Positions 1 through 64,000 of a DNA stretch of 64,000 nucleotides are shown in pieces. This DNA comes from Nitrospinales bacterium (GTDB lineage Bacteria > Nitrospinota > Nitrospinia > Nitrospinales > VA-1). The stretch is taken from positions 352,001 to 416,000 of the forward strand of contig OZ253496.1 of NCBI GenBank assembly GCA_965262115.1. The letters run 5' to 3'. How positions within the stretch are numbered: position 1 is the first letter of the stretch; each line of letters starts with the position of its first letter. The notes under the pieces are model-generated. The model had not been told where the DNA came from, did no database searches, and worked only from the letters and a program-made list of their open reading frames with translations. The position numbers and the translations under genes are program-made.

Positions 1-810
1 ACGTCAGAACCCATTTATAAACCGCATTCAAAAGAGTTCATCTATTCGGCCAATCATGAAGATCGTTTTTCCGATTTTGAATGTTTCGAGGTAAAAAGCA
101 GGGAAGACAAATCGGTAACGGTTGGCTGGCTTTTGCATCACTCTTATCTCGGTGCGCTAAAAAATAATCCGATGATGCGTGGCATAAGAATTAGAAGCGG
201 CAATATGCAAATTGGTAACGAACGTATCTTGTCCAGTATATTTCCTGAAGAACGGTTCAATAGTTGGAGCGTTGGCGAATTGCATATACTTGATTCAATG
301 CTACGCCCCAATGGTCAACGAAGCGACTTGGAGGATACGCCAGCATTCAGAGACATCAAGAACAAGCTCGTACCGATAGTAGGGCAAACAATTGCCAAAA
401 AATGTCGAGCTAATTCATCCGCACGTAACAAAGCTCGATTTACGCTGGAACGGTTAAAAGCTATTGACGTTAGTCTGGATGTATTAGAGGCGAATATTCT
501 TTCATCGACAAAAGCCAATGCTATTTTAGTTGGTATAGAACAGGGAATAACGCATTTGCAGTCCGACTTAATAACTGTTTCCAATACATTACGAGATAAA
601 ATTTCCGTTGACACTAAGCAACTTTTGGTCCGATTACGAAGGATTCAAAGTCTTAACGGTGAACCACCACGTTTGAACGGTTTGCCCAAGACACAGTGGA
701 ACTTGGTAAAGAATATTGCTGGTTTGATATATGATCATTCTCCAGATCCTAAAGTTGCGAGCGAATTGATATTTCATCTACGATCGTTTATTGAAAATGG
801 TCAGAAATAG
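1..810 (+). CDS. C-terminal part of an Hsp90/GHKL-like ATP-binding protein (5' truncated by window edge)
   Basis: Frame is open from base 1 (TSEPIYKPH...). GIRIRSGNMQIGNE...EERFNSWSVGELHILD...PNGQRSD resembles the post-ATPase region of HtpG-like accessory ATPases. Region is AT-richer than its neighbours. Confidence 0.55.
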   Translation, partial: TSEPIYKPHSKEFIYSANHEDRFSDFECFEVKSREDKSVTVGWLLHHSYLGALKNNPMMRGIRIRSGNMQIGNERILSSIFPEERFNSWSVGELHILDSMLRPNGQRSDLEDTPAFRDIKNKLVPIVGQTIAKKCRANSSARNKARFTLERLKAIDVSLDVLEANILSSTKANAILVGIEQGITHLQSDLITVSNTLRDKISVDTKQLLVRLRRIQSLNGEPPRLNGLPKTQWNLVKNIAGLIYDHSPDPKVASELIFHLRSFIENGQK

Positions 811-877
811 AACTCCGCTAATACTGTATTTAATCTAGTTATCCAAGACAGCCAAAAATAATTTTATCTCAATATTT

Positions 878-3019
878 TTAATGTTTATAAAAAAATACCC
901 TTGAAAAAGGTTTAACAGTTGTCAAAAGCAGGTCATCCTGAGTTCGAGTGATTCCCACATAAATCATGTTCCTGCTTTCTTCCCTTCTAACAGGATAATT
1001 TTCTTCATCGGGTTCTACCATGGCGACAGAATCGAACTCCAGACCTTTGACCTGATGAATATTTGTCACCAGGATACCGGGCTCAAAAGAGAACTGGTCG
1101 CGGTGCCCCAGACGAACTTCTCCGGATAAAAACTCTTCCAGTTCCTCTTTTAATTCCATGGCCTGTTTTGGATAGCGGCAAATGATGGCGATGAGTTTAT
1201 AGGGGTCGGCCTGGACCAGACAATTACTCCAATTCACCAAATGTTCCAGCAGGCTCTCCCTGTCATCAGCCTTGTGCCATTCCGGATCAGGGCCTGCCCT
1301 GCCCTCAACTTTTTTCGGATCGCCTGCCACCTTATGCGCCAAAGTCATGATCGGCACCGTACAGCGGAAAGAAACTTCAAGACGGATAATGGAATCCTCT
1401 TCCATTCCAAGATTTTCCACCACCTTGTTCCAGCCGATGAATTTTCTCGCCGACAGAATCTTCTGGGCCACATCGCCGACAATGGTTATCTGGCGCTTAT
1501 CGTTGACTGCAGACATAATGATGGCAAACTCAACCGGGCCAAAATCCTGAGCCTCATCGATCACCAGATGATCCAGAGAAACCACGCCACCCGACCCATC
1601 CGGCAGTCCCCCATTTTTAAGCTGAATGAGACGCAAAACCAGAGCCATGTCGAAATAATCCAGGTTATTCCTGGCCTTGTTTTTATCCGTCAACCTTTGC
1701 AGATACTCAAGGTTAGAATCCAGCTTAGGGTGAGGAGACAGATAGTCTTTCAAATGCCCGGCATCCGCCAGGAGGTTGTAAACATCCTGAACATAATCGC
1801 TCAGGTCGAAGCTTTTACGCTTCAGAAACTCCAGGCATTTGTCCTTGTCATATTTCGGGAGGCTGGACTCTTTAACCTCATGGGTAAAATCCTTAAGCCG
1901 AGGCAATAAGGCAGTGTCCTCTGCCTTCTTCCAGGATTTTAAAAGTCCGGGCCATGGCTTAAAAACCCGCTCGATCTCTCCATTTAAAGATCGACATTGC
2001 TTATCCACCCATCCTTCAAGAGCCTTGAGGATTTCTTCAGAAAACTTTATTTCCTCAACAAATGATGGAACATTGAGAAATTTGAAAAAAGGCCGTCCGT
2101 GAACCGCTTTTCTAATGATGGACAACGCCCAACTATTGAAGGTTGAGGTTTGCACACCCTCAATACCCATTGACGGCAAAGTGGCACTGACATAAATCTG
2201 CAATGACTTGTTCATAACCAGCACCCGGGTGCTCTTCGGCTTGGCAAACGAATTTTCTTCATGCAGAAGCCAGGCCAGCCGATGTAAAGCAACGGTAGTT
2301 TTACCTGAACCCGCTGACCCCTGAATGATGACAGGTCGTTCCGGGTCGCTGGTGATCAATTCAAATTGATCCTTGGTGATTAAAGAAAGAATACTCGGCA
2401 GGCGTTTTTCTGTCGATCGGACAACCCTTGATCGGTGCGCGGCAATTTCATCTTCGACATCGAGTTTCTCCCAACCCGCTTCGTCTCTGCGGAATACTCC
2501 TTCGGGGGAGTCTATCTGCACCAGTTGACCATTCTCAACCCGGTAGGACCGCCGTAATTGAATGTGACCGCTCCGCTCCCTCTGGTTGATGACCTCGTAA
2601 AACTCTTCTTCCTGCTTGTAATTGAAATATAACCCTGCGATGGGACCTTTGCGCCAGTCCACAATGCCCGCCTCGATATTGCTTTTTTTCCCGATCAGGA
2701 AAGACACTTCACTGCCATCTTCCTCCTTCGTGCAAACTCTGCCAAAATAGGGTTCCTGGATCAGAGCGAACAGGGCCTTGTCACTATTCTTGCGGATATC
2801 CAAAACGCGGTGGGCCACAGCCTCATCCGAAACCAGAGGTTGCCTTTCTTCATGATTCCATTCATTGACCACCTGCCTGGTCAATTCACGGGCCGCCAGG
2901 TTGGCACTGATTTTCGATTCCTGAACAAGGGGAAGCTGCTGACACAACGACTGCAAAGTGTCCTCAAGCAGCTTCTCTTCCTCTTTAATCAACCGCTTGT
3001 CTTCTTCCGTCAAAGCCAT
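878..3019 (-). CDS. HelD/UvrD-like superfamily 1 helicase-fold ATPase
   Basis: Walker A GSAGSGKTTVALHR, DEAQD, KGLEFD, YVGITR; HelD-type N-terminal PYFGRV...IVDWR motif. Confidence 0.85.
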   Translation of the reverse strand: MALTEEDKRLIKEEEKLLEDTLQSLCQQLPLVQESKISANLAARELTRQVVNEWNHEERQPLVSDEAVAHRVLDIRKNSDKALFALIQEPYFGRVCTKEEDGSEVSFLIGKKSNIEAGIVDWRKGPIAGLYFNYKQEEEFYEVINQRERSGHIQLRRSYRVENGQLVQIDSPEGVFRRDEAGWEKLDVEDEIAAHRSRVVRSTEKRLPSILSLITKDQFELITSDPERPVIIQGSAGSGKTTVALHRLAWLLHEENSFAKPKSTRVLVMNKSLQIYVSATLPSMGIEGVQTSTFNSWALSIIRKAVHGRPFFKFLNVPSFVEEIKFSEEILKALEGWVDKQCRSLNGEIERVFKPWPGLLKSWKKAEDTALLPRLKDFTHEVKESSLPKYDKDKCLEFLKRKSFDLSDYVQDVYNLLADAGHLKDYLSPHPKLDSNLEYLQRLTDKNKARNNLDYFDMALVLRLIQLKNGGLPDGSGGVVSLDHLVIDEAQDFGPVEFAIIMSAVNDKRQITIVGDVAQKILSARKFIGWNKVVENLGMEEDSIIRLEVSFRCTVPIMTLAHKVAGDPKKVEGRAGPDPEWHKADDRESLLEHLVNWSNCLVQADPYKLIAIICRYPKQAMELKEELEEFLSGEVRLGHRDQFSFEPGILVTNIHQVKGLEFDSVAMVEPDEENYPVRREESRNMIYVGITRTQDDLLLTTVKPFSRVFFYKH

Positions 3020-3254
3020 GCTTTACTTTCCCCAGTTCAAAACCCTTACCGTTTGTAAGGGCTAAACTTGTTAAGATAAATGATACAAACCTCAAGGGTC
3101 AACCAAAAACTACCAAATGGGGAAAGAAATATTCACGCATAAATATTTTCTGACTGGAGACCCAAGAAAACCTTTAAAACATGAGGTTTTTAATTTAAGA
3201 TGGAATATTCAATTCCAATAGACATTAAGGCCGGAATATTTAAGGAGCTTTTGC

Positions 3255-4139
3255 ATGAAAACTTATGAGGATCTGGAAGGAGATGGCGGATCCAATATAG
3301 TCGGGCAGGTCGTTCAATTAGGCGAAAAACTGCGATCCCGCCTCGATAAAATCAAATATAAAGTCGCGCTGATGAGCGGTAAAGGCGGTGTCGGCAAAAG
3401 TTCCATCACTGCCAATATTGCCTCCTGCCTTGCTGATCGAGGCAATAAGGTTGGAATCCTCGATGCTGACCTGAACGGACCCAGCATCGGCCACCTTTTG
3501 GGAGTCGGCAATGACGTTCAACTGGATATGAAAGACGATGGACTGGAACCGGGTATCGGATATCAGGGAATCCGCATCATGTCGATGGATATGCTTTTGA
3601 AAAGCGCCGACACTCCAGTAATGTGGACTGATGCAGACGACGCCACGGCGTCCTGGGTCAGCATCATGGAGTCCACCGCAACCCGCGAGCTAATGGCAGA
3701 TACCAACTGGGGCGAACTGGATTACCTTCTCATCGATATGCCACCGGGGAGTGACCGCATTGACAACATCCGTTCCTTGATTCCGGAACTGGCCGGAGTT
3801 GTGGAGATCACCATCCCGTCTCCCCTTTCCCAACACATTGTGACCAAATCGATTACCAAGAACAATATGATGGGAGTACCCATCATTGGATTGATCGAGA
3901 ACATGGCCACCTATGTCTGCCCACATTGCGATAAAGAAGGCAAATTGTTTGAAGGGGAAGACGTGCACAAACTAACCGAAAGAAAAGAGATTCCCTATAT
4001 CGGCAAGATCCCGTTTGACACCCGTGTGTCGCAGACCAGCCAATCGGGAAGCCTTTTTTATTCCACATTTAAAGATTCTATTACCGGCAAAGCCATTGCT
4101 GAGGCCGTAGACAATATTCAAAACTTTATCACCAAATAG
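3255..4139 (+). CDS. Mrp/NBP35 family P-loop ATPase (Fe-S carrier), short form
   Basis: SGKGGVGKS, DADLNGPS, WGELDYLLIDMPPG, ENM...CPHC. Confidence 0.92.
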   Translation: MKTYEDLEGDGGSNIVGQVVQLGEKLRSRLDKIKYKVALMSGKGGVGKSSITANIASCLADRGNKVGILDADLNGPSIGHLLGVGNDVQLDMKDDGLEPGIGYQGIRIMSMDMLLKSADTPVMWTDADDATASWVSIMESTATRELMADTNWGELDYLLIDMPPGSDRIDNIRSLIPELAGVVEITIPSPLSQHIVTKSITKNNMMGVPIIGLIENMATYVCPHCDKEGKLFEGEDVHKLTERKEIPYIGKIPFDTRVSQTSQSGSLFYSTFKDSITGKAIAEAVDNIQNFITK

Positions 4140-4156
4140 TTCAAACAGGAGACCCA

Positions 4157-4591
4157 ATGAAATTCCTTTGTATCCCTTGCGACGTCAAGATGGAAGTACA
4201 AACCGAAGGCATCATGCCGGAGGAAAAGACCAATCTTGTCATGAAATTCAAATGTAAAAAATGCGGACACAGCATCGCCATGCTCACCAATAAATTTGAA
4301 ACCGAGTTTGTCAGCAAACTGGGTGTCGAGTTGGGCGGTGCCACGGGTGTCAGCACAGCACCCATGGCGACAGTTGGTTCTTCTCTGGCTCAAGCCAAAG
4401 AAGAACTGCAAAAGGCAAACCCGGAAGATGATCTGATCTGGACCGAAGAGGCTCTGAAAAGAATCCAACGGGTTCCCTTTTTTGTGCGCGGCATGGCCAA
4501 GAAAACGGTTATCAACTTTGCTATGGAAAAAGGTGCCACTACCATTGACGCCAAACTGATGGACGAAGTCCGCGAAAAAGTCGGCATGTAG
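4157..4591 (+). CDS. CxxC/CxxC zinc-ribbon + PCP_red (protochlorophyllide reductase C-terminal-like) domain protein
   Basis: N-terminal CIPC...CKKC; C-terminal WTEEALKRIQRVPFFVRGMAKK...IDAKLMDEVR. Confidence 0.8.
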   Translation: MKFLCIPCDVKMEVQTEGIMPEEKTNLVMKFKCKKCGHSIAMLTNKFETEFVSKLGVELGGATGVSTAPMATVGSSLAQAKEELQKANPEDDLIWTEEALKRIQRVPFFVRGMAKKTVINFAMEKGATTIDAKLMDEVREKVGM

Positions 4592-4662
4592 CCGCCAGCG
4601 GCGGTGGGCAACAGACCGTTGCCCTGTTTAACTACCCCCCTGTGATATTTGACCTTTACCCT

Positions 4663-4780
4663 CCCGCCGAACTTCGACTTCCATTTGTAAAATGTCGCCG
4701 GGCTCATAACCATGCCAACGACACAAACCGGATGTTTTAAAGCCCGCATCGTGCTCCTTCAAAATCCCAATAATCTGCTC
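4663..4780 (-). pseudogene. IS3-family orfA remnant with a +1 frameshift
   Basis: EQIIGILKEHDAGFKTSGLCRWHG, then one extra T, then MSPATFYKWKSKFGG; matches the N-terminal HTH of IS3 OrfA. Confidence 0.8.
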
Positions 4781-4871
4781 CCAAGTCTTACATTTCCAGA
4801 TTGGCTCAAGAAATTTCTTTAGATACCGTTTTTCGTTGTCATTCACACTATCCTCAATTTAGTTGTTTATA

Positions 4872-4963
4872 GGGCAACGACCAAGCTCACTGGGTCCTCT
4901 CATGGTGGCAGTACGTTTTTGCCAGCAGAAATCTGGGCGCTGATCCAGGAAGTGGCGTTAAAC
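4872..4963 (-). other. Degenerate attC-like integron recombination site
   Basis: Minus strand starts GTTTAAC (holding the stop of an upstream ORF) and ends CCAGTGAGCTTGGTCGTT; CTGG/CCAG and TGGCA/TGCCA stems; followed by GAGGA + GTG of a truncated ORF. Confidence 0.4.
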
Positions 4964-5122
4964 GCCGTCATCGAAAAATCTTGCAAGGGTGGACGCTATA
5001 ACTACAGGAGGGAGATTATTTCGACCCGCATTATCCACAGCTAAGCCAGATGCTATCCAGGGCAAAAGGCAATATCTGACACCATTTTTCTCCGTTACCC
5101 TTCGTTGTGGTACACTACGTCC

Positions 5123-5336
5123 ATGACTACCATGATTTCTGAAGCATATGAAGCGTTCCGTGCGGCCCGGGGTTTCTGAAGACAAAGCCAGGCAGGCGGC
5201 AGAAGCGCTGAGCGCGGAAAACCTCGCTACCAAACAGGATATTGAGGAGTTGAAGACCGACAACCATCTGTTCAGATGGATGCTCGGATTTAACCTGACC
5301 TTCACCATGACTATTCTCTGGAAAATTCTCAGCTGA
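5123..5336 (+). pseudogene. DUF1640/CCDC90-like small coiled-coil membrane protein, frameshifted near 5168
   Basis: MTTMISEAYEAFRAA (ATG 5123) joins GVSEDKARQAAEAL...LATKQDI...LFRWMLGFNL if one C of GCCC is removed. Confidence 0.65.
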
Positions 5337-5382
5337 TTTTATCTCCTGCCAGATTCCGCTCCTGCATAGCTGGGGTGTGAGT

Positions 5383-5733
5383 CTATTCCCGCAACCGAGT
5401 CTCCAGAAGCTGAGCCAGCTTCCAGTTTTTTTGTTTTCTGGCAAGATCCAGCGGTGTCTGCCCTTTTTTATCCTTCGCATTCACATCCGCGCCCTTGTCA
5501 ATCAGCGGGGCCGCCATCTCAAGGGCATTGTGTAATGCCGCAATATGCAACGGTGTTTGCTTATGCTCGTCTTTCACATTCACATTTGCGCCCTTGGTAA
5601 TCAATGACGCCGCCGAGTCATAGTCATTGTTCAGTGCGGCAATATGCAACGGCGTATCCCCTTCAGTCGTTAGCGATACACACCCGGGCAATGCGAAAAA
5701 CAGTACAAAATATAATGGAATAGAACGAATCAT
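5383..5733 (-). CDS. Ankyrin-repeat lipoprotein
   Basis: Hydrophobic leader ending LPGC; repeats GDTPLHIAA, QTPLHIAA, GQTPLDLA. Confidence 0.88.
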   Translation of the reverse strand: MIRSIPLYFVLFFALPGCVSLTTEGDTPLHIAALNNDYDSAASLITKGANVNVKDEHKQTPLHIAALHNALEMAAPLIDKGADVNAKDKKGQTPLDLARKQKNWKLAQLLETRLRE

Positions 5734-5995
5734 GTCAGTCTCCCTTGAGAAATTGACGTTGCCTGGCAAGTAAACCTGCCATTAAGAATCGGGTGGTTTT
5801 CAATAAGCTGTCCTGATTAAGAGAACACCCCGACGTAACCATAGCGTTCTTTCAATGGAATGACTTTCGAGTGGTCCGGAATGTCTTATCAAGAAATAAA
5901 AACAGGTCCGCAGACTCCTGCCCTGTTTAAGTGTGATCGTTCTGGCAACTGGTAACGGCTCTCCCAACCTGTCACAAAAACCAATGGTTTAGAGC

Positions 5996-6325
5996 CTAGT
6001 TATCAGTGCTTTTACTTTTGCAGGCCGCGCATTCGCACAATTGCCGCAAAAGTTCATGCGTATAAAGCCCGGTATTGTGCCCGTCACTCCATTCAAACTG
6101 GATGGCGTAAAGTCCGACTGCCTTTAGGTTTCGGGGACGGATTTCCTGCGGGATGGAACCCGGAGCGATCAACTTTTTACCGCTCCATTCATCAATGCAG
6201 TTCGCACACGGGCAATGTTCCCGCAAATTCTTAACTGAATAAACCGAGTCGTGCCCATCGTTCCAGGAAATACCCAGAGTGGACTCATCGATCTGTTTAA
6301 TATTCTTGGGTGCAGGAGCAGTCAT
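5996..6325 (-). CDS. DUF971 / GBBH-like N-terminal domain protein
   Basis: WNDGH...LREHCPCANC...VGLYAIQFEWSDGHNTGLY. Confidence 0.9.
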   Translation of the reverse strand: MTAPAPKNIKQIDESTLGISWNDGHDSVYSVKNLREHCPCANCIDEWSGKKLIAPGSIPQEIRPRNLKAVGLYAIQFEWSDGHNTGLYTHELLRQLCECAACKSKSTDN

Positions 6326-6378
6326 AATCGTTTGTCTACTTTCTTTTTAACCTTAATAATGTAAATCACCCCAGCCCT

Positions 6379-6419
6379 TGTGATGTCCCCTTCATTAAAC
6401 TTCATGCCCAGAACGGGTA
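6379..6419 (+). mobile_element. Micro-element B copy 1 (41 bp)
   Basis: TGTGATGTCCCCTTCATTAAACTTCATGCCCAGAACGGGTA; removal restores the perfect hairpin CCCTCTTT-GAA-AAAGAGGG. Confidence 0.75.
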
Positions 6420-6501
6420 CTTTGAAAAAGAGGGAGCAAAAACCAACCCCCTAGCCCATCGAACAAACCGTATTCCTATTATTCGAGTTATCAGGGGGAG
6501 C

Positions 6502-6560
6502 ACCGGGCAAAAACTCATTAAGCCGAGAAAACTCTTTTTTACACTTGAAAGAGATATTGC
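6502..6560 (+). repeat. Intergenic repeat family A copy 1
   Basis: ACCGGGCAAAAACTCATTAAGCCGAGAAAAC...TATTGC matches 7 other copies. Confidence 0.75.
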
Positions 6561-6582
6561 TACTCGGCCCCACGCCTAGTGA

Positions 6583-7680
6583 TTAGCTTTTCCAGGAAAG
6601 TTCAAAGTCAGCGGAAACTTTTTCGCCTTTGTTAGCCTGATTGATACTGAGTTGCGCCGCCACCTGCCCTGCTAACTCCTTGTAGGCCTGAGCAGCAAGA
6701 GATTCAGCATCGGCTATGACCACGGGAATACCCGAGTCTCCGCCTTCCGCGATGGATTCGATAATCGGTACTTCTCCAAGAAGCGGGATACTAAATGTAT
6801 CAGCCAGTTTTTTTCCGCCGCCCTGTCTAAATATATGATGTTTCTTATCGCAACCATCGCAGATGAAATAGCTCATGTTCTCAACGATACCGAGAAGGGG
6901 AACTTTAACCTGCTGAAACATTTTCACGCCCTTGTCCGCATCGATCAGGCTGACTTCCTGCGGAGTGGTCACAACCACTGCACCGGAAATAGGCGCCTTC
7001 TGGGTCAGGGTCAACTGCACATCGCCAGTACCCGGCGGCAAGTCAATCACCAGATAATCCAACTCACCCCACTCCACATTTTGTAGGAATTGCTGAATGA
7101 TACCGCCCAACATGGGTCCACGAAGCATCAGGGGTTGCCCCTGTTTGGTTAAAAAAGCCGCGGAAACCACTTTCAATCCATACTTTTCATGGGGAAAGAA
7201 TTTATTTTCTGAGCCGACTTTCGGTGGAGAGATGGGAATGCCCATCATCTGCGGTATGCTAGGACCATAAATGTCGGCATCCATCAAACCGACTTGAGCA
7301 CCGGTCATTGACAGGGCAATAGCCAGGTTGGTGCTGACTGTGGATTTCCCCACACCGCCCTTGCCGCTCGCCACGGCAATAATGTTTTTCACCCCGGTCA
7401 AAACCGGTTGTGAATGCTCGGTAGATCGGACAACGGCGGTCATGTTCACATCAATCTGTTCAACCCCTTCAATGGCTTTGACTTTGGTTTCGCATTCTGT
7501 GCGCAACTGTTCTTTCACCGGACAGGCAGGTGTGGTCAATTCAACATCAAATTTGACGTTTCCTCCATCTATACTCATATTTTTGACAAACCCAAGGCTG
7601 ACAATGTCTTTATGCAGGTCAGGATCTTGAACCGTCTTCAACGCATCAATTATTTTCTCTTGCAGCTTGGGATCGGACAT
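6583..7680 (-). CDS. apbC: Fe-S cluster carrier ApbC/Mrp with N-terminal DUF59 (MIP18) domain
   Basis: VQDPDLHKDIVSLGFV...TTPACP; ASGKGGVGKST; DLPPGTGD; CDGC. Confidence 0.93.
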   Translation of the reverse strand: MSDPKLQEKIIDALKTVQDPDLHKDIVSLGFVKNMSIDGGNVKFDVELTTPACPVKEQLRTECETKVKAIEGVEQIDVNMTAVVRSTEHSQPVLTGVKNIIAVASGKGGVGKSTVSTNLAIALSMTGAQVGLMDADIYGPSIPQMMGIPISPPKVGSENKFFPHEKYGLKVVSAAFLTKQGQPLMLRGPMLGGIIQQFLQNVEWGELDYLVIDLPPGTGDVQLTLTQKAPISGAVVVTTPQEVSLIDADKGVKMFQQVKVPLLGIVENMSYFICDGCDKKHHIFRQGGGKKLADTFSIPLLGEVPIIESIAEGGDSGIPVVIADAESLAAQAYKELAGQVAAQLSINQANKGEKVSADFELSWKS

Positions 7681-8152
7681 AAATCTCTCCTTAAACTAAA
7701 ATATTTTTCCAATCGGTGAAAACACCGAATCTTTAGAATTGTGAGGCGAAACCAAAACCCTCCTACGGTGGACTCATGAGCATTCCGCCGGACACTAATT
7801 AGGATGGCACTCTCTTGAAAAAGATTTCAACCTGCTGAAATGAATCGCGTTAACATTTTCGAAGGTGACCCAAGAAGCCTTGGTTACCCCTTGATTTCAC
7901 TTGCTTTATAACTCTGCATATTGTATATAAATAATTCAGGCCTACAATATATGGATATGTGCGGATTTATCAAAATAACACGTTTAAAAAAGAAAAAGGC
8001 CCTAACTCATTGAAATTGTTTTTTGAAAGCTAAAACCTCCCGACCAGGTTCAAAAACTTCTGGCCTGGCAACTGTATAATACCGCAAACCACAAACGTCA
8101 AGCTGAACCGCTCATCTTTTCTTAAACTTCAATAACAACCTGGGATCACTTC

Positions 8153-10417
8153 ATGGGGCAGGAAAAAACTTCCGACTTACAGGGCGAACTCGAAAAAAGG
8201 TTTCTGACCTACGCGCTTTCGACAATCGTCTCCCGATCTCTTCCTGATGTGCGGGATGGTTTAAAACCGATACATCGCAGAATCCTGTTTGCCATGGAAA
8301 GCATGGGAATGAATTCCGCAAGCAAACATGTCAAATCCGCCAAGATCATCGGTGAGGTGCTGGGTAAATACCATCCTCATGGAGATGCATCCACCTATGA
8401 GTCAATGGTGCGGATGGCACAGGACTTTTCCATGCGTTACCCCCTGGTAGACGGGAAAGGTAACTTTGGTTCTATGGATGGAGATTCACCGGCCGCCTAC
8501 CGTTATACCGAAGGCCGATTGACACCCATCACCTCGTATTTGCTACAGGACATCAAAAAAGACACCGTCGATTTCCGCGCCAATTACGACAACACCCTGA
8601 AAGAACCTGTGGTGCTGCCTTCCCGCGTTCCCAATTTGCTGGTCAACGGCGCATCGGGCATTGCGGTGGGAATGGCCTGCTCATTTCCCAGTCACAATCT
8701 GGATGAAGTCATGTCTGCTTTAATTTCATTGATCGACTCTCCCAAGCAGACCGTGGCCAATCTTATGAAGTATATCAAGGGCCCGGACTTTCCCACCGGC
8801 GGAATCATACTCAACAGCAAGGCTGAGTTGCGAAAGGCTTATGAGACAGGTTTGGGAGCGATAAAAATTCGCGGGCTCTGGAAGGTTGAATCTCTGCCTC
8901 GCGGCAAAAAGCAGATCATTCTCACGGCGATTCCATATAGCGTCAATAAAGCCCGGCTGATAGAAAAAATCGCGGAAATCATCATCGCCAAAAAGCTCCC
9001 TCCTTTAACCGATGTGAGGGATGAGAGTGATGAGAAGGTCCGGGTGGTCCTTGAGTTCAAAAGTACGACCGATGAGAACAAACTGATGAGCTACCTGTTC
9101 AAGCACACTGAACTGGAAAACAATTTTCAAGTTAATTTTAACTGCCTCAAACCAAATGGGGAGCCTGCCCGCCTGTCTCTTCTGCAAATATGCCAGAAAT
9201 TCCTGGCATTCCGCAAGCAGGTGATCAAACGCCGCTTGAATTACGAACTCGTTCTTCTTGAAAAGCGCCTGCACATACTGGCAGGATTCGCAGCAATCTT
9301 TAGCAATCTGGACAAGGCCTTGAAATTGATACGATCTTCCAAGTCCCGCAAGGAAGCTCACGATAAACTGCAAAAAGACTTCAAGCTTGATGACGAGCAG
9401 ACCAGTGCAATTCTGGAAATCCCCCTCTATCGACTGGTCTCAATGGAGATGGAAAAGATTCTGGAAGAGCGAAAAGAAAAGCTCAAGGAGCAAAAACGAA
9501 TCAAGTCCATTCTCGCGTCATCCAAAAAAATCTGGGAGGAGGTGCGGGAAGAGCTGGAAGAAATCAAGAAAAAACACGCGGACAAACGCCTCACCCAGAT
9601 CAAAACCATCGAAAGCATCGAGTATAACGCGGAGGATTTTATCGAGCGCGAAGATGTGCATATCGTCCTCAGCCAAAACGGGTGGATTCGGAAATTGAAA
9701 AACCTGAACGGTCCTTCCGGGCTTAAATTTAAGGAAAATGACCAATTGCTCGGCTCCCTGCAGACCAACACGCGAAACCTGCTGGCTCTTTTTACCTCAT
9801 TTGGAGTCGTTTATGTCTCCAAGGTTTACAATCTGCCTTATACAAGAAGCGGATTTGGCGAACCTGTGCAAAGCCTGTACAAATTTGGTGACGGAGAAAA
9901 AGTGATCGGGATGATGCCCCTTCCCGCCCCGAATGAAGGATCGGATACGCCTGAGAGCCAGGTTTCAATGTACTTCATCAAAAAGGACCAAGCTGAAGAA
10001 AGCGAGTTCATGGTTGCCAGCGCTGATGGGTTTGGTTTTCGGTTTCCCTTATCCAACCTGGCCGAGACTACACGTTTGGGAAGAAAGATCATGAGTTTGA
10101 AAAATGACGACCGCATGATCGGCTTCGCCCCGGTAACACACGATCACGTTTTTCTAGCCACCGCTAAGGGAAAGGCGGTGGTCATCCCCACGGACCAAAT
10201 AACACAACTGACAGGATCGGGCAAAGGAGTCACCCTTATGAAACCGGGGGAAAGCAGTTTGGTCGGATTTAAATTCGTCGGACTAAAACATAAAGTCACA
10301 CTTGAACTCGATTCCGGCAACGACAAGGAAATCACTGTTAAAAGCGTCCGCCTTTGCAACCGCGGTAGCCAGGGTGTGATTGTTTCCAAACGCAAAACCA
10401 TTCTCAAAATAAAATAG
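8153..10417 (+). CDS. parC: Type IIA topoisomerase A subunit, probably topoisomerase IV ParC
   Basis: RSLPDVRDGLKP, YHPHGD, active site AAYRYTE; no GyrA-box at the start of a shortened C-terminal domain. Confidence 0.8.
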   Translation: MGQEKTSDLQGELEKRFLTYALSTIVSRSLPDVRDGLKPIHRRILFAMESMGMNSASKHVKSAKIIGEVLGKYHPHGDASTYESMVRMAQDFSMRYPLVDGKGNFGSMDGDSPAAYRYTEGRLTPITSYLLQDIKKDTVDFRANYDNTLKEPVVLPSRVPNLLVNGASGIAVGMACSFPSHNLDEVMSALISLIDSPKQTVANLMKYIKGPDFPTGGIILNSKAELRKAYETGLGAIKIRGLWKVESLPRGKKQIILTAIPYSVNKARLIEKIAEIIIAKKLPPLTDVRDESDEKVRVVLEFKSTTDENKLMSYLFKHTELENNFQVNFNCLKPNGEPARLSLLQICQKFLAFRKQVIKRRLNYELVLLEKRLHILAGFAAIFSNLDKALKLIRSSKSRKEAHDKLQKDFKLDDEQTSAILEIPLYRLVSMEMEKILEERKEKLKEQKRIKSILASSKKIWEEVREELEEIKKKHADKRLTQIKTIESIEYNAEDFIEREDVHIVLSQNGWIRKLKNLNGPSGLKFKENDQLLGSLQTNTRNLLALFTSFGVVYVSKVYNLPYTRSGFGEPVQSLYKFGDGEKVIGMMPLPAPNEGSDTPESQVSMYFIKKDQAEESEFMVASADGFGFRFPLSNLAETTRLGRKIMSLKNDDRMIGFAPVTHDHVFLATAKGKAVVIPTDQITQLTGSGKGVTLMKPGESSLVGFKFVGLKHKVTLELDSGNDKEITVKSVRLCNRGSQGVIVSKRKTILKIK

Positions 10418-10422
10418 GTACT

Positions 10423-12312
10423 ATGACAAAATACCGATCAGAAGATATCGAAGTCCTCGAAGGCCTAGATCCGGTTCGCAAACGGCCGGGAATGTACATT
10501 GGCGCCACTTCGTCAACAGGCCTGCATCATTTACTTTGGGAAATTCTGGACAACTCCGTAGATGAAGCGCTCAACGGTCATTGCGACACCATCGAAGTGA
10601 CTCTGGAGAAGGATCATGGCGTCACCATCAAGGATAATGGCCGGGGAATTCCTGTAGATGCGTATCGCAAGACCAAAAAGAGCGCAATGGAAATCCTCTT
10701 TACCACTTTGCATTCAGGAGGGAAATTTGGTCAGGGCAACTATAAAGTATCCGGTGGACTTCATGGGGTTGGAATGGCTGTGGTCTGCGCCCTGTCGGAA
10801 AAGCTTGTCGCGACTTCCCGCCGGGATGGATTCGAATGGAGCCAGACTTATTCCCGAGGCAAACCCACCACAAAACTTAAAAAAGGCAAAGCCGCACGAA
10901 TCTACGGCACCACAGTTTACTTCAAACATGATGGTAAAATTTTCCCGAAAACGGAATTCAATCCCAAATTCATTCTGGAGCGGGCAGAATCAAAAGCCTT
11001 CCTCAATAAGGGGCTGAAAATAATCGTCCATGAAAATAAAAATAAACACACGTTTTACTATCCCGACGGAATTCAAGATTACATTAAAAAGATTGTTGGC
11101 CAAAAGGCCACTTTGATGGACAAACCTTTTTACGTCGAAAAGGAAGACAAGTTATTAAGATTGGAAACCGCGTTTCTCTGGACTCCAAATACCGACACGC
11201 AGATTCTTTCCTTTGCCAACTCCATCCGAACCATTGACGGGGGCACCCATGAGACCGGCTTCCGCAACGGCATCGCTAAAGCAGTCCGGGCTTACATTGA
11301 CAGGCGCAAACTCCTTCCAAAAGGTATAACGGGAATTACCGGCGATGACGTCCGGGAGGGGCTGGTTGCTATTATCAATGTTTATCTTCAGGGAGAGGTC
11401 GAGTTTCAAGGACAAACCAAGGGACGATTGAATTCTGAAATCACCTCCCAGGTAGAAGCAGTGGTCAAACACACCCTCGAACATTATTTAAATGAAAATC
11501 AGAGCCTGGGAAACATCCTCGCCAACCGCATCATCCTTTCGGCGCAGGCCCGTATCGCATCCCGTCAGGCTAAGGAAGCGGTTCAGCGAAAAACCAATAT
11601 TTCGCATCGACTCAACTTACCAGGAAAACTATCGGACTGCGCCACAACGGATAAGGATCAAGCCGAACTCTTTATTTGCGAAGGTGACTCCGCCGGCGGT
11701 TCCAGCAAACAGGCAAGGGATCGAAAAACCCAGGCGATCCTTCCCATTCGAGGGAAAATACTCAATGTTGAAACCGCAACCATGACCAAGATTCTCGCCA
11801 ATACAGAAATTCAAAACCTCATTTCTGCTTGTGGGACCGGCATAGGCCACAAATTCGATTACAACAAGCTTCGCTACGGAAAAATCATCATCATGACCGA
11901 TGCGGATGTTGACGGAGCACATATCTGCACCCTGCTACTTACCTTTTTCTATAGGTACCTTCCAGAAATCCTTGAAAAGGGGCATCTGTTCATAGCCCAG
12001 CCACCTTTATATCGCATCGATGTCGGCAAAAAACTGTTTTACGCCTTGACCGAAGAAGAAAAAGATGAAATCATCAAGGAATTAAACGGCACCTCCCACG
12101 AAATAGGCCGTTTTAAAGGACTCGGAGAGATGCCCGCTTCGGACTTGAAAGAAACCACCATGAGTAAAAAATCCCGATCCCTGATTCGGGTAGTATTGGG
12201 CTCTACCGAGCAAGCCAGCAAAACTATTTGCGAGTTAATGGGGAAAAACGCCGAGTCACGTTTCAAATTCATAAAAGAAAAAGCGGAGTTCGTTCAGGAT
12301 CTGGATGTTTAG
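10423..12312 (+). CDS. parE: Type IIA topoisomerase B subunit, probably ParE
   Basis: VRKRPGMYIG, EILDNSVDE, GGLHGVG, EGDSAGG, PIRGK, MTDADVDG; short 629 aa form. Confidence 0.8.
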   Translation: MTKYRSEDIEVLEGLDPVRKRPGMYIGATSSTGLHHLLWEILDNSVDEALNGHCDTIEVTLEKDHGVTIKDNGRGIPVDAYRKTKKSAMEILFTTLHSGGKFGQGNYKVSGGLHGVGMAVVCALSEKLVATSRRDGFEWSQTYSRGKPTTKLKKGKAARIYGTTVYFKHDGKIFPKTEFNPKFILERAESKAFLNKGLKIIVHENKNKHTFYYPDGIQDYIKKIVGQKATLMDKPFYVEKEDKLLRLETAFLWTPNTDTQILSFANSIRTIDGGTHETGFRNGIAKAVRAYIDRRKLLPKGITGITGDDVREGLVAIINVYLQGEVEFQGQTKGRLNSEITSQVEAVVKHTLEHYLNENQSLGNILANRIILSAQARIASRQAKEAVQRKTNISHRLNLPGKLSDCATTDKDQAELFICEGDSAGGSSKQARDRKTQAILPIRGKILNVETATMTKILANTEIQNLISACGTGIGHKFDYNKLRYGKIIIMTDADVDGAHICTLLLTFFYRYLPEILEKGHLFIAQPPLYRIDVGKKLFYALTEEEKDEIIKELNGTSHEIGRFKGLGEMPASDLKETTMSKKSRSLIRVVLGSTEQASKTICELMGKNAESRFKFIKEKAEFVQDLDV

Positions 12313-12471
12313 GTCGCTTTTTTAGAAATTTTTCCCAGCAGATTTCGACTTCCCCTGCGATTATCCGTATTCCGAACGATCACGCCAAAATTGTAACTGA
12401 AATGTTTTCACTGCTTTTAGAAGCAGCCATCGACCAATTCGGCTTGAGTTTTACATGACTTCGTAGTACGA

Positions 12472-14911
12472 TTGATTGGCGTGATGGAAGTGATCAACAA
12501 AAGAAGAAGTGGGGAAGCATTTAGCGATACTGACTTTAAACTAGCCAGGCGGATTTCTCCTGCCATCGGGAAAGTTTTTGCGCAACTGGAAGAAGAATAT
12601 CGCATGGAACCTCTTCCTGAAACTGGGCACCTGTCTCCAGAAGAGGATCTCCATCGCATTTCCCAAGCCATCCACTCGGCAAAAAATATAGATGAAATCT
12701 TGATAGAGCTTAAGGACTCTATTTTAAATCTGTTTGAGGCACAGGCTCTCACCATCTATGCCGTTGACGGGCAAAAAAATGAAATTTTTTCGAAGGTGAA
12801 GTCTGGCGAACATATAAACGAAATCCGGTTCCCCATTTCCCCTGTAAGCATTGTCGGTTGGGTCGGCAGCCATCAAAAAAGCGTGAATATTACCGATGTT
12901 TACAACGAGCAGGAACTGCAAAGCTATCATGCCGACCTCAAGTTTAACAATTCGTGGGATAAAAAATCCGGAAGCGTTTCTAAATCCCTTTTGGGGTACC
13001 CCATGATTCATGCGGAAAAACTTATGGGAGTTTTCCAGCTGGTTAACAAATTGAATGGGGGGAGATTTACGGAACAGGATGAAAAGAGCGCCGCTATTAT
13101 TTCCAAAACACTGGCTTCGGCTTTTCATAGCCAGACCAAATACGTTCCGTCCAAGTCAACCAGGTTCAGCTTTTTAACACAAAGTGGGATTATCACCGAA
13201 GAAGAATTGACTCAAGCCATCGCCAAAGCAAGAAAAAACCGGATTGACGTGGAAACAATATTGCTGCTCGATTTTAGACTACGAAGAAGGGATATAGGGA
13301 AATCCTTTGAAACTTTTTACGACCTCCCTTATTTTGGCTACAGCTATATGGTTATTCTACCGGCAGAAATCTTTACAGGATTAAACCGTAATTTTTTAGC
13401 AAAAAATTACTGGGTCCCCATTCAAAAAGATGGCGACAAGGTTACCATACTGGTCACCGACCCGCTCAACCCAGACAGGGATCAAAACATCCGGCAAATT
13501 TTTCCCAAGAAGGAGATTGAATACAAGATCGGATTAAAAATTGATATCATAGATTTTTTAAATTCCTCACAGGAAATAGTTTCATCCTCTACAGACGGAG
13601 AGGCACCCAAAATTGAGAAAATGTCTGGCCTGTTAAGCGCCCTCAAAGAAGAACAGGGAGATGTGAAGAAGACGGAACAGGCGGAAGAGGACGTGGCAAA
13701 TGCCGTCAGCGGAACAGACAGCACCATTGTAAGGTTGGTCAACAAAATATTGATTGATGCTTATGACAATGGCGTTTCCGATATTCATATTGAACCGGGT
13801 ATCGGCAAAGAAGCTATAAGGGTCCGCTATCGAAAAGACGGTATCTGCACCATTTATGAAGAAATTCCTTCCATTTACAAGCAGGCGCTCATTTCCAGGA
13901 TTAAAATCATGTCCAAGCTGGATATTGCCGAGAGACGGTTGCCTCAGGACGGAAAAATTAGAATGCAGTATGGGAAAAAGAGAATTGAATACCGGGTCGC
14001 AACCTGCCCGACCGTTGGCGGGAACGAAGATGCGGTTCTCCGTATTTTGTCCGCCAGCAAACCCATCCCGCTGAAAAATATGAATTTTAATGAACGTAAT
14101 TTGGAACTGATCCGTGGCTGCGCAGCCAAACCCTATGGTTTGATTCTGGTGGTAGGACCTACTGGATCAGGAAAAACCACTACCCTCCATTCCATTTTAG
14201 GTTTTATCAACAAACCAGAAAAAAAATATGGACCGCCGAGGATCCCGTGGAAATCACGCAGAAAGGCCTACGTCAAGTCCAGACGCTCGATAAAATCGGA
14301 CTCGATTTTGCGCCCGGGCCATGAGATTTTTTCTGCGCGGCGATCCAGATGTCATCATGGTTGGTGAAATGCGCGATGCCGAGACCTGTGCCATTGGTCT
14401 GGAAGCCTCTCTAACCGGTCACTTGGTTTTCAGCACCCTGCACACAAACTCCGCCTCCGAGACCATTATACGGCTCCTGGATATGGGAATGAACCCACTC
14501 AACTTTGCCGATGCCCTGCTCCTCATTGTCGCACAACGACTGGTTCGCACCCTTTGCAAAAAATGCAAGGAAGATTACCACCCTGATCGGGAAGAATTTG
14601 ATTCACTCGCCGAAGAATATGGAGTCGGCTTTGAAAAGCTGGGCATTGAATATTCTGATGACTTAATGTTGAAGAAACCAGCGGGATGCGAAAACTGCAA
14701 TGATACCGGTTATGCAGGACGTACCGGGCTGCACGAGTGCCTTGAAGGCACAGATACCATTAAAAGAATGATTCTGAAACAAGCTTTGGCCGAAGAATTG
14801 CGCGAACAGGCTCTGAGTGACGGAATGACAACCCTCAAGCAGGACGGAATTTATAAAATATTCAAAGGGGATTGCGACCTGAAACAAGTTATGGCCGTTT
14901 GTATCGTCTAA
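12472..14911 (+). pseudogene. GAF-domain GspE/PilB-family ATPase, disrupted
   Basis: GAF domains, DIHIEP, GPTGSGKTT, GEMRD, TLHTN. A -1 indel in the A-run at ~14221-14226 (KKIWTAEDPVE is out of frame) and a +2 GC at ~14310. The ORF starts within the tail of a GAF domain. Confidence 0.85.
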
Positions 14912-14928
14912 AAAATTCCAGATGGTTC

Positions 14929-16260
14929 TTAAGAGTGGGCGGGAATCGGTCCTTTCAGTCCTTCCTTCCATTCCTTTATTTTTTCCATTGCGTTCATTGC
15001 AATTTTCTGATTCCTGACTTTTTTATCGCGAATCCGCATTTCCTGAACCCAGAACAAGCCAAAGTTAATATTCATCGGCTGAAACCCTTTACTCATGGAT
15101 GTGGTTAAATAATTTATCAAAGCACCTAGTGCAGTATCGGCAGGCGGCGGAGTATAGGGACTTCCCGTTATTTTCGCCACTGCGCTCAAACTCGCTAAAA
15201 GCCCCATCGCAGACGATTCGACATATCCTTCCACTCCGGTGATCTGGCCGGCAAAATAATTTCCCGGCCGATCCTTCAATTCCAGTTCATTGCTCAAAAG
15301 GCTGGGAGAATTAATAAAAGTGTTTCGATGAATAGCGCCCAATCGGAAAAACTCAGCATTTTCCAAACCAGGAATCATCGAAAAAATCCTCTTCTGTTCC
15401 GGGTAAGTGAGCTTGGTTTGGAATCCCACCAGATTATAGGCAGAGCTATCCCGATTTTCCCGACGCAACTGCACCACCGCATGGGCTATTTTCCCGGTTT
15501 TTGGATCGGGTAATCCCACGGGCTTTAATGGACCAAACGCCAAAGTCCTATCACCCCTCTCGGCCAGCACCTCAATGGGCATACACCCTTCAAAATAAAT
15601 CGGCTTTTCAAAAGAAGCGAATTGAACCTTCTCTGCGGCCTTCAATTCCTGGACGAACGCATAATACTGTTCCGCAGTCATGGGGCAATTCAGGTAGTCA
15701 GCATCCCCTTTATCATAACGCGAAGCAAAAAACGCTTTGTCATAATCTATCGAGTCCGCATTTACTATGGGCGACAACGCATCGTAAAAGTATAAATACT
15801 CCTGGCCAATTAATTTTGAAATTTGCTCCGACAAATGAGGCGAGGTCAAAGGACCTGTAGCGATAATAACCGGTCCTTCCTGGGGAATTTCCAGTACTTC
15901 TTCACGCTTGAAAGTAATATTTTGGTGATTCAATAATTTTTCGGTAATTTCCTGCGAAAACAAATCCCGGTCAACAGCCAGAGCGGAACCTGCAGGAACC
16001 GAATTTGTATCGCCGGATGCGATAATGATGGAATTGAAACTGCGAAGCTCTTCTTTAAGGATAAACGGAGCAGAATGAGGCTGATTATTTCCCAAGGAGT
16101 TACTACAAACCAGTTCAGCGCAATTCCCGGTTTTATGAACAGGGTTACGGACTACCGGCCGCATTTCATACAAAACAACCTGCACACCCAGTTCCGCCGC
16201 CTGCCAGGCCGCCTCCGACCCCGCAAGCCCTGCACCGATAATTGTTAAAAAATCCTTCAC
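14929..16260 (-). CDS. trmFO: tRNA (uracil-5-)-methyltransferase TrmFO
   Basis: GAGLAGSEAA, AELVCSNS, FEGCMPIE, GQITGVEGY. Confidence 0.96.
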   Translation of the reverse strand: MKDFLTIIGAGLAGSEAAWQAAELGVQVVLYEMRPVVRNPVHKTGNCAELVCSNSLGNNQPHSAPFILKEELRSFNSIIIASGDTNSVPAGSALAVDRDLFSQEITEKLLNHQNITFKREEVLEIPQEGPVIIATGPLTSPHLSEQISKLIGQEYLYFYDALSPIVNADSIDYDKAFFASRYDKGDADYLNCPMTAEQYYAFVQELKAAEKVQFASFEKPIYFEGCMPIEVLAERGDRTLAFGPLKPVGLPDPKTGKIAHAVVQLRRENRDSSAYNLVGFQTKLTYPEQKRIFSMIPGLENAEFFRLGAIHRNTFINSPSLLSNELELKDRPGNYFAGQITGVEGYVESSAMGLLASLSAVAKITGSPYTPPPADTALGALINYLTTSMSKGFQPMNINFGLFWVQEMRIRDKKVRNQKIAMNAMEKIKEWKEGLKGPIPAHS

Positions 16261-16266
16261 AATCGA

Positions 16267-18531
16267 TCAAGCCGCAGCATCGGTTTTCTTGAATCCACAA
16301 TTTGGGCAAAGCACAGAAGGATCTTCATTCTTTTTCCACTTCTCGATCAAAAACGGATTTTTACATTCCGGACAAGCTTCCCCAATCGGTTTGTCCCATG
16401 AGGTAAATTTACAATCGGGATACTTCGTGCAACCATAAAAAGTTCTTCCCTTTTTAGACCGGCGCGAGGCAATCTCTCCCTCGCAGGATTCCTCCGGGCA
16501 GGAAATACCAAGGCCAATCGCTTTGGTAAATTTGCAATCCGGGTAAGTGGAGCAAGCAATAAATTTACCAAAACGACCGCGTTTGATAATCAACGGCGAC
16601 TGGCATAAATCACAATTTCCTTCAACTTCCTCTGCCTTGGCCCCCTCACCCTTTTCTCCTTTTTCTCCCAAATCTCGGGTGTTTTTGCATTCCGGATACC
16701 CCGAACACGCCATGAATTTTCCAAAACGCCCCCATTTAATAATCATGGGTTGATCACATTTTTCACAAACCTCATCGGTTTCTTCAACTTGGGCTTTGAA
16801 GTCCTTCATCTTTTCTTCAGCTTTTTCCAAGTCCGCCTTGAAGGGGATGTAAAAAGATTTTAGGGCATCGACCCACTCAAGCTTCCCTTCTTCAATATCG
16901 TCTAATTGACTCTCCATTTTGGCGGTGAATTCTGTGGTCATGATATCTGGGAAGTTCTCAACCAAAAGATCATTGATCATAAAACCAAGTTCAACAGGTT
17001 GCAGGCGCCGTTCTACATTTTGAATATAGTCCCTGTCCTTAATAACACTAATGATCGCCGCATAAGTACTGGGCCGCCCGACCCCTTTATCTTCAAGCTC
17101 CTTGACCAACCTCGCCTCGGAGAAACGCGCCGGAGGCTGGGTAAAATGTTGCTCGGGAAGGACTTCGTGAACTTTCAATGTCTCTCCCTTTTCTAATGGG
17201 GGAAGCAGGCGGTCGTCACCTTTTCCTTCTGATTTCGACCCATCGTCCTGATCATCGTCCTGACTTTCAACATAGACTTTCATGAAGCCGGCAAATTTTA
17301 ATACCGAACCGTTACTGCGAAACAAATAGTTTCCCGCCTGAATATCAAACTGAGTGGTGTCCAAAACCGCCGGAACCATCTGGCAAGAAACAAAACGCGA
17401 CCAGATTAACTGGTAAAGCCGGAACATATCCTTTTCCAAATTCTCTTTGATAGTATTCGGTTCCAGTTGAACATCGGTGGGCCGGATCGCCTCATGTGCC
17501 TCTTGAGCCGACTTTTTACTTTTATACGTATTGGGTTTTCCGGGGAGGTACTCCTTGCCATATCTTTCAGGAATGAATGCGCGAACTTCTTCGAGAGCCT
17601 GGTCCGACAATCTCACCGAATCGGTACGCATATACGTGATGAGACCCACGGTTCCCTTTTTACCCATGGCAATTCCCTCATACAACCGTTGAGCAAGCAT
17701 CATGGTTTTTTTGGGAGAGAAATTAAGTTTTCGGGATGCTTCCTGCTGGAGGGTACTGGTAATAAAGGGGGCACTCGGGTTTCTTTTTCTTTCTTTTTTG
17801 ACAATACTCTCAAGTGTGGGCTTGGCCCCTTCCAATCCCTTGAGAATCTGATCCGCCTCGGCTTTATTGGCGACCTCGGCTTTTTCCCCTTCAATTTTAA
17901 ATAGTTTTGCCTGAAACCGGGGTTTCTGACTGCCCTCCAACTCAAGCATGATCGACCAGTACTCGCGGGGCTTAAAGGCCAGAATTTCACGTTCCCTTTC
18001 ACAAACAATCCGTAAAGCAACGGATTGCACTCGCCCGGCACTCAGCCCCCGATGAACTTTTTTCCATAAGATGGGACTGATTTTATATCCCACCAACCGG
18101 TCTAGAATTCTGCGAGCCTGTTGCGCGTTCACCCGGTTAGCATTAAGTTCAGTAGGATTTTTAATAGCTTCCAGAACCGCCTTTTTAGTGATTTCGTTAA
18201 AAGCTACCCGATAAATTTTGCCCTTGGTAAATCGTGCTACTTCATTTCCAATATGGTAGGCAATGGCCTCTCCTTCCCGATCCGGGTCCGGAGCGAGATA
18301 AATTGTGTCACACTTCTTGGCGGCGGTTTTCAGCTCCTGGAGAATTTTTCCTTTTCCCCGGATAGTGATGTATTCCGGAGCAAAGTCATTATCAACATCA
18401 ACACCAAGCTTTTTATTGGGAAGATCCTTAAGATGCCCCACCGATGCTTTAATAATAAAATCCTTGCCAACGATTTTTTTCAGCGTGTTGACTTTGGTAG
18501 GTGACTCAACGATCAGTAACGATTTACCCAT
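16267..18531 (-). CDS. topA: DNA topoisomerase I
   Basis: IVESPTK, DPDREGE, SAGRVQS, ITYMRTD, C-terminal zinc ribbons. Confidence 0.97.
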   Translation of the reverse strand: MGKSLLIVESPTKVNTLKKIVGKDFIIKASVGHLKDLPNKKLGVDVDNDFAPEYITIRGKGKILQELKTAAKKCDTIYLAPDPDREGEAIAYHIGNEVARFTKGKIYRVAFNEITKKAVLEAIKNPTELNANRVNAQQARRILDRLVGYKISPILWKKVHRGLSAGRVQSVALRIVCEREREILAFKPREYWSIMLELEGSQKPRFQAKLFKIEGEKAEVANKAEADQILKGLEGAKPTLESIVKKERKRNPSAPFITSTLQQEASRKLNFSPKKTMMLAQRLYEGIAMGKKGTVGLITYMRTDSVRLSDQALEEVRAFIPERYGKEYLPGKPNTYKSKKSAQEAHEAIRPTDVQLEPNTIKENLEKDMFRLYQLIWSRFVSCQMVPAVLDTTQFDIQAGNYLFRSNGSVLKFAGFMKVYVESQDDDQDDGSKSEGKGDDRLLPPLEKGETLKVHEVLPEQHFTQPPARFSEARLVKELEDKGVGRPSTYAAIISVIKDRDYIQNVERRLQPVELGFMINDLLVENFPDIMTTEFTAKMESQLDDIEEGKLEWVDALKSFYIPFKADLEKAEEKMKDFKAQVEETDEVCEKCDQPMIIKWGRFGKFMACSGYPECKNTRDLGEKGEKGEGAKAEEVEGNCDLCQSPLIIKRGRFGKFIACSTYPDCKFTKAIGLGISCPEESCEGEIASRRSKKGRTFYGCTKYPDCKFTSWDKPIGEACPECKNPFLIEKWKKNEDPSVLCPNCGFKKTDAAA

Positions 18532-18540
18532 ATTTCCTCA

Positions 18541-19662
18541 CTAGTTGTGTTCATCGCCGCAATTAGAAATATACATCTTTCCACTCAGTTGCCGAACCAA
18601 ACCTCTCAATTCTAGTTGTAACAGTGTAGCCGAAACTTGAGCGGGAGACAAATTGCTGTTTTCAATTAAATTATCTATATGTCTGCCTTCAAATGATAAT
18701 AAAGAAAAAATCTTTTTTTCCTGGTCATTATCAAGTTTGACTTTAGGTTCAACGCTTTCTTTTTTAGCCTTCAAACTTTCACCCAACGCGGGTAACAATT
18801 CTTCAAGAATGGATTCAGGACTATCGACCAACTTTGCGCCTGTCTTGATCAGGTCATTGGTTCCCCTGCTTTTTGGAGACGTAATGTTTCCCGGAACCGC
18901 AAAAACCTCTCTCCCCTGCTCCAAAGCAAAGTCTGCCGTGATCAGGGCCCCGCTTTTTTCAGCCGCTTCGACAACCACCGTTCCTAAAGCCAAACCACTT
19001 AGTATCCGGTTTCTTGCCGGAAAATTGTTCCGATCCGGTCTCATGAAAACAGGGAACTCAGACAATACAGCCCCCTGCTCGACAATTTGCTTTCTCAACT
19101 TAATATTTTCAGGCGGATATGTATGCCCCAATCCGCAACCAAAAACAGCAATCGTATCTGCTCCGGCAGAAAGGGCAGCCTTGTGAGCCAATGTATCAAT
19201 CCCCCTGGCCAAGCCGCTGATTATACTAAATCCGGCAGAAGCCAGTTTCAAGCAAAGTCTTTCCGCGACCAACTTTCCATATTCGGAAGGGGTGCGCGTT
19301 CCCACCACCGTCAAAGGCAGGGAAATCATGTTTAAGGCCTTGCCTTGTACATATAAAATTGGCGGAGGATCATAAATGGATTTCAATAAGGATGGATATT
19401 CCGGGCTTTCGAGTGTTAAAATCCGTATGCCTTCCTTTTCAACCAGCCTCAGTTCGCGCTCTGCGGTAGAATCAACATCAAATTTCTTTATTTCTCCCGC
19501 TACTTTGTCACCAATCCCCTGAATTCTCAGCAGTTCGTTCATGGGTGCCAAGAAGACTCCGCGCGGCGAACCCAGCCCCTGGACGAGACGGTGAAACAGG
19601 GTTCGGCCTACCCCGACAACCATATTTAAAGCCAGCCAATACTTCAGGGTTTCCCTGTCCAT
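18541..19662 (-). CDS. dprA: DNA-processing protein DprA
   Basis: VVGTR, SGLARGID, FPARNRILSGL, SGALITA, GREVFAVPG. Confidence 0.96.
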   Translation of the reverse strand: MDRETLKYWLALNMVVGVGRTLFHRLVQGLGSPRGVFLAPMNELLRIQGIGDKVAGEIKKFDVDSTAERELRLVEKEGIRILTLESPEYPSLLKSIYDPPPILYVQGKALNMISLPLTVVGTRTPSEYGKLVAERLCLKLASAGFSIISGLARGIDTLAHKAALSAGADTIAVFGCGLGHTYPPENIKLRKQIVEQGAVLSEFPVFMRPDRNNFPARNRILSGLALGTVVVEAAEKSGALITADFALEQGREVFAVPGNITSPKSRGTNDLIKTGAKLVDSPESILEELLPALGESLKAKKESVEPKVKLDNDQEKKIFSLLSFEGRHIDNLIENSNLSPAQVSATLLQLELRGLVRQLSGKMYISNCGDEHN

Positions 19663-20486
19663 GGGGCTTTTACCCGATTTAATTCCGCAACAGCAAGATT
19701 AAAATTGTAAACCGCATCATAATAACCACTCAATACCCGGGTGTATATAATGAGCGCTTCAAACAAGTCTCCCGGATCTCCAATACCAAAATCATAGTTT
19801 GCCACTTCACTCACCAACAAAGCCCGCGTGATTTTGCGGTTTTTTCGGGCGAGATTCAGTTTCTCCCTATTTTCTACAGCTCTTAGATAACCGGTCTTGA
19901 GTCCCAACTCATTGTCAGATGAATATTCGTCCATAGCGGTGGCAAGACCAGATTCCTTAAACCAGGATTCATAATTATCAAATTTAAAATCGACTGGCTT
20001 TATCTCAGAGTCCTGCATTTTCGCATCCGGAGAATAGGACTCTTTGAACATTCCAGCCAGAGATAATCGCGCTACCTTTATATCACTGTCCAACTCGATG
20101 ATATCAGTCAAAGTCCCGGCGAGGCCCAGTTTAAGCTTTGTAATAGCCGATTGACTGACATCCTCTTCACCAAAATCAAATTTTTCTTCGGCTTTTGTGA
20201 TGGCCTTTTCAAAATGCTCCTGCACCTCTTCTAATATTTCCAGTTTCTGCATTTTGCTTTGAATCTGATAATAGTATTTTCGGACTTGATATTCTTTCTC
20301 GGCTAATAATGATAACTCTTTGCCTTGATAAAGAGACCTAATATCTTCAACCGCTTTTTGCAGACCAGGCAATGGCTCCGTTCCTCCCGCCATAGAACTG
20401 GAAAGAAAAAGCGTAGAAATCAGCAATAATACTGCCAAGTTTGCAACCAGAGGCTTCATAACACCCCTTAGCGGATTTTTAGACAT
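19644..20486 (-). CDS. Exported helical protein with TolC/outer-membrane efflux-like C-terminus
   Basis: Signal peptide; KYYYQIQ and ANYDFGIG...YYDAVYNFNLAVAELNR resemble OEP helical repeats; unusually short. Confidence 0.5.
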   Translation of the reverse strand: MSKNPLRGVMKPLVANLAVLLLISTLFLSSSMAGGTEPLPGLQKAVEDIRSLYQGKELSLLAEKEYQVRKYYYQIQSKMQKLEILEEVQEHFEKAITKAEEKFDFGEEDVSQSAITKLKLGLAGTLTDIIELDSDIKVARLSLAGMFKESYSPDAKMQDSEIKPVDFKFDNYESWFKESGLATAMDEYSSDNELGLKTGYLRAVENREKLNLARKNRKITRALLVSEVANYDFGIGDPGDLFEALIIYTRVLSGYYDAVYNFNLAVAELNRVKAPWTGKP

Positions 20487-20657
20487 GAAAACGCGATCCT
20501 ATAAAATTTTTTTTCAATTAAGAACGGGAAAGAGATTAAAGGAAAGAAAAAAGGGGCACTAAACTTCTAAAAAGAAACCTTGATGGCAACCAAGAATGTT
20601 CTTTTCATTGAAAAATGCCCTATAAAGGCAGAAGCTCAGTACCCCTCAGATAGAGCA

Positions 20658-20686
20658 AATGTAGCATAGCCCCCCGCCTCTGTCAA
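20658..20686 (-). promoter_or_regulatory. Sigma70-like promoter for the ORF-dprA-topA-trmFO run
   Basis: TTGACA-17 bp-TACATT with extended -10 TG on the minus strand. Confidence 0.5.
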
Positions 20687-20910
20687 TTTTTTTCTGGGTG
20701 GAGCCTATAATTCTAACAAAATTTTGACAAAATTATCTTTTATTTTCAATTATTTAAACATGCATCGTCATTTTTTAGAACAACCAGACCGTTTAAGACC
20801 TTGTTTTTCAAGGTATTAATATTTATAAAATTCCCGATATTTTGCCGCACTCCGAAGCTCGAAAAAGCCCCTCCCACCAGAATAATGCTTAATTTATCAA
20901 TATATTAGCC

Positions 20911-21771
20911 TTATATCCAGGAGAAAGGAACGGGTATGAACGTTAGCAGAAAAATGGCTGTAGATGCCACTCCCAGTGCTCTATGAACAGGGTCTAGATC
21001 TTCTGTTTCATTTAACAAAGGTGCGGTTTTAAAACCTACCAGCGCTATCATCGCGGCCCAGAAAAACCAGCCCGTCCAAAAATAGCCCAATGGAAATAAT
21101 GCGACGAAAAAAAGACGTCCCACCCACTCATGTTGTTTCGGGGACAACGCAAAAACGATATGTCCGCCATCTAATTGACCGATGGGTATCAGGTTTAACG
21201 CGGTCACCAACATTCCTATCCAACCCGCAAACGCGATTGGATGCAGGTGAATATTCAATTCTGGCGACTGCGGATTCACTCCCAAAACCCATTCCGCACA
21301 AATGTTTAATACCAGGGAGCTGCCGAAATTCATTCCCTCAATACCTACCAGTACCGGCGACACTTTTGAAAGAGACAGGCCGTATATCAATGTCGGCAGA
21401 GCCACTACAAAACCCGCTATGGGACCTGCGGAACCTATTTCCATCAGCACTCTGCGATTAGGAATGACCTGCTTGATCTGAATGAAGGCGCCAAAAGTTC
21501 CGGCGATAAAAACAGGCGGAGCGGGGATGAAATAAGGTAGCGTTGAACGCACCCCGTTCCTTTTGCTGGCCCAGTAATGCCCGAACTCATGCGCACCCAA
21601 AATCAGGATCAGGCTGATTGAAAACAACAAGCCGCCAGACAAATAAGTCGTCACCAAAGTTGCCGCCAACAACATGGAAAACAACCACCAGTTTTGCGGA
21701 GTGCCTGCAGATTGCAATGACTCTTTACTGCTGGCCAGCGTGACGCTGGACTCGATGGATGATGGTTTCAT
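20911..21771 (-). CDS. Site-2 (M50) intramembrane metalloprotease
   Basis: HEFGH, AGPIAG, NLIPIGQLDGGH. ATG 21771 preferred because the longer ORF begins inside repeat A. Confidence 0.92.
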   Translation of the reverse strand: MKPSSIESSVTLASSKESLQSAGTPQNWWLFSMLLAATLVTTYLSGGLLFSISLILILGAHEFGHYWASKRNGVRSTLPYFIPAPPVFIAGTFGAFIQIKQVIPNRRVLMEIGSAGPIAGFVVALPTLIYGLSLSKVSPVLVGIEGMNFGSSLVLNICAEWVLGVNPQSPELNIHLHPIAFAGWIGMLVTALNLIPIGQLDGGHIVFALSPKQHEWVGRLFFVALFPLGYFWTGWFFWAAMIALVGFKTAPLLNETEDLDPVHRALGVASTAIFLLTFIPVPFSWI

Positions 21772-21792
21772 TAGAAAAGTAAGCGGGCTAGC

Positions 21793-21850
21793 ATTGGGCA
21801 AGAGTTCGTTCAGCCGAGACAAATGCTGCTAGCTAAACAGAGTCATTGCT
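21793..21850 (+). repeat. Repeat family A copy 2
   Basis: ATTGGGCAAGAGTTCGTTCAGCCGAGACAA...GAGTCATTGCT. Confidence 0.75.
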
Positions 21851-21855
21851 AGCTG

Positions 21856-21895
21856 TACCCTTCAGGGCATGAAGTTTTTGAAAAAGGATATCACA
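21856..21895 (-). mobile_element. Micro-element B copy 2 (40 bp)
   Basis: Reverse complement TGTGATATCCTTTTTCAAAAACTTCATGCCCTGAAGGGTA. Confidence 0.7.
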
Positions 21896-21904
21896 GCCTC
21901 GCGT

Positions 21905-23191
21905 CTATAAAGGTTTGTGGGTAAATTCGCGCGCACTGGCACCGGAATAATCGCCGACGATTTGACCGTTGCCACGAAGTTTATATTTATAGATCACCAA
22001 CCCTTCCAATCCAACCGGTCCCCGGGCATGTGTTCGATTCGTGCTGATGCCGATTTCGGCCCCGAGCCCATATCGAAATCCATCGGCAAAACGTGTTGAC
22101 GCGTTGCACATTACACTGGCCGAGCTGACCTCATCAAGAAACTGCTCGGCCCTTTCCCGGTCTTCTGTCAGGATCACGTCGGTATGCCCGGAACCATGCT
22201 TGTTGATGAACTTCACCGCTTCCGATAAACCATCCACAATTTTTATGGACAGTTTCAAGTCGTTATATTCGGTATCCCAATCCGACTCAGAGACCGGGGC
22301 GACCTCGGGAGCCACCTGACAGGTTTTCACACATCCCACCAATTCCACCTGTTTTTCCCTGAATTTCGCCACTAAATCAGGCAAAATCTTCCCGGAAATG
22401 TCCTTATGCACCAATAATGTCTCCATGGCGTTGCAAGCCGCAGGATATTGCAGCTTCGAATCCAGACAGACCCGCAGCGATTTATCCATATCTGCAAATT
22501 TATCAATATATCCGTGACACACTCCTTCGGAATGACCCAGAACCGGAATTCTTGTATTTTCCTGAATATATTTCACAAAAGCGTTGCTGCCTCGGGGAAC
22601 GATTAAATGAATGTACTTATCTTCCTTGAGCAGGTCCGCCACTTCCGAACGCGTCTCAATCATCTGCACCGCCAATGTAGGAACACCGGGCACTTTACCC
22701 ATCGCTTGGACCAAAAGTTTAACGATGATCTTATTAGAATCCTGCGCTTCTGTTCCCCCCTTCAAGATGACCGCGTTGCCCGATTTCAGGCACAATGAGG
22801 AAATTTGCGGCACGGCATCAGGCCGGGACTCAAAAATCGCCCCGATCACGCCGATCGGACAAGTCACTCGCTCAACCACCAGGTCTTTATCCATCTCCAT
22901 AACACTGTTGACCTGGCCTACCGGATCGGGCAATGCCACCACACTGCGAATACCCTTAGCCATTCCGCGAACTTTTTCCTCATTCAAATCCAATCGGGCG
23001 ATCAAAGCATTGGCGATTCCCTCTTTTTTCGCAAAGGCCAGATCTTTTTCGTTTTCCACCAAAATGGCAGCGCAATGCTCTTCCAAGGCATCAGCCATCC
23101 ATGACAATGCCTGATTCTTTAAGTCGGTGGAAAGATGCGCCAGAACCAATGCCGAAGCGTTGGCATTTTTCGCTATTTCAGTAATATTCAT
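21905..23191 (-). CDS. proA: Gamma-glutamyl phosphate reductase
   Basis: IFESRPD, KSGNAVILKGG, ACNAMETLLVH, NASTRFADG, HARGPVGL. Confidence 0.97.
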   Translation of the reverse strand: MNITEIAKNANASALVLAHLSTDLKNQALSWMADALEEHCAAILVENEKDLAFAKKEGIANALIARLDLNEEKVRGMAKGIRSVVALPDPVGQVNSVMEMDKDLVVERVTCPIGVIGAIFESRPDAVPQISSLCLKSGNAVILKGGTEAQDSNKIIVKLLVQAMGKVPGVPTLAVQMIETRSEVADLLKEDKYIHLIVPRGSNAFVKYIQENTRIPVLGHSEGVCHGYIDKFADMDKSLRVCLDSKLQYPAACNAMETLLVHKDISGKILPDLVAKFREKQVELVGCVKTCQVAPEVAPVSESDWDTEYNDLKLSIKIVDGLSEAVKFINKHGSGHTDVILTEDRERAEQFLDEVSSASVMCNASTRFADGFRYGLGAEIGISTNRTHARGPVGLEGLVIYKYKLRGNGQIVGDYSGASAREFTHKPL

Positions 23192-23319
23192 GTGGGATCA
23201 AAAACCTCTTTCAATAACAAAACAGGATTATAACACCCCTGCCATTTAATTTTACGACTTCACCAGGGCAAAAGCCCCTCAATCGACCCCACGCCCAGTG
23301 CCCACTCCCGTGGGAGGGA

Positions 23320-23381
23320 ACTGGGCAAGGACTCGTTGAGCCGAGATAACTCATTGCTAGCCAAATAGAGTTATTGCCAGT
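23320..23381 (+). repeat. Repeat family A copy 3 (clearest inverted ends)
   Basis: ACTGGGCAAGGACTC...GAGTTATTGCCAGT. Confidence 0.8.
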
Positions 23382-23382
23382 C

Positions 23383-23422
23383 TACCCCTCCGGGGCATGA
23401 AGCTAATGATGGTGATATCATA
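23383..23422 (-). mobile_element. Micro-element B copy 3 (40 bp)
   Basis: Reverse complement TATGATATCACCATCATTAGCTTCATGCCCCGGAGGGGTA. Confidence 0.7.
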
Positions 23423-23485
23423 GCCCCCACGCCTTCGGCGGTCGTGTTAACGTCACCGCCGCGTTGCCACCGGCGGCTACGCCGG

Positions 23486-24280
23486 TCAGCGGTAGATAAT
23501 CTGTAGTTTTCCTTTGCGGTTGGCCTTGAAGGCCGCCATCATCGTGGCCTCCCCTAAAGGATTCTTAATTAGATCCAGAACTTTTAGCTGAGGAAAGTGC
23601 TGCGACTCAATCAAGGCAACAGCCCCCTGATCGGTGATATTATTTTGTCCCATATATAACGATTCCAGTTTCTGAAACTTCTCGGAACTGGCAAAAGCCA
23701 GCGCCCCGCCATCACCGATTTCATTGCGGAATAAATTCAACGTCGTTAACTGCCCAAACACTGTGGCCGAGGCCAGCATTTCAGCACCCACCGGGGTGAT
23801 CAAATTATCGTTCAACATGAGGGTTTTGAGATGGGCGAAATTACCGGAAGCCACCATCAACTCGATACTGTCATCACTGATTTCGTTTTTCCAAAGCTTT
23901 AAGGATTCCAATTGCCCCAGATAAGGCGACTCCGAAATGGCTTTCAGTCCCAAATCACCCAGCAGATTGCCCCAGAGATCGAGATGTTTCAATCCAGCCA
24001 GATGCGGAGACTTCGCCAAGGCCTCCATACCCCGGGCTTTAATATTGTTGCCCTGCAGGAAAAGAGTGGTGATCCCTTTGAGGGATTCCATCCCCGCCAG
24101 TTGTCTCGCCTCCGACGTGCCAATATGCAATCCGCTGAGGTCGAGAGTCTTGCCATCGTGGCTGGTGCGTTTGGCAACCAAAACGGAAATATCCGCCCCC
24201 CACCCCCATGTGGGGGATGACAGAAGGAAAAGCAACAGGAAAATTATGTTGGCAGGAAATTTCAATCGAAACGCTGACAT
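23486..24280 (-). CDS. Secreted leucine-rich-repeat protein
   Basis: Signal peptide; ~28-aa repeats LxxLxLxxNxIGDxGxxALA. Confidence 0.88.
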   Translation of the reverse strand: MSAFRLKFPANIIFLLLFLLSSPTWGWGADISVLVAKRTSHDGKTLDLSGLHIGTSEARQLAGMESLKGITTLFLQGNNIKARGMEALAKSPHLAGLKHLDLWGNLLGDLGLKAISESPYLGQLESLKLWKNEISDDSIELMVASGNFAHLKTLMLNDNLITPVGAEMLASATVFGQLTTLNLFRNEIGDGGALAFASSEKFQKLESLYMGQNNITDQGAVALIESQHFPQLKVLDLIKNPLGEATMMAAFKANRKGKLQIIYR

Positions 24281-24378
24281 GAAATCAGGTTAACAAATAG
24301 TTGAAGATGGTGTAAATAATTTTTGCACCGGCTTTGAGGGTGCCGGAGAAAGAATCGGCTTGAGGACCTTTTCTATAT

Positions 24379-24420
24379 TCCCTCCCTTCATAGGGAGGGA
24401 TTCAGGGAGGGTTGGATTAA
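24379..24420 (+). repeat. Repeat family C (CCCTCCC hairpin) copy 1
   Basis: TCCCTCCCTTCATAGGGAGGGATTCAGGGAGGGTTGGATTAA. Confidence 0.8.
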
Positions 24421-24474
24421 AAAAGGGGAGGCAACTTCGAACAAGTGACAGAAAGCTTATTTAAAATTCTTCCC

Positions 24475-25317
24475 TCAAAGCTCTATCATGTCTGCCACCT
24501 GATAGCCTAAGTTAGAAACTTCAAAGACTTCTCCTTTGTGACCTCGTTCAACTAAAAGCTCCTCTGACAAGAGTTCATTAATCGCCGCCTCCCATTTGGC
24601 TAATTCTCGGCGCCCGTTAGACTCTATTAAATTTTTACCATTGGTTGAAATAGAACTTCCTCCCAAGTGTCTAATATATAAAACATGGCCACTCGGGTCT
24701 AAACTAGCTTCCTTTAAAAGGACCCGAGCCTCATTAGACAGGGAAGGCAAAATAGTATTGGACTCAACAACTTCACTATTCTCTACTTTTTCTGTCCCCA
24801 TAGAAAACAGCTCATGGTCATTTATTTTTATTTGAAGCTGACGATATAGTTTTTCCTTAAAATCCGAGTAATTATCATACCCCTGATAAAGTCCCCGGTT
24901 TTGACATGAGCTTTTGAATTGCTTTAGCTCCTCATATTTCTTCATATCAACGCTTTCCAAAACTACAGGTTGACTTGAAAAATAGAGCATCGCAGGTTTT
25001 CCCGAGGCTATATGTCTTTCAATTTCTTCGACACTTCCACTTACATGGGAATCTGTGGGAGTCCCTACCCGTGTCCAAAAAACTCCTATGAGCAAATCAC
25101 ACTTATCAAGAAGTTGATTGTTAATTATTGTTTGTGGACTTGCTCCCATTTCTGGTGATGAATGAGACTCCCAACCAACCGGAAGCAAAACTGTATCCTT
25201 TGATTTTGAATGGACTGCATTCCACTCATAGATCACATCTTTTATAATTGAGCGCTCAGAAGCAACATCGCCAGGAGAGGCGATCATCACATTAAATACC
25301 TCGGCAGAATAGCTCAT
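24475..25317 (-). CDS. DUF4062 domain protein
   Basis: VMIASPGDVASER...WE...PQTIIN...CDLLIGVFWTRVGTPT...SGSVEEI; AT-richer than flanks. Confidence 0.8.
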   Translation of the reverse strand: MSYSAEVFNVMIASPGDVASERSIIKDVIYEWNAVHSKSKDTVLLPVGWESHSSPEMGASPQTIINNQLLDKCDLLIGVFWTRVGTPTDSHVSGSVEEIERHIASGKPAMLYFSSQPVVLESVDMKKYEELKQFKSSCQNRGLYQGYDNYSDFKEKLYRQLQIKINDHELFSMGTEKVENSEVVESNTILPSLSNEARVLLKEASLDPSGHVLYIRHLGGSSISTNGKNLIESNGRRELAKWEAAINELLSEELLVERGHKGEVFEVSNLGYQVADMIEL

Positions 25318-25344
25318 CTAATTATTTCATCCTCTAAAAAAAAG

Positions 25345-25381
25345 CCAACCCTCCCCCAGCCCCTCCCTATGAAGGGAGGGG
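25345..25381 (-). repeat. Repeat family C copy 2
   Basis: CCAACCCTCCCCCAGCCCCTCCCTATGAAGGGAGGGG, inverted relative to copies 1 and 3. Confidence 0.8.
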
Positions 25382-25753
25382 AGGCAGATGTTTTAAAATC
25401 CTTTCGTAAACTCCATTCAGGTTTTCATAAACATCCTGGTTGGTAAAACGCAGAAACCGTATTCCCATATTTTCGATAACCTTCTGTCGGACCTGGTCCG
25501 ATTGTGCAGCCTCTTCGCTAAAATGAGAATCCCCATCGATTTCAATCGCGAGTTTTGCCGATGGGCAATAAAAATCCAGAATGTATCGATCAACACTGTG
25601 TTGCCGCCGAAACTTGTGTCCATTTGCCTGCCTGTTTCGCAAAAACTGCCACAAAGCCACTTCCGCTGGGGGCATTTCTTTGCGCAAGGACTTTCTCCTG
25701 GTTTTTTCTGTATTTTTATTAAAAATTTTTACCATTGTTTTTTTGTTTTTCAT
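25367..25753 (-). CDS. DUF559 (Vsr-like) endonuclease domain protein
   Basis: LRKEMPPAEVALWQFLR...KFRRQH...YILDFYC...LAIEIDGDSH...LRFTN. Confidence 0.92.
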   Translation of the reverse strand: MKNKKTMVKIFNKNTEKTRRKSLRKEMPPAEVALWQFLRNRQANGHKFRRQHSVDRYILDFYCPSAKLAIEIDGDSHFSEEAAQSDQVRQKVIENMGIRFLRFTNQDVYENLNGVYERILKHLPPLPS

Positions 25754-25754
25754 A

Positions 25755-25797
25755 TCCCCTCCCTTCATATGGAGGGGTTTGGGGAGGGCTGGATTAA
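25755..25797 (+). repeat. Repeat family C copy 3
   Basis: TCCCCTCCCTTCATATGGAGGGGTTTGGGGAGGGCTGGATTAA. Confidence 0.8.
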
Positions 25798-25897
25798 AGT
25801 TGGCATCCGAACCTGAAACCAGATTAATAAATAGTGCAAGATGGTGTAAATAATTTTTATGCCTGCTTTATGGCAATATTTTTCTTGATAAATTCCA

Positions 25898-26191
25898 TTA
25901 GAATATTTTTGTCCTTAATTTTGGTTTAGGGATCTGTACATCCAGAGAAGTGTCAGACCAACTACAATCATCTGCCTGTTCTTCCAACTTTTGATGCAGT
26001 TCGAGGACACTCACTCCATTTGATTCATATTCTTTTAATTTTTCCTTGGATATTGTAAGAAAGCTGGTCTCCGTTTTTTCTACAGGCAAATGCAGATTCC
26101 CATCCTTATCAAATTCTCCATAGGACTCACACCTACTGATCAATTGTTTAAGGGTCTTTACGCTTCTTGTAATGTTCTTTTTTGAAATCAT
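25898..26191 (-). CDS. Hypothetical protein
   Basis: 97-aa ORF preceded by GAGGA; no recognised motif. Confidence 0.6.
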   Translation of the reverse strand: MISKKNITRSVKTLKQLISRCESYGEFDKDGNLHLPVEKTETSFLTISKEKLKEYESNGVSVLELHQKLEEQADDCSWSDTSLDVQIPKPKLRTKIF

Positions 26192-26255
26192 AAAATATGA
26201 TCCTCTTGAAATCTCATCATCAAAATTTTCTAAGGGGGGTTATCTATATCTGACG

Positions 26256-26939
26256 TCAGGTTATTAAATATTTAAAAATAGTATAAATGATTTTTGTGCC
26301 GGCCTTGATCGTGCCTGAAAAGGTGCCGGTGATCTTGGAAACCCCGATCCGCTCCCGATATTTCACCGGAACCTCCAGGATACGCAGTCCTTTTTTAACG
26401 GCCTTAATCTGCATCTCCACTGTCCAGCCAAAGTTGGTATCCTGCATGGCAATAGACTTTAACGAGTCGTAGCGAATGGCGCGGAACGGTCCCAGGTCGG
26501 TATAGCTGTGATGGAAAAACAAGTGCATTAAAAACACGGCCAATTGATTGCCATACCGCGATTGCGGTAACAATGCTGAACGGCTTTCGGGAAGCATCAT
26601 CCGGCTACCCAGAACAAAATCCATCTCTCCTGATTCTATCGGCTGAACCAGTTTCACAATCTCTTCCGGGTAGTCGCTGAAATCCCCATCCAAAAACACC
26701 ACGATATCCGGGTTATCCAGTTCAGCAATTCCCTTCAAGCAGGCAGAACCATAGCCTGTTCTTTTTTCCCCAACCACCCGTGCGCCTTTTTCACTTGCAG
26801 ACCGGGCAGTGTTATCGGTCGAGTTGTTATCAACAACGATGATTTCATGAATCTGATCCGGTGGTAGGGCGTCCAGAACTAGTCCGATGGATTGCTCTTC
26901 ATTAAAAACGGGAATGATGACAGAAATGCGGGAAGGCAT
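26256..26939 (-). CDS. Glycosyltransferase family 2
   Basis: VIIPVFNEE, VVDNNSTD, FLDGD, DLGPFRAI. Confidence 0.93.
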   Translation of the reverse strand: MPSRISVIIPVFNEEQSIGLVLDALPPDQIHEIIVVDNNSTDNTARSASEKGARVVGEKRTGYGSACLKGIAELDNPDIVVFLDGDFSDYPEEIVKLVQPIESGEMDFVLGSRMMLPESRSALLPQSRYGNQLAVFLMHLFFHHSYTDLGPFRAIRYDSLKSIAMQDTNFGWTVEMQIKAVKKGLRILEVPVKYRERIGVSKITGTFSGTIKAGTKIIYTIFKYLIT

Positions 26940-26957
26940 GGAGGCAACTCCTCCAGA

Positions 26958-27755
26958 TCAGGAACTGTTATTGAGGGCTGTTTTAATGCCGGATATAAAT
27001 TCAGAGATGCTTTTATCACGCGCGATTGGATCGGAATGAGATTCAATCAACTTGACGATGGCGCTACCTATGATGACTCCATCCGAGCATTGCCCGGCTT
27101 CTTTAGCCTGTTCCGGGCCGGAGATGCCAAACCCGACCAGCACCGGAAGTTTCACCTTACTTTTAATGGCAATGACTTTCTCTTCCAGGTTTTTAGAAAG
27201 CGCCTCTTTCGTTCCTGTTGTTCCGGTCAGAGAAACATAATAGATGAAGCCTTTACTCACCTTCCCGATCTGCTGAATCCGATCCGGGGTACTGGTGGGC
27301 GCTAAAAGAAATATCGTATCGAGTTCTTTTTCATTCGCGATCGCCAGGAACTCCCCCGCCTCTTCCGGAGGAAGATCGGGCAGGATCACCCCATCCACTC
27401 CCGTATTGACCGCATCCTCGACAAACGCTTTCTGGCCATAAACAAAAACAGGATTGAAACTGCTCATCAGAACAATCGGTAACTCAGACTGCCTCCTGAT
27501 ATCTCTCACCAGCTCGATAATTTTTTTCAGGCTGGTGCCATTTTGCAGGGAACGATGTGAAGAAGCTTGAATGACTGGACCATCGGCAAGTGGATCGGAA
27601 AACGGGACACCGATCTCAATGATATCAGCACCACTTTTCTCAATCACAGAAAAAATTTCTTTTGACGCGGACAGATCGGGGTCACCGGCAGTAAAAAAAG
27701 CCACCAGGGCCTTATTGCCATTTAAACTTTTGAATCGGCCCTCTATCCGGCTCAC
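26958..27755 (-). CDS. trpA: Tryptophan synthase alpha
   Basis: [32 protein letters not shown] start overlaps the trpB stop. Confidence 0.96.
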
Positions 27756-28951
27756 AACGAAACTCCCATCATATCCGCCACTTGGTTCACGTCTTTGTCG
27801 CCCCGGCCAGAGAGGCAAACCAGAATAACTTCATCCTTTTTCATGGTTGGTGCCATCTTCATCACATGAGCGATGGCGTGGGCCGATTCAAGAGCCGGAA
27901 TAATGCCTTCCAATTGAGAAAGCATTTTAAAACCTCCTATCGCCTCCTCATCGGTGATGGTTATATATTGCGCTCGGCCCGATTCCCTAAGATAACTATG
28001 CTCGCAACCCACACCCGGATAATCCAATCCCGCCGAAATCGAATGCGCCTCAGTCACTTGCCCGTCCTCATCATGCAGGAGATAACTCATCATGCCATGC
28101 AGAACACCTGCTGATCCCTTGGTGAGGGAAGCGCCATGCTTATCCGTGTCCAGTCCCAACCCGGCAGCTTCAACACCGACCAAACCGACTTCCTTATTTT
28201 CCAGGAATGGATAAAACAGTCCCATCGAGTTACTGCCGCCACCCACACAGGCCACACAGGTGTCGGGCAGTCGGCCTTCCATTTCCATGATTTGGCTAGT
28301 AGCTTCTTCGCCAATTACTTTTTGAAAATCCCGGACTATCATCGGATAAGGATGCGGACCGACCACCGAACCAATAATATAATGAGTACTCTCAACGGTG
28401 GTGATCCAGTTGCGGATGGCTTCGCTGGTGGCATCCTTGAGTGTTCGTGTTCCTCCTGTTACCGGAATGACCGTCGCACCTAAAAGCCGCATGCGAAAAA
28501 CATTGAGCGCCTGCCTTCGCATATCTTCCTCACCCATGAACACATCGCATTCCAGACCAAATAAAGAAGCGGCGGTGGCCGTTGCCACGCCATGTTGCCC
28601 GGCTCCTGTTTCGGCGATCACCCGTTTTTTACCCATCCTTTGGGCCAACAAAGCGCTACCAATGGTGTTGTTGATTTTATGCGCGCCGGTATGAGTCAGG
28701 TCTTCCCGTTTTAAATAAATTTTCGCGCCGCCCAAATGTTCTGTAAGGCGCTCAGCAAAATAAAGTGAGGTGGGACGGCCAACATAATGTTTCAGGTAAT
28801 AGTCGAGATCCTTTTTAAATTGCGGATCGTTTTGGGCTTCCTCGTAAACCCGTTCCAACTCTTTCAGGGCTGGCATCAGGGTTTCAATGACATACTTACC
28901 CCCAAATTTTCCAAAATGCCCACTAGCATCGGGCAGCTTATGCGGCTTCAT
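27752..28951 (-). CDS. trpB: Tryptophan synthase beta
   Basis: [38 protein letters not shown]. Confidence 0.97.
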
Positions 28952-29580
28952 GATTTACTCCCTGATCTAATATTTGCCAGAAACACGCTAACCTTTTCAG
29001 GATCCTTGATTCCCGGAGATTTTTCCACACCCGAACACACATCCACCCCATAAGGGCGAACCCGACTGACCGCCTGCCGAATATTACGCGGTGTCAATCC
29101 CCCTGCAAGGATAACTGGCCCGATTTTTTTTGCAGGAAGAGCCAGGTTCCAGTCAAAAGTTTTGCCCGTACCCCCACGCAGGTCTTCACAAAACGTGTCC
29201 AGGAGAAACCCGGTCACTTGATATTTTTCCATCTGCCTGATCGATTGGAGGTCTGTAACCCGAAACGCCTTGATCACACGCCGGTGAATTTTTCGGCAAA
29301 ACGCCGGAGACTCTTCCCCATGCAATTGCACCAAGTCCAACCCGCAATAACCGGCGATTTTGTTCACTCGGTCGGCGGATTCATTGACGAAAACCCCCAC
29401 CGTATCGACAAAAGGCGGCAGTTCTAAAATAATTTCACGAACTACCTTCATCGTAACCGACCGCGGACTCTTTTTATAGAAAATAAAGCCGACCGCATCA
29501 GCACCCTGTTCGACGGCGAACAGCGCATCCTTCACTTGCGTCATACCGCAGACTTTAACTTTTACTTGTGGATTCGCCAT
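28948..29580 (-). CDS. trpF: Phosphoribosylanthranilate isomerase
   Basis: [35 protein letters not shown]. Confidence 0.96.
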
Positions 29581-30364
29581 TGCCTAAAAGTTCTTTCAGT
29601 TTTTCAGGGATATCTTTTGAAGTCATCAGACTTTCGCCGATCAAAAAAGCATGCGCCCCTATTTTTTCAAATTCTTCTATCTCTTCCCTGCCATGAATTC
29701 CGCTCTCACAAACCAGAGTACTACCCGGTTCCTGCAATGCCATAGGGATCAGGCGTCGGGCAATGTTCAAATCGGTTTTGCTATTCGTGAGATCACGGTT
29801 ATTGATACCAATCAAACTCGCCTTGGCCTCGAAGGCTTTTTCCATATCATATTCGTTATGAGTTTCCACCAATGCGGGAAGTCCCAATTCATTGCCTAAA
29901 TGGAGCAGGTCGGTCAATTGGTCTTGCTCCAACCAAGTGGCGATCAACAGAAACAAGTCGGCTCCATGCGCTCTGGATTCATAAACCTGATACTCATCGT
30001 AAATAAAATCTTTGCGCAACAATGGAATCGGGGCGATAGGCCTCACTTCCTTCAGGACACCAATATGACTGCCAAAATACTTAGTTTCGGTCAGGATAGA
30101 AAGTGTGGCCGCGCCGTTTCTGGCATAGTCCCCGGCGATTTCACCAGCGTTAAAATTTTCTCTTAGCTCACCTTTAAACGGTGTACGCCGTTTGATCTCC
30201 GCGATAATTTTTGAATTTTTTCCCTCGTTCAGCGCCTTATAAACATCCCGGACGGGAGCCTGATCTCCCATGCGTATTCTAAGTTCGGCCAATGGCAATT
30301 CGCGTTTAGTGCTTGCCAGTTCCTTTTTTTTATCCGCAAAAATCTTATCAAGTATGTTCGACAT
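29555..30364 (-). CDS. trpC: Indole-3-glycerol phosphate synthase
   Basis: IIAEIKR, LRKDFI, GINNRDL, ESGI, LIGESLM. Confidence 0.95.
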   Translation of the reverse strand: MSNILDKIFADKKKELASTKRELPLAELRIRMGDQAPVRDVYKALNEGKNSKIIAEIKRRTPFKGELRENFNAGEIAGDYARNGAATLSILTETKYFGSHIGVLKEVRPIAPIPLLRKDFIYDEYQVYESRAHGADLFLLIATWLEQDQLTDLLHLGNELGLPALVETHNEYDMEKAFEAKASLIGINNRDLTNSKTDLNIARRLIPMALQEPGSTLVCESGIHGREEIEEFEKIGAHAFLIGESLMTSKDIPEKLKELLGNGESTSKS

Positions 30365-30459
30365 TTTCAAAATGGGTGCGTTTGATCAGCATGAAACTGA
30401 AGAAATTTTAGAAAAATCATCGTTAAAATTATGGGAGAATTTTTCTAACTTTCGAAAAA

Positions 30460-31491
30460 CTATGATTTCTCAACTGTTCCAGAGTGCGTGATTCTGCACA
30501 AATCTTCCAGTTTTTCCCGCGCTTTACCCGATTCGATAGAATCAACAGCTGATTGGATGCCCCGTTCGAGAGAGTCCGCTTTCCCGGCCACATAAATAGC
30601 TGCGGCAGAGTTTAACAAAACGATATCCCGCCTCGGCCCTTTTTCTCCATTCAGGATATTCTCAATCATTGCGGCGCTTTCCTCGGGAGTTCCCCCTTTA
30701 AGATTATCGGAAGCGCAAAAATTAAAACCGAGTTTCTCAGGGTCAAGGCTATAACTCGATACCTTTCTATTTTTCAATTCTGCGACCTGGCTTTTGCCTG
30801 TCAGGGTGATTTCGTCGAGGCCATCGGAACCATGAACCACCAGTGCGTGCCTGCAACCCAAACCGCGCAGAACTTCTGCCAGAGGCTCAACCCATTGTTC
30901 ATCAAAAACACCCAGCACCTGGGCCTCGGCGTTGGCCGGATTGGTCAAAGGCCCCAACACATTAAAAATGGTGCGAAAGCCCAGTTTTTTCCGGACCCCG
31001 GCGGCATATTCCATGGCTTTATGCATCAAAGGAGCAAACAGAAAACCGATACCCGCCTCTTCCACACAACGTTTCACAGTCGGCAGGCTGGCATCTAGAT
31101 TCACCCCCAAACAATTTAAGACATCGGCGCTACCAGATCGACTGGATACAGCCCGGTTGCCATGTTTCGCTATATTCACTCCCGCCCCCGCCGCAACCAA
31201 AGCACTGGCGGTGGATATATTGAAAGTGTCTGCACCGTCCCCACCCGTTCCACAAGTATCTACCAGAGGAGTCACTTTGATATCGAGCTTCTCTGCTTTT
31301 GCCCGCATTACCCGGGCCGCACCGACAATTTCCGAGACGGTTTCACCTTTCGTATGCAGCGCTGTCAGAAACGTGGCCAGTTGAGGGTCGGTCACTTCTC
31401 CTTGCATGATTGCAGTCATGCAGGAAACCATTTCATCCTCCGTCAGATCGTTGCCACCAGCAAGCGAATCCAAGGCCGTCTGGAAGGTCAT
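30460..31491 (-). CDS. trpD: Anthranilate phosphoribosyltransferase
   Basis: [34 protein letters not shown]. Confidence 0.96.
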
Positions 31492-32060
31492 GCGTGATTT
31501 CCTTTTATAAAATTTCCCAACAACTCCTTTCCACATGCGGTCAAAATGGATTCAGGATGAAACTGCACGCCTTCTACAGCGAGTTCTTTATGGCGGATTC
31601 CCATGATTTCGTTGTCATCGCTCTCCGCAGAGATTTCAAAGCAGTCCGGCAGATTATCCCGATTCAAAACCAGGGAGTGATAGCGGGTCGCCTCAAACGG
31701 ATCGGGAAGGTCTTTAAATATTGTTTTGCCATCGTGGCGGATCATGGAAGTCTTACCATGCATCAGGCGCCCGGCCTTGATGATTTCACCGCCAAATGCC
31801 TGACCCACCGACTGGTGCCCAAGGCAAACTCCCAGAATCGGGATTTTCCCGGAAAAATGTTGGATCACTTCCACCGATATCCCGGCTTTGTCCGGAGTGC
31901 AGGGACCGGGAGATATAACTATCTTTTCTGGATTCAACGCCTCGATTTCCGAAAGGCTTATCTTATCGTTTCTATCCACACGTATTTCGGCACCCAACTC
32001 ACCCATGTATTGCACCAGGTTATAGGTGAACGAATCATAATTGTCGATCATAAGAATCAT
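31488..32060 (-). CDS. trpG: Anthranilate synthase component II
   Basis: [28 protein letters not shown]. Confidence 0.96.
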
Positions 32061-33544
32061 ACCACCCATCCCTTCTCAGCCAACTCTATGGCTTTCAACA
32101 AAGCCCGCCCTTTGTTCATGGTCTCTTCAAATTCACTTTGTGGAACCGAGTCGGCAACAATCCCGCCACCCACTCCAAGATACGCCGTTTTCCCTTTAAT
32201 CAACAAAGTCCTGATGGCTATTGCGGTATCCATATTTCCGTTGAAACTGATATAGCCGACTGCCCCACCATAAAGTCCGCGCAGGGTCGGTTCCAACTCA
32301 TCAATGATTTCCATGGCCCTTATCTTTGGAGCCCCGGAAAGAGTTCCAGCGGGGAACGCCGCTTCCAGAACATCAAAACAGTCCAAGCCCTTTTTCAGGA
32401 TTCCCTTCACATTAGAAACAATATGCATGACGTGGGAGTAGCGCTCGATAGTGAACCGCTCATCCACTTCCACCGTATTGATTTCAGCCACCCTTCCGAT
32501 ATCGTTCCTGCCCAGATCGACCAGCATGATGTGTTCTGCCAGTTCTTTTTCATCGCTTAACAAGTCCTGCTCCAGTTCTAAATCTTCTTCCTCGTTTCTC
32601 CCCCTTTTGCGGGTTCCAGCTATCGGTCGGACCTCTACCTTGTCATCCTCCAACCGCACTAAGACTTCCGGTGAAGACCCGACCACCTGAAGCTCGCCGA
32701 ATTTCAGATAATACATGTAAGGAGAAGGGTTTATGGTTCGCAGAGCCCTGTATATATCAAACGGATCGCGGTTAATGGAAAACTTCAACCGCTGGGAAAA
32801 CACCACCTGAATGACATCTCCCTCCTGAATATATTGTTTGATCCTAGTCACCGCCTGTTTGTGTTCTTCCTCTTTCATATTAGAGTCAAAACTCAATGGC
32901 GAATCCTCTTCCGCATCAGGCGCTGATCCTCTGGCAAGAGGTGTTTTTAATTTTTCTTCCAGGGCAGAAATTTTTCGGATTGTGTTTTCATACACCGCAG
33001 TCAGATCATCACCCTCGACAAATGCGTTGGATACAATTTTAATGGTTTGTGAAACATTATCGAATACCAGCATTGTATCGGTGATGACAAACTGCGAGTC
33101 CGGGACATCGAGGTCATCCACCGTTTGTTCGGGGAGGTCCTCAAAAAATCGGACCATATCATAGCTGACAAACCCCACCGCTCCGCCTGAAAACCGGGGT
33201 AGTCCGGCAGAGGGCACGGGCTGGTAACGGGCCATGATTTCCTTCACCGCTGAAAGAGGACTTCCTGATTTAATCTCCCGCTGTTCCTGCTTGCCATTTT
33301 CGATTAAAGTCAAATTTCGGCCCTTGGTGCTGACCACCATCGATGGATCACAACCCAGGAAACAATAACGAGCCCATTTTTCTCCCCCTTCAATGCTTTC
33401 CAGTAGAAAAGAATATTCCCCTCCGCTGATTTTCATATAAGCGGATACCGGAGTATCGAGATCGGCCAGAATTTCCTTATAAACAGGAATCAGGTTTCCC
33501 GATTTAGCTTTCTGTTTGAACTCTTCTAAAGAAGGTTTGAACAT
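32057..33544 (-). CDS. trpE: Anthranilate synthase component I
   Basis: [37 protein letters not shown]. Confidence 0.96.
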
Positions 33545-33570
33545 AACGATTTATAAAACTCATCCTTATC

Positions 33571-33599
33571 AAAAATAAAAAAGCACAGGAAACCTGTGC
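33571..33599 (-). terminator. Intrinsic terminator-like hairpin upstream of trpE
   Basis: GCACAGG-TTT-CCTGTGC followed by TTTTTTATTTTT on the minus strand. Confidence 0.6.
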
Positions 33600-33656
33600 C
33601 ATTGCGACCCCATTATCCTTGCCCTGTAACAGATGGGTTAGAAAAATCAATAGATA

Positions 33657-34574
33657 TTAATGTTCAAATAGATCAGATTGTTTATTAGTATCGTCTTTGC
33701 CATATAATTCTTTCAAACGTAATTCAAAATTTTTCAATGATGTTTCATGGTTTTTTAAAAACCACGCTCTATGGTTTTGAACATATTCATCCCTTACCTT
33801 AGGTTTTCTTAAGTCCAATGGAACTCTTTCCATCCTAGGATCAATACTGTCAAAACCAAGGAACGGCTCCTTAAGTCTATTCTCGGCAATCTCTACATAT
33901 TCGGGGTTTAACTCAAAACCAATAACATCTCTATTCCATTGTTGGCAAACTCTTGCCGTTGTTCCACTTCCCAAAAAAGGATCTAAAATCAAACTACCTT
34001 CATCGGACGATGCCAATACCATTCTTTCAATTAACCCTTCTGGTTTTTGAGTAGGATGATTTTTCCTGTTTTCGTTACAGTAATGAACATGTGAAAACTC
34101 CCAAACATCACCCGGATTAGCCCCACGCATATTATTTCTTTCTCTAAAATATTTTTGAGGAATACGAACATCATCCAAATTAAAAATATATTCCTTACTT
34201 TTATTAAACATTAAAATATCGTCATGTCTTGGAGAAAAACCCCTTGTTTTTCCCATTCCTTGAGTATAATTCCAACAAATCCAACTATTAAAAAAGAGGC
34301 CTAATTCCCTGTCTAAAATATCAAACAAATAGGAAACAAATCTAACTCCCATAAAAACATAGATTGTTCCATTTTCTTTAAGAACTCTATGAGATTCTGA
34401 CAACCATTTTCCTGAAAACTCAAGATACTCATCAAAACCTTTAATATCATGGTTATTTCCGTAGTTCTTCCCAAGGTTATAGGGAGGATCAGCGATTACA
34501 ACATTAACAGAACTATCTTCAATCGACCGAAAAAGTTCTATTGCATCACCTTGTAAAATTTTAATGTTTTTCAT
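33657..34574 (-). CDS. Amino (N4-C/N6-A) DNA methyltransferase, beta class
   Basis: DPPY precedes HPTQKP and LDPFLGSGTT; ATGA overlap with the upstream gene. Confidence 0.93.
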   Translation of the reverse strand: MKNIKILQGDAIELFRSIEDSSVNVVIADPPYNLGKNYGNNHDIKGFDEYLEFSGKWLSESHRVLKENGTIYVFMGVRFVSYLFDILDRELGLFFNSWICWNYTQGMGKTRGFSPRHDDILMFNKSKEYIFNLDDVRIPQKYFRERNNMRGANPGDVWEFSHVHYCNENRKNHPTQKPEGLIERMVLASSDEGSLILDPFLGSGTTARVCQQWNRDVIGFELNPEYVEIAENRLKEPFLGFDSIDPRMERVPLDLRKPKVRDEYVQNHRAWFLKNHETSLKNFELRLKELYGKDDTNKQSDLFEH

Positions 34575-35350
34575 TCTTTTAACCACTCGTTTTGCTTAGC
34601 ATAATCAAGCCACCCTTCAAATCCCTTTTTAGAACTAATACATTTCGAATCCAATAATTGGCAGAATTCCCAGACATTTCGATACTCTATCGAGACATAA
34701 TGAATATCTCTTATTTGAATTTGTCCAGTACCTAAAGCTGGGTTGTAACTAATATCGCTTGTGGACAAATACTTTAAGTCGTAAACATTATGATCAACAA
34801 TCTCCATAACACCCATGATTAATTTAGACTCATTATCTCTTTTACTAAAAACTTTATGTTTAATTGAAAGAATTAAGAATATGTAATCAGAATCTTGTAT
34901 ATACATGGATCTTATTCGAGAAAATGAGGCAATGTTTGGAGATTTACCACTATTTTTAATATCTTGGCTAGTTGCCTTAACATCGACAAATCCAGTTACA
35001 GAACTTTGATTTTTCCTTTCTCTTCTAAACTGTAATATTACATCGGCCATATCTAACCGCTCACCAGCTTCAACATTAATCAGAAGATATTCATTGTTCT
35101 CATCCTCCAAAACATCCAAAAATGTTTCATGAGCCCAGGCTTCCACAAAAGGACCTGCAATCTTGTTAACATTTTCCATCGGAATTCCAAATCTCAAGCT
35201 GGTATTAATCTGGATCTTGTTTCTACCCTTATCTATGGCATCTTTAATTATATTGGATACGGATGAAATTACAAAATCCGAACATTCCCGATAATCACCT
35301 GATTCCGTTGGTACCTTAAAATTTAAGGACTCATAATCCACTGTAGTCAT
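34571..35350 (-). CDS. Putative type II restriction endonuclease
   Basis: Coupled to the MTase; AD...VDVKAT resembles a PD-(D/E)xK motif; AT-rich. Confidence 0.65.
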   Translation of the reverse strand: MTTVDYESLNFKVPTESGDYRECSDFVISSVSNIIKDAIDKGRNKIQINTSLRFGIPMENVNKIAGPFVEAWAHETFLDVLEDENNEYLLINVEAGERLDMADVILQFRRERKNQSSVTGFVDVKATSQDIKNSGKSPNIASFSRIRSMYIQDSDYIFLILSIKHKVFSKRDNESKLIMGVMEIVDHNVYDLKYLSTSDISYNPALGTGQIQIRDIHYVSIEYRNVWEFCQLLDSKCISSKKGFEGWLDYAKQNEWLKE

Positions 35351-35616
35351 TCAACTCTCCAAGCATGAATAATATCTTTTACTTCCTTTTCATATTCAGT
35401 AAGGGGGATTTCGATTAATTTTTTTTGTCCAAAATAATTATATGCTTTGGATCCTCCCTCAAATTTAAATAAAATAAAGTAACGTTGTTGACCTTGCCCA
35501 GGTAGAGGTCTAGGTGATAAAAATTTTTCGCTTTTTGTTTTTTTGGATTCAAATTGAGTCATATGTTTTTTAACAGTAACTCTATTTGTCGTGATTTTTC
35601 CGTATATAAATCCCAT
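35347..35616 (-). CDS. Hypothetical protein, first gene of the R-M operon
   Basis: Strong RBS (GAGGTAGG), ATGA overlap with the next gene; no recognised motif. Confidence 0.6.
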   Translation of the reverse strand: MGFIYGKITTNRVTVKKHMTQFESKKTKSEKFLSPRPLPGQGQQRYFILFKFEGGSKAYNYFGQKKLIEIPLTEYEKEVKDIIHAWRVE

Positions 35617-35843
35617 TTCAACCTACCTCTACAAATGATATTTAATTTCTGCCGAAACATTCATTTTCCAGCTTGTTTCAAAAAGAGTAGATTATAGATG
35701 AATAAAAAGTAACTATCGCTAACTAATTGAAATAGTATATAACAAATTTCCTTAGGCTAAAGACCCCAATAATGAAGGGGGCGAGTCTTTGCTTAACTAC
35801 AGGTTGTTAGGGAATATTGGTGAAGCCTGGAACCGAAGGGTAA

Positions 35844-36674
35844 TCAGCCTTCTACAGCTTTCCAGTCTTCACCGTTCCAGTGCAGGATCAGCCCATTATC
35901 TCCAACGGCATAGATATTTTCATCACTACTGCCCCAGATGGCGGTGAGATATTCCTTGGTGTTCGATTCTATCCGGGTCCATTCATTGTCATCAAGATAA
36001 AGGATCATCCCCTCATCCCCAATCGCAAACACCATTTCCCGGGAGGGACCCCAGACATCGAGAAAAAATTCCAGGGTCTGGGAAGGCATTTCGGTGAACT
36101 CAACGCCGTTGTATTTGAAAATGGCGCCATCAGACCCAACCATATAAATCTCATCAGGACCGAACCCATAAACGCCGTAAAACTCGGCATTCGAGTTAAA
36201 AGTTTGGCGGATCCAACGTTCTCCATCCTGCTTGAGCACCAGGCCATCGTAACCCACGGCCAGCATGCCGCCTTCTTTGCAGCCCCATAACCGAGTCACG
36301 TCAGTATCGGTTCCCGTCTGGGCAAACTTCCAGGAACTTCCATCGTAGCGAAGGATTTTACCCAATCTGGAGCAGGCATAGATTTCATCCGGGCCAAGAC
36401 CAAAAATCCCGGTCATGGGCGGAAGTTTTTCCGTATCCTCAGGCGACCAGGTTTTACCGTCATAGTGCAAGATTCTGCCATCGGTCACCACTGCAAAAAC
36501 ATTATCCGGCGCACTGCCCCAGATATTCTTGAAAGTCCAACGCCCCCCTGTTTCCATGGTCGACCATTGACTGCCATCATAATGCAGCAGGGTGCCCTCG
36601 GCACCTCCGACAAAAATATCGTTTTCGCTGAATCCAAAAATGGATAAAAGGTGGCTGGAGGTCAAAGCAGACAT
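35844..36674 (-). CDS. WD40/YVTN/BNR-like beta-propeller repeat protein
   Basis: ~7 repeats of ~39 aa, IWGSxxxNIYAVGxxGxILHYDGxxW. Confidence 0.85.
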   Translation of the reverse strand: MSALTSSHLLSIFGFSENDIFVGGAEGTLLHYDGSQWSTMETGGRWTFKNIWGSAPDNVFAVVTDGRILHYDGKTWSPEDTEKLPPMTGIFGLGPDEIYACSRLGKILRYDGSSWKFAQTGTDTDVTRLWGCKEGGMLAVGYDGLVLKQDGERWIRQTFNSNAEFYGVYGFGPDEIYMVGSDGAIFKYNGVEFTEMPSQTLEFFLDVWGPSREMVFAIGDEGMILYLDDNEWTRIESNTKEYLTAIWGSSDENIYAVGDNGLILHWNGEDWKAVEG

Positions 36675-36720
36675 AATTGCTCCCCAAGGTTATCGCTGTT
36701 TTCTAAATGGTGTTTAGCAA

Positions 36721-37557
36721 TCATAACGACATATCGCTCCATTCCTTGCCATCATATTTAATCACCGTTCCGTTTTCACCTGCCACATATACCTGATCCG
36801 GCCCAAGCCCTTTGACTTTTGTAAAGTACTCATCCTTGAGCGGCTCAATGGGAGACCATTTTTTGCCATCGTAATGAAGCATGGCCGCGTTATCCCCGAC
36901 CACATAGATATTCTCCGCCGAAGTTCCCCAGATACTCAAGAGGTATTCTTTGGTCCCCGACTGCATCGGTTTCCAGTCCGTTCCGTCAAAATGCAAAATC
37001 GTCCCGTGGGAACCGCAAATATAAATATTGTCATTGCGAGTGCCCCAGATACCGAAGAGAGAAACTTCTTCATCTGTCAAATCTTCACGACGATGAAATT
37101 CTTTGCCATCATAAAACCGATAAACCCCTTCACCGCCTACCGCGTGAATATGTTGCATATCTTCGCCCCACATGCCGAACAAGTCATGAATAGTGTTGGG
37201 TTCGCGGTAGTCCCATTTCTCGCCATTCCAATACAGCATCCGGCCGCCAACTCCATAAAGGAAAACGTTGTTTTCATCCAAGCCGTAGACGGAGTTGAGC
37301 GAGTCGTAACTCCCTGTATCCACCTGCTTCCATCCCTTACCATTATATTGAAGGACAACCCCTCCGATACCCACGGCATACACACATTGTTCATGCGGTC
37401 CCCAAATACCCATCAGTGGATTGGTATTCTCGGTACGAACGGGCAACCACTCCTGTCCATCCCAGTGCTGGGGGATGCCATCCTTCCCCACGACATAAAT
37501 ATAGTCCTCCCGGAAAGGCATGATATCGAGTAGATCTGGTTTTTCACCTGTAAACAT
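36721..37557 (-). CDS. WD40/YVTN/BNR-like beta-propeller repeat protein (paralog)
   Basis: Same repeat unit as the adjacent gene. Confidence 0.85.
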   Translation of the reverse strand: MFTGEKPDLLDIMPFREDYIYVVGKDGIPQHWDGQEWLPVRTENTNPLMGIWGPHEQCVYAVGIGGVVLQYNGKGWKQVDTGSYDSLNSVYGLDENNVFLYGVGGRMLYWNGEKWDYREPNTIHDLFGMWGEDMQHIHAVGGEGVYRFYDGKEFHRREDLTDEEVSLFGIWGTRNDNIYICGSHGTILHFDGTDWKPMQSGTKEYLLSIWGTSAENIYVVGDNAAMLHYDGKKWSPIEPLKDEYFTKVKGLGPDQVYVAGENGTVIKYDGKEWSDMSL

Positions 37558-37635
37558 ATTATGAGTCCGCTATTAAAAGGGAAAATGCCATTTTATAATT
37601 ATTATTCACCTACCCGAAAAGAATAAAGGCCATCC

Positions 37636-37676
37636 AAAAACAGAAGGGGCTCCCGGTTCGAAATCCGGGAACCCCT
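37636..37676 (-). terminator. Intrinsic terminator after the LRR gene
   Basis: GGGGTTCCCGG/CCGGGAGCCCC stem followed by TTCTGTTTTT. Confidence 0.65.
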
Positions 37677-37698
37677 GATTCATCAAACCAGCGCCGAA

Positions 37699-38607
37699 TT
37701 ATTCCTCGGCTTTAGCTTTATAAAAATAAACATCCTTCAACTTCGGGAAATTTTTATTATCCTTGAATAAGGCCTGCACCCCGTCCCCAACATCATTGTG
37801 GATCAAGACCAGTGTTTGCAGGTTGGGAAGACACGTCGATTGGGCCAGGGCTCTGGCACCCATATCTCCCACCTCCGCCTCATACAAATCTATCAAAGTG
37901 AGTTCTCTAAAATTGGCAGAACCTGCAATAGCCTCAGCACCTCGGAGACCAATAGGATTAAAAGTCAGTGTCAATTGGGTCAAGTTGCTCAAAGTCTCTG
38001 ATCCCGCAAGTGCCTCCACGCCTTCACCCTCAATGAAGTTCCAATTCAGATTTAATTCCGTCAGATTGCTCAAGTTTTTAGAATTGGCAATCGCAAGCGC
38101 GCCTTCATTTCCTATATTGTTCCGATATAAAGAAAGCTGCGTAATATGGGTTAGGGTTTCAGAAGTAGCCAGAGCTTCGACACCTTCATCGCCAATCTTG
38201 TCGCCCAACCATAAGGAAACCAGACTCCCCAGAATATTAGAGCTCGCCACCGCTTTAGCACCTTCAACACCAACTTCATTATCAGCCAATATCAACTCAG
38301 AAAGGTTGAGCATGTTTTTGGACTTGGTCAACGCCTGGACACTTTCGTCAGTCGCCTTATTTTTAAACAGGTTCAAAGCGGTCAAAAACTTCAATTTATC
38401 GCAGTCCACCAAAGCCTTGATACCTTCATCGCCGATTTCGTTAAACTCCAGAAACAGTGCCGTGATTCCTTTAACCTTGTCCGATTCCAGGATTTTTATC
38501 AAATCCTCATCATCCAGTTCCTTTTCCCTCAAATCCAGTTCACTTTTATCTTCACTCAGTCCATGGTCAATGAGGCTATCAATATCCTTGACTTCTTTTT
38601 CAGCCAT
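37699..38607 (-). CDS. Cytoplasmic leucine-rich-repeat protein
   Basis: 28-aa repeats LTxLxLxxNxIGxEGxxALA; no signal peptide. Confidence 0.88.
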   Translation of the reverse strand: MAEKEVKDIDSLIDHGLSEDKSELDLREKELDDEDLIKILESDKVKGITALFLEFNEIGDEGIKALVDCDKLKFLTALNLFKNKATDESVQALTKSKNMLNLSELILADNEVGVEGAKAVASSNILGSLVSLWLGDKIGDEGVEALATSETLTHITQLSLYRNNIGNEGALAIANSKNLSNLTELNLNWNFIEGEGVEALAGSETLSNLTQLTLTFNPIGLRGAEAIAGSANFRELTLIDLYEAEVGDMGARALAQSTCLPNLQTLVLIHNDVGDGVQALFKDNKNFPKLKDVYFYKAKAEE

Positions 38608-38790
38608 CCGTACGCGCTCCACAATAAAAACAATATTTTGGGGAATATGAGTAGTCCGCTATTCTAAGGCAGTATCCGCACTTGTAAAGCTTAAAATCCG
38701 ACTTTTGCTCATCATTGGCCAAATTTTACATTATTTGCGGAGCACCTCCACTGGGCGGGTCACGCCCGGTGGCTGCTCGCCGCAGGGGCA

Positions 38791-38846
38791 ACTGGCAAAA
38801 GCTCGTCAGGCCGAGACAACTTTTTCTTGCCAAATAACGCTATTGC
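38791..38846 (+). repeat. Repeat family A copy 4
   Basis: ACTGGCAAAAGCTCGTCAGGCCGAGACAAC...GCCAAATAACGCTATTGC. Confidence 0.75.
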
Positions 38847-38858
38847 ACACTGGCAGCA

Positions 38859-38899
38859 TGTTATGACCCCTCATTAGTCTTCATGCCCCGAAAGGGGTA
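38859..38899 (+). mobile_element. Micro-element B copy 4 (41 bp)
   Basis: TGTTATGACCCCTCATTAGTCTTCATGCCCCGAAAGGGGTA. Confidence 0.75.
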
Positions 38900-39023
38900 C
38901 GCCGAGTGGAAGATTAAAAAAAATTAATTTCATTCTTCTGAAATTTGGACTACATTTTCAAAGTTCGAACAATCTTCGCAGTTCCTCGTGATAATCAACT
39001 CAACTTTGCCAAAGGTTTTTCTG

Positions 39024-40016
39024 ATGGTACAAAAGATCGATGAAATAACGGAACATGTCAATCAGGCCAGCGTATTTATCCCCTCCCTTTTGCATGAGTT
39101 GGAGCAAATCATGGTCGGGCAAAAATATCTGACCGAGCGGTTGATACTGGGACTGCTGACCGGAGAACATGTTCTGGTCGAAGGGGTGCCGGGGCTGGCC
39201 AAGACCACGGCGGTGAAAACCCTGGCCCAATCGGTGAAGGCCGATTTCAAGCGCATCCAGTTCACCCCCGATTTGTTACCAGCCGATTTACTGGGAACCC
39301 AGGTGTACCAGCCCAAAACCGGCGAGTTTGATATTAAAAAAGGACCTCTTTTCGCCAACATCATTCTCGCGGATGAAATCAACCGGGCTCCGGCCAAGGT
39401 TCAAAGCGCCCTGCTCGAAGCCATGCAGGAAAGGCAGATCACCATTGCTGGCACAACTTTCAAGCTCGAAGAACCTTTCATGGTGATTGCCACCCAAAAT
39501 CCTATTGAGCAGGAGGGCACCTATCCTCTTCCCGAAGCCCAGGTGGACCGGTTCATGTTGAAACTCCATATCGATTACCCCACCCAGGAAGAGGAAAAGC
39601 TTATCATGCAACGGATGTCCACCTGCAATAACGCTTATCAGGTTAAGCAGGTGGTGTCGCCTGCGGAAATTTTGCAGGCCCGAAAAGTGTTTGACGAAAT
39701 ATATATCGATGAAAACCTGCAGGACTATATCATCGACCTCGTTGCAGCGACACGCGACCCGGAAAACCATCAATTGTCTTCCCTGAAAGGAATGATCCAG
39801 TTTGGTGCTTCCCCTAGGGCATCCATCTTTTTAAACCGGGCCGCGAAAGCCTATGCCTTTTTGCAACGCCGAGGGTATGTCGTTCCGCATGACATTAAAA
39901 GTATCGGAATGGATGTGCTCAGGCACCGAATCATCCTTACATATGAAGCCGAGGCCGAGAATGTGACGGCGGATGATATTATCAAGAAAATATTCGACAC
40001 CCTGGAAGTTCCCTAA
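39024..40016 (+). CDS. moxR: MoxR-family AAA+ ATPase
   Basis: GVPGLAKT, RIQFTPDLLPAD, DEINRAPAKVQSALLE, ATQNPIEQEGTY. Confidence 0.95.
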   Translation: MVQKIDEITEHVNQASVFIPSLLHELEQIMVGQKYLTERLILGLLTGEHVLVEGVPGLAKTTAVKTLAQSVKADFKRIQFTPDLLPADLLGTQVYQPKTGEFDIKKGPLFANIILADEINRAPAKVQSALLEAMQERQITIAGTTFKLEEPFMVIATQNPIEQEGTYPLPEAQVDRFMLKLHIDYPTQEEEKLIMQRMSTCNNAYQVKQVVSPAEILQARKVFDEIYIDENLQDYIIDLVAATRDPENHQLSSLKGMIQFGASPRASIFLNRAAKAYAFLQRRGYVVPHDIKSIGMDVLRHRIILTYEAEAENVTADDIIKKIFDTLEVP

Positions 40017-40018
40017 TC

Positions 40019-40966
40019 ATGCTTAAAACCCTGACTCATACAATTCGGGATTGGTTTCAGGAACCAGACCTTGCGCCTGAGCCGGATAAAGACCTGTCCC
40101 CGGAATTATTGCAACGCATCAAAGCCATTCAGGTGAAGACCAATTATCTGGTCAATGACATCATGGCGGGGGAATATGTCTCTGCATTTAAAGGGCGGGG
40201 AATGGAGTTCAGCGAGGTGCGGGAATATCAGCCCGGTGACGATGTCCGGCTGATCGACTGGAACGTGACCGCCAGAATGAATCAACCCTTCATTAAAGAG
40301 TTCAAGGAAGAACGGGAGTTGACCCTCATGCTTCTGGTTGATGTGAGTTCTTCGGGCGGATTCGGCTCAGCCAAGAAACTTAAAAACGAAGTTTCTGCCG
40401 AGATTGCTTCTATTCTCGCTTTCGCCGCCATCAAAAACAACGACAAGATCGGACTGGTCGTGTTCTCGGACAAAATCGAGCGCACGATACCGCCCAAAAA
40501 AGGCAAAGCCCATATCTGGAATATCATACGAACCATTCTGAATTTCCAACCGGAAGGAAAAGGCACAAACCTCTGCCTGCCATTGGAATATCTTTTAAAT
40601 ATCCAGAAACGAAAAACCACCGCTTTTTTGATTTCTGATTTCCAGGATGACGACTATGAGACAACATTAAAACTGGCAAAACAAAAACATGATCTGGTCG
40701 CCATCAGCATCACCGATCCACGCGAGGAAACCATTCCTGATGTCGGCTTGATCCAGCTTGAAGATGCAGAGTCTGGAGAAACCTTGCTGGTGGATACCAG
40801 TGATCAAGAGATGACCGAGCAATACGCCAAACAGTTCCAGGAAAAAATGGGGAAACGAAAAAATTATTTTCATTCCATAGGTATCGACACCATCGAAATT
40901 CAGACAAACCGGTCTTTGACCGAACCCATCATCCGCTATTTTAAAATGCGAGAGAAGAAACATTAA
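40019..40966 (+). CDS. DUF58 (VWA-like) protein
   Basis: GRGMEFSEVREYQPGDDVRLIDWNVTAR. Confidence 0.93.
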   Translation: MLKTLTHTIRDWFQEPDLAPEPDKDLSPELLQRIKAIQVKTNYLVNDIMAGEYVSAFKGRGMEFSEVREYQPGDDVRLIDWNVTARMNQPFIKEFKEERELTLMLLVDVSSSGGFGSAKKLKNEVSAEIASILAFAAIKNNDKIGLVVFSDKIERTIPPKKGKAHIWNIIRTILNFQPEGKGTNLCLPLEYLLNIQKRKTTAFLISDFQDDDYETTLKLAKQKHDLVAISITDPREETIPDVGLIQLEDAESGETLLVDTSDQEMTEQYAKQFQEKMGKRKNYFHSIGIDTIEIQTNRSLTEPIIRYFKMREKKH

Positions 40967-41433
40967 TGACAAACCAAAATCCTGAAATAATCCCGACCGA
41001 AGGGGTCAGCAAAAAGCTAAAAGCCGTTGTCATAATTCTTACAGTAGCCACCCTTATTGCTTTTGTGGCGTTATTCACCAAGCTTGCAGACAAGCAGAGT
41101 GGCCCAACAAAAATCCGATCGACTATCCAAGAACCCGACCAGTATTTGAGCGAGGAGTATAAAGAGGTTGGAACACGCCTGATGAATTCCGGTTTGAAAG
41201 AACAGGCCATCGACCAGTTCATAAAAGTCTGGGAGATACAAAAAACCGGGAGCGTGGAAAGGGCAAAAGCCGCCCAGGCAGTCAGCGGTTTATATGCAGA
41301 CCTTGGAAATTGCCAGGAAGCCCTTATATGGCTGTTTCGGGCTGAGGTTTCGGATGAAGGCAAAACCCTGCCTTTGCAACCGCTCATCGACTCGTGCCTT
41401 GCAAAAGTCAGGAGTATTCATTCCGGCCGATGA
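40966..41433 (+). CDS. Membrane-anchored TPR-like hypothetical protein
   Basis: N-terminal TM segment, helical TPR-like repeats; coupled within the operon. Confidence 0.7.
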   Translation: MTNQNPEIIPTEGVSKKLKAVVIILTVATLIAFVALFTKLADKQSGPTKIRSTIQEPDQYLSEEYKEVGTRLMNSGLKEQAIDQFIKVWEIQKTGSVERAKAAQAVSGLYADLGNCQEALIWLFRAEVSDEGKTLPLQPLIDSCLAKVRSIHSGR

Positions 41434-42410
41434 TGAAAGCAACCATTCCGGTAAAATTTGCTGTAGGTTTTTTTCTCTTTCTAATTATTTTATTTTGCTT
41501 GGCCCCATTTTCCATCGCTGGGAAAATTTCAAACCCGGTTTCTGTCACCACCCGAATCACCCCCAGCACTTTCACTCTTGGCGATATCGCGACTTATACC
41601 ATTACCATCCAGCATGACCTGGACATCCACCCTGCCGCTCCCGATATTGAACCGCCAAAAGGTCTGGAGTTTATCGAAAAAGGGAAAAACCCGCCTCAAG
41701 AAATAAACGGACAAACCATCGATGAATACTGGTACAAATTTCGCATCGATGACGTTGGCAAATTGAGCCTCCCTTCCGTCCCGGTATCTTTTAACGCTCC
41801 AGACCAAAAGGAAGCGGGAAAAAATATTCAGGGGACCATTCTGGCCCCTGAAGTGAACCTTGAAGTGCAGTCTCTTCTAAACGTACTGGGAAGCCAGGAA
41901 GAGATTCACGATATCAAACCACTGGAGGACTATCCCCTACCCTGGATGAATTATTTTTGGATAGCTCTGGGAGCGCTCGCCCTTTTCGGATTGCTCTACT
42001 TCTTATGGCGCAAATGGAAGTCACGGCCCACCTCTTTGACCCTTCCTTCACCCACTTCAGCCTTGACGGCGGAACAGTTGGCTTTCAAAGAGCTTGAGGA
42101 ACTCAAAAATAAGGGATGGCTTCAGCTTGGACGGATTCAAGATCATTTTTTTGAGTTGTCTGAAATTTTTCGCAGGTATCTGGAAAACCGTTACCAATTT
42201 CCAGCGCGGGAATGGACCACGGAAGAAATCACGGCGCATTTTAAACATTTTCCCAGCCTCAGCGAAAACCTGAGGCTTCAGGCGCGATCCATCCTGACTC
42301 AAACAGACCGTGTCAAGTTTGCCAAGGTGGAACAAACGGAAGATGAGATGCAACCCATCATCAACTTTATCCGAGAGGCCCGACCCCCTGAAGCAGTAAA
42401 CCAACCATGA
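41430..42410 (+). CDS. Bat-operon membrane protein (BatD-like/DUF4381-like)
   Basis: Signal, Ig-like region, IHDIKP followed by a TM segment, RRYLE...TTEE...DRVKFAK. Confidence 0.75.
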   Translation: MMKATIPVKFAVGFFLFLIILFCLAPFSIAGKISNPVSVTTRITPSTFTLGDIATYTITIQHDLDIHPAAPDIEPPKGLEFIEKGKNPPQEINGQTIDEYWYKFRIDDVGKLSLPSVPVSFNAPDQKEAGKNIQGTILAPEVNLEVQSLLNVLGSQEEIHDIKPLEDYPLPWMNYFWIALGALALFGLLYFLWRKWKSRPTSLTLPSPTSALTAEQLAFKELEELKNKGWLQLGRIQDHFFELSEIFRRYLENRYQFPAREWTTEEITAHFKHFPSLSENLRLQARSILTQTDRVKFAKVEQTEDEMQPIINFIREARPPEAVNQP

Positions 42411-43405
42411 TTTTTTTCCAGTTTCAAAATCCCTGGCTATTGCTATTCCTGTTGGCACTGCCCCTGCTTGCCTTTCAAGTGAGCAAAGGCCAGCGGACAA
42501 CCGTGCATTTTTCATCCCTCGCTACTCTCAAAGCCCTGCATACAGATCGGGTCGATCTGTATGCAGGGCTACCGTTTATAATCCGTTTTTTAGCGTTGGC
42601 ACTTTTGATCATCGCCCTGGCCCGGCCACAAGAAGGACACAAGAGCACGGAAATTCTTTCAGTCGGGGTCGATATCATGCTGGCCTTGGACACCTCTGGA
42701 AGCATGTGGGCACTGGACTTCATAGAAGAAGAAAATCGCATCACCCGGCTCGCTGTGGTGAAAGGAGTGGTCTCCGAATTCATCGACAACCGGCCCAACG
42801 ACCGCATAGGCATGGTGGTGTTTGGCGAGCAGGCCTACACGCAATGCCCGTTGACCCTCGATCAAGGCATCCTGCAATCATTTTTAAGCAAGCTGGAAAT
42901 TGGCATGGCCGGAGACTCGACAGCCATTGGCTCAGCTATTGGTATCGCCGTGAAGCGGCTCAAGGATCTGGACTCCGAATCCAAAGTCATCATTCTATTG
43001 ACCGATGGCAGGAACAATGCCGGAACGCTGGCCCCGCTCCAAGCCGCCCAGACGGCCAAGACCTTCGGGATAAAAATTCACACCATTGGTGTCGGCACTA
43101 AAGGCAAGGCACCCTTTTTAGTCAACTCTATTTTTGGCCAACGCTATGTCTATCAGGAAGTGGATATCGATGAAACAACACTTCAGGAAATATCAAAAAT
43201 TACCGGCGGCCAATATTTCCGAGCCACCGATCTGGAGTCCCTTAAAAATATTTATAAGCAGATTGATGAAATGGAAAAGTCAGAAGTCAAAGTGATCGAC
43301 CATTCGGAGTACAAGGAGCTGCTCCACTATTTTCTGGTGCCGGGACTGGCGCTGCTTTTAATGGAAATCGGTCTTTCCAATACCCTTTTACGAAGGATCC
43401 CCTAA
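42407..43405 (+). CDS. batA: VWA domain protein BatA
   Basis: ALARPQ, DTSGSM, TAIGSAI, LLTDGRNN. Confidence 0.9.
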   Translation: MIFFQFQNPWLLLFLLALPLLAFQVSKGQRTTVHFSSLATLKALHTDRVDLYAGLPFIIRFLALALLIIALARPQEGHKSTEILSVGVDIMLALDTSGSMWALDFIEEENRITRLAVVKGVVSEFIDNRPNDRIGMVVFGEQAYTQCPLTLDQGILQSFLSKLEIGMAGDSTAIGSAIGIAVKRLKDLDSESKVIILLTDGRNNAGTLAPLQAAQTAKTFGIKIHTIGVGTKGKAPFLVNSIFGQRYVYQEVDIDETTLQEISKITGGQYFRATDLESLKNIYKQIDEMEKSEVKVIDHSEYKELLHYFLVPGLALLLMEIGLSNTLLRRIP

Positions 43406-43408
43406 ATC

Positions 43409-44416
43409 ATGCGATTTGGCGAGCCCGGTTATTTTTATTTATTGTGGAGCCTGATCCCGTTGATCTTTTTCATGGCATGGGGCATGAAAAAGAAACACCA
43501 ACTCACGCTGAAATTTTGCGGCAATCCTTTACTATCGAAGTTGGTCCATCCCGGAGTGGAAAAACGGCATCACAGCAAAACCGTTTTCATCGTTCTGGCT
43601 ATCCTTTTTCTTATGCTTTCCCTGACTCAACCACGCTGGGGTTATCACTGGGAAGACCTGCACCAACGCGGGGTCGATGTCATCGTCGCGCTGGATGTTT
43701 CAAGCAGCATGCTGGCGGAAGATATTAAACCCAATCGCCTTGAGAGGGCCAAACGAAAAATCTCCGATCTTCTGGATATGATGGAGGGAGATCGAATCGG
43801 GCTGGTTGCCTTTGCCGGTACTTCATTCGTCCAGTGTCCCCTGACTCTCGACTATGGTGCCGCCAGAATATTTCTTTCCGCCATTGATACGCAATTGATT
43901 CCCGTACAGGGAACTGACCTAGGAAATGCCATCAAGACTTCCGTCAAAGCGTTTCGCACTCAGGAGAAAAAATCCAAGGCCCTGATCTTAATCACTGACG
44001 GAGAGGATCAAACAGGAAAGGCTCTCTCAGCCGCAAAGTCGGCAGGCGATCAGGGCGTTAAAATTTATACGATCGGAATCGGCGGGGAATTAGGTGCCCC
44101 CCTGCCTGACCTTTCCGGCAATGGTGGATTCAGAAAAAATCAACAGGGAGAAGTCATTCTCTCAAAACTGGACGAGACCACATTGCAGCAGATTGCCCTA
44201 GAGACAGGCGGAAGCTATGTCCGCTCCGTCACCGGAGACATTGACTTAAAAACCATTTATCAAGACCAGATCAAAAAGCATATCGAGAAAAAAGAATTGA
44301 AATCAGAGCGTCGCAAAATCTGGCAGGAGCGGTTCCAGTGGTTCATTTTTATAGCACTCATTTTCCTGGTCATAGAAACCAGTTTATCTGAAAGAAAGCC
44401 CTTGAAAAATTCATAA
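43409..44416 (+). CDS. batB: VWA domain protein BatB
   Basis: DVSSSMLAEDIKPNRL, LITDGED. Confidence 0.9.
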   Translation: MRFGEPGYFYLLWSLIPLIFFMAWGMKKKHQLTLKFCGNPLLSKLVHPGVEKRHHSKTVFIVLAILFLMLSLTQPRWGYHWEDLHQRGVDVIVALDVSSSMLAEDIKPNRLERAKRKISDLLDMMEGDRIGLVAFAGTSFVQCPLTLDYGAARIFLSAIDTQLIPVQGTDLGNAIKTSVKAFRTQEKKSKALILITDGEDQTGKALSAAKSAGDQGVKIYTIGIGGELGAPLPDLSGNGGFRKNQQGEVILSKLDETTLQQIALETGGSYVRSVTGDIDLKTIYQDQIKKHIEKKELKSERRKIWQERFQWFIFIALIFLVIETSLSERKPLKNS

Positions 44417-44509
44417 AATTAGCCTGCACTCCCCTGCCAGATTTGGTAAAATATCACTAAGCGGCCCCTTAACAGGAGACCTTTGCGTAAGTCGATAAAG
44501 CAGAAAAGC

Positions 44510-44624
44510 GAGATGCTTCGACATACCCCTCCGGGGCAAGAAGGCAAAGGTCGAGTATCACTAGCTCAGCATGACAATAAAAGGCTGTTTTGTCATTCTG
44601 AGGAACAACGTGACGAAGAATCTC
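44510..44624. repeat. REP-like GAGATGCTTCGACA..AGCTCAGCATGACA / TGTCATTCTGAG..GAAGAATCTC inverted pair inside the MITE
   Basis: Arms at 44510-44576 (interrupted by element B) and 44591-44624 are partially complementary. Confidence 0.65.
44524..44562 (-). mobile_element. Micro-element B copy 5 (39 bp, diverged)
   Basis: Reverse complement AGTGATACTCGACCTTTGCCTTCTTGCCCCGGAGGGGTA; removal gives GAGATGCTTCGACAAGCTCAGCATGACA. Confidence 0.65.
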
Positions 44625-44660
44625 GGGGTTATGCAAAGGTTTCCCTTAACAGGGAAGGCC

Positions 44661-44718
44661 ACTGGGCAAGTGATCATTGCGCCGAGAAAACTTTTTTCTT
44701 GCCAAATAACGCTATTGC
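44661..44718 (+). repeat. Repeat family A copy 5
   Basis: ACTGGGCAAGTGATCATTGCGCCGAGAAAAC...CTATTGC. Confidence 0.75.
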
Positions 44719-44730
44719 ACACTGGCAGCA

Positions 44731-44770
44731 TGTTATGACCCCTCATTAGTCTTCATGCCCCGAAGGGGTA
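44731..44770 (+). mobile_element. Micro-element B copy 6 (40 bp)
   Basis: Identical to copy 4 except for one A. Confidence 0.75.
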
Positions 44771-44863
44771 CGCCGAGTGGCTTGACAAACTGAGTTCGCG
44801 ATTTTATTTGATACAGAAGCCGACATAAATTGCTACGTTTAAACATACGAAAGGAAAAAAATA

Positions 44864-45565
44864 ATGGAAAGTTTTTCTAGACCCATGAGCGTGGATGCCA
44901 TTGCCGCAGAACAACAGCGGTTCATGGTGCGTGTCTATAACTGGATGACTGCCGGACTGGCCATAACCGGTTTCATGGCTTTTTATATTTCCAGCAGCCC
45001 GGCAATAATGAATATCATTTTCGGCAATGCCATTATACCGATTGTCCTCATCATTGCACAGATAGGACTTGTTTTCTGGCTGGCGTCAAGAGTCATGCAA
45101 ATGAGTGCAAGCCAGGCGACCGGTGTTTTCATGCTCTATGCGGGCCTGACGGGTATTACTTTTTCCGCAATATTCGCGGTTTATACAGCGTCATCCATTA
45201 CCTCCACATTTTTGGTCACAGCGGGCACCTTTGGCGCCATGAGCCTGTACGGTTATACGACCAAAAAGGACCTGACTTCTTGGGGAAGTTTTCTCTTTAT
45301 GGGATTGATCGGAATCATCATTGCTTCGGTGGTGAATATGTTCATGCAAAGCTCCATGATGCACACAATCATCACCTATGCCGGAGTGCTGATCTTTGTC
45401 GGGCTGACTGCCTATGACACACAGAAGATCAAAGAGATGAATATTCTCGGCAATGAAGGCACCGATGAAGACACAAAAGAAGCCATCTCAGGGGCATTAA
45501 CTCTATATTTAGACTTCATCAACCTGTTCCTCATGCTCCTCAGGCTTATGGGAGACCGAAGGTAA
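44864..45565 (+). CDS. Bax inhibitor-1/YccA family membrane protein
   Basis: FMVRVYNWM, YGYTTKKDL, AYDTQKIK, GALTLYLDFINLF. Confidence 0.93.
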   Translation: MESFSRPMSVDAIAAEQQRFMVRVYNWMTAGLAITGFMAFYISSSPAIMNIIFGNAIIPIVLIIAQIGLVFWLASRVMQMSASQATGVFMLYAGLTGITFSAIFAVYTASSITSTFLVTAGTFGAMSLYGYTTKKDLTSWGSFLFMGLIGIIIASVVNMFMQSSMMHTIITYAGVLIFVGLTAYDTQKIKEMNILGNEGTDEDTKEAISGALTLYLDFINLFLMLLRLMGDRR

Positions 45566-45637
45566 GCCTATTATTTCAACTTGAAAAACTCCCGGCTCCC
45601 TCGGGCCGGGAGCATCTATTCTCCAGTTTCTAAAATT

Positions 45638-46396
45638 ATGGTTTGGAATCTTCCGACCAAAAACTTTATCCCTGCCGTCTTTTTTCTTGCCCTCGCTCTA
45701 CCTGCGATCGGTTTCGCCGAATCGGTCAATTCAAAAATGCGGGAAGGTATTTCCCAATATCACGAAGGGGCGTTTAAGGAATCCGTTGAGAATTTCTCTT
45801 CGGCCCACGCCGGTCGCCCGGAAGATTCGCGCATCGCCTATAACCTTGGCAACGCGCATTATAAGGAAGGAAAATTTGAGGAAGCGCTTCAGGCCTACAC
45901 CCAATCTACTTTAGACGAAAAGAATCCGGACATCAGGAAAAATTCGATCTACAACACCGGCAACACCATGGCAAATCTGGGGAAACTGGAAGAAGCCGAA
46001 TCGGCTTATAAAAAAGTTCTGGCGCTTGATCCCACCGATATGGATGCCAAGTACAATTTAGAATACGTCCGCCAGCAATTAAAAGATAAAGAAAATCAAA
46101 AACAGGATTCCAGGCAAGACCCGCAGGAAGGCGACCCCTCTGAAAAAGAGCAGACCGAAAACCAGCAACCAAAAAATGAAAACGACCAACAGGAAAGGGA
46201 TCACCTTCCCCCACCTAACAATGCCGATTCTGAAAACCAGGAAAATTCTGGCCCGCCCGGGGAGCCCACAATGGAAGCAGAACTTTCTAAAGACGAAGCC
46301 GAACGGATGTTGGAAGGACTCACCGAAGATTTAAAAAGTATCAGCCGCATGCAGGCCGGAAAAACGAAGTCCAAATATCAGGGAAACGACTGGTAA
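45638..46396 (+). CDS. batC: TPR protein BatC-like
   Basis: Signal peptide, YNLGNAHY and YNTGN TPRs, Q/E-rich linker, terminal DW. Confidence 0.8.
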   Translation: MVWNLPTKNFIPAVFFLALALPAIGFAESVNSKMREGISQYHEGAFKESVENFSSAHAGRPEDSRIAYNLGNAHYKEGKFEEALQAYTQSTLDEKNPDIRKNSIYNTGNTMANLGKLEEAESAYKKVLALDPTDMDAKYNLEYVRQQLKDKENQKQDSRQDPQEGDPSEKEQTENQQPKNENDQQERDHLPPPNNADSENQENSGPPGEPTMEAELSKDEAERMLEGLTEDLKSISRMQAGKTKSKYQGNDW

Positions 46397-46398
46397 AA

Positions 46399-48201
46399 AT
46401 GAAAATGTGCACGTTCAGAAAAGTCGTGTTGCTCTCGCTTTTCCTGATCCCCATGCTCAGCACCGTGAGCTTTGGACAGAATATTTCCGTCACGGCAACG
46501 GTCGACAAGAACCGTTTGACGTTAGAAGACGTCCTGCAACTTTCCATTGTCATTCAGGGAACCCAGAACACGCCCCCTCCCGAACTGCCGTCTTTGCCGG
46601 ATTTCAGAATTACTTCGGCAGGCACATCTTCCTCCACCCAGTACATCAATACCCAGCGAAGTGTTTCCATCACCTATAAATACCGGCTGACTCCTATGAA
46701 CACCGGGACTATCGTTATCGGTTCGGCACGGGTGCGGGCAAATGGAAAAACTTATTCCACCCAACCCATAACGATTGAAGTGCTAAAACCGTCCAAGGGT
46801 CAATTTGCTGAAAGCAAAGCCGCGTTTGCTGAAGCCACTCTGTCGAGCAAGAAAGTCTATATAGGAGAGCAACTGGTCTATACCTTCCGGTTATTTCATC
46901 GTGTTGAAGCCAAAAATCTGGATTTAAAACTGCCTTTTGATAAAACCTGGTTCAACAAAGAAGAACTTGGAGAACCCAAATCATATTTAAAAGTCGTGAA
47001 TGGACTTCAGTATCATGTGCAAGAGCTATCCATAACCCTCTTCCCCCTAAAAAAGGGAAGACTCGAAATTCCAGCCGCCACTGTCGAACTGGATCTTTTG
47101 CATAAGGCACAAAGTCGTTCCCGCCAGGACCCCTTCAGCCATTTTTTTAATGATCCATTTTTTGGCCGACGTACCCAGGTCGAGCATAAGGTTCTGCGAT
47201 CGCAACCTGTTTCGATTGAGGTTCTACCTCTGCCTGATGGAGCACCAAATGGATTTAAAAATTTAATCGGACAATTTAGGATTTCAGCAGAACTTGGGAA
47301 AAGAGACCTTGAAGTCGGGGACACCACCACTCTGACGGTGACCGTTTCGGGAAAAGGAAATGTCCGGGGTATATCCTTTGAGGAACCGGATTTAAAAAAA
47401 TATTTCAAAATTTATCCGGACAAACCCGAATTCAGCCAAACCGTTCTGAACAACCAGATCAGGGGAGAAAAGGTTTTTAAATTTGCTCTGGTGCCTCTTA
47501 AGGCAGGAAGCAGAACCCTGCCAAAATTTTTCCTGGCCTATTTTGATTCAGCAAACGCCCAATACCGTATCACCGAAACCCGGCCTATTTCTTTAACCAT
47601 AAGACCCTCTTCCATAAAAGAAGAACTCAATCTGGTTCAGTCCGGACAACAAAACCTGCCGTTGAACAAACCTGAAATTGAAACTCTTGGTACAGATATC
47701 TTGCCCATCTACACCGAACTGGATAAATTTCAAAATAGCGGTTCTTACTCTTCCGCATTCATTGGAGCCGGTTTTGGGTCGCCGGTGATTCTTTTCATCA
47801 TTTCAGCGTTCTTGATAAAACGACAGAATCGGATGAAGTATGACATGGCTTTTTACCGGCGTCGCAATGCCTATAAAAACGCCAGCCAACGCTTAAAACA
47901 AATGTCGAAACTTTCCGACCTTTCCGATTCTTCCGCCCCCAAAGAGTTTGGCAGGGAGTTATCAGAAATTTTACGTGAATACATCGGAGACAAACTGAAT
48001 CTGCAGGGCAAAGCCATCACTGCCGAAGAAGTGGAGATTCGCCTGAAAGAATCGAATTACGAACCTGGGCAAGCCGAAGGCGCGCGAAAACTTCTTGAAA
48101 AATGTGAGACCCTACAATATGCCCCCATGACCCGTGGCAGCACAAAGGAACTACTCGGCGAATCTGAAAATATCCTCAAAGTGTTGGAGAAGCAATCATG
48201 A
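46399..48201 (+). CDS. batD: BatD family protein
   Basis: Signal peptide, Ig-like BatD repeats, IGQFRISA, C-terminal TM segment. Confidence 0.85.
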   Translation: MKMCTFRKVVLLSLFLIPMLSTVSFGQNISVTATVDKNRLTLEDVLQLSIVIQGTQNTPPPELPSLPDFRITSAGTSSSTQYINTQRSVSITYKYRLTPMNTGTIVIGSARVRANGKTYSTQPITIEVLKPSKGQFAESKAAFAEATLSSKKVYIGEQLVYTFRLFHRVEAKNLDLKLPFDKTWFNKEELGEPKSYLKVVNGLQYHVQELSITLFPLKKGRLEIPAATVELDLLHKAQSRSRQDPFSHFFNDPFFGRRTQVEHKVLRSQPVSIEVLPLPDGAPNGFKNLIGQFRISAELGKRDLEVGDTTTLTVTVSGKGNVRGISFEEPDLKKYFKIYPDKPEFSQTVLNNQIRGEKVFKFALVPLKAGSRTLPKFFLAYFDSANAQYRITETRPISLTIRPSSIKEELNLVQSGQQNLPLNKPEIETLGTDILPIYTELDKFQNSGSYSSAFIGAGFGSPVILFIISAFLIKRQNRMKYDMAFYRRRNAYKNASQRLKQMSKLSDLSDSSAPKEFGRELSEILREYIGDKLNLQGKAITAEEVEIRLKESNYEPGQAEGARKLLEKCETLQYAPMTRGSTKELLGESENILKVLEKQS

Positions 48202-48941
48202 AACACGCTTTAGCGCTCTTTTTATTTCTTGTGCTGACGCTCTCTACCAGCCGGCCGACAGAAGCCTCTAACTATTTAAATGAGGTCATTCGCGCCAACG
48301 GCTTGTACGCTGAAAAACATTATGCCGGGTCTGCACAGGCTTATGAGTCTTTAATCGACAAAGGAGTGCAGAACGGATATCTGTATTACAACCTGGGCAA
48401 TGCCTATATCAGGATGGGAAAAACAGGGTCCGCTGTTTTAAATTATGTCCGTGCCCGAAAATGGATTCCGCGCGATGAGAATCTGGAAGCCAATTTAAAA
48501 TTTGCCATTCAACAAACCCGGGACAAAATAGAGCTCCCGCCTCTTGGAACGCTGAATGTCCTGCTGTTCTGGGTCAACGATTTAAATTTTAACGAACTGA
48601 TGGTTTTCACCATTGGCTTGAATTTAATTTTCTGGGTCAACCTGGCGCTGTGGATGTATTTTCCTTCCCTGAAAGTCGTTCACAACGCCCTTCTAGGTTT
48701 TCTTTTACTGTCATTTGTTTCAATTGGAGTTAAAATTAACAATGAATCCGATTTAAAACTGGGAGTGGTTCTGACTGAAAATGTCGAAGTGAAGTCCGGG
48801 CGCGCTGGAGATGCGGTGACTCTATTCCAGTTACACGAAGGCGCCCTGGTTACCGTCACCGGTAAAAGGGACAACTGGCTGGAAGTTCGCCTCAACGAGG
48901 AGCAAAAAGGCTGGGTTCCACAAAACTCCCTGGGAACCTGA
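48198..48941 (+). CDS. batE: TPR + SH3 protein BatE-like
   Basis: YYNLGNAY TPR, two TM segments, LFQLHEG...KGWV SH3b. Confidence 0.85.
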   Translation: MKHALALFLFLVLTLSTSRPTEASNYLNEVIRANGLYAEKHYAGSAQAYESLIDKGVQNGYLYYNLGNAYIRMGKTGSAVLNYVRARKWIPRDENLEANLKFAIQQTRDKIELPPLGTLNVLLFWVNDLNFNELMVFTIGLNLIFWVNLALWMYFPSLKVVHNALLGFLLLSFVSIGVKINNESDLKLGVVLTENVEVKSGRAGDAVTLFQLHEGALVTVTGKRDNWLEVRLNEEQKGWVPQNSLGT

Positions 48942-48953
48942 ACCCACGACATT

Positions 48954-49208
48954 CCGAGCAGTGAGCATGATAATCGCAAGGTCTCGGGTCTTATCATCTG
49001 ATCGGAGGGCTTTACAAACATCCATTCCATTCATCCGCAACATGTTCACGTCCGGAATGACCAGGTCCGGCAAACTGTCCCGTATTTTTTCGAGGGCCAC
49101 CTCACCATCAGGAGCAGTATCTATCTGGTAGCCTTCTTTGCGGAGTTTTAATTCCAACGCCGCTAAAAGTTCCTCATAATCATCGACTAAAAGGATTTGG
49201 TGAGCCAT
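48954..49208 (-). pseudogene. Truncated response-regulator receiver domain
   Basis: ILLVDD...DLVIPDVNMLRMNG...IIMLTAR, after which homology stops (no conserved KP) and the frame runs antisense into batE. Confidence 0.7.
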
Positions 49209-49221
49209 CTTTTTTCCTGAT

Positions 49222-49935
49222 TTAAAAAGTCGAACCGTTTTCACTAGTAGTCGGCATGGTTCGACATGGGTTCCTTTTGCTATCTGTTAAATTTTCCGAC
49301 CGGAAAAATTCCATGCAGTCCGCGACAATCCAATCAATGCATGACAAAAGGCCATGGTCAGAATCCAGCTCTTTTAATTGACACCAGGGCCGCGATCTGG
49401 CGAAATCTCTGGATTCCTGAATACTAACTGTTTCATCATGAAGTCCATGGATCAAACGGGTAGGAATATTGCGGTTTAACGGCAAAGAATCCCAGTTCAT
49501 TGCGTCTCGAAATAAATCGGTCTTTAGATTTACCTCGGCATTGTAACTATAATGAAATACCCGGATCAAGTCTTGAATCGAATTAAGGTGGTTCTTATCC
49601 CAGCCCATGTTTTCCATCCAGCGATTGAGGAAATTGAAACCAGGGGCCATCAGGTATAGGGCTTTAATTTCTTTTCGGGTTTCTGCAATCAGTGCCGCGA
49701 TATAGGCCCCCATGCTACTCCCTATCAGAGCAAAGCGTGTGCCGGGTTTTCCATCAATAATACCTTGTACCAGTGAAACCTGTTTGGTCAGGGTCAGGTT
49801 TTCAAAATCGCTCTGTTGCAGGTCTGGAATCGTCAGGGGAAGCCGGGCTTTCTCGAAACGATCTTTGAACACACAGGCCTTTTGAGAACCCGGTCCCGAT
49901 GCAAATCCGTGCAGGTAAATGAATTCTGTCATCAC
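49222..49935 (-). CDS. YqiA/YcfP-family alpha/beta hydrolase
   Basis: YLHGFASGP, GSSMG, HGLHDE, SDH. Confidence 0.9.
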   Translation of the reverse strand: MMTEFIYLHGFASGPGSQKACVFKDRFEKARLPLTIPDLQQSDFENLTLTKQVSLVQGIIDGKPGTRFALIGSSMGAYIAALIAETRKEIKALYLMAPGFNFLNRWMENMGWDKNHLNSIQDLIRVFHYSYNAEVNLKTDLFRDAMNWDSLPLNRNIPTRLIHGLHDETVSIQESRDFARSRPWCQLKELDSDHGLLSCIDWIVADCMEFFRSENLTDSKRNPCRTMPTTSENGSTF

Positions 49936-51179
49936 AAAACAGCCTTACCGTGAAGGCCATTTCCCTTTTCCAGAGCCTGGATTTTTTCACGCATTTTCCA
50001 TAAAAGTACCAGCCCCGGTAAAGCGGCAAAAAAGGTCACCAGGAAAAACAACAGCCAGCCAAACCCAGCCACCAGTTCCCCCGAAACGGGCCCGACATAC
50101 ACTCGGCCAAGAGAAGCTAAAGCCGATAACAGGGCAAATTGAGTTGCAGTAAAGTTATGGTGACATAATGTCATCAAGAAGGCCACAAAGGCCGCAGTTC
50201 CCATGCCCCCTGCCAGGTTTTCGAAGGCAATAGTGAAAACCAACATGGCATAATTCTTCCCCACCATAGCCAGAACCATGAATGACAAATTAGAAACGGC
50301 CTGCAAAATTCCAAAAAGTAAAAGAGAACGATAAAGACCCAGGTGGGCCATGAGCGCACCCCCAAACAGAGCCCCCACTATTGTTGCCGCGAGCCCCATC
50401 CCCTTGTTGATGGCACCCACTTCACCGACAGAAAATCCTACACCACGGATCAAAAAACTTGTGGTCAGGCTTCCCGCAAAAGCATCTCCCAGCTTATAGA
50501 GAACGATCAGGGCCAGCATCAGCCAGGCGCCATCCCGGGAAAAGAATTCGAGTAAAGGATCCCTAACAGCTTCCCTCATTGTCTTGGGTGGAGTTCCAGG
50601 ATCTTCCGGTTCGGGGCCCAGCCAGGCCGCCATCATACCTACAAACATCAGCCCAGCCATAATCATATACGTGGTACGCCATCCCAAAACTTCGGATAGA
50701 ATCAAAGCCAGCGCCCCGGAAACCAGCATCGCAATCCGGTAACCCGTTACCGAAACTGCTGCCCCGAATCCCCGTTCCTTTTCCCTCAGCACTTCTGTTC
50801 GGTAAGCATCAACGACAATATCCTGGGAGGACGAAGCAAAAGCCAAACCAAAGGCAAGAAAGGCAAGGACCCAAGGTACCTTGACAGGAGACACCATGCT
50901 CATGGCAAAAATCAAAATGAGCAATAGGGCTTGAAACACCCAAATCCAACCGCGTCTTCGTCCGAATAAAGGAACCGTAAATCGGTCAAGCAGTGGGGAC
51001 CAGAGAAACTTCAAGGTATACGGCAAACCCACTAAAGTGAACAGGCCAATAGTCTCAATATCGACCCCTTCCACCGTCAACCAAGCCTGCAAAGTTCCGC
51101 CTGATAACGCCAACGGAAGACCCGAGGAAAACCCTAAAAACAAAACAGTCGCTACCCTGACATTTAAAATAGAACCCAT
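49932..51179 (-). CDS. ampG: AmpG muropeptide MFS transporter
   Basis: LGFSSGLP, KFLWSPLLD, GRRRGW, SQDIVVDAYR, ATQFALLS. Confidence 0.94.
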   Translation of the reverse strand: MGSILNVRVATVLFLGFSSGLPLALSGGTLQAWLTVEGVDIETIGLFTLVGLPYTLKFLWSPLLDRFTVPLFGRRRGWIWVFQALLLILIFAMSMVSPVKVPWVLAFLAFGLAFASSSQDIVVDAYRTEVLREKERGFGAAVSVTGYRIAMLVSGALALILSEVLGWRTTYMIMAGLMFVGMMAAWLGPEPEDPGTPPKTMREAVRDPLLEFFSRDGAWLMLALIVLYKLGDAFAGSLTTSFLIRGVGFSVGEVGAINKGMGLAATIVGALFGGALMAHLGLYRSLLLFGILQAVSNLSFMVLAMVGKNYAMLVFTIAFENLAGGMGTAAFVAFLMTLCHHNFTATQFALLSALASLGRVYVGPVSGELVAGFGWLLFFLVTFFAALPGLVLLWKMREKIQALEKGNGLHGKAVL

Positions 51180-51889
51180 AATTATCTATATTTATCAAAT
51201 AGTTATGTATCAAATCATAATATATAACATTAAATTAAAGCCGGGCTATATCATTGCGACGCAAACCCCTTATAACATTAACGCTAAGGAGTTTCAGGTA
51301 TTTTACTTGGGAAGCAGAAACTAATTTTGCCAGTATGGACAATTGACATCTGGCAGCATCATTAACTAGAATTGACTTGCAGGGGTACAATCTTAACTTG
51401 GCCAATGATTTTAAATTCTTGTCCTGGATTCAGTTTGCAAGTGCGACTCACTTGTCGGTAGAAGGGCAAACTGCAATAATATCGCGGTTTTTCTCACCGC
51501 AAAAAGTAAGAGGAGCACCGGTGAGCGGTTACACACAGCGGAACAATAATACCAGATTGAAGCACTCATAAAAACAGGGCATGACCAGAAAAGGACCGCC
51601 CATGTACAATCAACTCTCATGAATAAAATCATCAGGAAATGGGGGCTCAATAAGACAAAAAGCTTTTCAAATGAAAAGCTTCGCTTAGCATGGTTCGTTA
51701 GAGGAGATCAACATCAACATAGGGTCGGTAGCTTTCTATTTAGAGCCGCGATTAATTGGTGATTACAGTTTAGAAAGTCCTGCCAATTGGGTTTTCGAGA
51801 TTATTCATCCAGACTCATCCAATAAAAACCGGAGATAGTCTATCGAAGTAACATTATCACAGAAGGATGATTCTCTAATTAGGCTTGTT

Positions 51890-51927
51890 TGATCATCCCC
51901 CGTGTCCAGAGTCACGGGGGATGATCA
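51890..51927. repeat. Perfect 15-bp inverted repeat (TG...CA), IS3-end-like
   Basis: TGATCATCCCCCGTG-8 nt-CACGGGGGATGATCA; 11/13 identical to the IS3 end TGATCTTCCCCTG. Confidence 0.7.
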
Positions 51928-52096
51928 GGTAACTTACCGTGGCAAAAAAGTCGATATAATTCCCCATGTAAAAGATGGTAATAAGTTCCCTAATATCATT
52001 CGAGTTCATTTTTACCCTGACCCGGAACGGCAGATCATCGTTGTTGGCCATTGCGGTGGGCATTTAGATAACTTTACCACAAAGGGACTGAATTAA
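51928..52096 (+). pseudogene. 3' remnant of a gene-cassette ORF
   Basis: YRGKKVDIIPHVK...IRVHFY...IVVGHCGGHL reads as a real C-terminal domain; cut by the palindrome and ends 1 bp before the attC. Confidence 0.55.
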
Positions 52097-52097
52097 C

Positions 52098-52198
52098 GTT
52101 TAACAAGGCAAATGCACTCGGACAGTTAAAAACGGCACAGCTTTCCGCTATGCTACAGCCACACTGCCTTTTGCTGCCGATGATTTGCAACGTTATAT
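52098..52198 (+). other. attC integron cassette recombination site
   Basis: GTTTAAC (RYYYAAC) ... GTTATAT (near GTTRRRY); AAATGCACTCGGACAG pairs with CTGCCGATGATTT with bulged bases; follows a stop codon and precedes GGAG + ATG. Confidence 0.75.
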
Positions 52199-52280
52199 TT
52201 CACTGGAGTATCGAAAATGGCTAAATCTGTAAAAATGCTTTTCGTTACTAATCCAGCTGATACTTTCCAGGCATTGATAC

Positions 52281-53180
52281 CTATTTGATCCCGAAATTTT
52301 CAGAGGCACCTTTTTCCGATATAACTTTTGACGCGCACCGGAATCCGACATTCTCAAAAAAATCATTAGGGCTGGCCTCGGTGCGGGTGAACGCATAGCG
52401 GTAAGCAGGCAAAAAATAATGCCCGGCCTTCTGGAACCCGTTTCCCCTTAACACTTTTAGTTCCTTGCCAAACTTGGGGTCCGATTTGGAATTTCCCGGG
52501 TAAGGAAGGTACCAGTCCTGAGTCCACTCCATAACATTGCCGGACAAACCATAAATTTTATAAGGGCTAACATCTTCGGGCCAGGCGGTGACCGGCGCTG
52601 TTTTGCGGTCTCCATCAATGCCTAGATTCGCCTTGCCTTTAACAAACTCCTTCCCCCATGGATACGGCAGGCCGTTTGGTCCTCGTGCTGACTTTTCCCA
52701 TTGCGCTTCGGTAGGAAGCTGTTTTCCTGCCCACATGCAATAGGACCAACCCTCCCACCAGGTGACCTGGGTGACAGGGTGTGAAGCCTGCTCTTCAGGA
52801 AAAACTCCGTCTACCCAATGGGCAGGCCGATCGGTGAACTGGGTGGCTTTTAGAAATCTTTGATACTCCTCATTGGTCACTTCATAACGGTCCATATAAA
52901 ACGGATCGAGAAACAGTTTCCTCTCCGGGTGCTGATCGAGATAAAGAGGTTTAACCGCGCCAATTTTTTTATGCGTACCCTCCGTATCAACCTTGTCCGT
53001 TCCCATGATAAATTCGCCGGAAGGAACCAAAACCATTTCTTTTTGATCCCTCTCGGAAACTTTTATCGGAGATAAAGGCCCCTCTTTATTTTCACAGTCG
53101 CAGGACCCGCATCCCGCAAGAAAAAACGAAAGCAATATGAAAACAGCTGGGGTATAGTAGCCAAACCAAAAACACCTCAC
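52281..53180 (-). CDS. Formylglycine-generating enzyme (SUMF1/FGE-sulfatase) family lipoprotein; start uncertain
   Basis: LAGC lipobox, FIMG, YEVTNEEY, LPTEAQWEKSARG, GNVMEW, VGFRC. Confidence 0.88.
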   Translation of the reverse strand: MRCFWFGYYTPAVFILLSFFLAGCGSCDCENKEGPLSPIKVSERDQKEMVLVPSGEFIMGTDKVDTEGTHKKIGAVKPLYLDQHPERKLFLDPFYMDRYEVTNEEYQRFLKATQFTDRPAHWVDGVFPEEQASHPVTQVTWWEGWSYCMWAGKQLPTEAQWEKSARGPNGLPYPWGKEFVKGKANLGIDGDRKTAPVTAWPEDVSPYKIYGLSGNVMEWTQDWYLPYPGNSKSDPKFGKELKVLRGNGFQKAGHYFLPAYRYAFTRTEASPNDFFENVGFRCASKVISEKGASENFGIK

Positions 53181-53199
53181 CGTGCAACCTCTCAAGCTC

Positions 53200-54354
53200 A
53201 TGAATAAAATAAAAACCATTATATTCATTTTTTTCGCAGGTGCGAACTTTATCCCGGTAGATACTACCAACGCTTTCCCTGTGTCCGAAAAGACTTCAGC
53301 GATGCCCTGGCCGCATATCCTGAAAACACAAACCTTCTCCCTCAATACCAGAAATATTAAAGTGCTGACCTCTCATGACCGGCATCTATGGATGGGAACC
53401 GGACTGGGAGTCATCCGCTATGACACCCGCACCAGCGAGAACTATGAAATCTATGACAATCAGAACCATTTACTCAGCAATGGAATTTTCGCCATTAGTT
53501 TTGATTCCGAAAACCGGCCCTGGGTCGGAAGCTACGGCGGCGGACTCAGCCACTTTGATGGAAAGGAATGGAACCATTACAACACCCCCGAAGGGTTGAA
53601 CGATGCCTTTGTCTACGATATCGAATTCGATAAAAAATCCCTGTGGCTCGCAACCTGGAGCGGCGTGAACCGGGTGACCGGGAACCCCGCATCAAGAAAG
53701 AACTGGCAAAGTTTTACTGTCGAAAATACCGATGGCGGCCTGATCGATAACTGGGTCTATGCCATCGAAATTGAACCGTCTGGAAAAGTCTGGTTCGGCA
53801 CCTAATCTGGCATCTCCTCACTTCATAACGGCAAATGGAAAGCCCTCAATCATCGGGATGGACTCGGAGCCCCTCACGAAAAGGTGAGACAGGAAAACCA
53901 GGGGGCCATGCCGCTCTTTCAAGGCCAGCATCATTCAGCCTCGCCTTCCATTCCCAATTTGCAAAGCTCCGACTATCGACCCAACTACGTGATTTCCATG
54001 TTACTCGACCAGAAAAACCGCTTGTGGATCGGAACCTGGGGTGGAGGCTTGAGCCTGCTGGATACCGATACCTTAACATTTCGCAATTTCACCGCGAAGG
54101 ATGGACTGCCGGGAAACTTCATCCTTTCATTGGAAGCAGACGGGTCAGGAGGACTATGGATCGGCACCAATGACGGTTTGAGCCGATTTGACGGAAAAAC
54201 CTTTCAAAATTTTTCAGCGATCAACGGATTAAAATCAAAATTTATATTCAGTATTGAAGCAACCTCCGACCATTCCCTCTGGATGGGCAGCAACCGCTCG
54301 CTGACCAGGATGATTCTAGACCCTGAAACCGGTATCCCGCTGAATATCAATTAA
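53200..54354 (+). pseudogene. Two-component-regulator (Reg_prop) beta-propeller protein with in-frame TAA at 53803-53805
   Basis: W(I/V)GTxGGGL and GLxxNx(V/I) repeats continue in the same frame across WFGT*SGIS. Confidence 0.8.
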
Positions 54355-54635
54355 AATTCCTCGTCATCAGGATCGTCCTCCACAAAGGCTTCATCCACCT
54401 GAGCCTGCTCGGCCTCATCCACCAGTGCCTTGATTTGTTCATAACCCGTTGCCAGCTTCTGAATATTGACCAATAAAGTTATCAATTCCGCATCCTTGCA
54501 TTCGCGCATTCCTGCCACAAGAGAACCCCGGTCGTCTTCTTCATATTTCTTATCCCATTTCTCAAAAACGCTGAGAATTTTGTTCTTACAATGAATCAAG
54601 TCATAAAAAAAGGTCTGAATTTCTATTTTTGGCAT
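54351..54635 (-). CDS. Hypothetical protein with acidic tail
   Basis: 94-aa ORF with AGGA RBS. Confidence 0.7.
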   Translation of the reverse strand: MPKIEIQTFFYDLIHCKNKILSVFEKWDKKYEEDDRGSLVAGMRECKDAELITLLVNIQKLATGYEQIKALVDEAEQAQVDEAFVEDDPDDEEF

Positions 54636-54832
54636 AACATTCCTAAATTAAAATATTGAACTGAGTTACACATTAAGAACCGATCTTTACACAAAGGACC
54701 CCAGAAAGGACCCACTAACTGCAAAGTCGTTCCGCTTTTTTATTTACACATTTTACAACCCTGATATTATAGGCGGAGTGCCTCCGCAGGCAAATAGCAA
54801 TATCTCCAACTTTAACTATTTTTTAGAGGCTT

Positions 54833-55315
54833 ATGTCAGAAGAAGACCGATTCAAAGACAACGAAAATGGCACCCTGATCGACACCAAGTATAACTTGAC
54901 CTGGACCAAGGAAGACAGCTATCAAATGCGCAACAAGTGGTGCTCCTGGAAAGGTGCCAACAATTATATAGACTGGCTCAACGAACAAAAATTTGCCGGC
55001 TACGATGACTGGAGACTGCCTAAAAGCCAGGAATGCAGAAACCTGTATGATCATGAATGCAAGAATACCGATTTTAATGGCGACATTGTTCATCTCGACT
55101 ATAAATTCCCTGAAGGCTGCGGCTCCACATACTGGTGCCAGGAAGAACATGGAACCAACGCCATGGCCTATAATTTTTACAGCGACCGGGCCTATCAGGT
55201 GAGGAAAAAAGCAAAGGATGAGGAAAACATGTGTTGCCGGGCTATCCGCACCTCCGGGCCAGCGGTGAAAAAGAGCGGTCGATTATCCAGCACGGGACGG
55301 TCACGAAAAGAGTAA
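54833..55315 (+). CDS. DUF1566 (Lcl C-terminal) domain protein
   Basis: RFKDNENGTLID...LTW...GYDDWRLP. Confidence 0.88.
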   Translation: MSEEDRFKDNENGTLIDTKYNLTWTKEDSYQMRNKWCSWKGANNYIDWLNEQKFAGYDDWRLPKSQECRNLYDHECKNTDFNGDIVHLDYKFPEGCGSTYWCQEEHGTNAMAYNFYSDRAYQVRKKAKDEENMCCRAIRTSGPAVKKSGRLSSTGRSRKE

Positions 55316-55335
55316 CCGGGCCCCGCCCGGTGGGA

Positions 55336-55392
55336 ACTAGCAATAACTCGTTGCGCCGAGAAAATGATTGCCCATAAAATAAACACAATGCT
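55336..55392 (+). repeat. Repeat family A copy 6
   Basis: ACTAGCAATAACTCGTTGCGCCGAGAAAA; adjacent TTCCCTCCCACGGGAGTGGG is the reverse complement of 23301-23320. Confidence 0.7.
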
Positions 55393-55526
55393 AATTCCCT
55401 CCCACGGGAGTGGGGCCGGGCCACGCCCGGTAGGAACAAGCTCTACGCCTTTGGCTGTCGCATTAAGGTTTCACCAGGCCCTTAACCGAATAATAACTCA
55501 GTATTGCATTCTGATAACACCTATTC

Positions 55527-56672
55527 ATGGCACACCATCGCGCGACTCGCGCTGAAATTGATCTGCAGGCCTTTCGCCACAATTTTCAAAACCTGAGAAA
55601 CTATCTAGCCCCTCAAATCCGTATCATGGCGGTCGTCAAAGCCGATGCTTACGGCCATGGCGCCATACCTTGTGCGCGGATCGCGGTTGACAGCGGCGCA
55701 GACTATCTCGGAGCCGGAGTGATTGAAGAAGGTATCGAGTTCAGGGAAAGTGGCCTTGATGCCCCTATCCTGATACTGGGTAGTATTTTCCCCGATGAGG
55801 CGAAAGATTTGGTCCGTCACGATCTTGCCACCATACTTTGCACCCTGCCCCTGGCCCAGGCTCTTTCAAAGGAAGCCAGAAAACAGGACAAAACAGTATC
55901 GGTTCACATCAAGGTGGACACCGGAATGAACCGTCTGGGAGTCTCTCCAGAAAATTTGCCCGGACTTCTGGATCAAATTTACAACTTACCAAATCTAAAA
56001 ATTGAAGGCATCTCCACCCATTTTTCCTCTGCCGATGATGAAGACCTTCCCATCACTCAGGCACAGCTAGAAAAATTTCAAACCGCCCTTGCTATTTTGC
56101 AAAAGCGAGGTGTGTCCGCACCGTTGCTCCATTGCGCCAACACTTCCGCCTTGTTCAAGTTTCCGGAAAGCCGTTTCAATATGGTCCGCCCGGGGCTCAT
56201 CCTTTATGGTGCTCTTCCCTCCCCGTCCCTGCAGGCGGTCCTCGACCGGGAAAAAAGACTGACTCCGTTTCAGCCAGTCATGCAGTGGAAAAGCCAGATC
56301 ATTCTGGTCAAGTCGATTGCCAAAGGCCAACCTGTCAGCTATTCAGGAAGTTTCACGACTCAAAGAAACAGCATCATCGCAACCCTGCCCATCGGTTATG
56401 CAGACGGACTCCACCGCAACCTGTCGAACAAAATGGAAGTCCTTATCCGAGGCAAGCGTGTGCCTCAAATTGGAAATATCTGCATGGATATGACGGTTAT
56501 CGATGTCACTAGGATTACTGATGTTCAGGCAGGAGATGAAGTCGTCTTGTTCGGAAGACAGGAAAACCAGGTGATATCGGTGGAGGAACTTGCAGTGAAA
56601 GGAGAAACCATTCCTTACGAAATTCTCTGCAATGTCGGCAAACGAGTACCTCGGGTTTATCTCAATGGATAA
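55527..56672 (+). CDS. alr: Alanine racemase
   Basis: AVVKADAYGHG, KVDTGMNRLG, RPGLILYG, IGYADG, CMD. Confidence 0.97.
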   Translation: MAHHRATRAEIDLQAFRHNFQNLRNYLAPQIRIMAVVKADAYGHGAIPCARIAVDSGADYLGAGVIEEGIEFRESGLDAPILILGSIFPDEAKDLVRHDLATILCTLPLAQALSKEARKQDKTVSVHIKVDTGMNRLGVSPENLPGLLDQIYNLPNLKIEGISTHFSSADDEDLPITQAQLEKFQTALAILQKRGVSAPLLHCANTSALFKFPESRFNMVRPGLILYGALPSPSLQAVLDREKRLTPFQPVMQWKSQIILVKSIAKGQPVSYSGSFTTQRNSIIATLPIGYADGLHRNLSNKMEVLIRGKRVPQIGNICMDMTVIDVTRITDVQAGDEVVLFGRQENQVISVEELAVKGETIPYEILCNVGKRVPRVYLNG

Positions 56673-57572
56673 TCAGTCCATTTTTAATTCGGAAAGATTC
56701 TTCACCCCATTCGACAAACAATACTGGCGGATTCCATCAATAACGTGAAGGGTGGAAGCCGGGTCGATAAAGTTGGCGGTTCCTATTTGCACCGCTTTGG
56801 CCCCCGCCAGTAAAAACTCCACTGCATCTTCACCGCCCGTTATTCCGCCAATCCCAATAACAGGAATTTTCACCGTCCGCACTGTCTGATATACCAGATT
56901 TAAGGCCAGGGGTTTGATGGCAGGCCCCGAAAGCCCCCCCGTTCTATTAGCCAAATGAGGCTTTCTGGTTTTCAAATCAATCGACATTCCCACAAAAGTA
57001 TTGCACACCGACAAAGCATCGGCTCCGGCATTTTCTGCGGCCTTGGCCAGCAAGGTGATATCCGTAACGTTGGGAGACAATTTGACAATCAAATACTTTC
57101 CCGTCACTTTTCTAACTGATGAGACCACTTCTTCCAAAACTTCCGGGTCGGAACTGAATTGCAAGCCTCCCTGTTCCACATTAGGACAGGAAACATTCAT
57201 CTCCAGAGCATCCAACCGTTCCACATTCGACAAGGCCTGGGCCATCTCTATATATTCCTGGGTAGTGTCGCCGAAAAAATTAACGATAATACGGGTGTTT
57301 AAATTTTCCAGCTGCGGGAGCTTCTCGGATAAAAAAACCTCCAGCCCGATATTCTCCAATCCTATTGCGTTGAGCATACCGGAAGAGGTTTCAATCACCC
57401 TAGGTACGGGGTTACCGGTTTTCGGTTTCAAAGAAAGCCCCTTTGTGGAAAACCCGCCCAGAGCATTCAAATCCACAAGCTCACGGTACTCCAAACCATA
57501 GCCAAAGGTTCCAGAAGCCGCAATGACCGGATTATTCAAACGCAAACTGCCTAAATTGACCGACAGATCCAT
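56673..57572 (-). CDS. pyrD: Dihydroorotate dehydrogenase (family 1B catalytic subunit)
   Basis: ASGTFGYG, NAIGLEN, NVSCPN, VKLSPNVTD, GGLSGPAIKP. Confidence 0.95.
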   Translation of the reverse strand: MDLSVNLGSLRLNNPVIAASGTFGYGLEYRELVDLNALGGFSTKGLSLKPKTGNPVPRVIETSSGMLNAIGLENIGLEVFLSEKLPQLENLNTRIIVNFFGDTTQEYIEMAQALSNVERLDALEMNVSCPNVEQGGLQFSSDPEVLEEVVSSVRKVTGKYLIVKLSPNVTDITLLAKAAENAGADALSVCNTFVGMSIDLKTRKPHLANRTGGLSGPAIKPLALNLVYQTVRTVKIPVIGIGGITGGEDAVEFLLAGAKAVQIGTANFIDPASTLHVIDGIRQYCLSNGVKNLSELKMD

Positions 57573-57593
57573 GGCGGACTCTTCCTTATCTTA

Positions 57594-57622
57594 TTGACAA
57601 TTAAGGACTTATCAGATATATT
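57594..57622 (+). promoter_or_regulatory. Sigma70-like promoter upstream of the SPOR gene
   Basis: TTGACA-17 bp-TATATT. Confidence 0.55.
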
Positions 57623-57752
57623 TTTCAATATATGAGGTGGACAGGGTTAAACACTCCCTGTGTTTTTATATCCTAACATTCGTAACTGGAGTTGTCCCCA
57701 ATAATTAAAACAGCAATATATTTATAAAACCATTTAACAGGGGCCCCCGATC

Positions 57753-58769
57753 ATGCTGGAAATTAAAGAACAGGAAACATTACCTTTCGAAGAGAACAAC
57801 CAACCTCCAGAAGAAATAAATAAATACAACAAACGAATTGATGACCTCATTGAAGACGCCGAAATTGAAGCAGAAATGGAAGCGGAAAAAAATATCAGGT
57901 CAAAAAATTCACGCATGTTTTCCATTTCCATGATCGGCATCGGACTGTTAGGACTGGTTTATTCCCAAGTCAATCATCAAACCCCTGTTACTCCGGTCGA
58001 ATCGGAAAAAGAAGCCCAAGCAAAAAAACCTGAAACCGCAGAAGAGAGTTTGGCCAAGCAGGTTCCTGTGGTAGAAGATGGGTCAAGCGGCTCCAATATA
58101 CCAATTGCGCAACCTTCCGGTCCGGTAACGCCTATAGTGGGACCCAATCCGTTCCTCACCCCGTCAAAAACCAAAAGTACACCAACAAGGGCAAAAGGCA
58201 CCAAGTCCCCGGCAAAGATTCAGCAAACAAAAAAAACAACTCAGGTAGATAAAGTATCCACAAGCGCTAAACCAAAATCCATATCTAAAAACACACCCTC
58301 GGTAACAAAAAGTGAAAGCTCAAGGTTCTATATTCAGGCGGGCGCGTTCGGCGTCAGGAAAAATGCTGAATCGCTTGTAAAACAACTTAAGGGCAAAGGT
58401 TTTTCACCCTCGATTCAGACGCGTTCGCAAAAATTAAATTGGCATGTTGTGACAGTTGGAAGCTTCACCAACAAAAAGGCTGGAAGCGGTACGTTAAAAG
58501 AACTGACCCGCAATGGATTCGAAGCCTCCTATTACAAAAGCAGCAAAAACTCCTTCAACCTCAAAGTCGGCCAATTCAAAAACCTTCAAGATGCTCAGAA
58601 AGTGCAGGATCGCCTGAGCATAAAGGGGTTTTTATCCGAATCGCACAAGGCGAATGTACCTGTTAAAACTTATATGGTGCAACTGGGAGTTTTCCCCAGC
58701 CGCGAAAAAGCTCGGCTCACCCAGGAAAAACTGGCCCGGGCAGGATATCCAAAAACATTCCTACGCTAA
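57753..58769 (+). CDS. SPOR domain membrane protein
   Basis: TM segment, P/T/K-rich linker, FYIQAGAF, VTVGSF, KVGQF, VQLGVF repeats. Confidence 0.9.
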   Translation: MLEIKEQETLPFEENNQPPEEINKYNKRIDDLIEDAEIEAEMEAEKNIRSKNSRMFSISMIGIGLLGLVYSQVNHQTPVTPVESEKEAQAKKPETAEESLAKQVPVVEDGSSGSNIPIAQPSGPVTPIVGPNPFLTPSKTKSTPTRAKGTKSPAKIQQTKKTTQVDKVSTSAKPKSISKNTPSVTKSESSRFYIQAGAFGVRKNAESLVKQLKGKGFSPSIQTRSQKLNWHVVTVGSFTNKKAGSGTLKELTRNGFEASYYKSSKNSFNLKVGQFKNLQDAQKVQDRLSIKGFLSESHKANVPVKTYMVQLGVFPSREKARLTQEKLARAGYPKTFLR

Positions 58770-58792
58770 CCTACCAGGCGTAGGGCCAGCGT

Positions 58793-58849
58793 GCAATATC
58801 TTTATCTTGCAAACAAATGTTTTCTCGGCACAAGGAGTCCTTGCCCAGT
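58793..58849 (-). repeat. Repeat family A copy 7
   Basis: Reverse complement ACTGGGCAAGGACTCCTTGTGCCGAGAAAAC...GATATTGC. Confidence 0.8.
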
Positions 58850-58978
58850 CAGCCCCCTGCTAAGGAGACCTTTGCATAACCCCGGATTACCCCTGCGGGG
58901 CACGAATTGATCTTCCCCTCTCATGAGGGGAGGCAAGGCGTAGCCGCGGAGGGGTGTGGATTATTTTTACGGAATTCA

Positions 58979-59020
58979 TAATCCAACCCTCCCCTGGCCC
59001 CTCCCTATGAAGGGAGGGGA
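58979..59020 (-). repeat. Repeat family C copy 4
   Basis: TAATCCAACCCTCCCCTGGCCCCTCCCTATGAAGGGAGGGGA. Confidence 0.8.
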
Positions 59021-59185
59021 AATTTCTGCTTCCGCATTTTCTACTTACGCAAAGGTCTCCCTCGGAGGGGAGAGGAACTTAATAGTTGAGGAGGACATCC
59101 ACCTACGGAAAAATATAACATGATCTTCCCCTGAATTGGTGGACACATCGAAAAGTGTGGATAATACACTTTTGGAGGTGTTTTT

Positions 59186-60380
59186 ATGGGAACCAAACGC
59201 AGGAGTTTCAGTAAAGAATTCAAGTTAGAAGCGGTTCGATTGGTTATTGAAGTAGGCGATAGCATTGCCCGGGTGTCCCGGGATCTGGGAATCCGTTCTG
59301 CCCTTCTGGGTCGCTGGAAACAGGAGTATGAGGAGGATCAGGGGAATGCGTTTCCCGGCAAAGGACAGCTTAAGCCGGGAGATGAGTTGCAGCAGTTGCG
59401 GCGAGAAAACGCTCGCCTTCGTATGGAGCGGGACATATTAAAAAAGGCGGCAGTTATCTTTGTGATGTCCTCTTCATTTGTCTTCATGCCACGAAGGGGT
59501 ACTCGAAGGGTTCCCAATGAGATATCGGTTTATACGGGATCATCGAGAAGCATTTCCGGTAAGCCCGATGTGCCGGGTTCTGGAAGTGGGACGAAGTGGG
59601 TTCTATGCCTGGCTGAGCCGCCCCGAGAGCCTGAGGAGCCGTGAGAAGCAGCGATGGGTTGATGAGATCAAAACCGTTTATAAGAAGAGTCGCCAGACTT
59701 ATGGCAGTCCCAGAATTCATGAGGACTTGAAAGACAAGGGATATGCCATTGGCAGGCATCGTATTGCCTGTCTTATGCGCGAGCATGGAATCGTTGCCAA
59801 GCACAAAAGAAAGTTTAGGGTGACAACCGATTCCAAACATAATCACCCGGTGGCAAAAAACAAACTGCAACGGCGGTTTAATGTTGCTGAGCCCGGTCAA
59901 TGCTGGGTTTCGGATATCACCTATATCCCGACTCAAGAGGGCTGGTTATACCTTGCGGTGACGCTGGATTTATTCCACCGTAAAGTTATTGGTTGGGCCA
60001 TGGATCGTTGGATAACCCGTTGGTTGGTAATGAGAGCTTTAAATATGGCAATGAAGAACGGCGGCATGAAACCGGGATTGATTCACCATTCTGACCGGGG
60101 GGTTCAATATGCCTGCAACGATTTTCAAGCCTTGCTCAATGTTCATGGGATAGAGTGCAGTATGAGCCGGAAGGGCGATTGCTGGGATAACGCCGTGGCG
60201 GAGAGTTTTTTCCATACTCTCAAAGTGGAACTCATTCATAACCGGAACTACAAAACCCGTCAGCAAGCAAAGAAGGATATTTTTGAATATATCGAAGTGT
60301 TTTATAATCGGCAACGCCGTCACTAATATCTCGGCTATCTCAGCCCTGCCGAATTCGAGAAACAGGCCTATGCCTCTTAA
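59186..60380 (+). pseudogene. IS3 transposase orfA/orfB, disrupted
   Basis: orfA FSKEFKLEAVRL; orf[26 protein letters not shown]; 41-bp insertion at 59461 and premature TAA at 60324 (RRH*YLGYLSP). Confidence 0.92.
59461..59501 (+). mobile_element. Micro-element B copy 7 (41 bp) inside IS3 orfA
   Basis: TGTGATGTCCTCTTCATTTGTCTTCATGCCACGAAGGGGTA; removal restores KKAAVIFSKGSQ* with an ATGA overlap onto orfB. Confidence 0.85.
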
Positions 60381-60483
60381 CTAACTGTCCACTAAAACAG
60401 GGGAAGATCATCTCGCTTTTCTGCTTTATAGACTTACGCAAAGGTCTCCCTGCTAAGGGGCGGAGTAACTCCGCTGGTAAATT

Positions 60484-60532
60484 GCAATGGCCTACTGGCG
60501 AATTATCTCAGCACAAAGAGTCCTTGCCCAGT
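60484..60532 (-). repeat. Repeat family A copy 8
   Basis: Reverse complement ACTGGGCAAGGACTCTTTGTGCTGAGATAA...CATTGC. Confidence 0.7.
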
Positions 60533-60596
60533 TACCTCCCCTCTTATTCCTGTGATATGATGGCGCGCTATTATCGTATTTCACTTAGGGCTTAAA

Positions 60597-61538
60597 TTGC
60601 TTGACCTTATACAGATCATTGCCGGGCTGGCACTTTTATATTATGGAGGCAACTTTCTGGTAACAGGCAGTGTTCGTCTTGCCCGTTCTCTGAAAATCAG
60701 TCCCTTCATAATTGGCGCCACCGTCATCGCGTTTGGAACCTCCGCACCTGAACTGGCCGTTGCTCTTCTCGCCGCCCTCGGCGGCACCCCCGAACTGGCT
60801 ATGGGTAATGTCATCGGTAGTAATATCGCTAATATTGGCCTCGTTCTCGGATTAACCGCTATCATTAGTTCCATGTCGATCGCACCCGATCGTCTCAAGC
60901 GGGAATCCCCTCCACTGGTGTTGGCCTCACTTCTCATTCTGGTTATCGCCTGGGATCTTGAAATCAACCGCTATGAAGGGCTTTTTATGGTTTGCCTTTT
61001 AGGCGTGTACGTTTGGAGATCATTCAGCCATAAAGAGGATTTTGCTGAGGAACCGGAGGAGGAAGCCCATCTTTTTGAGAGGAAAGGCCCCGCCTTTCAA
61101 GTTATGCTGATCGTCGTAGGACTAGTGCTTTTGGTTGGAGGTGCCAAATTGCTGGTCGTGGGTGGCGTGAGCATCGCCCGTAACCTGGGAATCAGCGAAT
61201 GGTTAATTGGTATTACCATCGTCGCTATAGGAACCAGCCTCCCCGAAATTGTTTCCTCCCTAATCGCCGCAAAACGAGGCCATGGAGAAATGGCAATCGG
61301 CAATATTTTTGGCAGCAATATCTTCAACATCTTGATGGTTCTGGGCCTCACCGCTACCATTCATCCTTTACATATCCAGGAACCCATCCAACCGGATTTG
61401 ATCATCACCACCGCCATCACCGGACTCTTACTGGCAATGATAGGGTATGGGAACCATTCATTAGGAAAACAAAAGGGCACCCTCTTGCTCCTGGCTTATT
61501 TTTTATATATAGGACTGAAAGCAACCGGCAATCTTTAG
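60597..61538 (+). CDS. Calcium/sodium antiporter (YrbG/CaCA family)
   Basis: Alpha repeats GTSAPEL...GNVIGSNIAN and GTSLPEI...GNIFGSNIFN. Confidence 0.94.
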   Translation: MLDLIQIIAGLALLYYGGNFLVTGSVRLARSLKISPFIIGATVIAFGTSAPELAVALLAALGGTPELAMGNVIGSNIANIGLVLGLTAIISSMSIAPDRLKRESPPLVLASLLILVIAWDLEINRYEGLFMVCLLGVYVWRSFSHKEDFAEEPEEEAHLFERKGPAFQVMLIVVGLVLLVGGAKLLVVGGVSIARNLGISEWLIGITIVAIGTSLPEIVSSLIAAKRGHGEMAIGNIFGSNIFNILMVLGLTATIHPLHIQEPIQPDLIITTAITGLLLAMIGYGNHSLGKQKGTLLLLAYFLYIGLKATGNL

Positions 61539-61544
61539 ACTCTA

Positions 61545-63545
61545 TCAGGCAGGGGGGTTCAGCTTTACATTCTTAAACTTCCATAATTGTTGCTTGTAAT
61601 AAGAATCGTTGGGCACCAGTTTAATGGCTTCTTGAATTTTTTTCACAGCCCTTTCAGGATTTCCCTGAACATAAAGGATTTCTGAAAGTGTGTCGATGAA
61701 TTCGGGCTTATTGGGAAAAGCTTTCAGAGTCTGACTTGAAAGTGCAAAAGCCTTATTAAGCTTGACGCTTTTTTTTGCGTACAACCAAGCCAGGCGATTC
61801 ATGGTCTCATAATTGCTCTTGTTCAATTCAAAAGATTTTTCACAATGCCCGGTTGCAACCGTAAAATAGCCTTTCTTCGTATAAACATTGCAGATCGCGA
61901 AAAAGATTTTAGGATTATTCACCTCGTTTCTGGAAACGGGAAGAAGCAACTCCAGCGCACTATCCAGTTCCCTTGTTTCAACCAGCGCCAGAACCAGCCC
62001 CATAATAAAATCTGAGTTTTGGGGCTCCAGATCTAAAGCTTTTTTGAATTCGTCTATAGCCAGATCCACCTGCTCTCTGCCCAACAATACAATTCCGAGC
62101 TCATGATGGGAAGGCGCGTGCCTGGCATTCAGGGCAATGGCATTGGACAATAAAGATTGCGCGCGACCCCATTTTTTTTCACTGGAAACCAGTTTTCCTA
62201 ATTGATAATGGCTTTGGGCATCCTTCGGGTTGAGCTTGATGGCCTTTTCCAGCGCTTCCTGGGCTTTTTTATTCTGGTTTTTGTCTGCGTAAATTTTCCC
62301 CAGCCGGGCCTGAACCACGGGGTTCCCGGAGTCAAGTGTTTCTGCAACTTTGTAGGTTTCGAGAGACTCCTCAAGCATTCCCTTGGTGTAATACCAATCA
62401 GCAATACGAATTTGCGCAGGGAAGTTTTGCGGGAACAAGTCTGCCGCTTTTTTGAAAGCCTTCACGGCCTCATTTTCCTTACCACTTTGAAGAAGAAGTT
62501 TCCCTAAAGTTAAGTGCAAGCTGGGTTTATCATTCTCAAGCTTTACCGCCTTGGTAATCTCTGCAACGGCTTTGTCATATGCTTTTTTCTGAGAATAAAG
62601 CAGGCTCAATGCTTCATGAGGCTCAAAGGAATCCGCGTCCAACTCCACACTCATATTAAGAGCTTCACGGGCTTTGTCCAACTCCTTCTGTTCCAGATAT
62701 AAAAGGCCCAGGTTGTAGAAAGTGGCTCCACTCTCGGGATCAATTTCCACCGCCTGTTTATAGGACTCCACCGCTTCCTTCATTTGTCCCTTGGAGAAAT
62801 AAGTTTTTGCCTCCTTGACACGGTATTCCCCATTGGCAGGGTTTAAATCAATGGCCCTCTGAAACTGGGCCAGCGCATCGTTGTAACGTTTGTCCTCAAA
62901 ATAAATATCTCCGAGTCCGGCATACACTTTGGACTCGACTCGTGAAATAGTCAGGGCTTTTTTAAAGATGGCTTCCGCGTCGGTATAACGTTTTTCAGCG
63001 ACAAGCTCGTAACCTTTTTCAACCAGAGGCTCCAGTTCATTATCCTCTCTCGGGTAAAGCCAGGTCACCCCGGCAATGACCAGAACTACAACTGCTATTC
63101 CGGCGGCCTTTTTCAATAGGAAAATCGACTTACTGTCAGAGGCCTTCGGATCATTAGAAGCCCTGGAAACTTTCGCCGTTTTGGGAACAGGTCGTTCCAA
63201 CGTTTCCATTTCCTCCTTGACCGTTGTGGGAGCCTCATCGATCATCTTGCAACGGCCCTCGAAGCTGGAACCTTCATCAATGACCAAATGGTAGGTAGAG
63301 ATATCTCCTGCTAACCGGCTGTCGTTCATCAGGGCAACCTTGTTCTCCGCAAACAGGTTTCCCTGAATAAAACCCATATTGGTTACATCATGGGTTTTAA
63401 TATTGCCTAAGATTTTGCCCGACTTCCCCACAACAAAATGACTGGAGGAGTGTATTTCTCCCTCAAAATCCCCATCAAAATGAACCGCATCCTTCACCCA
63501 CAAAGTGCCTTTGAGCCTGATTCCTTTTTCAAAGTAGGAGTCCAT
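61545..63545 (-). CDS. Bactofilin domain-TM-TPR repeat protein
   Basis: N-terminal ~100 aa LKGTL...FDGDFEGEI...VVGKSG.I.GNI...LVIDEGSSFEGRC; one TM segment; more than 10 TPRs. Confidence 0.85.
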   Translation of the reverse strand: MDSYFEKGIRLKGTLWVKDAVHFDGDFEGEIHSSSHFVVGKSGKILGNIKTHDVTNMGFIQGNLFAENKVALMNDSRLAGDISTYHLVIDEGSSFEGRCKMIDEAPTTVKEEMETLERPVPKTAKVSRASNDPKASDSKSIFLLKKAAGIAVVVLVIAGVTWLYPREDNELEPLVEKGYELVAEKRYTDAEAIFKKALTISRVESKVYAGLGDIYFEDKRYNDALAQFQRAIDLNPANGEYRVKEAKTYFSKGQMKEAVESYKQAVEIDPESGATFYNLGLLYLEQKELDKAREALNMSVELDADSFEPHEALSLLYSQKKAYDKAVAEITKAVKLENDKPSLHLTLGKLLLQSGKENEAVKAFKKAADLFPQNFPAQIRIADWYYTKGMLEESLETYKVAETLDSGNPVVQARLGKIYADKNQNKKAQEALEKAIKLNPKDAQSHYQLGKLVSSEKKWGRAQSLLSNAIALNARHAPSHHELGIVLLGREQVDLAIDEFKKALDLEPQNSDFIMGLVLALVETRELDSALELLLPVSRNEVNNPKIFFAICNVYTKKGYFTVATGHCEKSFELNKSNYETMNRLAWLYAKKSVKLNKAFALSSQTLKAFPNKPEFIDTLSEILYVQGNPERAVKKIQEAIKLVPNDSYYKQQLWKFKNVKLNPPA

Positions 63546-63806
63546 AAACCTGCGAAAAAAATCCGAAAAATTTTAAAAATCTGGAATGGTCTGAATAGTA
63601 CCAAATAATTGAATAAGTTACAAGCTAGAACACACGGAACGTCTGATGCAACCCAGCATTCCGAACGAATGTTTACAGGACAAGATTCCTGTACAATGAT
63701 TGGCAACGCATGTGACGGTTGAAAAGTCGGTTCATAACTGCTAATTTGAGCCTTTTTTTACATTTTTTAGCCCCAAAAACTCATCATTATTTTTTCAAGG
63801 AATATC

Positions 63807-64000
63807 ATGTCCAGAGATCAAGGCAGAGCCTTCAATGTATGCAGAAAAATCAAAGTCATAAAAAACTACATCATGCACCCGGCGGGCTCTGTTCTCGTTC
63901 AGATGGGAAACACCAAAGTCATTTGTGCCGCCACTGTGGAAGAAAAAGTTCCTTCCTTTCTCAGAGGCAAAAACAGCGGCTGGGTCACTGCGGAATATTC
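63807..64000 (+). CDS. rph: Ribonuclease PH (5' part, truncated by window edge)
   Basis: Read by hand: MSRDQGR...HPAGSVLVQMGNTKVICAATVEEKVPSFLRGKNSGWVTAEY. Confidence 0.93.
   Translation, partial: MSRDQGRAFNVCRKIKVIKNYIMHPAGSVLVQMGNTKVICAATVEEKVPSFLRGKNSGWVTAEY

Follow-up and report, generated by a model that had tools for sequence, protein, structure and literature searches.

Element copies in the window and the source genome

The analyzed window, a 64,000-nucleotide stretch of a Nitrospinales contig, contains an IS3-family element that carries, near the end of its orfA, a 41-nucleotide copy of a short repeated element. A first-pass annotation had proposed seven copies of this short element on both strands, and we verified all seven, with every coordinate and strand matching; a profile search added an eighth, partial copy. 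The features are as follows, with the basis for each in parentheses.

59121..60410, plus strand: host IS3-family element, with orfA from 59186 and orfB at 59517-60326 (homologue and copy comparison)
59461..59501, plus strand: element copy of 41 nt, inserted near the IS3 orfA end (position check, homologue comparison)
59485..59486, plus strand: dinucleotide directly 5' of the hairpin of this copy, complementary to its bases 1-2 (59461-59462), of which base 1 covaries (covariation)
59487..59501, plus strand: 3'-terminal hairpin of this copy, with a GNA triloop and one stem mismatch at 59491 (covariation)
6379..6419, plus strand: element copy within a CCCTCTTT/AAAGAGGG stem repeat (intact paralogues)
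21856..21895, minus strand: element copy (position check)
23383..23422, minus strand: element copy (position check)
38859..38899, plus strand: element copy with a CC-to-AG change in its left flank (filled/empty site comparison)
44524..44562, minus strand: A-T-type element copy, within a TGTC/CGTC-type palindrome, at its loop (covariation, intact repeats)
44731..44770, plus strand: element copy with a CC-to-AG change in its left flank (filled/empty site comparison)
58888..58925, minus strand: eighth copy, a right-end part broken up by nested repeats (profile search)

The source genome (G000) is a single contig of 2.68 Mb. As the first-pass annotation had suggested, we built a profile from the seven window copies, iterated it, and searched G000, with the reversed genome as a control. 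This search returned 365 matches at E<0.01, compared to 0 at E<1 in the control. Both ends were present in 267 of the 365 matches, and 257 of these two-ended copies were 39–41 nt long; together, the 267 comprised 195 distinct sequences. The element has the form N-GTGAT, a variable pyrimidine-rich middle, TTC[AGT], and then TGCCCC-GNA-GGGGTA. Copies were mostly intergenic, with 10/267 in open reading frames of at least 150 residues, which cover 74% of G000. The proposed comparison with Rfam gave no match, nor did plasmid sequences and annotated phages, and we found no description of the family in the literature searched, which included few subscription papers.

A second dispersed, hairpin-ended repeat family, which is a frequent host of the element, occupies window positions 6501-6538, 21792-21829, 23319-23356, 38789-38826, 44660-44697, and 55334-55371, and several further repeat families emerge after peeling. 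A MITE-like unit whose inverted ends are of the GAGACCTTTGC type, and which carries palindrome arrays and element copies, lies at window positions 44475-44515, 59030-59060, and 60409-60449. The first 100 kb of G000 (G000:C1:1-100000) contain long simple tandem repeats and no element copy, and may not belong to the bacterial chromosome.

Beyond the source genome, a strict pattern detected the element in 19/22 genomes of the same genus and in 0/18 others, and a looser pattern detected it in 34/70 family genomes with zero control matches. The covariance-model scan of relatives that had been recommended was positive for 50/120 genomes of the phylum, with 42/69 positive within the family. In a genome collection, 79/80 loci among the matches listed had Nitrospinota-type titles. 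Identical element variants recur across different genera. One phage contig carries six clear copies and one weak copy in the parts examined, and a second carries one copy; a copy at L365:2001-2040 is inserted in an apparent coding stretch of a phage contig, in what is presumably a prepilin-type gene. The element is a 39–41-base piece, present in hundreds of mostly intergenic copies, of marine Nitrospina-type bacteria.

Insertion boundaries and spread

The first-pass annotation had reconstructed three empty sites that gave the same boundaries, and each reconstruction is borne out by sequences without the element: IS3 homologues in G016, G063, and G003 are missing precisely 41 nt at the element's place, the repeat around 44524 is present intact 19 times, and the stem around 6379 has intact paralogues. 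Alignment of filled and empty sites, another of the proposed checks, confirmed the exact ends. The longest flank duplication was 0, 1, 2, and 3 nt in 147, 96, 23, and 1 of the 267 copies, respectively, with none of 4 nt or more; target-site duplications and terminal inverted repeats, the hallmarks of MITEs, are both missing, as had been claimed. It had also been claimed that the element sits mostly inside other repeats, and 161/267 joined junctions indeed had a spanning match elsewhere in the genome, a count that includes tandem and self-nested cases.

The host IS3 required a closer reading. All 13 IS3 sites in G000 with the exact flank word carry the insert, as do short-read contigs from three runs, and the seven full-length IS3 copies in G000 differ by 0–4 bases. 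The first-pass annotation had named intact IS3 copies with the 41 bp as a result that would speak against insertion; such copies are the only kind within G000, but the relatives in three other genomes are without the insert, and the 41 bases are therefore still an insertion. As read from the sequence, orfB lies in the -1 frame with respect to orfA without the insert and in the +1 frame with it, and the usual orfA/orfB fusion should therefore fail. Apart from a 55-residue fragment, G000 contained no other IS3 OrfB, and no helper transposase was found. A skipped or excised 41-base IS3 junction was not seen in the contigs of the three runs, in which rare forms are lost. The interrupted IS3 may have spread through a lost helper, rare excision, or recoding.

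We also compared G000 with 1.2 Mb of G019, at 95% flank identity. Among 245 G000 clusters, 65 were comparable in G019, where 35 were element-free, 14 had a different number of copies, and 16 had an equal number; in the reverse comparison (52 of 98 G019 clusters), 23 were element-free in G000, 13 differed in number, and 16 were equal. Many of the syntenic differences are gains or losses of entire host repeats, and a few clean single insertions were found between close genomes. Near-identical variants occur at unrelated targets; within G000, 1 of 20 multi-site sequences does so, and much of the copy number is therefore hitchhiking. We also considered splicing of the element from RNA, which is unlikely because element removal restored no host gene in the 25 best candidates (judged by eye) and just 10/267 copies lie in long open reading frames.

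A predicted fold that can unite both ends

The pair that closes the hairpin loop was C-G in 153 copies, G-C in 69, and T-A in 13, and the loop was GNA in 244/267 copies; the terminal hairpin is maintained by compensatory changes. GNA triloops are especially stable in DNA, which argues for single-stranded DNA of the strand shown.

Base 1 covaries with base 16 from the end (-16), with T-A, C-G, and A-T pairs in 199, 119, and 13 of 368 de-duplicated copies, the portion from outside G000 having been chosen by pattern. On 116 distinct sequences, in an alignment fitted to the structure, these pairs numbered 64, 35, and 7 (covariation 0.217 vs 0.087; 0/500 shuffles). With one copy per target family, pairing held in 53/53 T-A and 22/25 C-G cases, a reduction in which a single family absorbed 365/517 copies. 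Base 2, a G, is opposite a nearly invariant C. The pairs of bases 1 and 2 stack on the hairpin at the 3' end, which brings both boundaries into a single helix, either in place or in a circle; the two ends can thus stack in one stem, as they would at a circle junction. Joined ends fold at a mean of -5.3 kcal/mol, compared to -4.1 with a random first base and -3.1 for the 3' part alone. The 5' helix is 2 bp long, and for single linear copies folding is no more favorable than for shuffles.

Head-to-tail arrays occur in G000 as 15 dimers and one 5-unit array, and in metagenome contigs as arrays of 1+14 and 1+4 units, lengths that may reflect assembly. Four long head-to-tail arrays (L403:3001-3550, L391, L393, and G000:C1:814839-815055) consist of one related group of 39-base variants with a first unit of a different variant. 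Such arrays could result from slippage or, in short-read metagenomes, from assembly. Among the contigs examined, which included those of three short-read runs and lose rare forms, no element circle was observed; candidate joints were repeat cross-matches.

Targets and changed flank letters

Across 199 non-tandem unique targets, the frequency of G at -5 was 0.62, of a purine at -3 was 0.76, and of C or G at -2 was 0.85, compared to 0.02 for A at -2. The earlier statement that the flanks share no common target word is therefore correct in that no fixed word exists but too strong with respect to the weak bias at -5, -3, and -2. The insertion point has no constant place within target hairpins, and no structural target rule held. 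Insertion showed no bias with respect to transcription (62 sense vs 68 antisense copies) or replication strand (84 leading vs 82 lagging, with the origin set by GC skew in a rearranged genome). The variable middle showed no complementarity to either flank and no covariation of the kind expected between guide and flank, and we rejected a guide in this region.

Filled sites often show letters never found in empty paralogues, mainly in the left flank at -4 and -3 (21 and 20 of 93 sites). When the target is the element's own hairpin, CC is changed to AG in 15/19 filled sites vs 0/249 empty sites, in cases that span 13 hosts and 9 guests. The CC-to-AG change also occurs in an unrelated repeat, in 7/9 filled vs 0/82 empty sites. 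A third target class shows a change in 13/36 vs 0/89 sites in relatives, partly within-array copies, and in 0/10 in G000; at tandem junctions, flank change was not significant. Target letters at -5 to -3 are changed in three of these four classes, in one of them solely in relatives. One guest element was found with both flank alleles. As a test of whether the old flank is carried along, we compared close variants, which share letters at -5 to +3; shared target families persist in those pairs, and there are clear counter-examples. A template for the changed flank letters was not found. We infer that a short mismatched or re-synthesized patch arises at insertion.

An IS110 element inserts in the hairpin

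A 1.2-kb IS110-family element with PF01548 and PF02371 domains joins the element's hairpin at 26/26 of its junctions in G000, with an AG/CT core (L176:997-1947 and 25 others). The non-coding end upstream forms a fold with internal loops; one loop matches both hairpin strands, and the other matches the ends of the IS110 itself. Bridge RNAs with such guide loops are described in PMC11208160. In G013 and G016, variant guides correspond to naturally occurring hairpin variants, and the copy in G013 is likewise joined to an element hairpin. IS110 flanks appear shuffled among copies.

IS110 recombinases had been listed among the possible movers, but this element targets the short element, and homologues are present in just 5/70 family genomes; it therefore exploits the element rather than moving it. 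A test of the short element as a non-autonomous IS110 donor failed, with no core duplication and with donor guides that fit the ends of IS110 itself and target guides that fit the element. This IS110 is a parasite of the element, not its mover.

Search for a mobilizing enzyme

We searched for known movers in three genomes that are rich in the element and closed or almost so (G000, G013, and G007). Y1 transposases were missing from these three and from G006, and no RAYT exceeded the cut-off in G000, G013, or G007, so neither of these suggested enzymes is a recognizable mover there. Y1 genes occur in 7/23 genomes of the genus; those of the other genus members have no element copies at their flanks, and one belongs to a genome that lacks the element. 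Y2 transposases were found in 0/5 genomes. Tyrosine recombinases (two conserved Xer-like genes plus 0–2 others) were not supported, and a scan of G000 open reading frames for HUH motifs gave no supported mover. Cas1 does not follow the element (9/70 genomes, 0/6 in genus g18), and the CRISPR arrays of G000 are built on other repeats. Three partly fragmented CRISPR-Cas loci in G000 (G000:C1:765604-769605, 2120041-2127676, and 2643216-2646159) are, we presume, of types I-F, I-C, and II.

A search for longer elements with the same ends enclosing an enzyme gene, another proposed check, found none: the 21 right-end-only matches in G000 and those in the examined parts of relatives are decayed or nested, and genes flanked on both sides by the element are ordinary. 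The suggestion that the repeat is an excision scar is not supported, because no longer two-ended element occurs among these 21 matches. The other suggestion, of a minimal non-autonomous mobile unit whose enzyme lies outside the window, is upheld.

Mechanism of movement

We put at about even chances the reading that the element is non-autonomous single-stranded DNA moved by HUH-like cut-and-join chemistry, through a circle and with a fold that unites both ends. By this mechanism, the gene-less 39–41-base element would move as folded single-stranded DNA, with bases 1-2 predicted to pair beside the terminal hairpin and bring both ends together. An enzyme, probably of HUH-like chemistry, would cut and join both ends at one place, giving a putative single-stranded circle with its junction embedded in an uninterrupted stem; transfer of the strand to a G-n-R-S-n site would follow, and a mismatched or re-synthesized short patch upstream of the junction would leave old or new letters. 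Hitchhiking within larger repeats and IS3 would account for secondary spread. This reading is favored by the fixed ends, the absence of a target-site duplication, the covariation of the hairpin and of bases 1 and -16, the arrays, the rewriting to AG, the presence of variants at unrelated targets, the phage copies, and paired bases placed like the guides of IS200/IS605 and REP elements. Against it stand the lack of Y1, RAYT, and Y2 enzymes, of a strand bias, of a fixed target word, and of complementarity between middle and flanks, together with the 2-bp 5' helix, the shuffle-level folding of single copies, the lack of a circle in contigs, the share of hitchhiking, and the null results for rewriting in tandem junctions and in the 0/10 class in G000. 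Known HUH transposition is precise, and leaves the changed flank letters unexplained.

Small GIY-YIG genes may offer another route, as element copies lie at fixed positions in the palindromes that flank them, which are common targets. A close GIY-YIG homologue tracks the element loosely, being present in 18/34 element-positive vs 5/36 element-negative family genomes (Fisher p 8e-4, with kin not independent). These observations, and the concentration of flank changes on the left at -4 and -3, favor a model in which repair synthesis or template switching pastes the element into nicks left by nucleases of the host or of other selfish DNA, such as GIY-YIG or DUF559, with re-synthesis from the primer end changing the letters. 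We consider nick patching of this kind unlikely, however: with a single query, the GIY-YIG homologue was not found in the element-rich genomes G047, G066, G054, and G004; DUF559, which has nine matches in G000, was not found in G007 and was not supported as a mover; the insertion place within target hairpins is not constant; and the exact right end and the pairing of base 1 are left unaccounted for. A DUF559 gene lies at window positions 25367-25768 (minus strand) amid CCCTCCC-type palindromes, which recur at 24369-24421, 25342-25382, 25746-25798, and 58980-59020. Stand-alone GIY-YIG genes of ~95 residues occur amid arrays of CGTC/TGTC-type palindromes, laid out like RAYT genes among REPs (L285:1441-1728, L292, L295, and L293), and the stand-alone GIY-YIG is a candidate mover of CGTC repeats, which are described as having no dedicated transposase (PMC3733652).

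Alternatively, the element could be a relic whose Y1 or RAYT mover was lost, or is met occasionally on phages, and which now spreads passively in MITEs, REP-like repeats, and IS3, with gene conversion copying flank alleles. The single multi-site sequence in 20 at unrelated sites, the 195 distinct sequences among 267 copies, the gain or loss of whole host repeats between G000 and G019, and the Y1 genes in 7/23 genus genomes fit this proposal, but we regard it as quite unlikely given the spread of the AG cases over 13 hosts and 9 guests, the clean single insertions between close genomes, the copies in phage DNA, and the same variants in different genera. An RNA route, in which reverse transcription would copy a short structured RNA into targets, would suit the resemblance of the element to the cyanobacterial small dispersed repeats discussed below, which are alike in size, in nesting, and in having no dedicated enzyme. 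Base 1 would pair equally well in RNA, but we rate this route slightly lower again, as reverse transcriptases are missing from G007 and G019 and are represented in G000 by two broken matches, both in the element-free first 100 kb, the covarying pair closes a GNA triloop, which is a DNA-type motif, sense and antisense copies are balanced, and Rfam holds no match. Single reverse transcriptases in G013 and G006, tried as movers, are not flanked on both sides by the element.

Beyond the HUH-like reading, we tentatively raise a further possibility, that the element represents a new minimal class of mobile DNA. Here, a 40-base single-stranded circle would have its own fold as the whole recombination site, and an enzyme outside known transposase families would edit the target just upstream of the junction; such an element would have drawn an RNA-guided IS110 parasite, and may be skipped or excised enough to keep the interrupted IS3 active. 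If its chemistry is new, it would provide a minimal scar-free insertion system. The element offers unusually sharp experimental handles, namely its exact ends, the prediction of the active fold from a covarying pair, and closed genomes without the usual enzymes, and a 40-base oligonucleotide is sufficient to fish for the enzyme. The repeated flank change must be reproduced by any proposed mechanism.

Comparison with known systems

In its workings the element comes nearest to an IS200/IS605 or REP end, yet it belongs to neither; the lack of enzyme, target word, and strand bias and the changed flank set it apart from those families. Like IS200/IS605 elements, it has no target-site duplication or terminal inverted repeats, and its geometry resembles that of their left end as described in PMC6006769 and PMC8266576, with a cut ~20 nt upstream of a guide 5' of a hairpin; in IS200/IS605 and REP elements, the guides lie immediately 5' of the hairpin (PMC8266576), and single-stranded DNA circles are used by IS200/IS605 elements (PMC6006769). 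Unlike these elements, which are described as having two subterminal hairpins and a fixed 4–5-nt target word read by the guide, the present element has one covarying hairpin serving both ends and a weak target bias alone, with its paired base inside the element. Neither a cognate Y1 TnpA nor a parent element sharing its ends was found, it shows no lagging-strand bias such as that of IS200/IS605 elements, including IS608 (84 vs 82 here), and its flank letters change.

REP and REPIN-RAYT systems, as outlined in PMC8266576, PMC3116915, and PMC3733652, share with the element intergenic GC-rich hairpins, hundreds of copies, targeting by IS110, and bases 5' of the hairpin that appear to pair with the cut site. 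Unlike REPs as there described, the element has no GTAG or CGTC tag by its hairpin, which is preceded by TTC[AGT]; its unit is a singlet with fixed ends and a 24–26-nt unpaired leader rather than the inverted doublet of a REPIN; and no RAYT gene is flanked by it. It differs from IS91/Helitron-like elements in lacking a Y2 transposase (0/5 genomes) and a fixed target word, from retroelements in that it is abundant in places where an intact reverse transcriptase is missing (none in G007 or G019, and broken matches in G000), and from CRISPR in having no association with Cas1, the arrays of G000 having other repeats. Larger MITEs are catalogued in PMC3184786.

The IS110 element resembles IS621 as presented in PMC11208160, with a DEDD and Tnp20 recombinase, a CT core, and a non-coding end whose left and right target guides match a repeated hairpin; a 2026 preprint on IS621 reports single-stranded circles. 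Unlike IS621 on REP, it targets a 40-base mobile element and is therefore a parasite of a parasite. It provides a natural bridge-type recombinase directed at a mobile hairpin, and its guides vary from genome to genome.

As a kind, the element is closest to the small dispersed repeats (SDRs) of cyanobacteria, to which we liken it by their general description. SDRs are very small, insert precisely, nest in themselves and in other repeats, have compensatory structure, and have no enzyme assigned. Elhai et al. reportedly described SDR1-8 of Nostocaceae in 2008 (Genome Res 18:1484) and proposed an RNA route. By the usual definition, the element is similarly short (<100 nt), inserted precisely, nested in itself and in repeats, and compensatory in structure; it differs in length (39–41 vs 21–27 nt), in its occurrence in Nitrospinota rather than cyanobacteria, and in a DNA-type triloop in place of the proposed RNA route. 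The SDRs of Nostocaceae are discussed in PMC5861425, PMC4390886, and PMC3116915, with precise insertion of SDR5 described in PMC4390886. The element bears on how very small repeats, including SDRs, CGTC repeats, and orphan REPs, move without a dedicated transposase.
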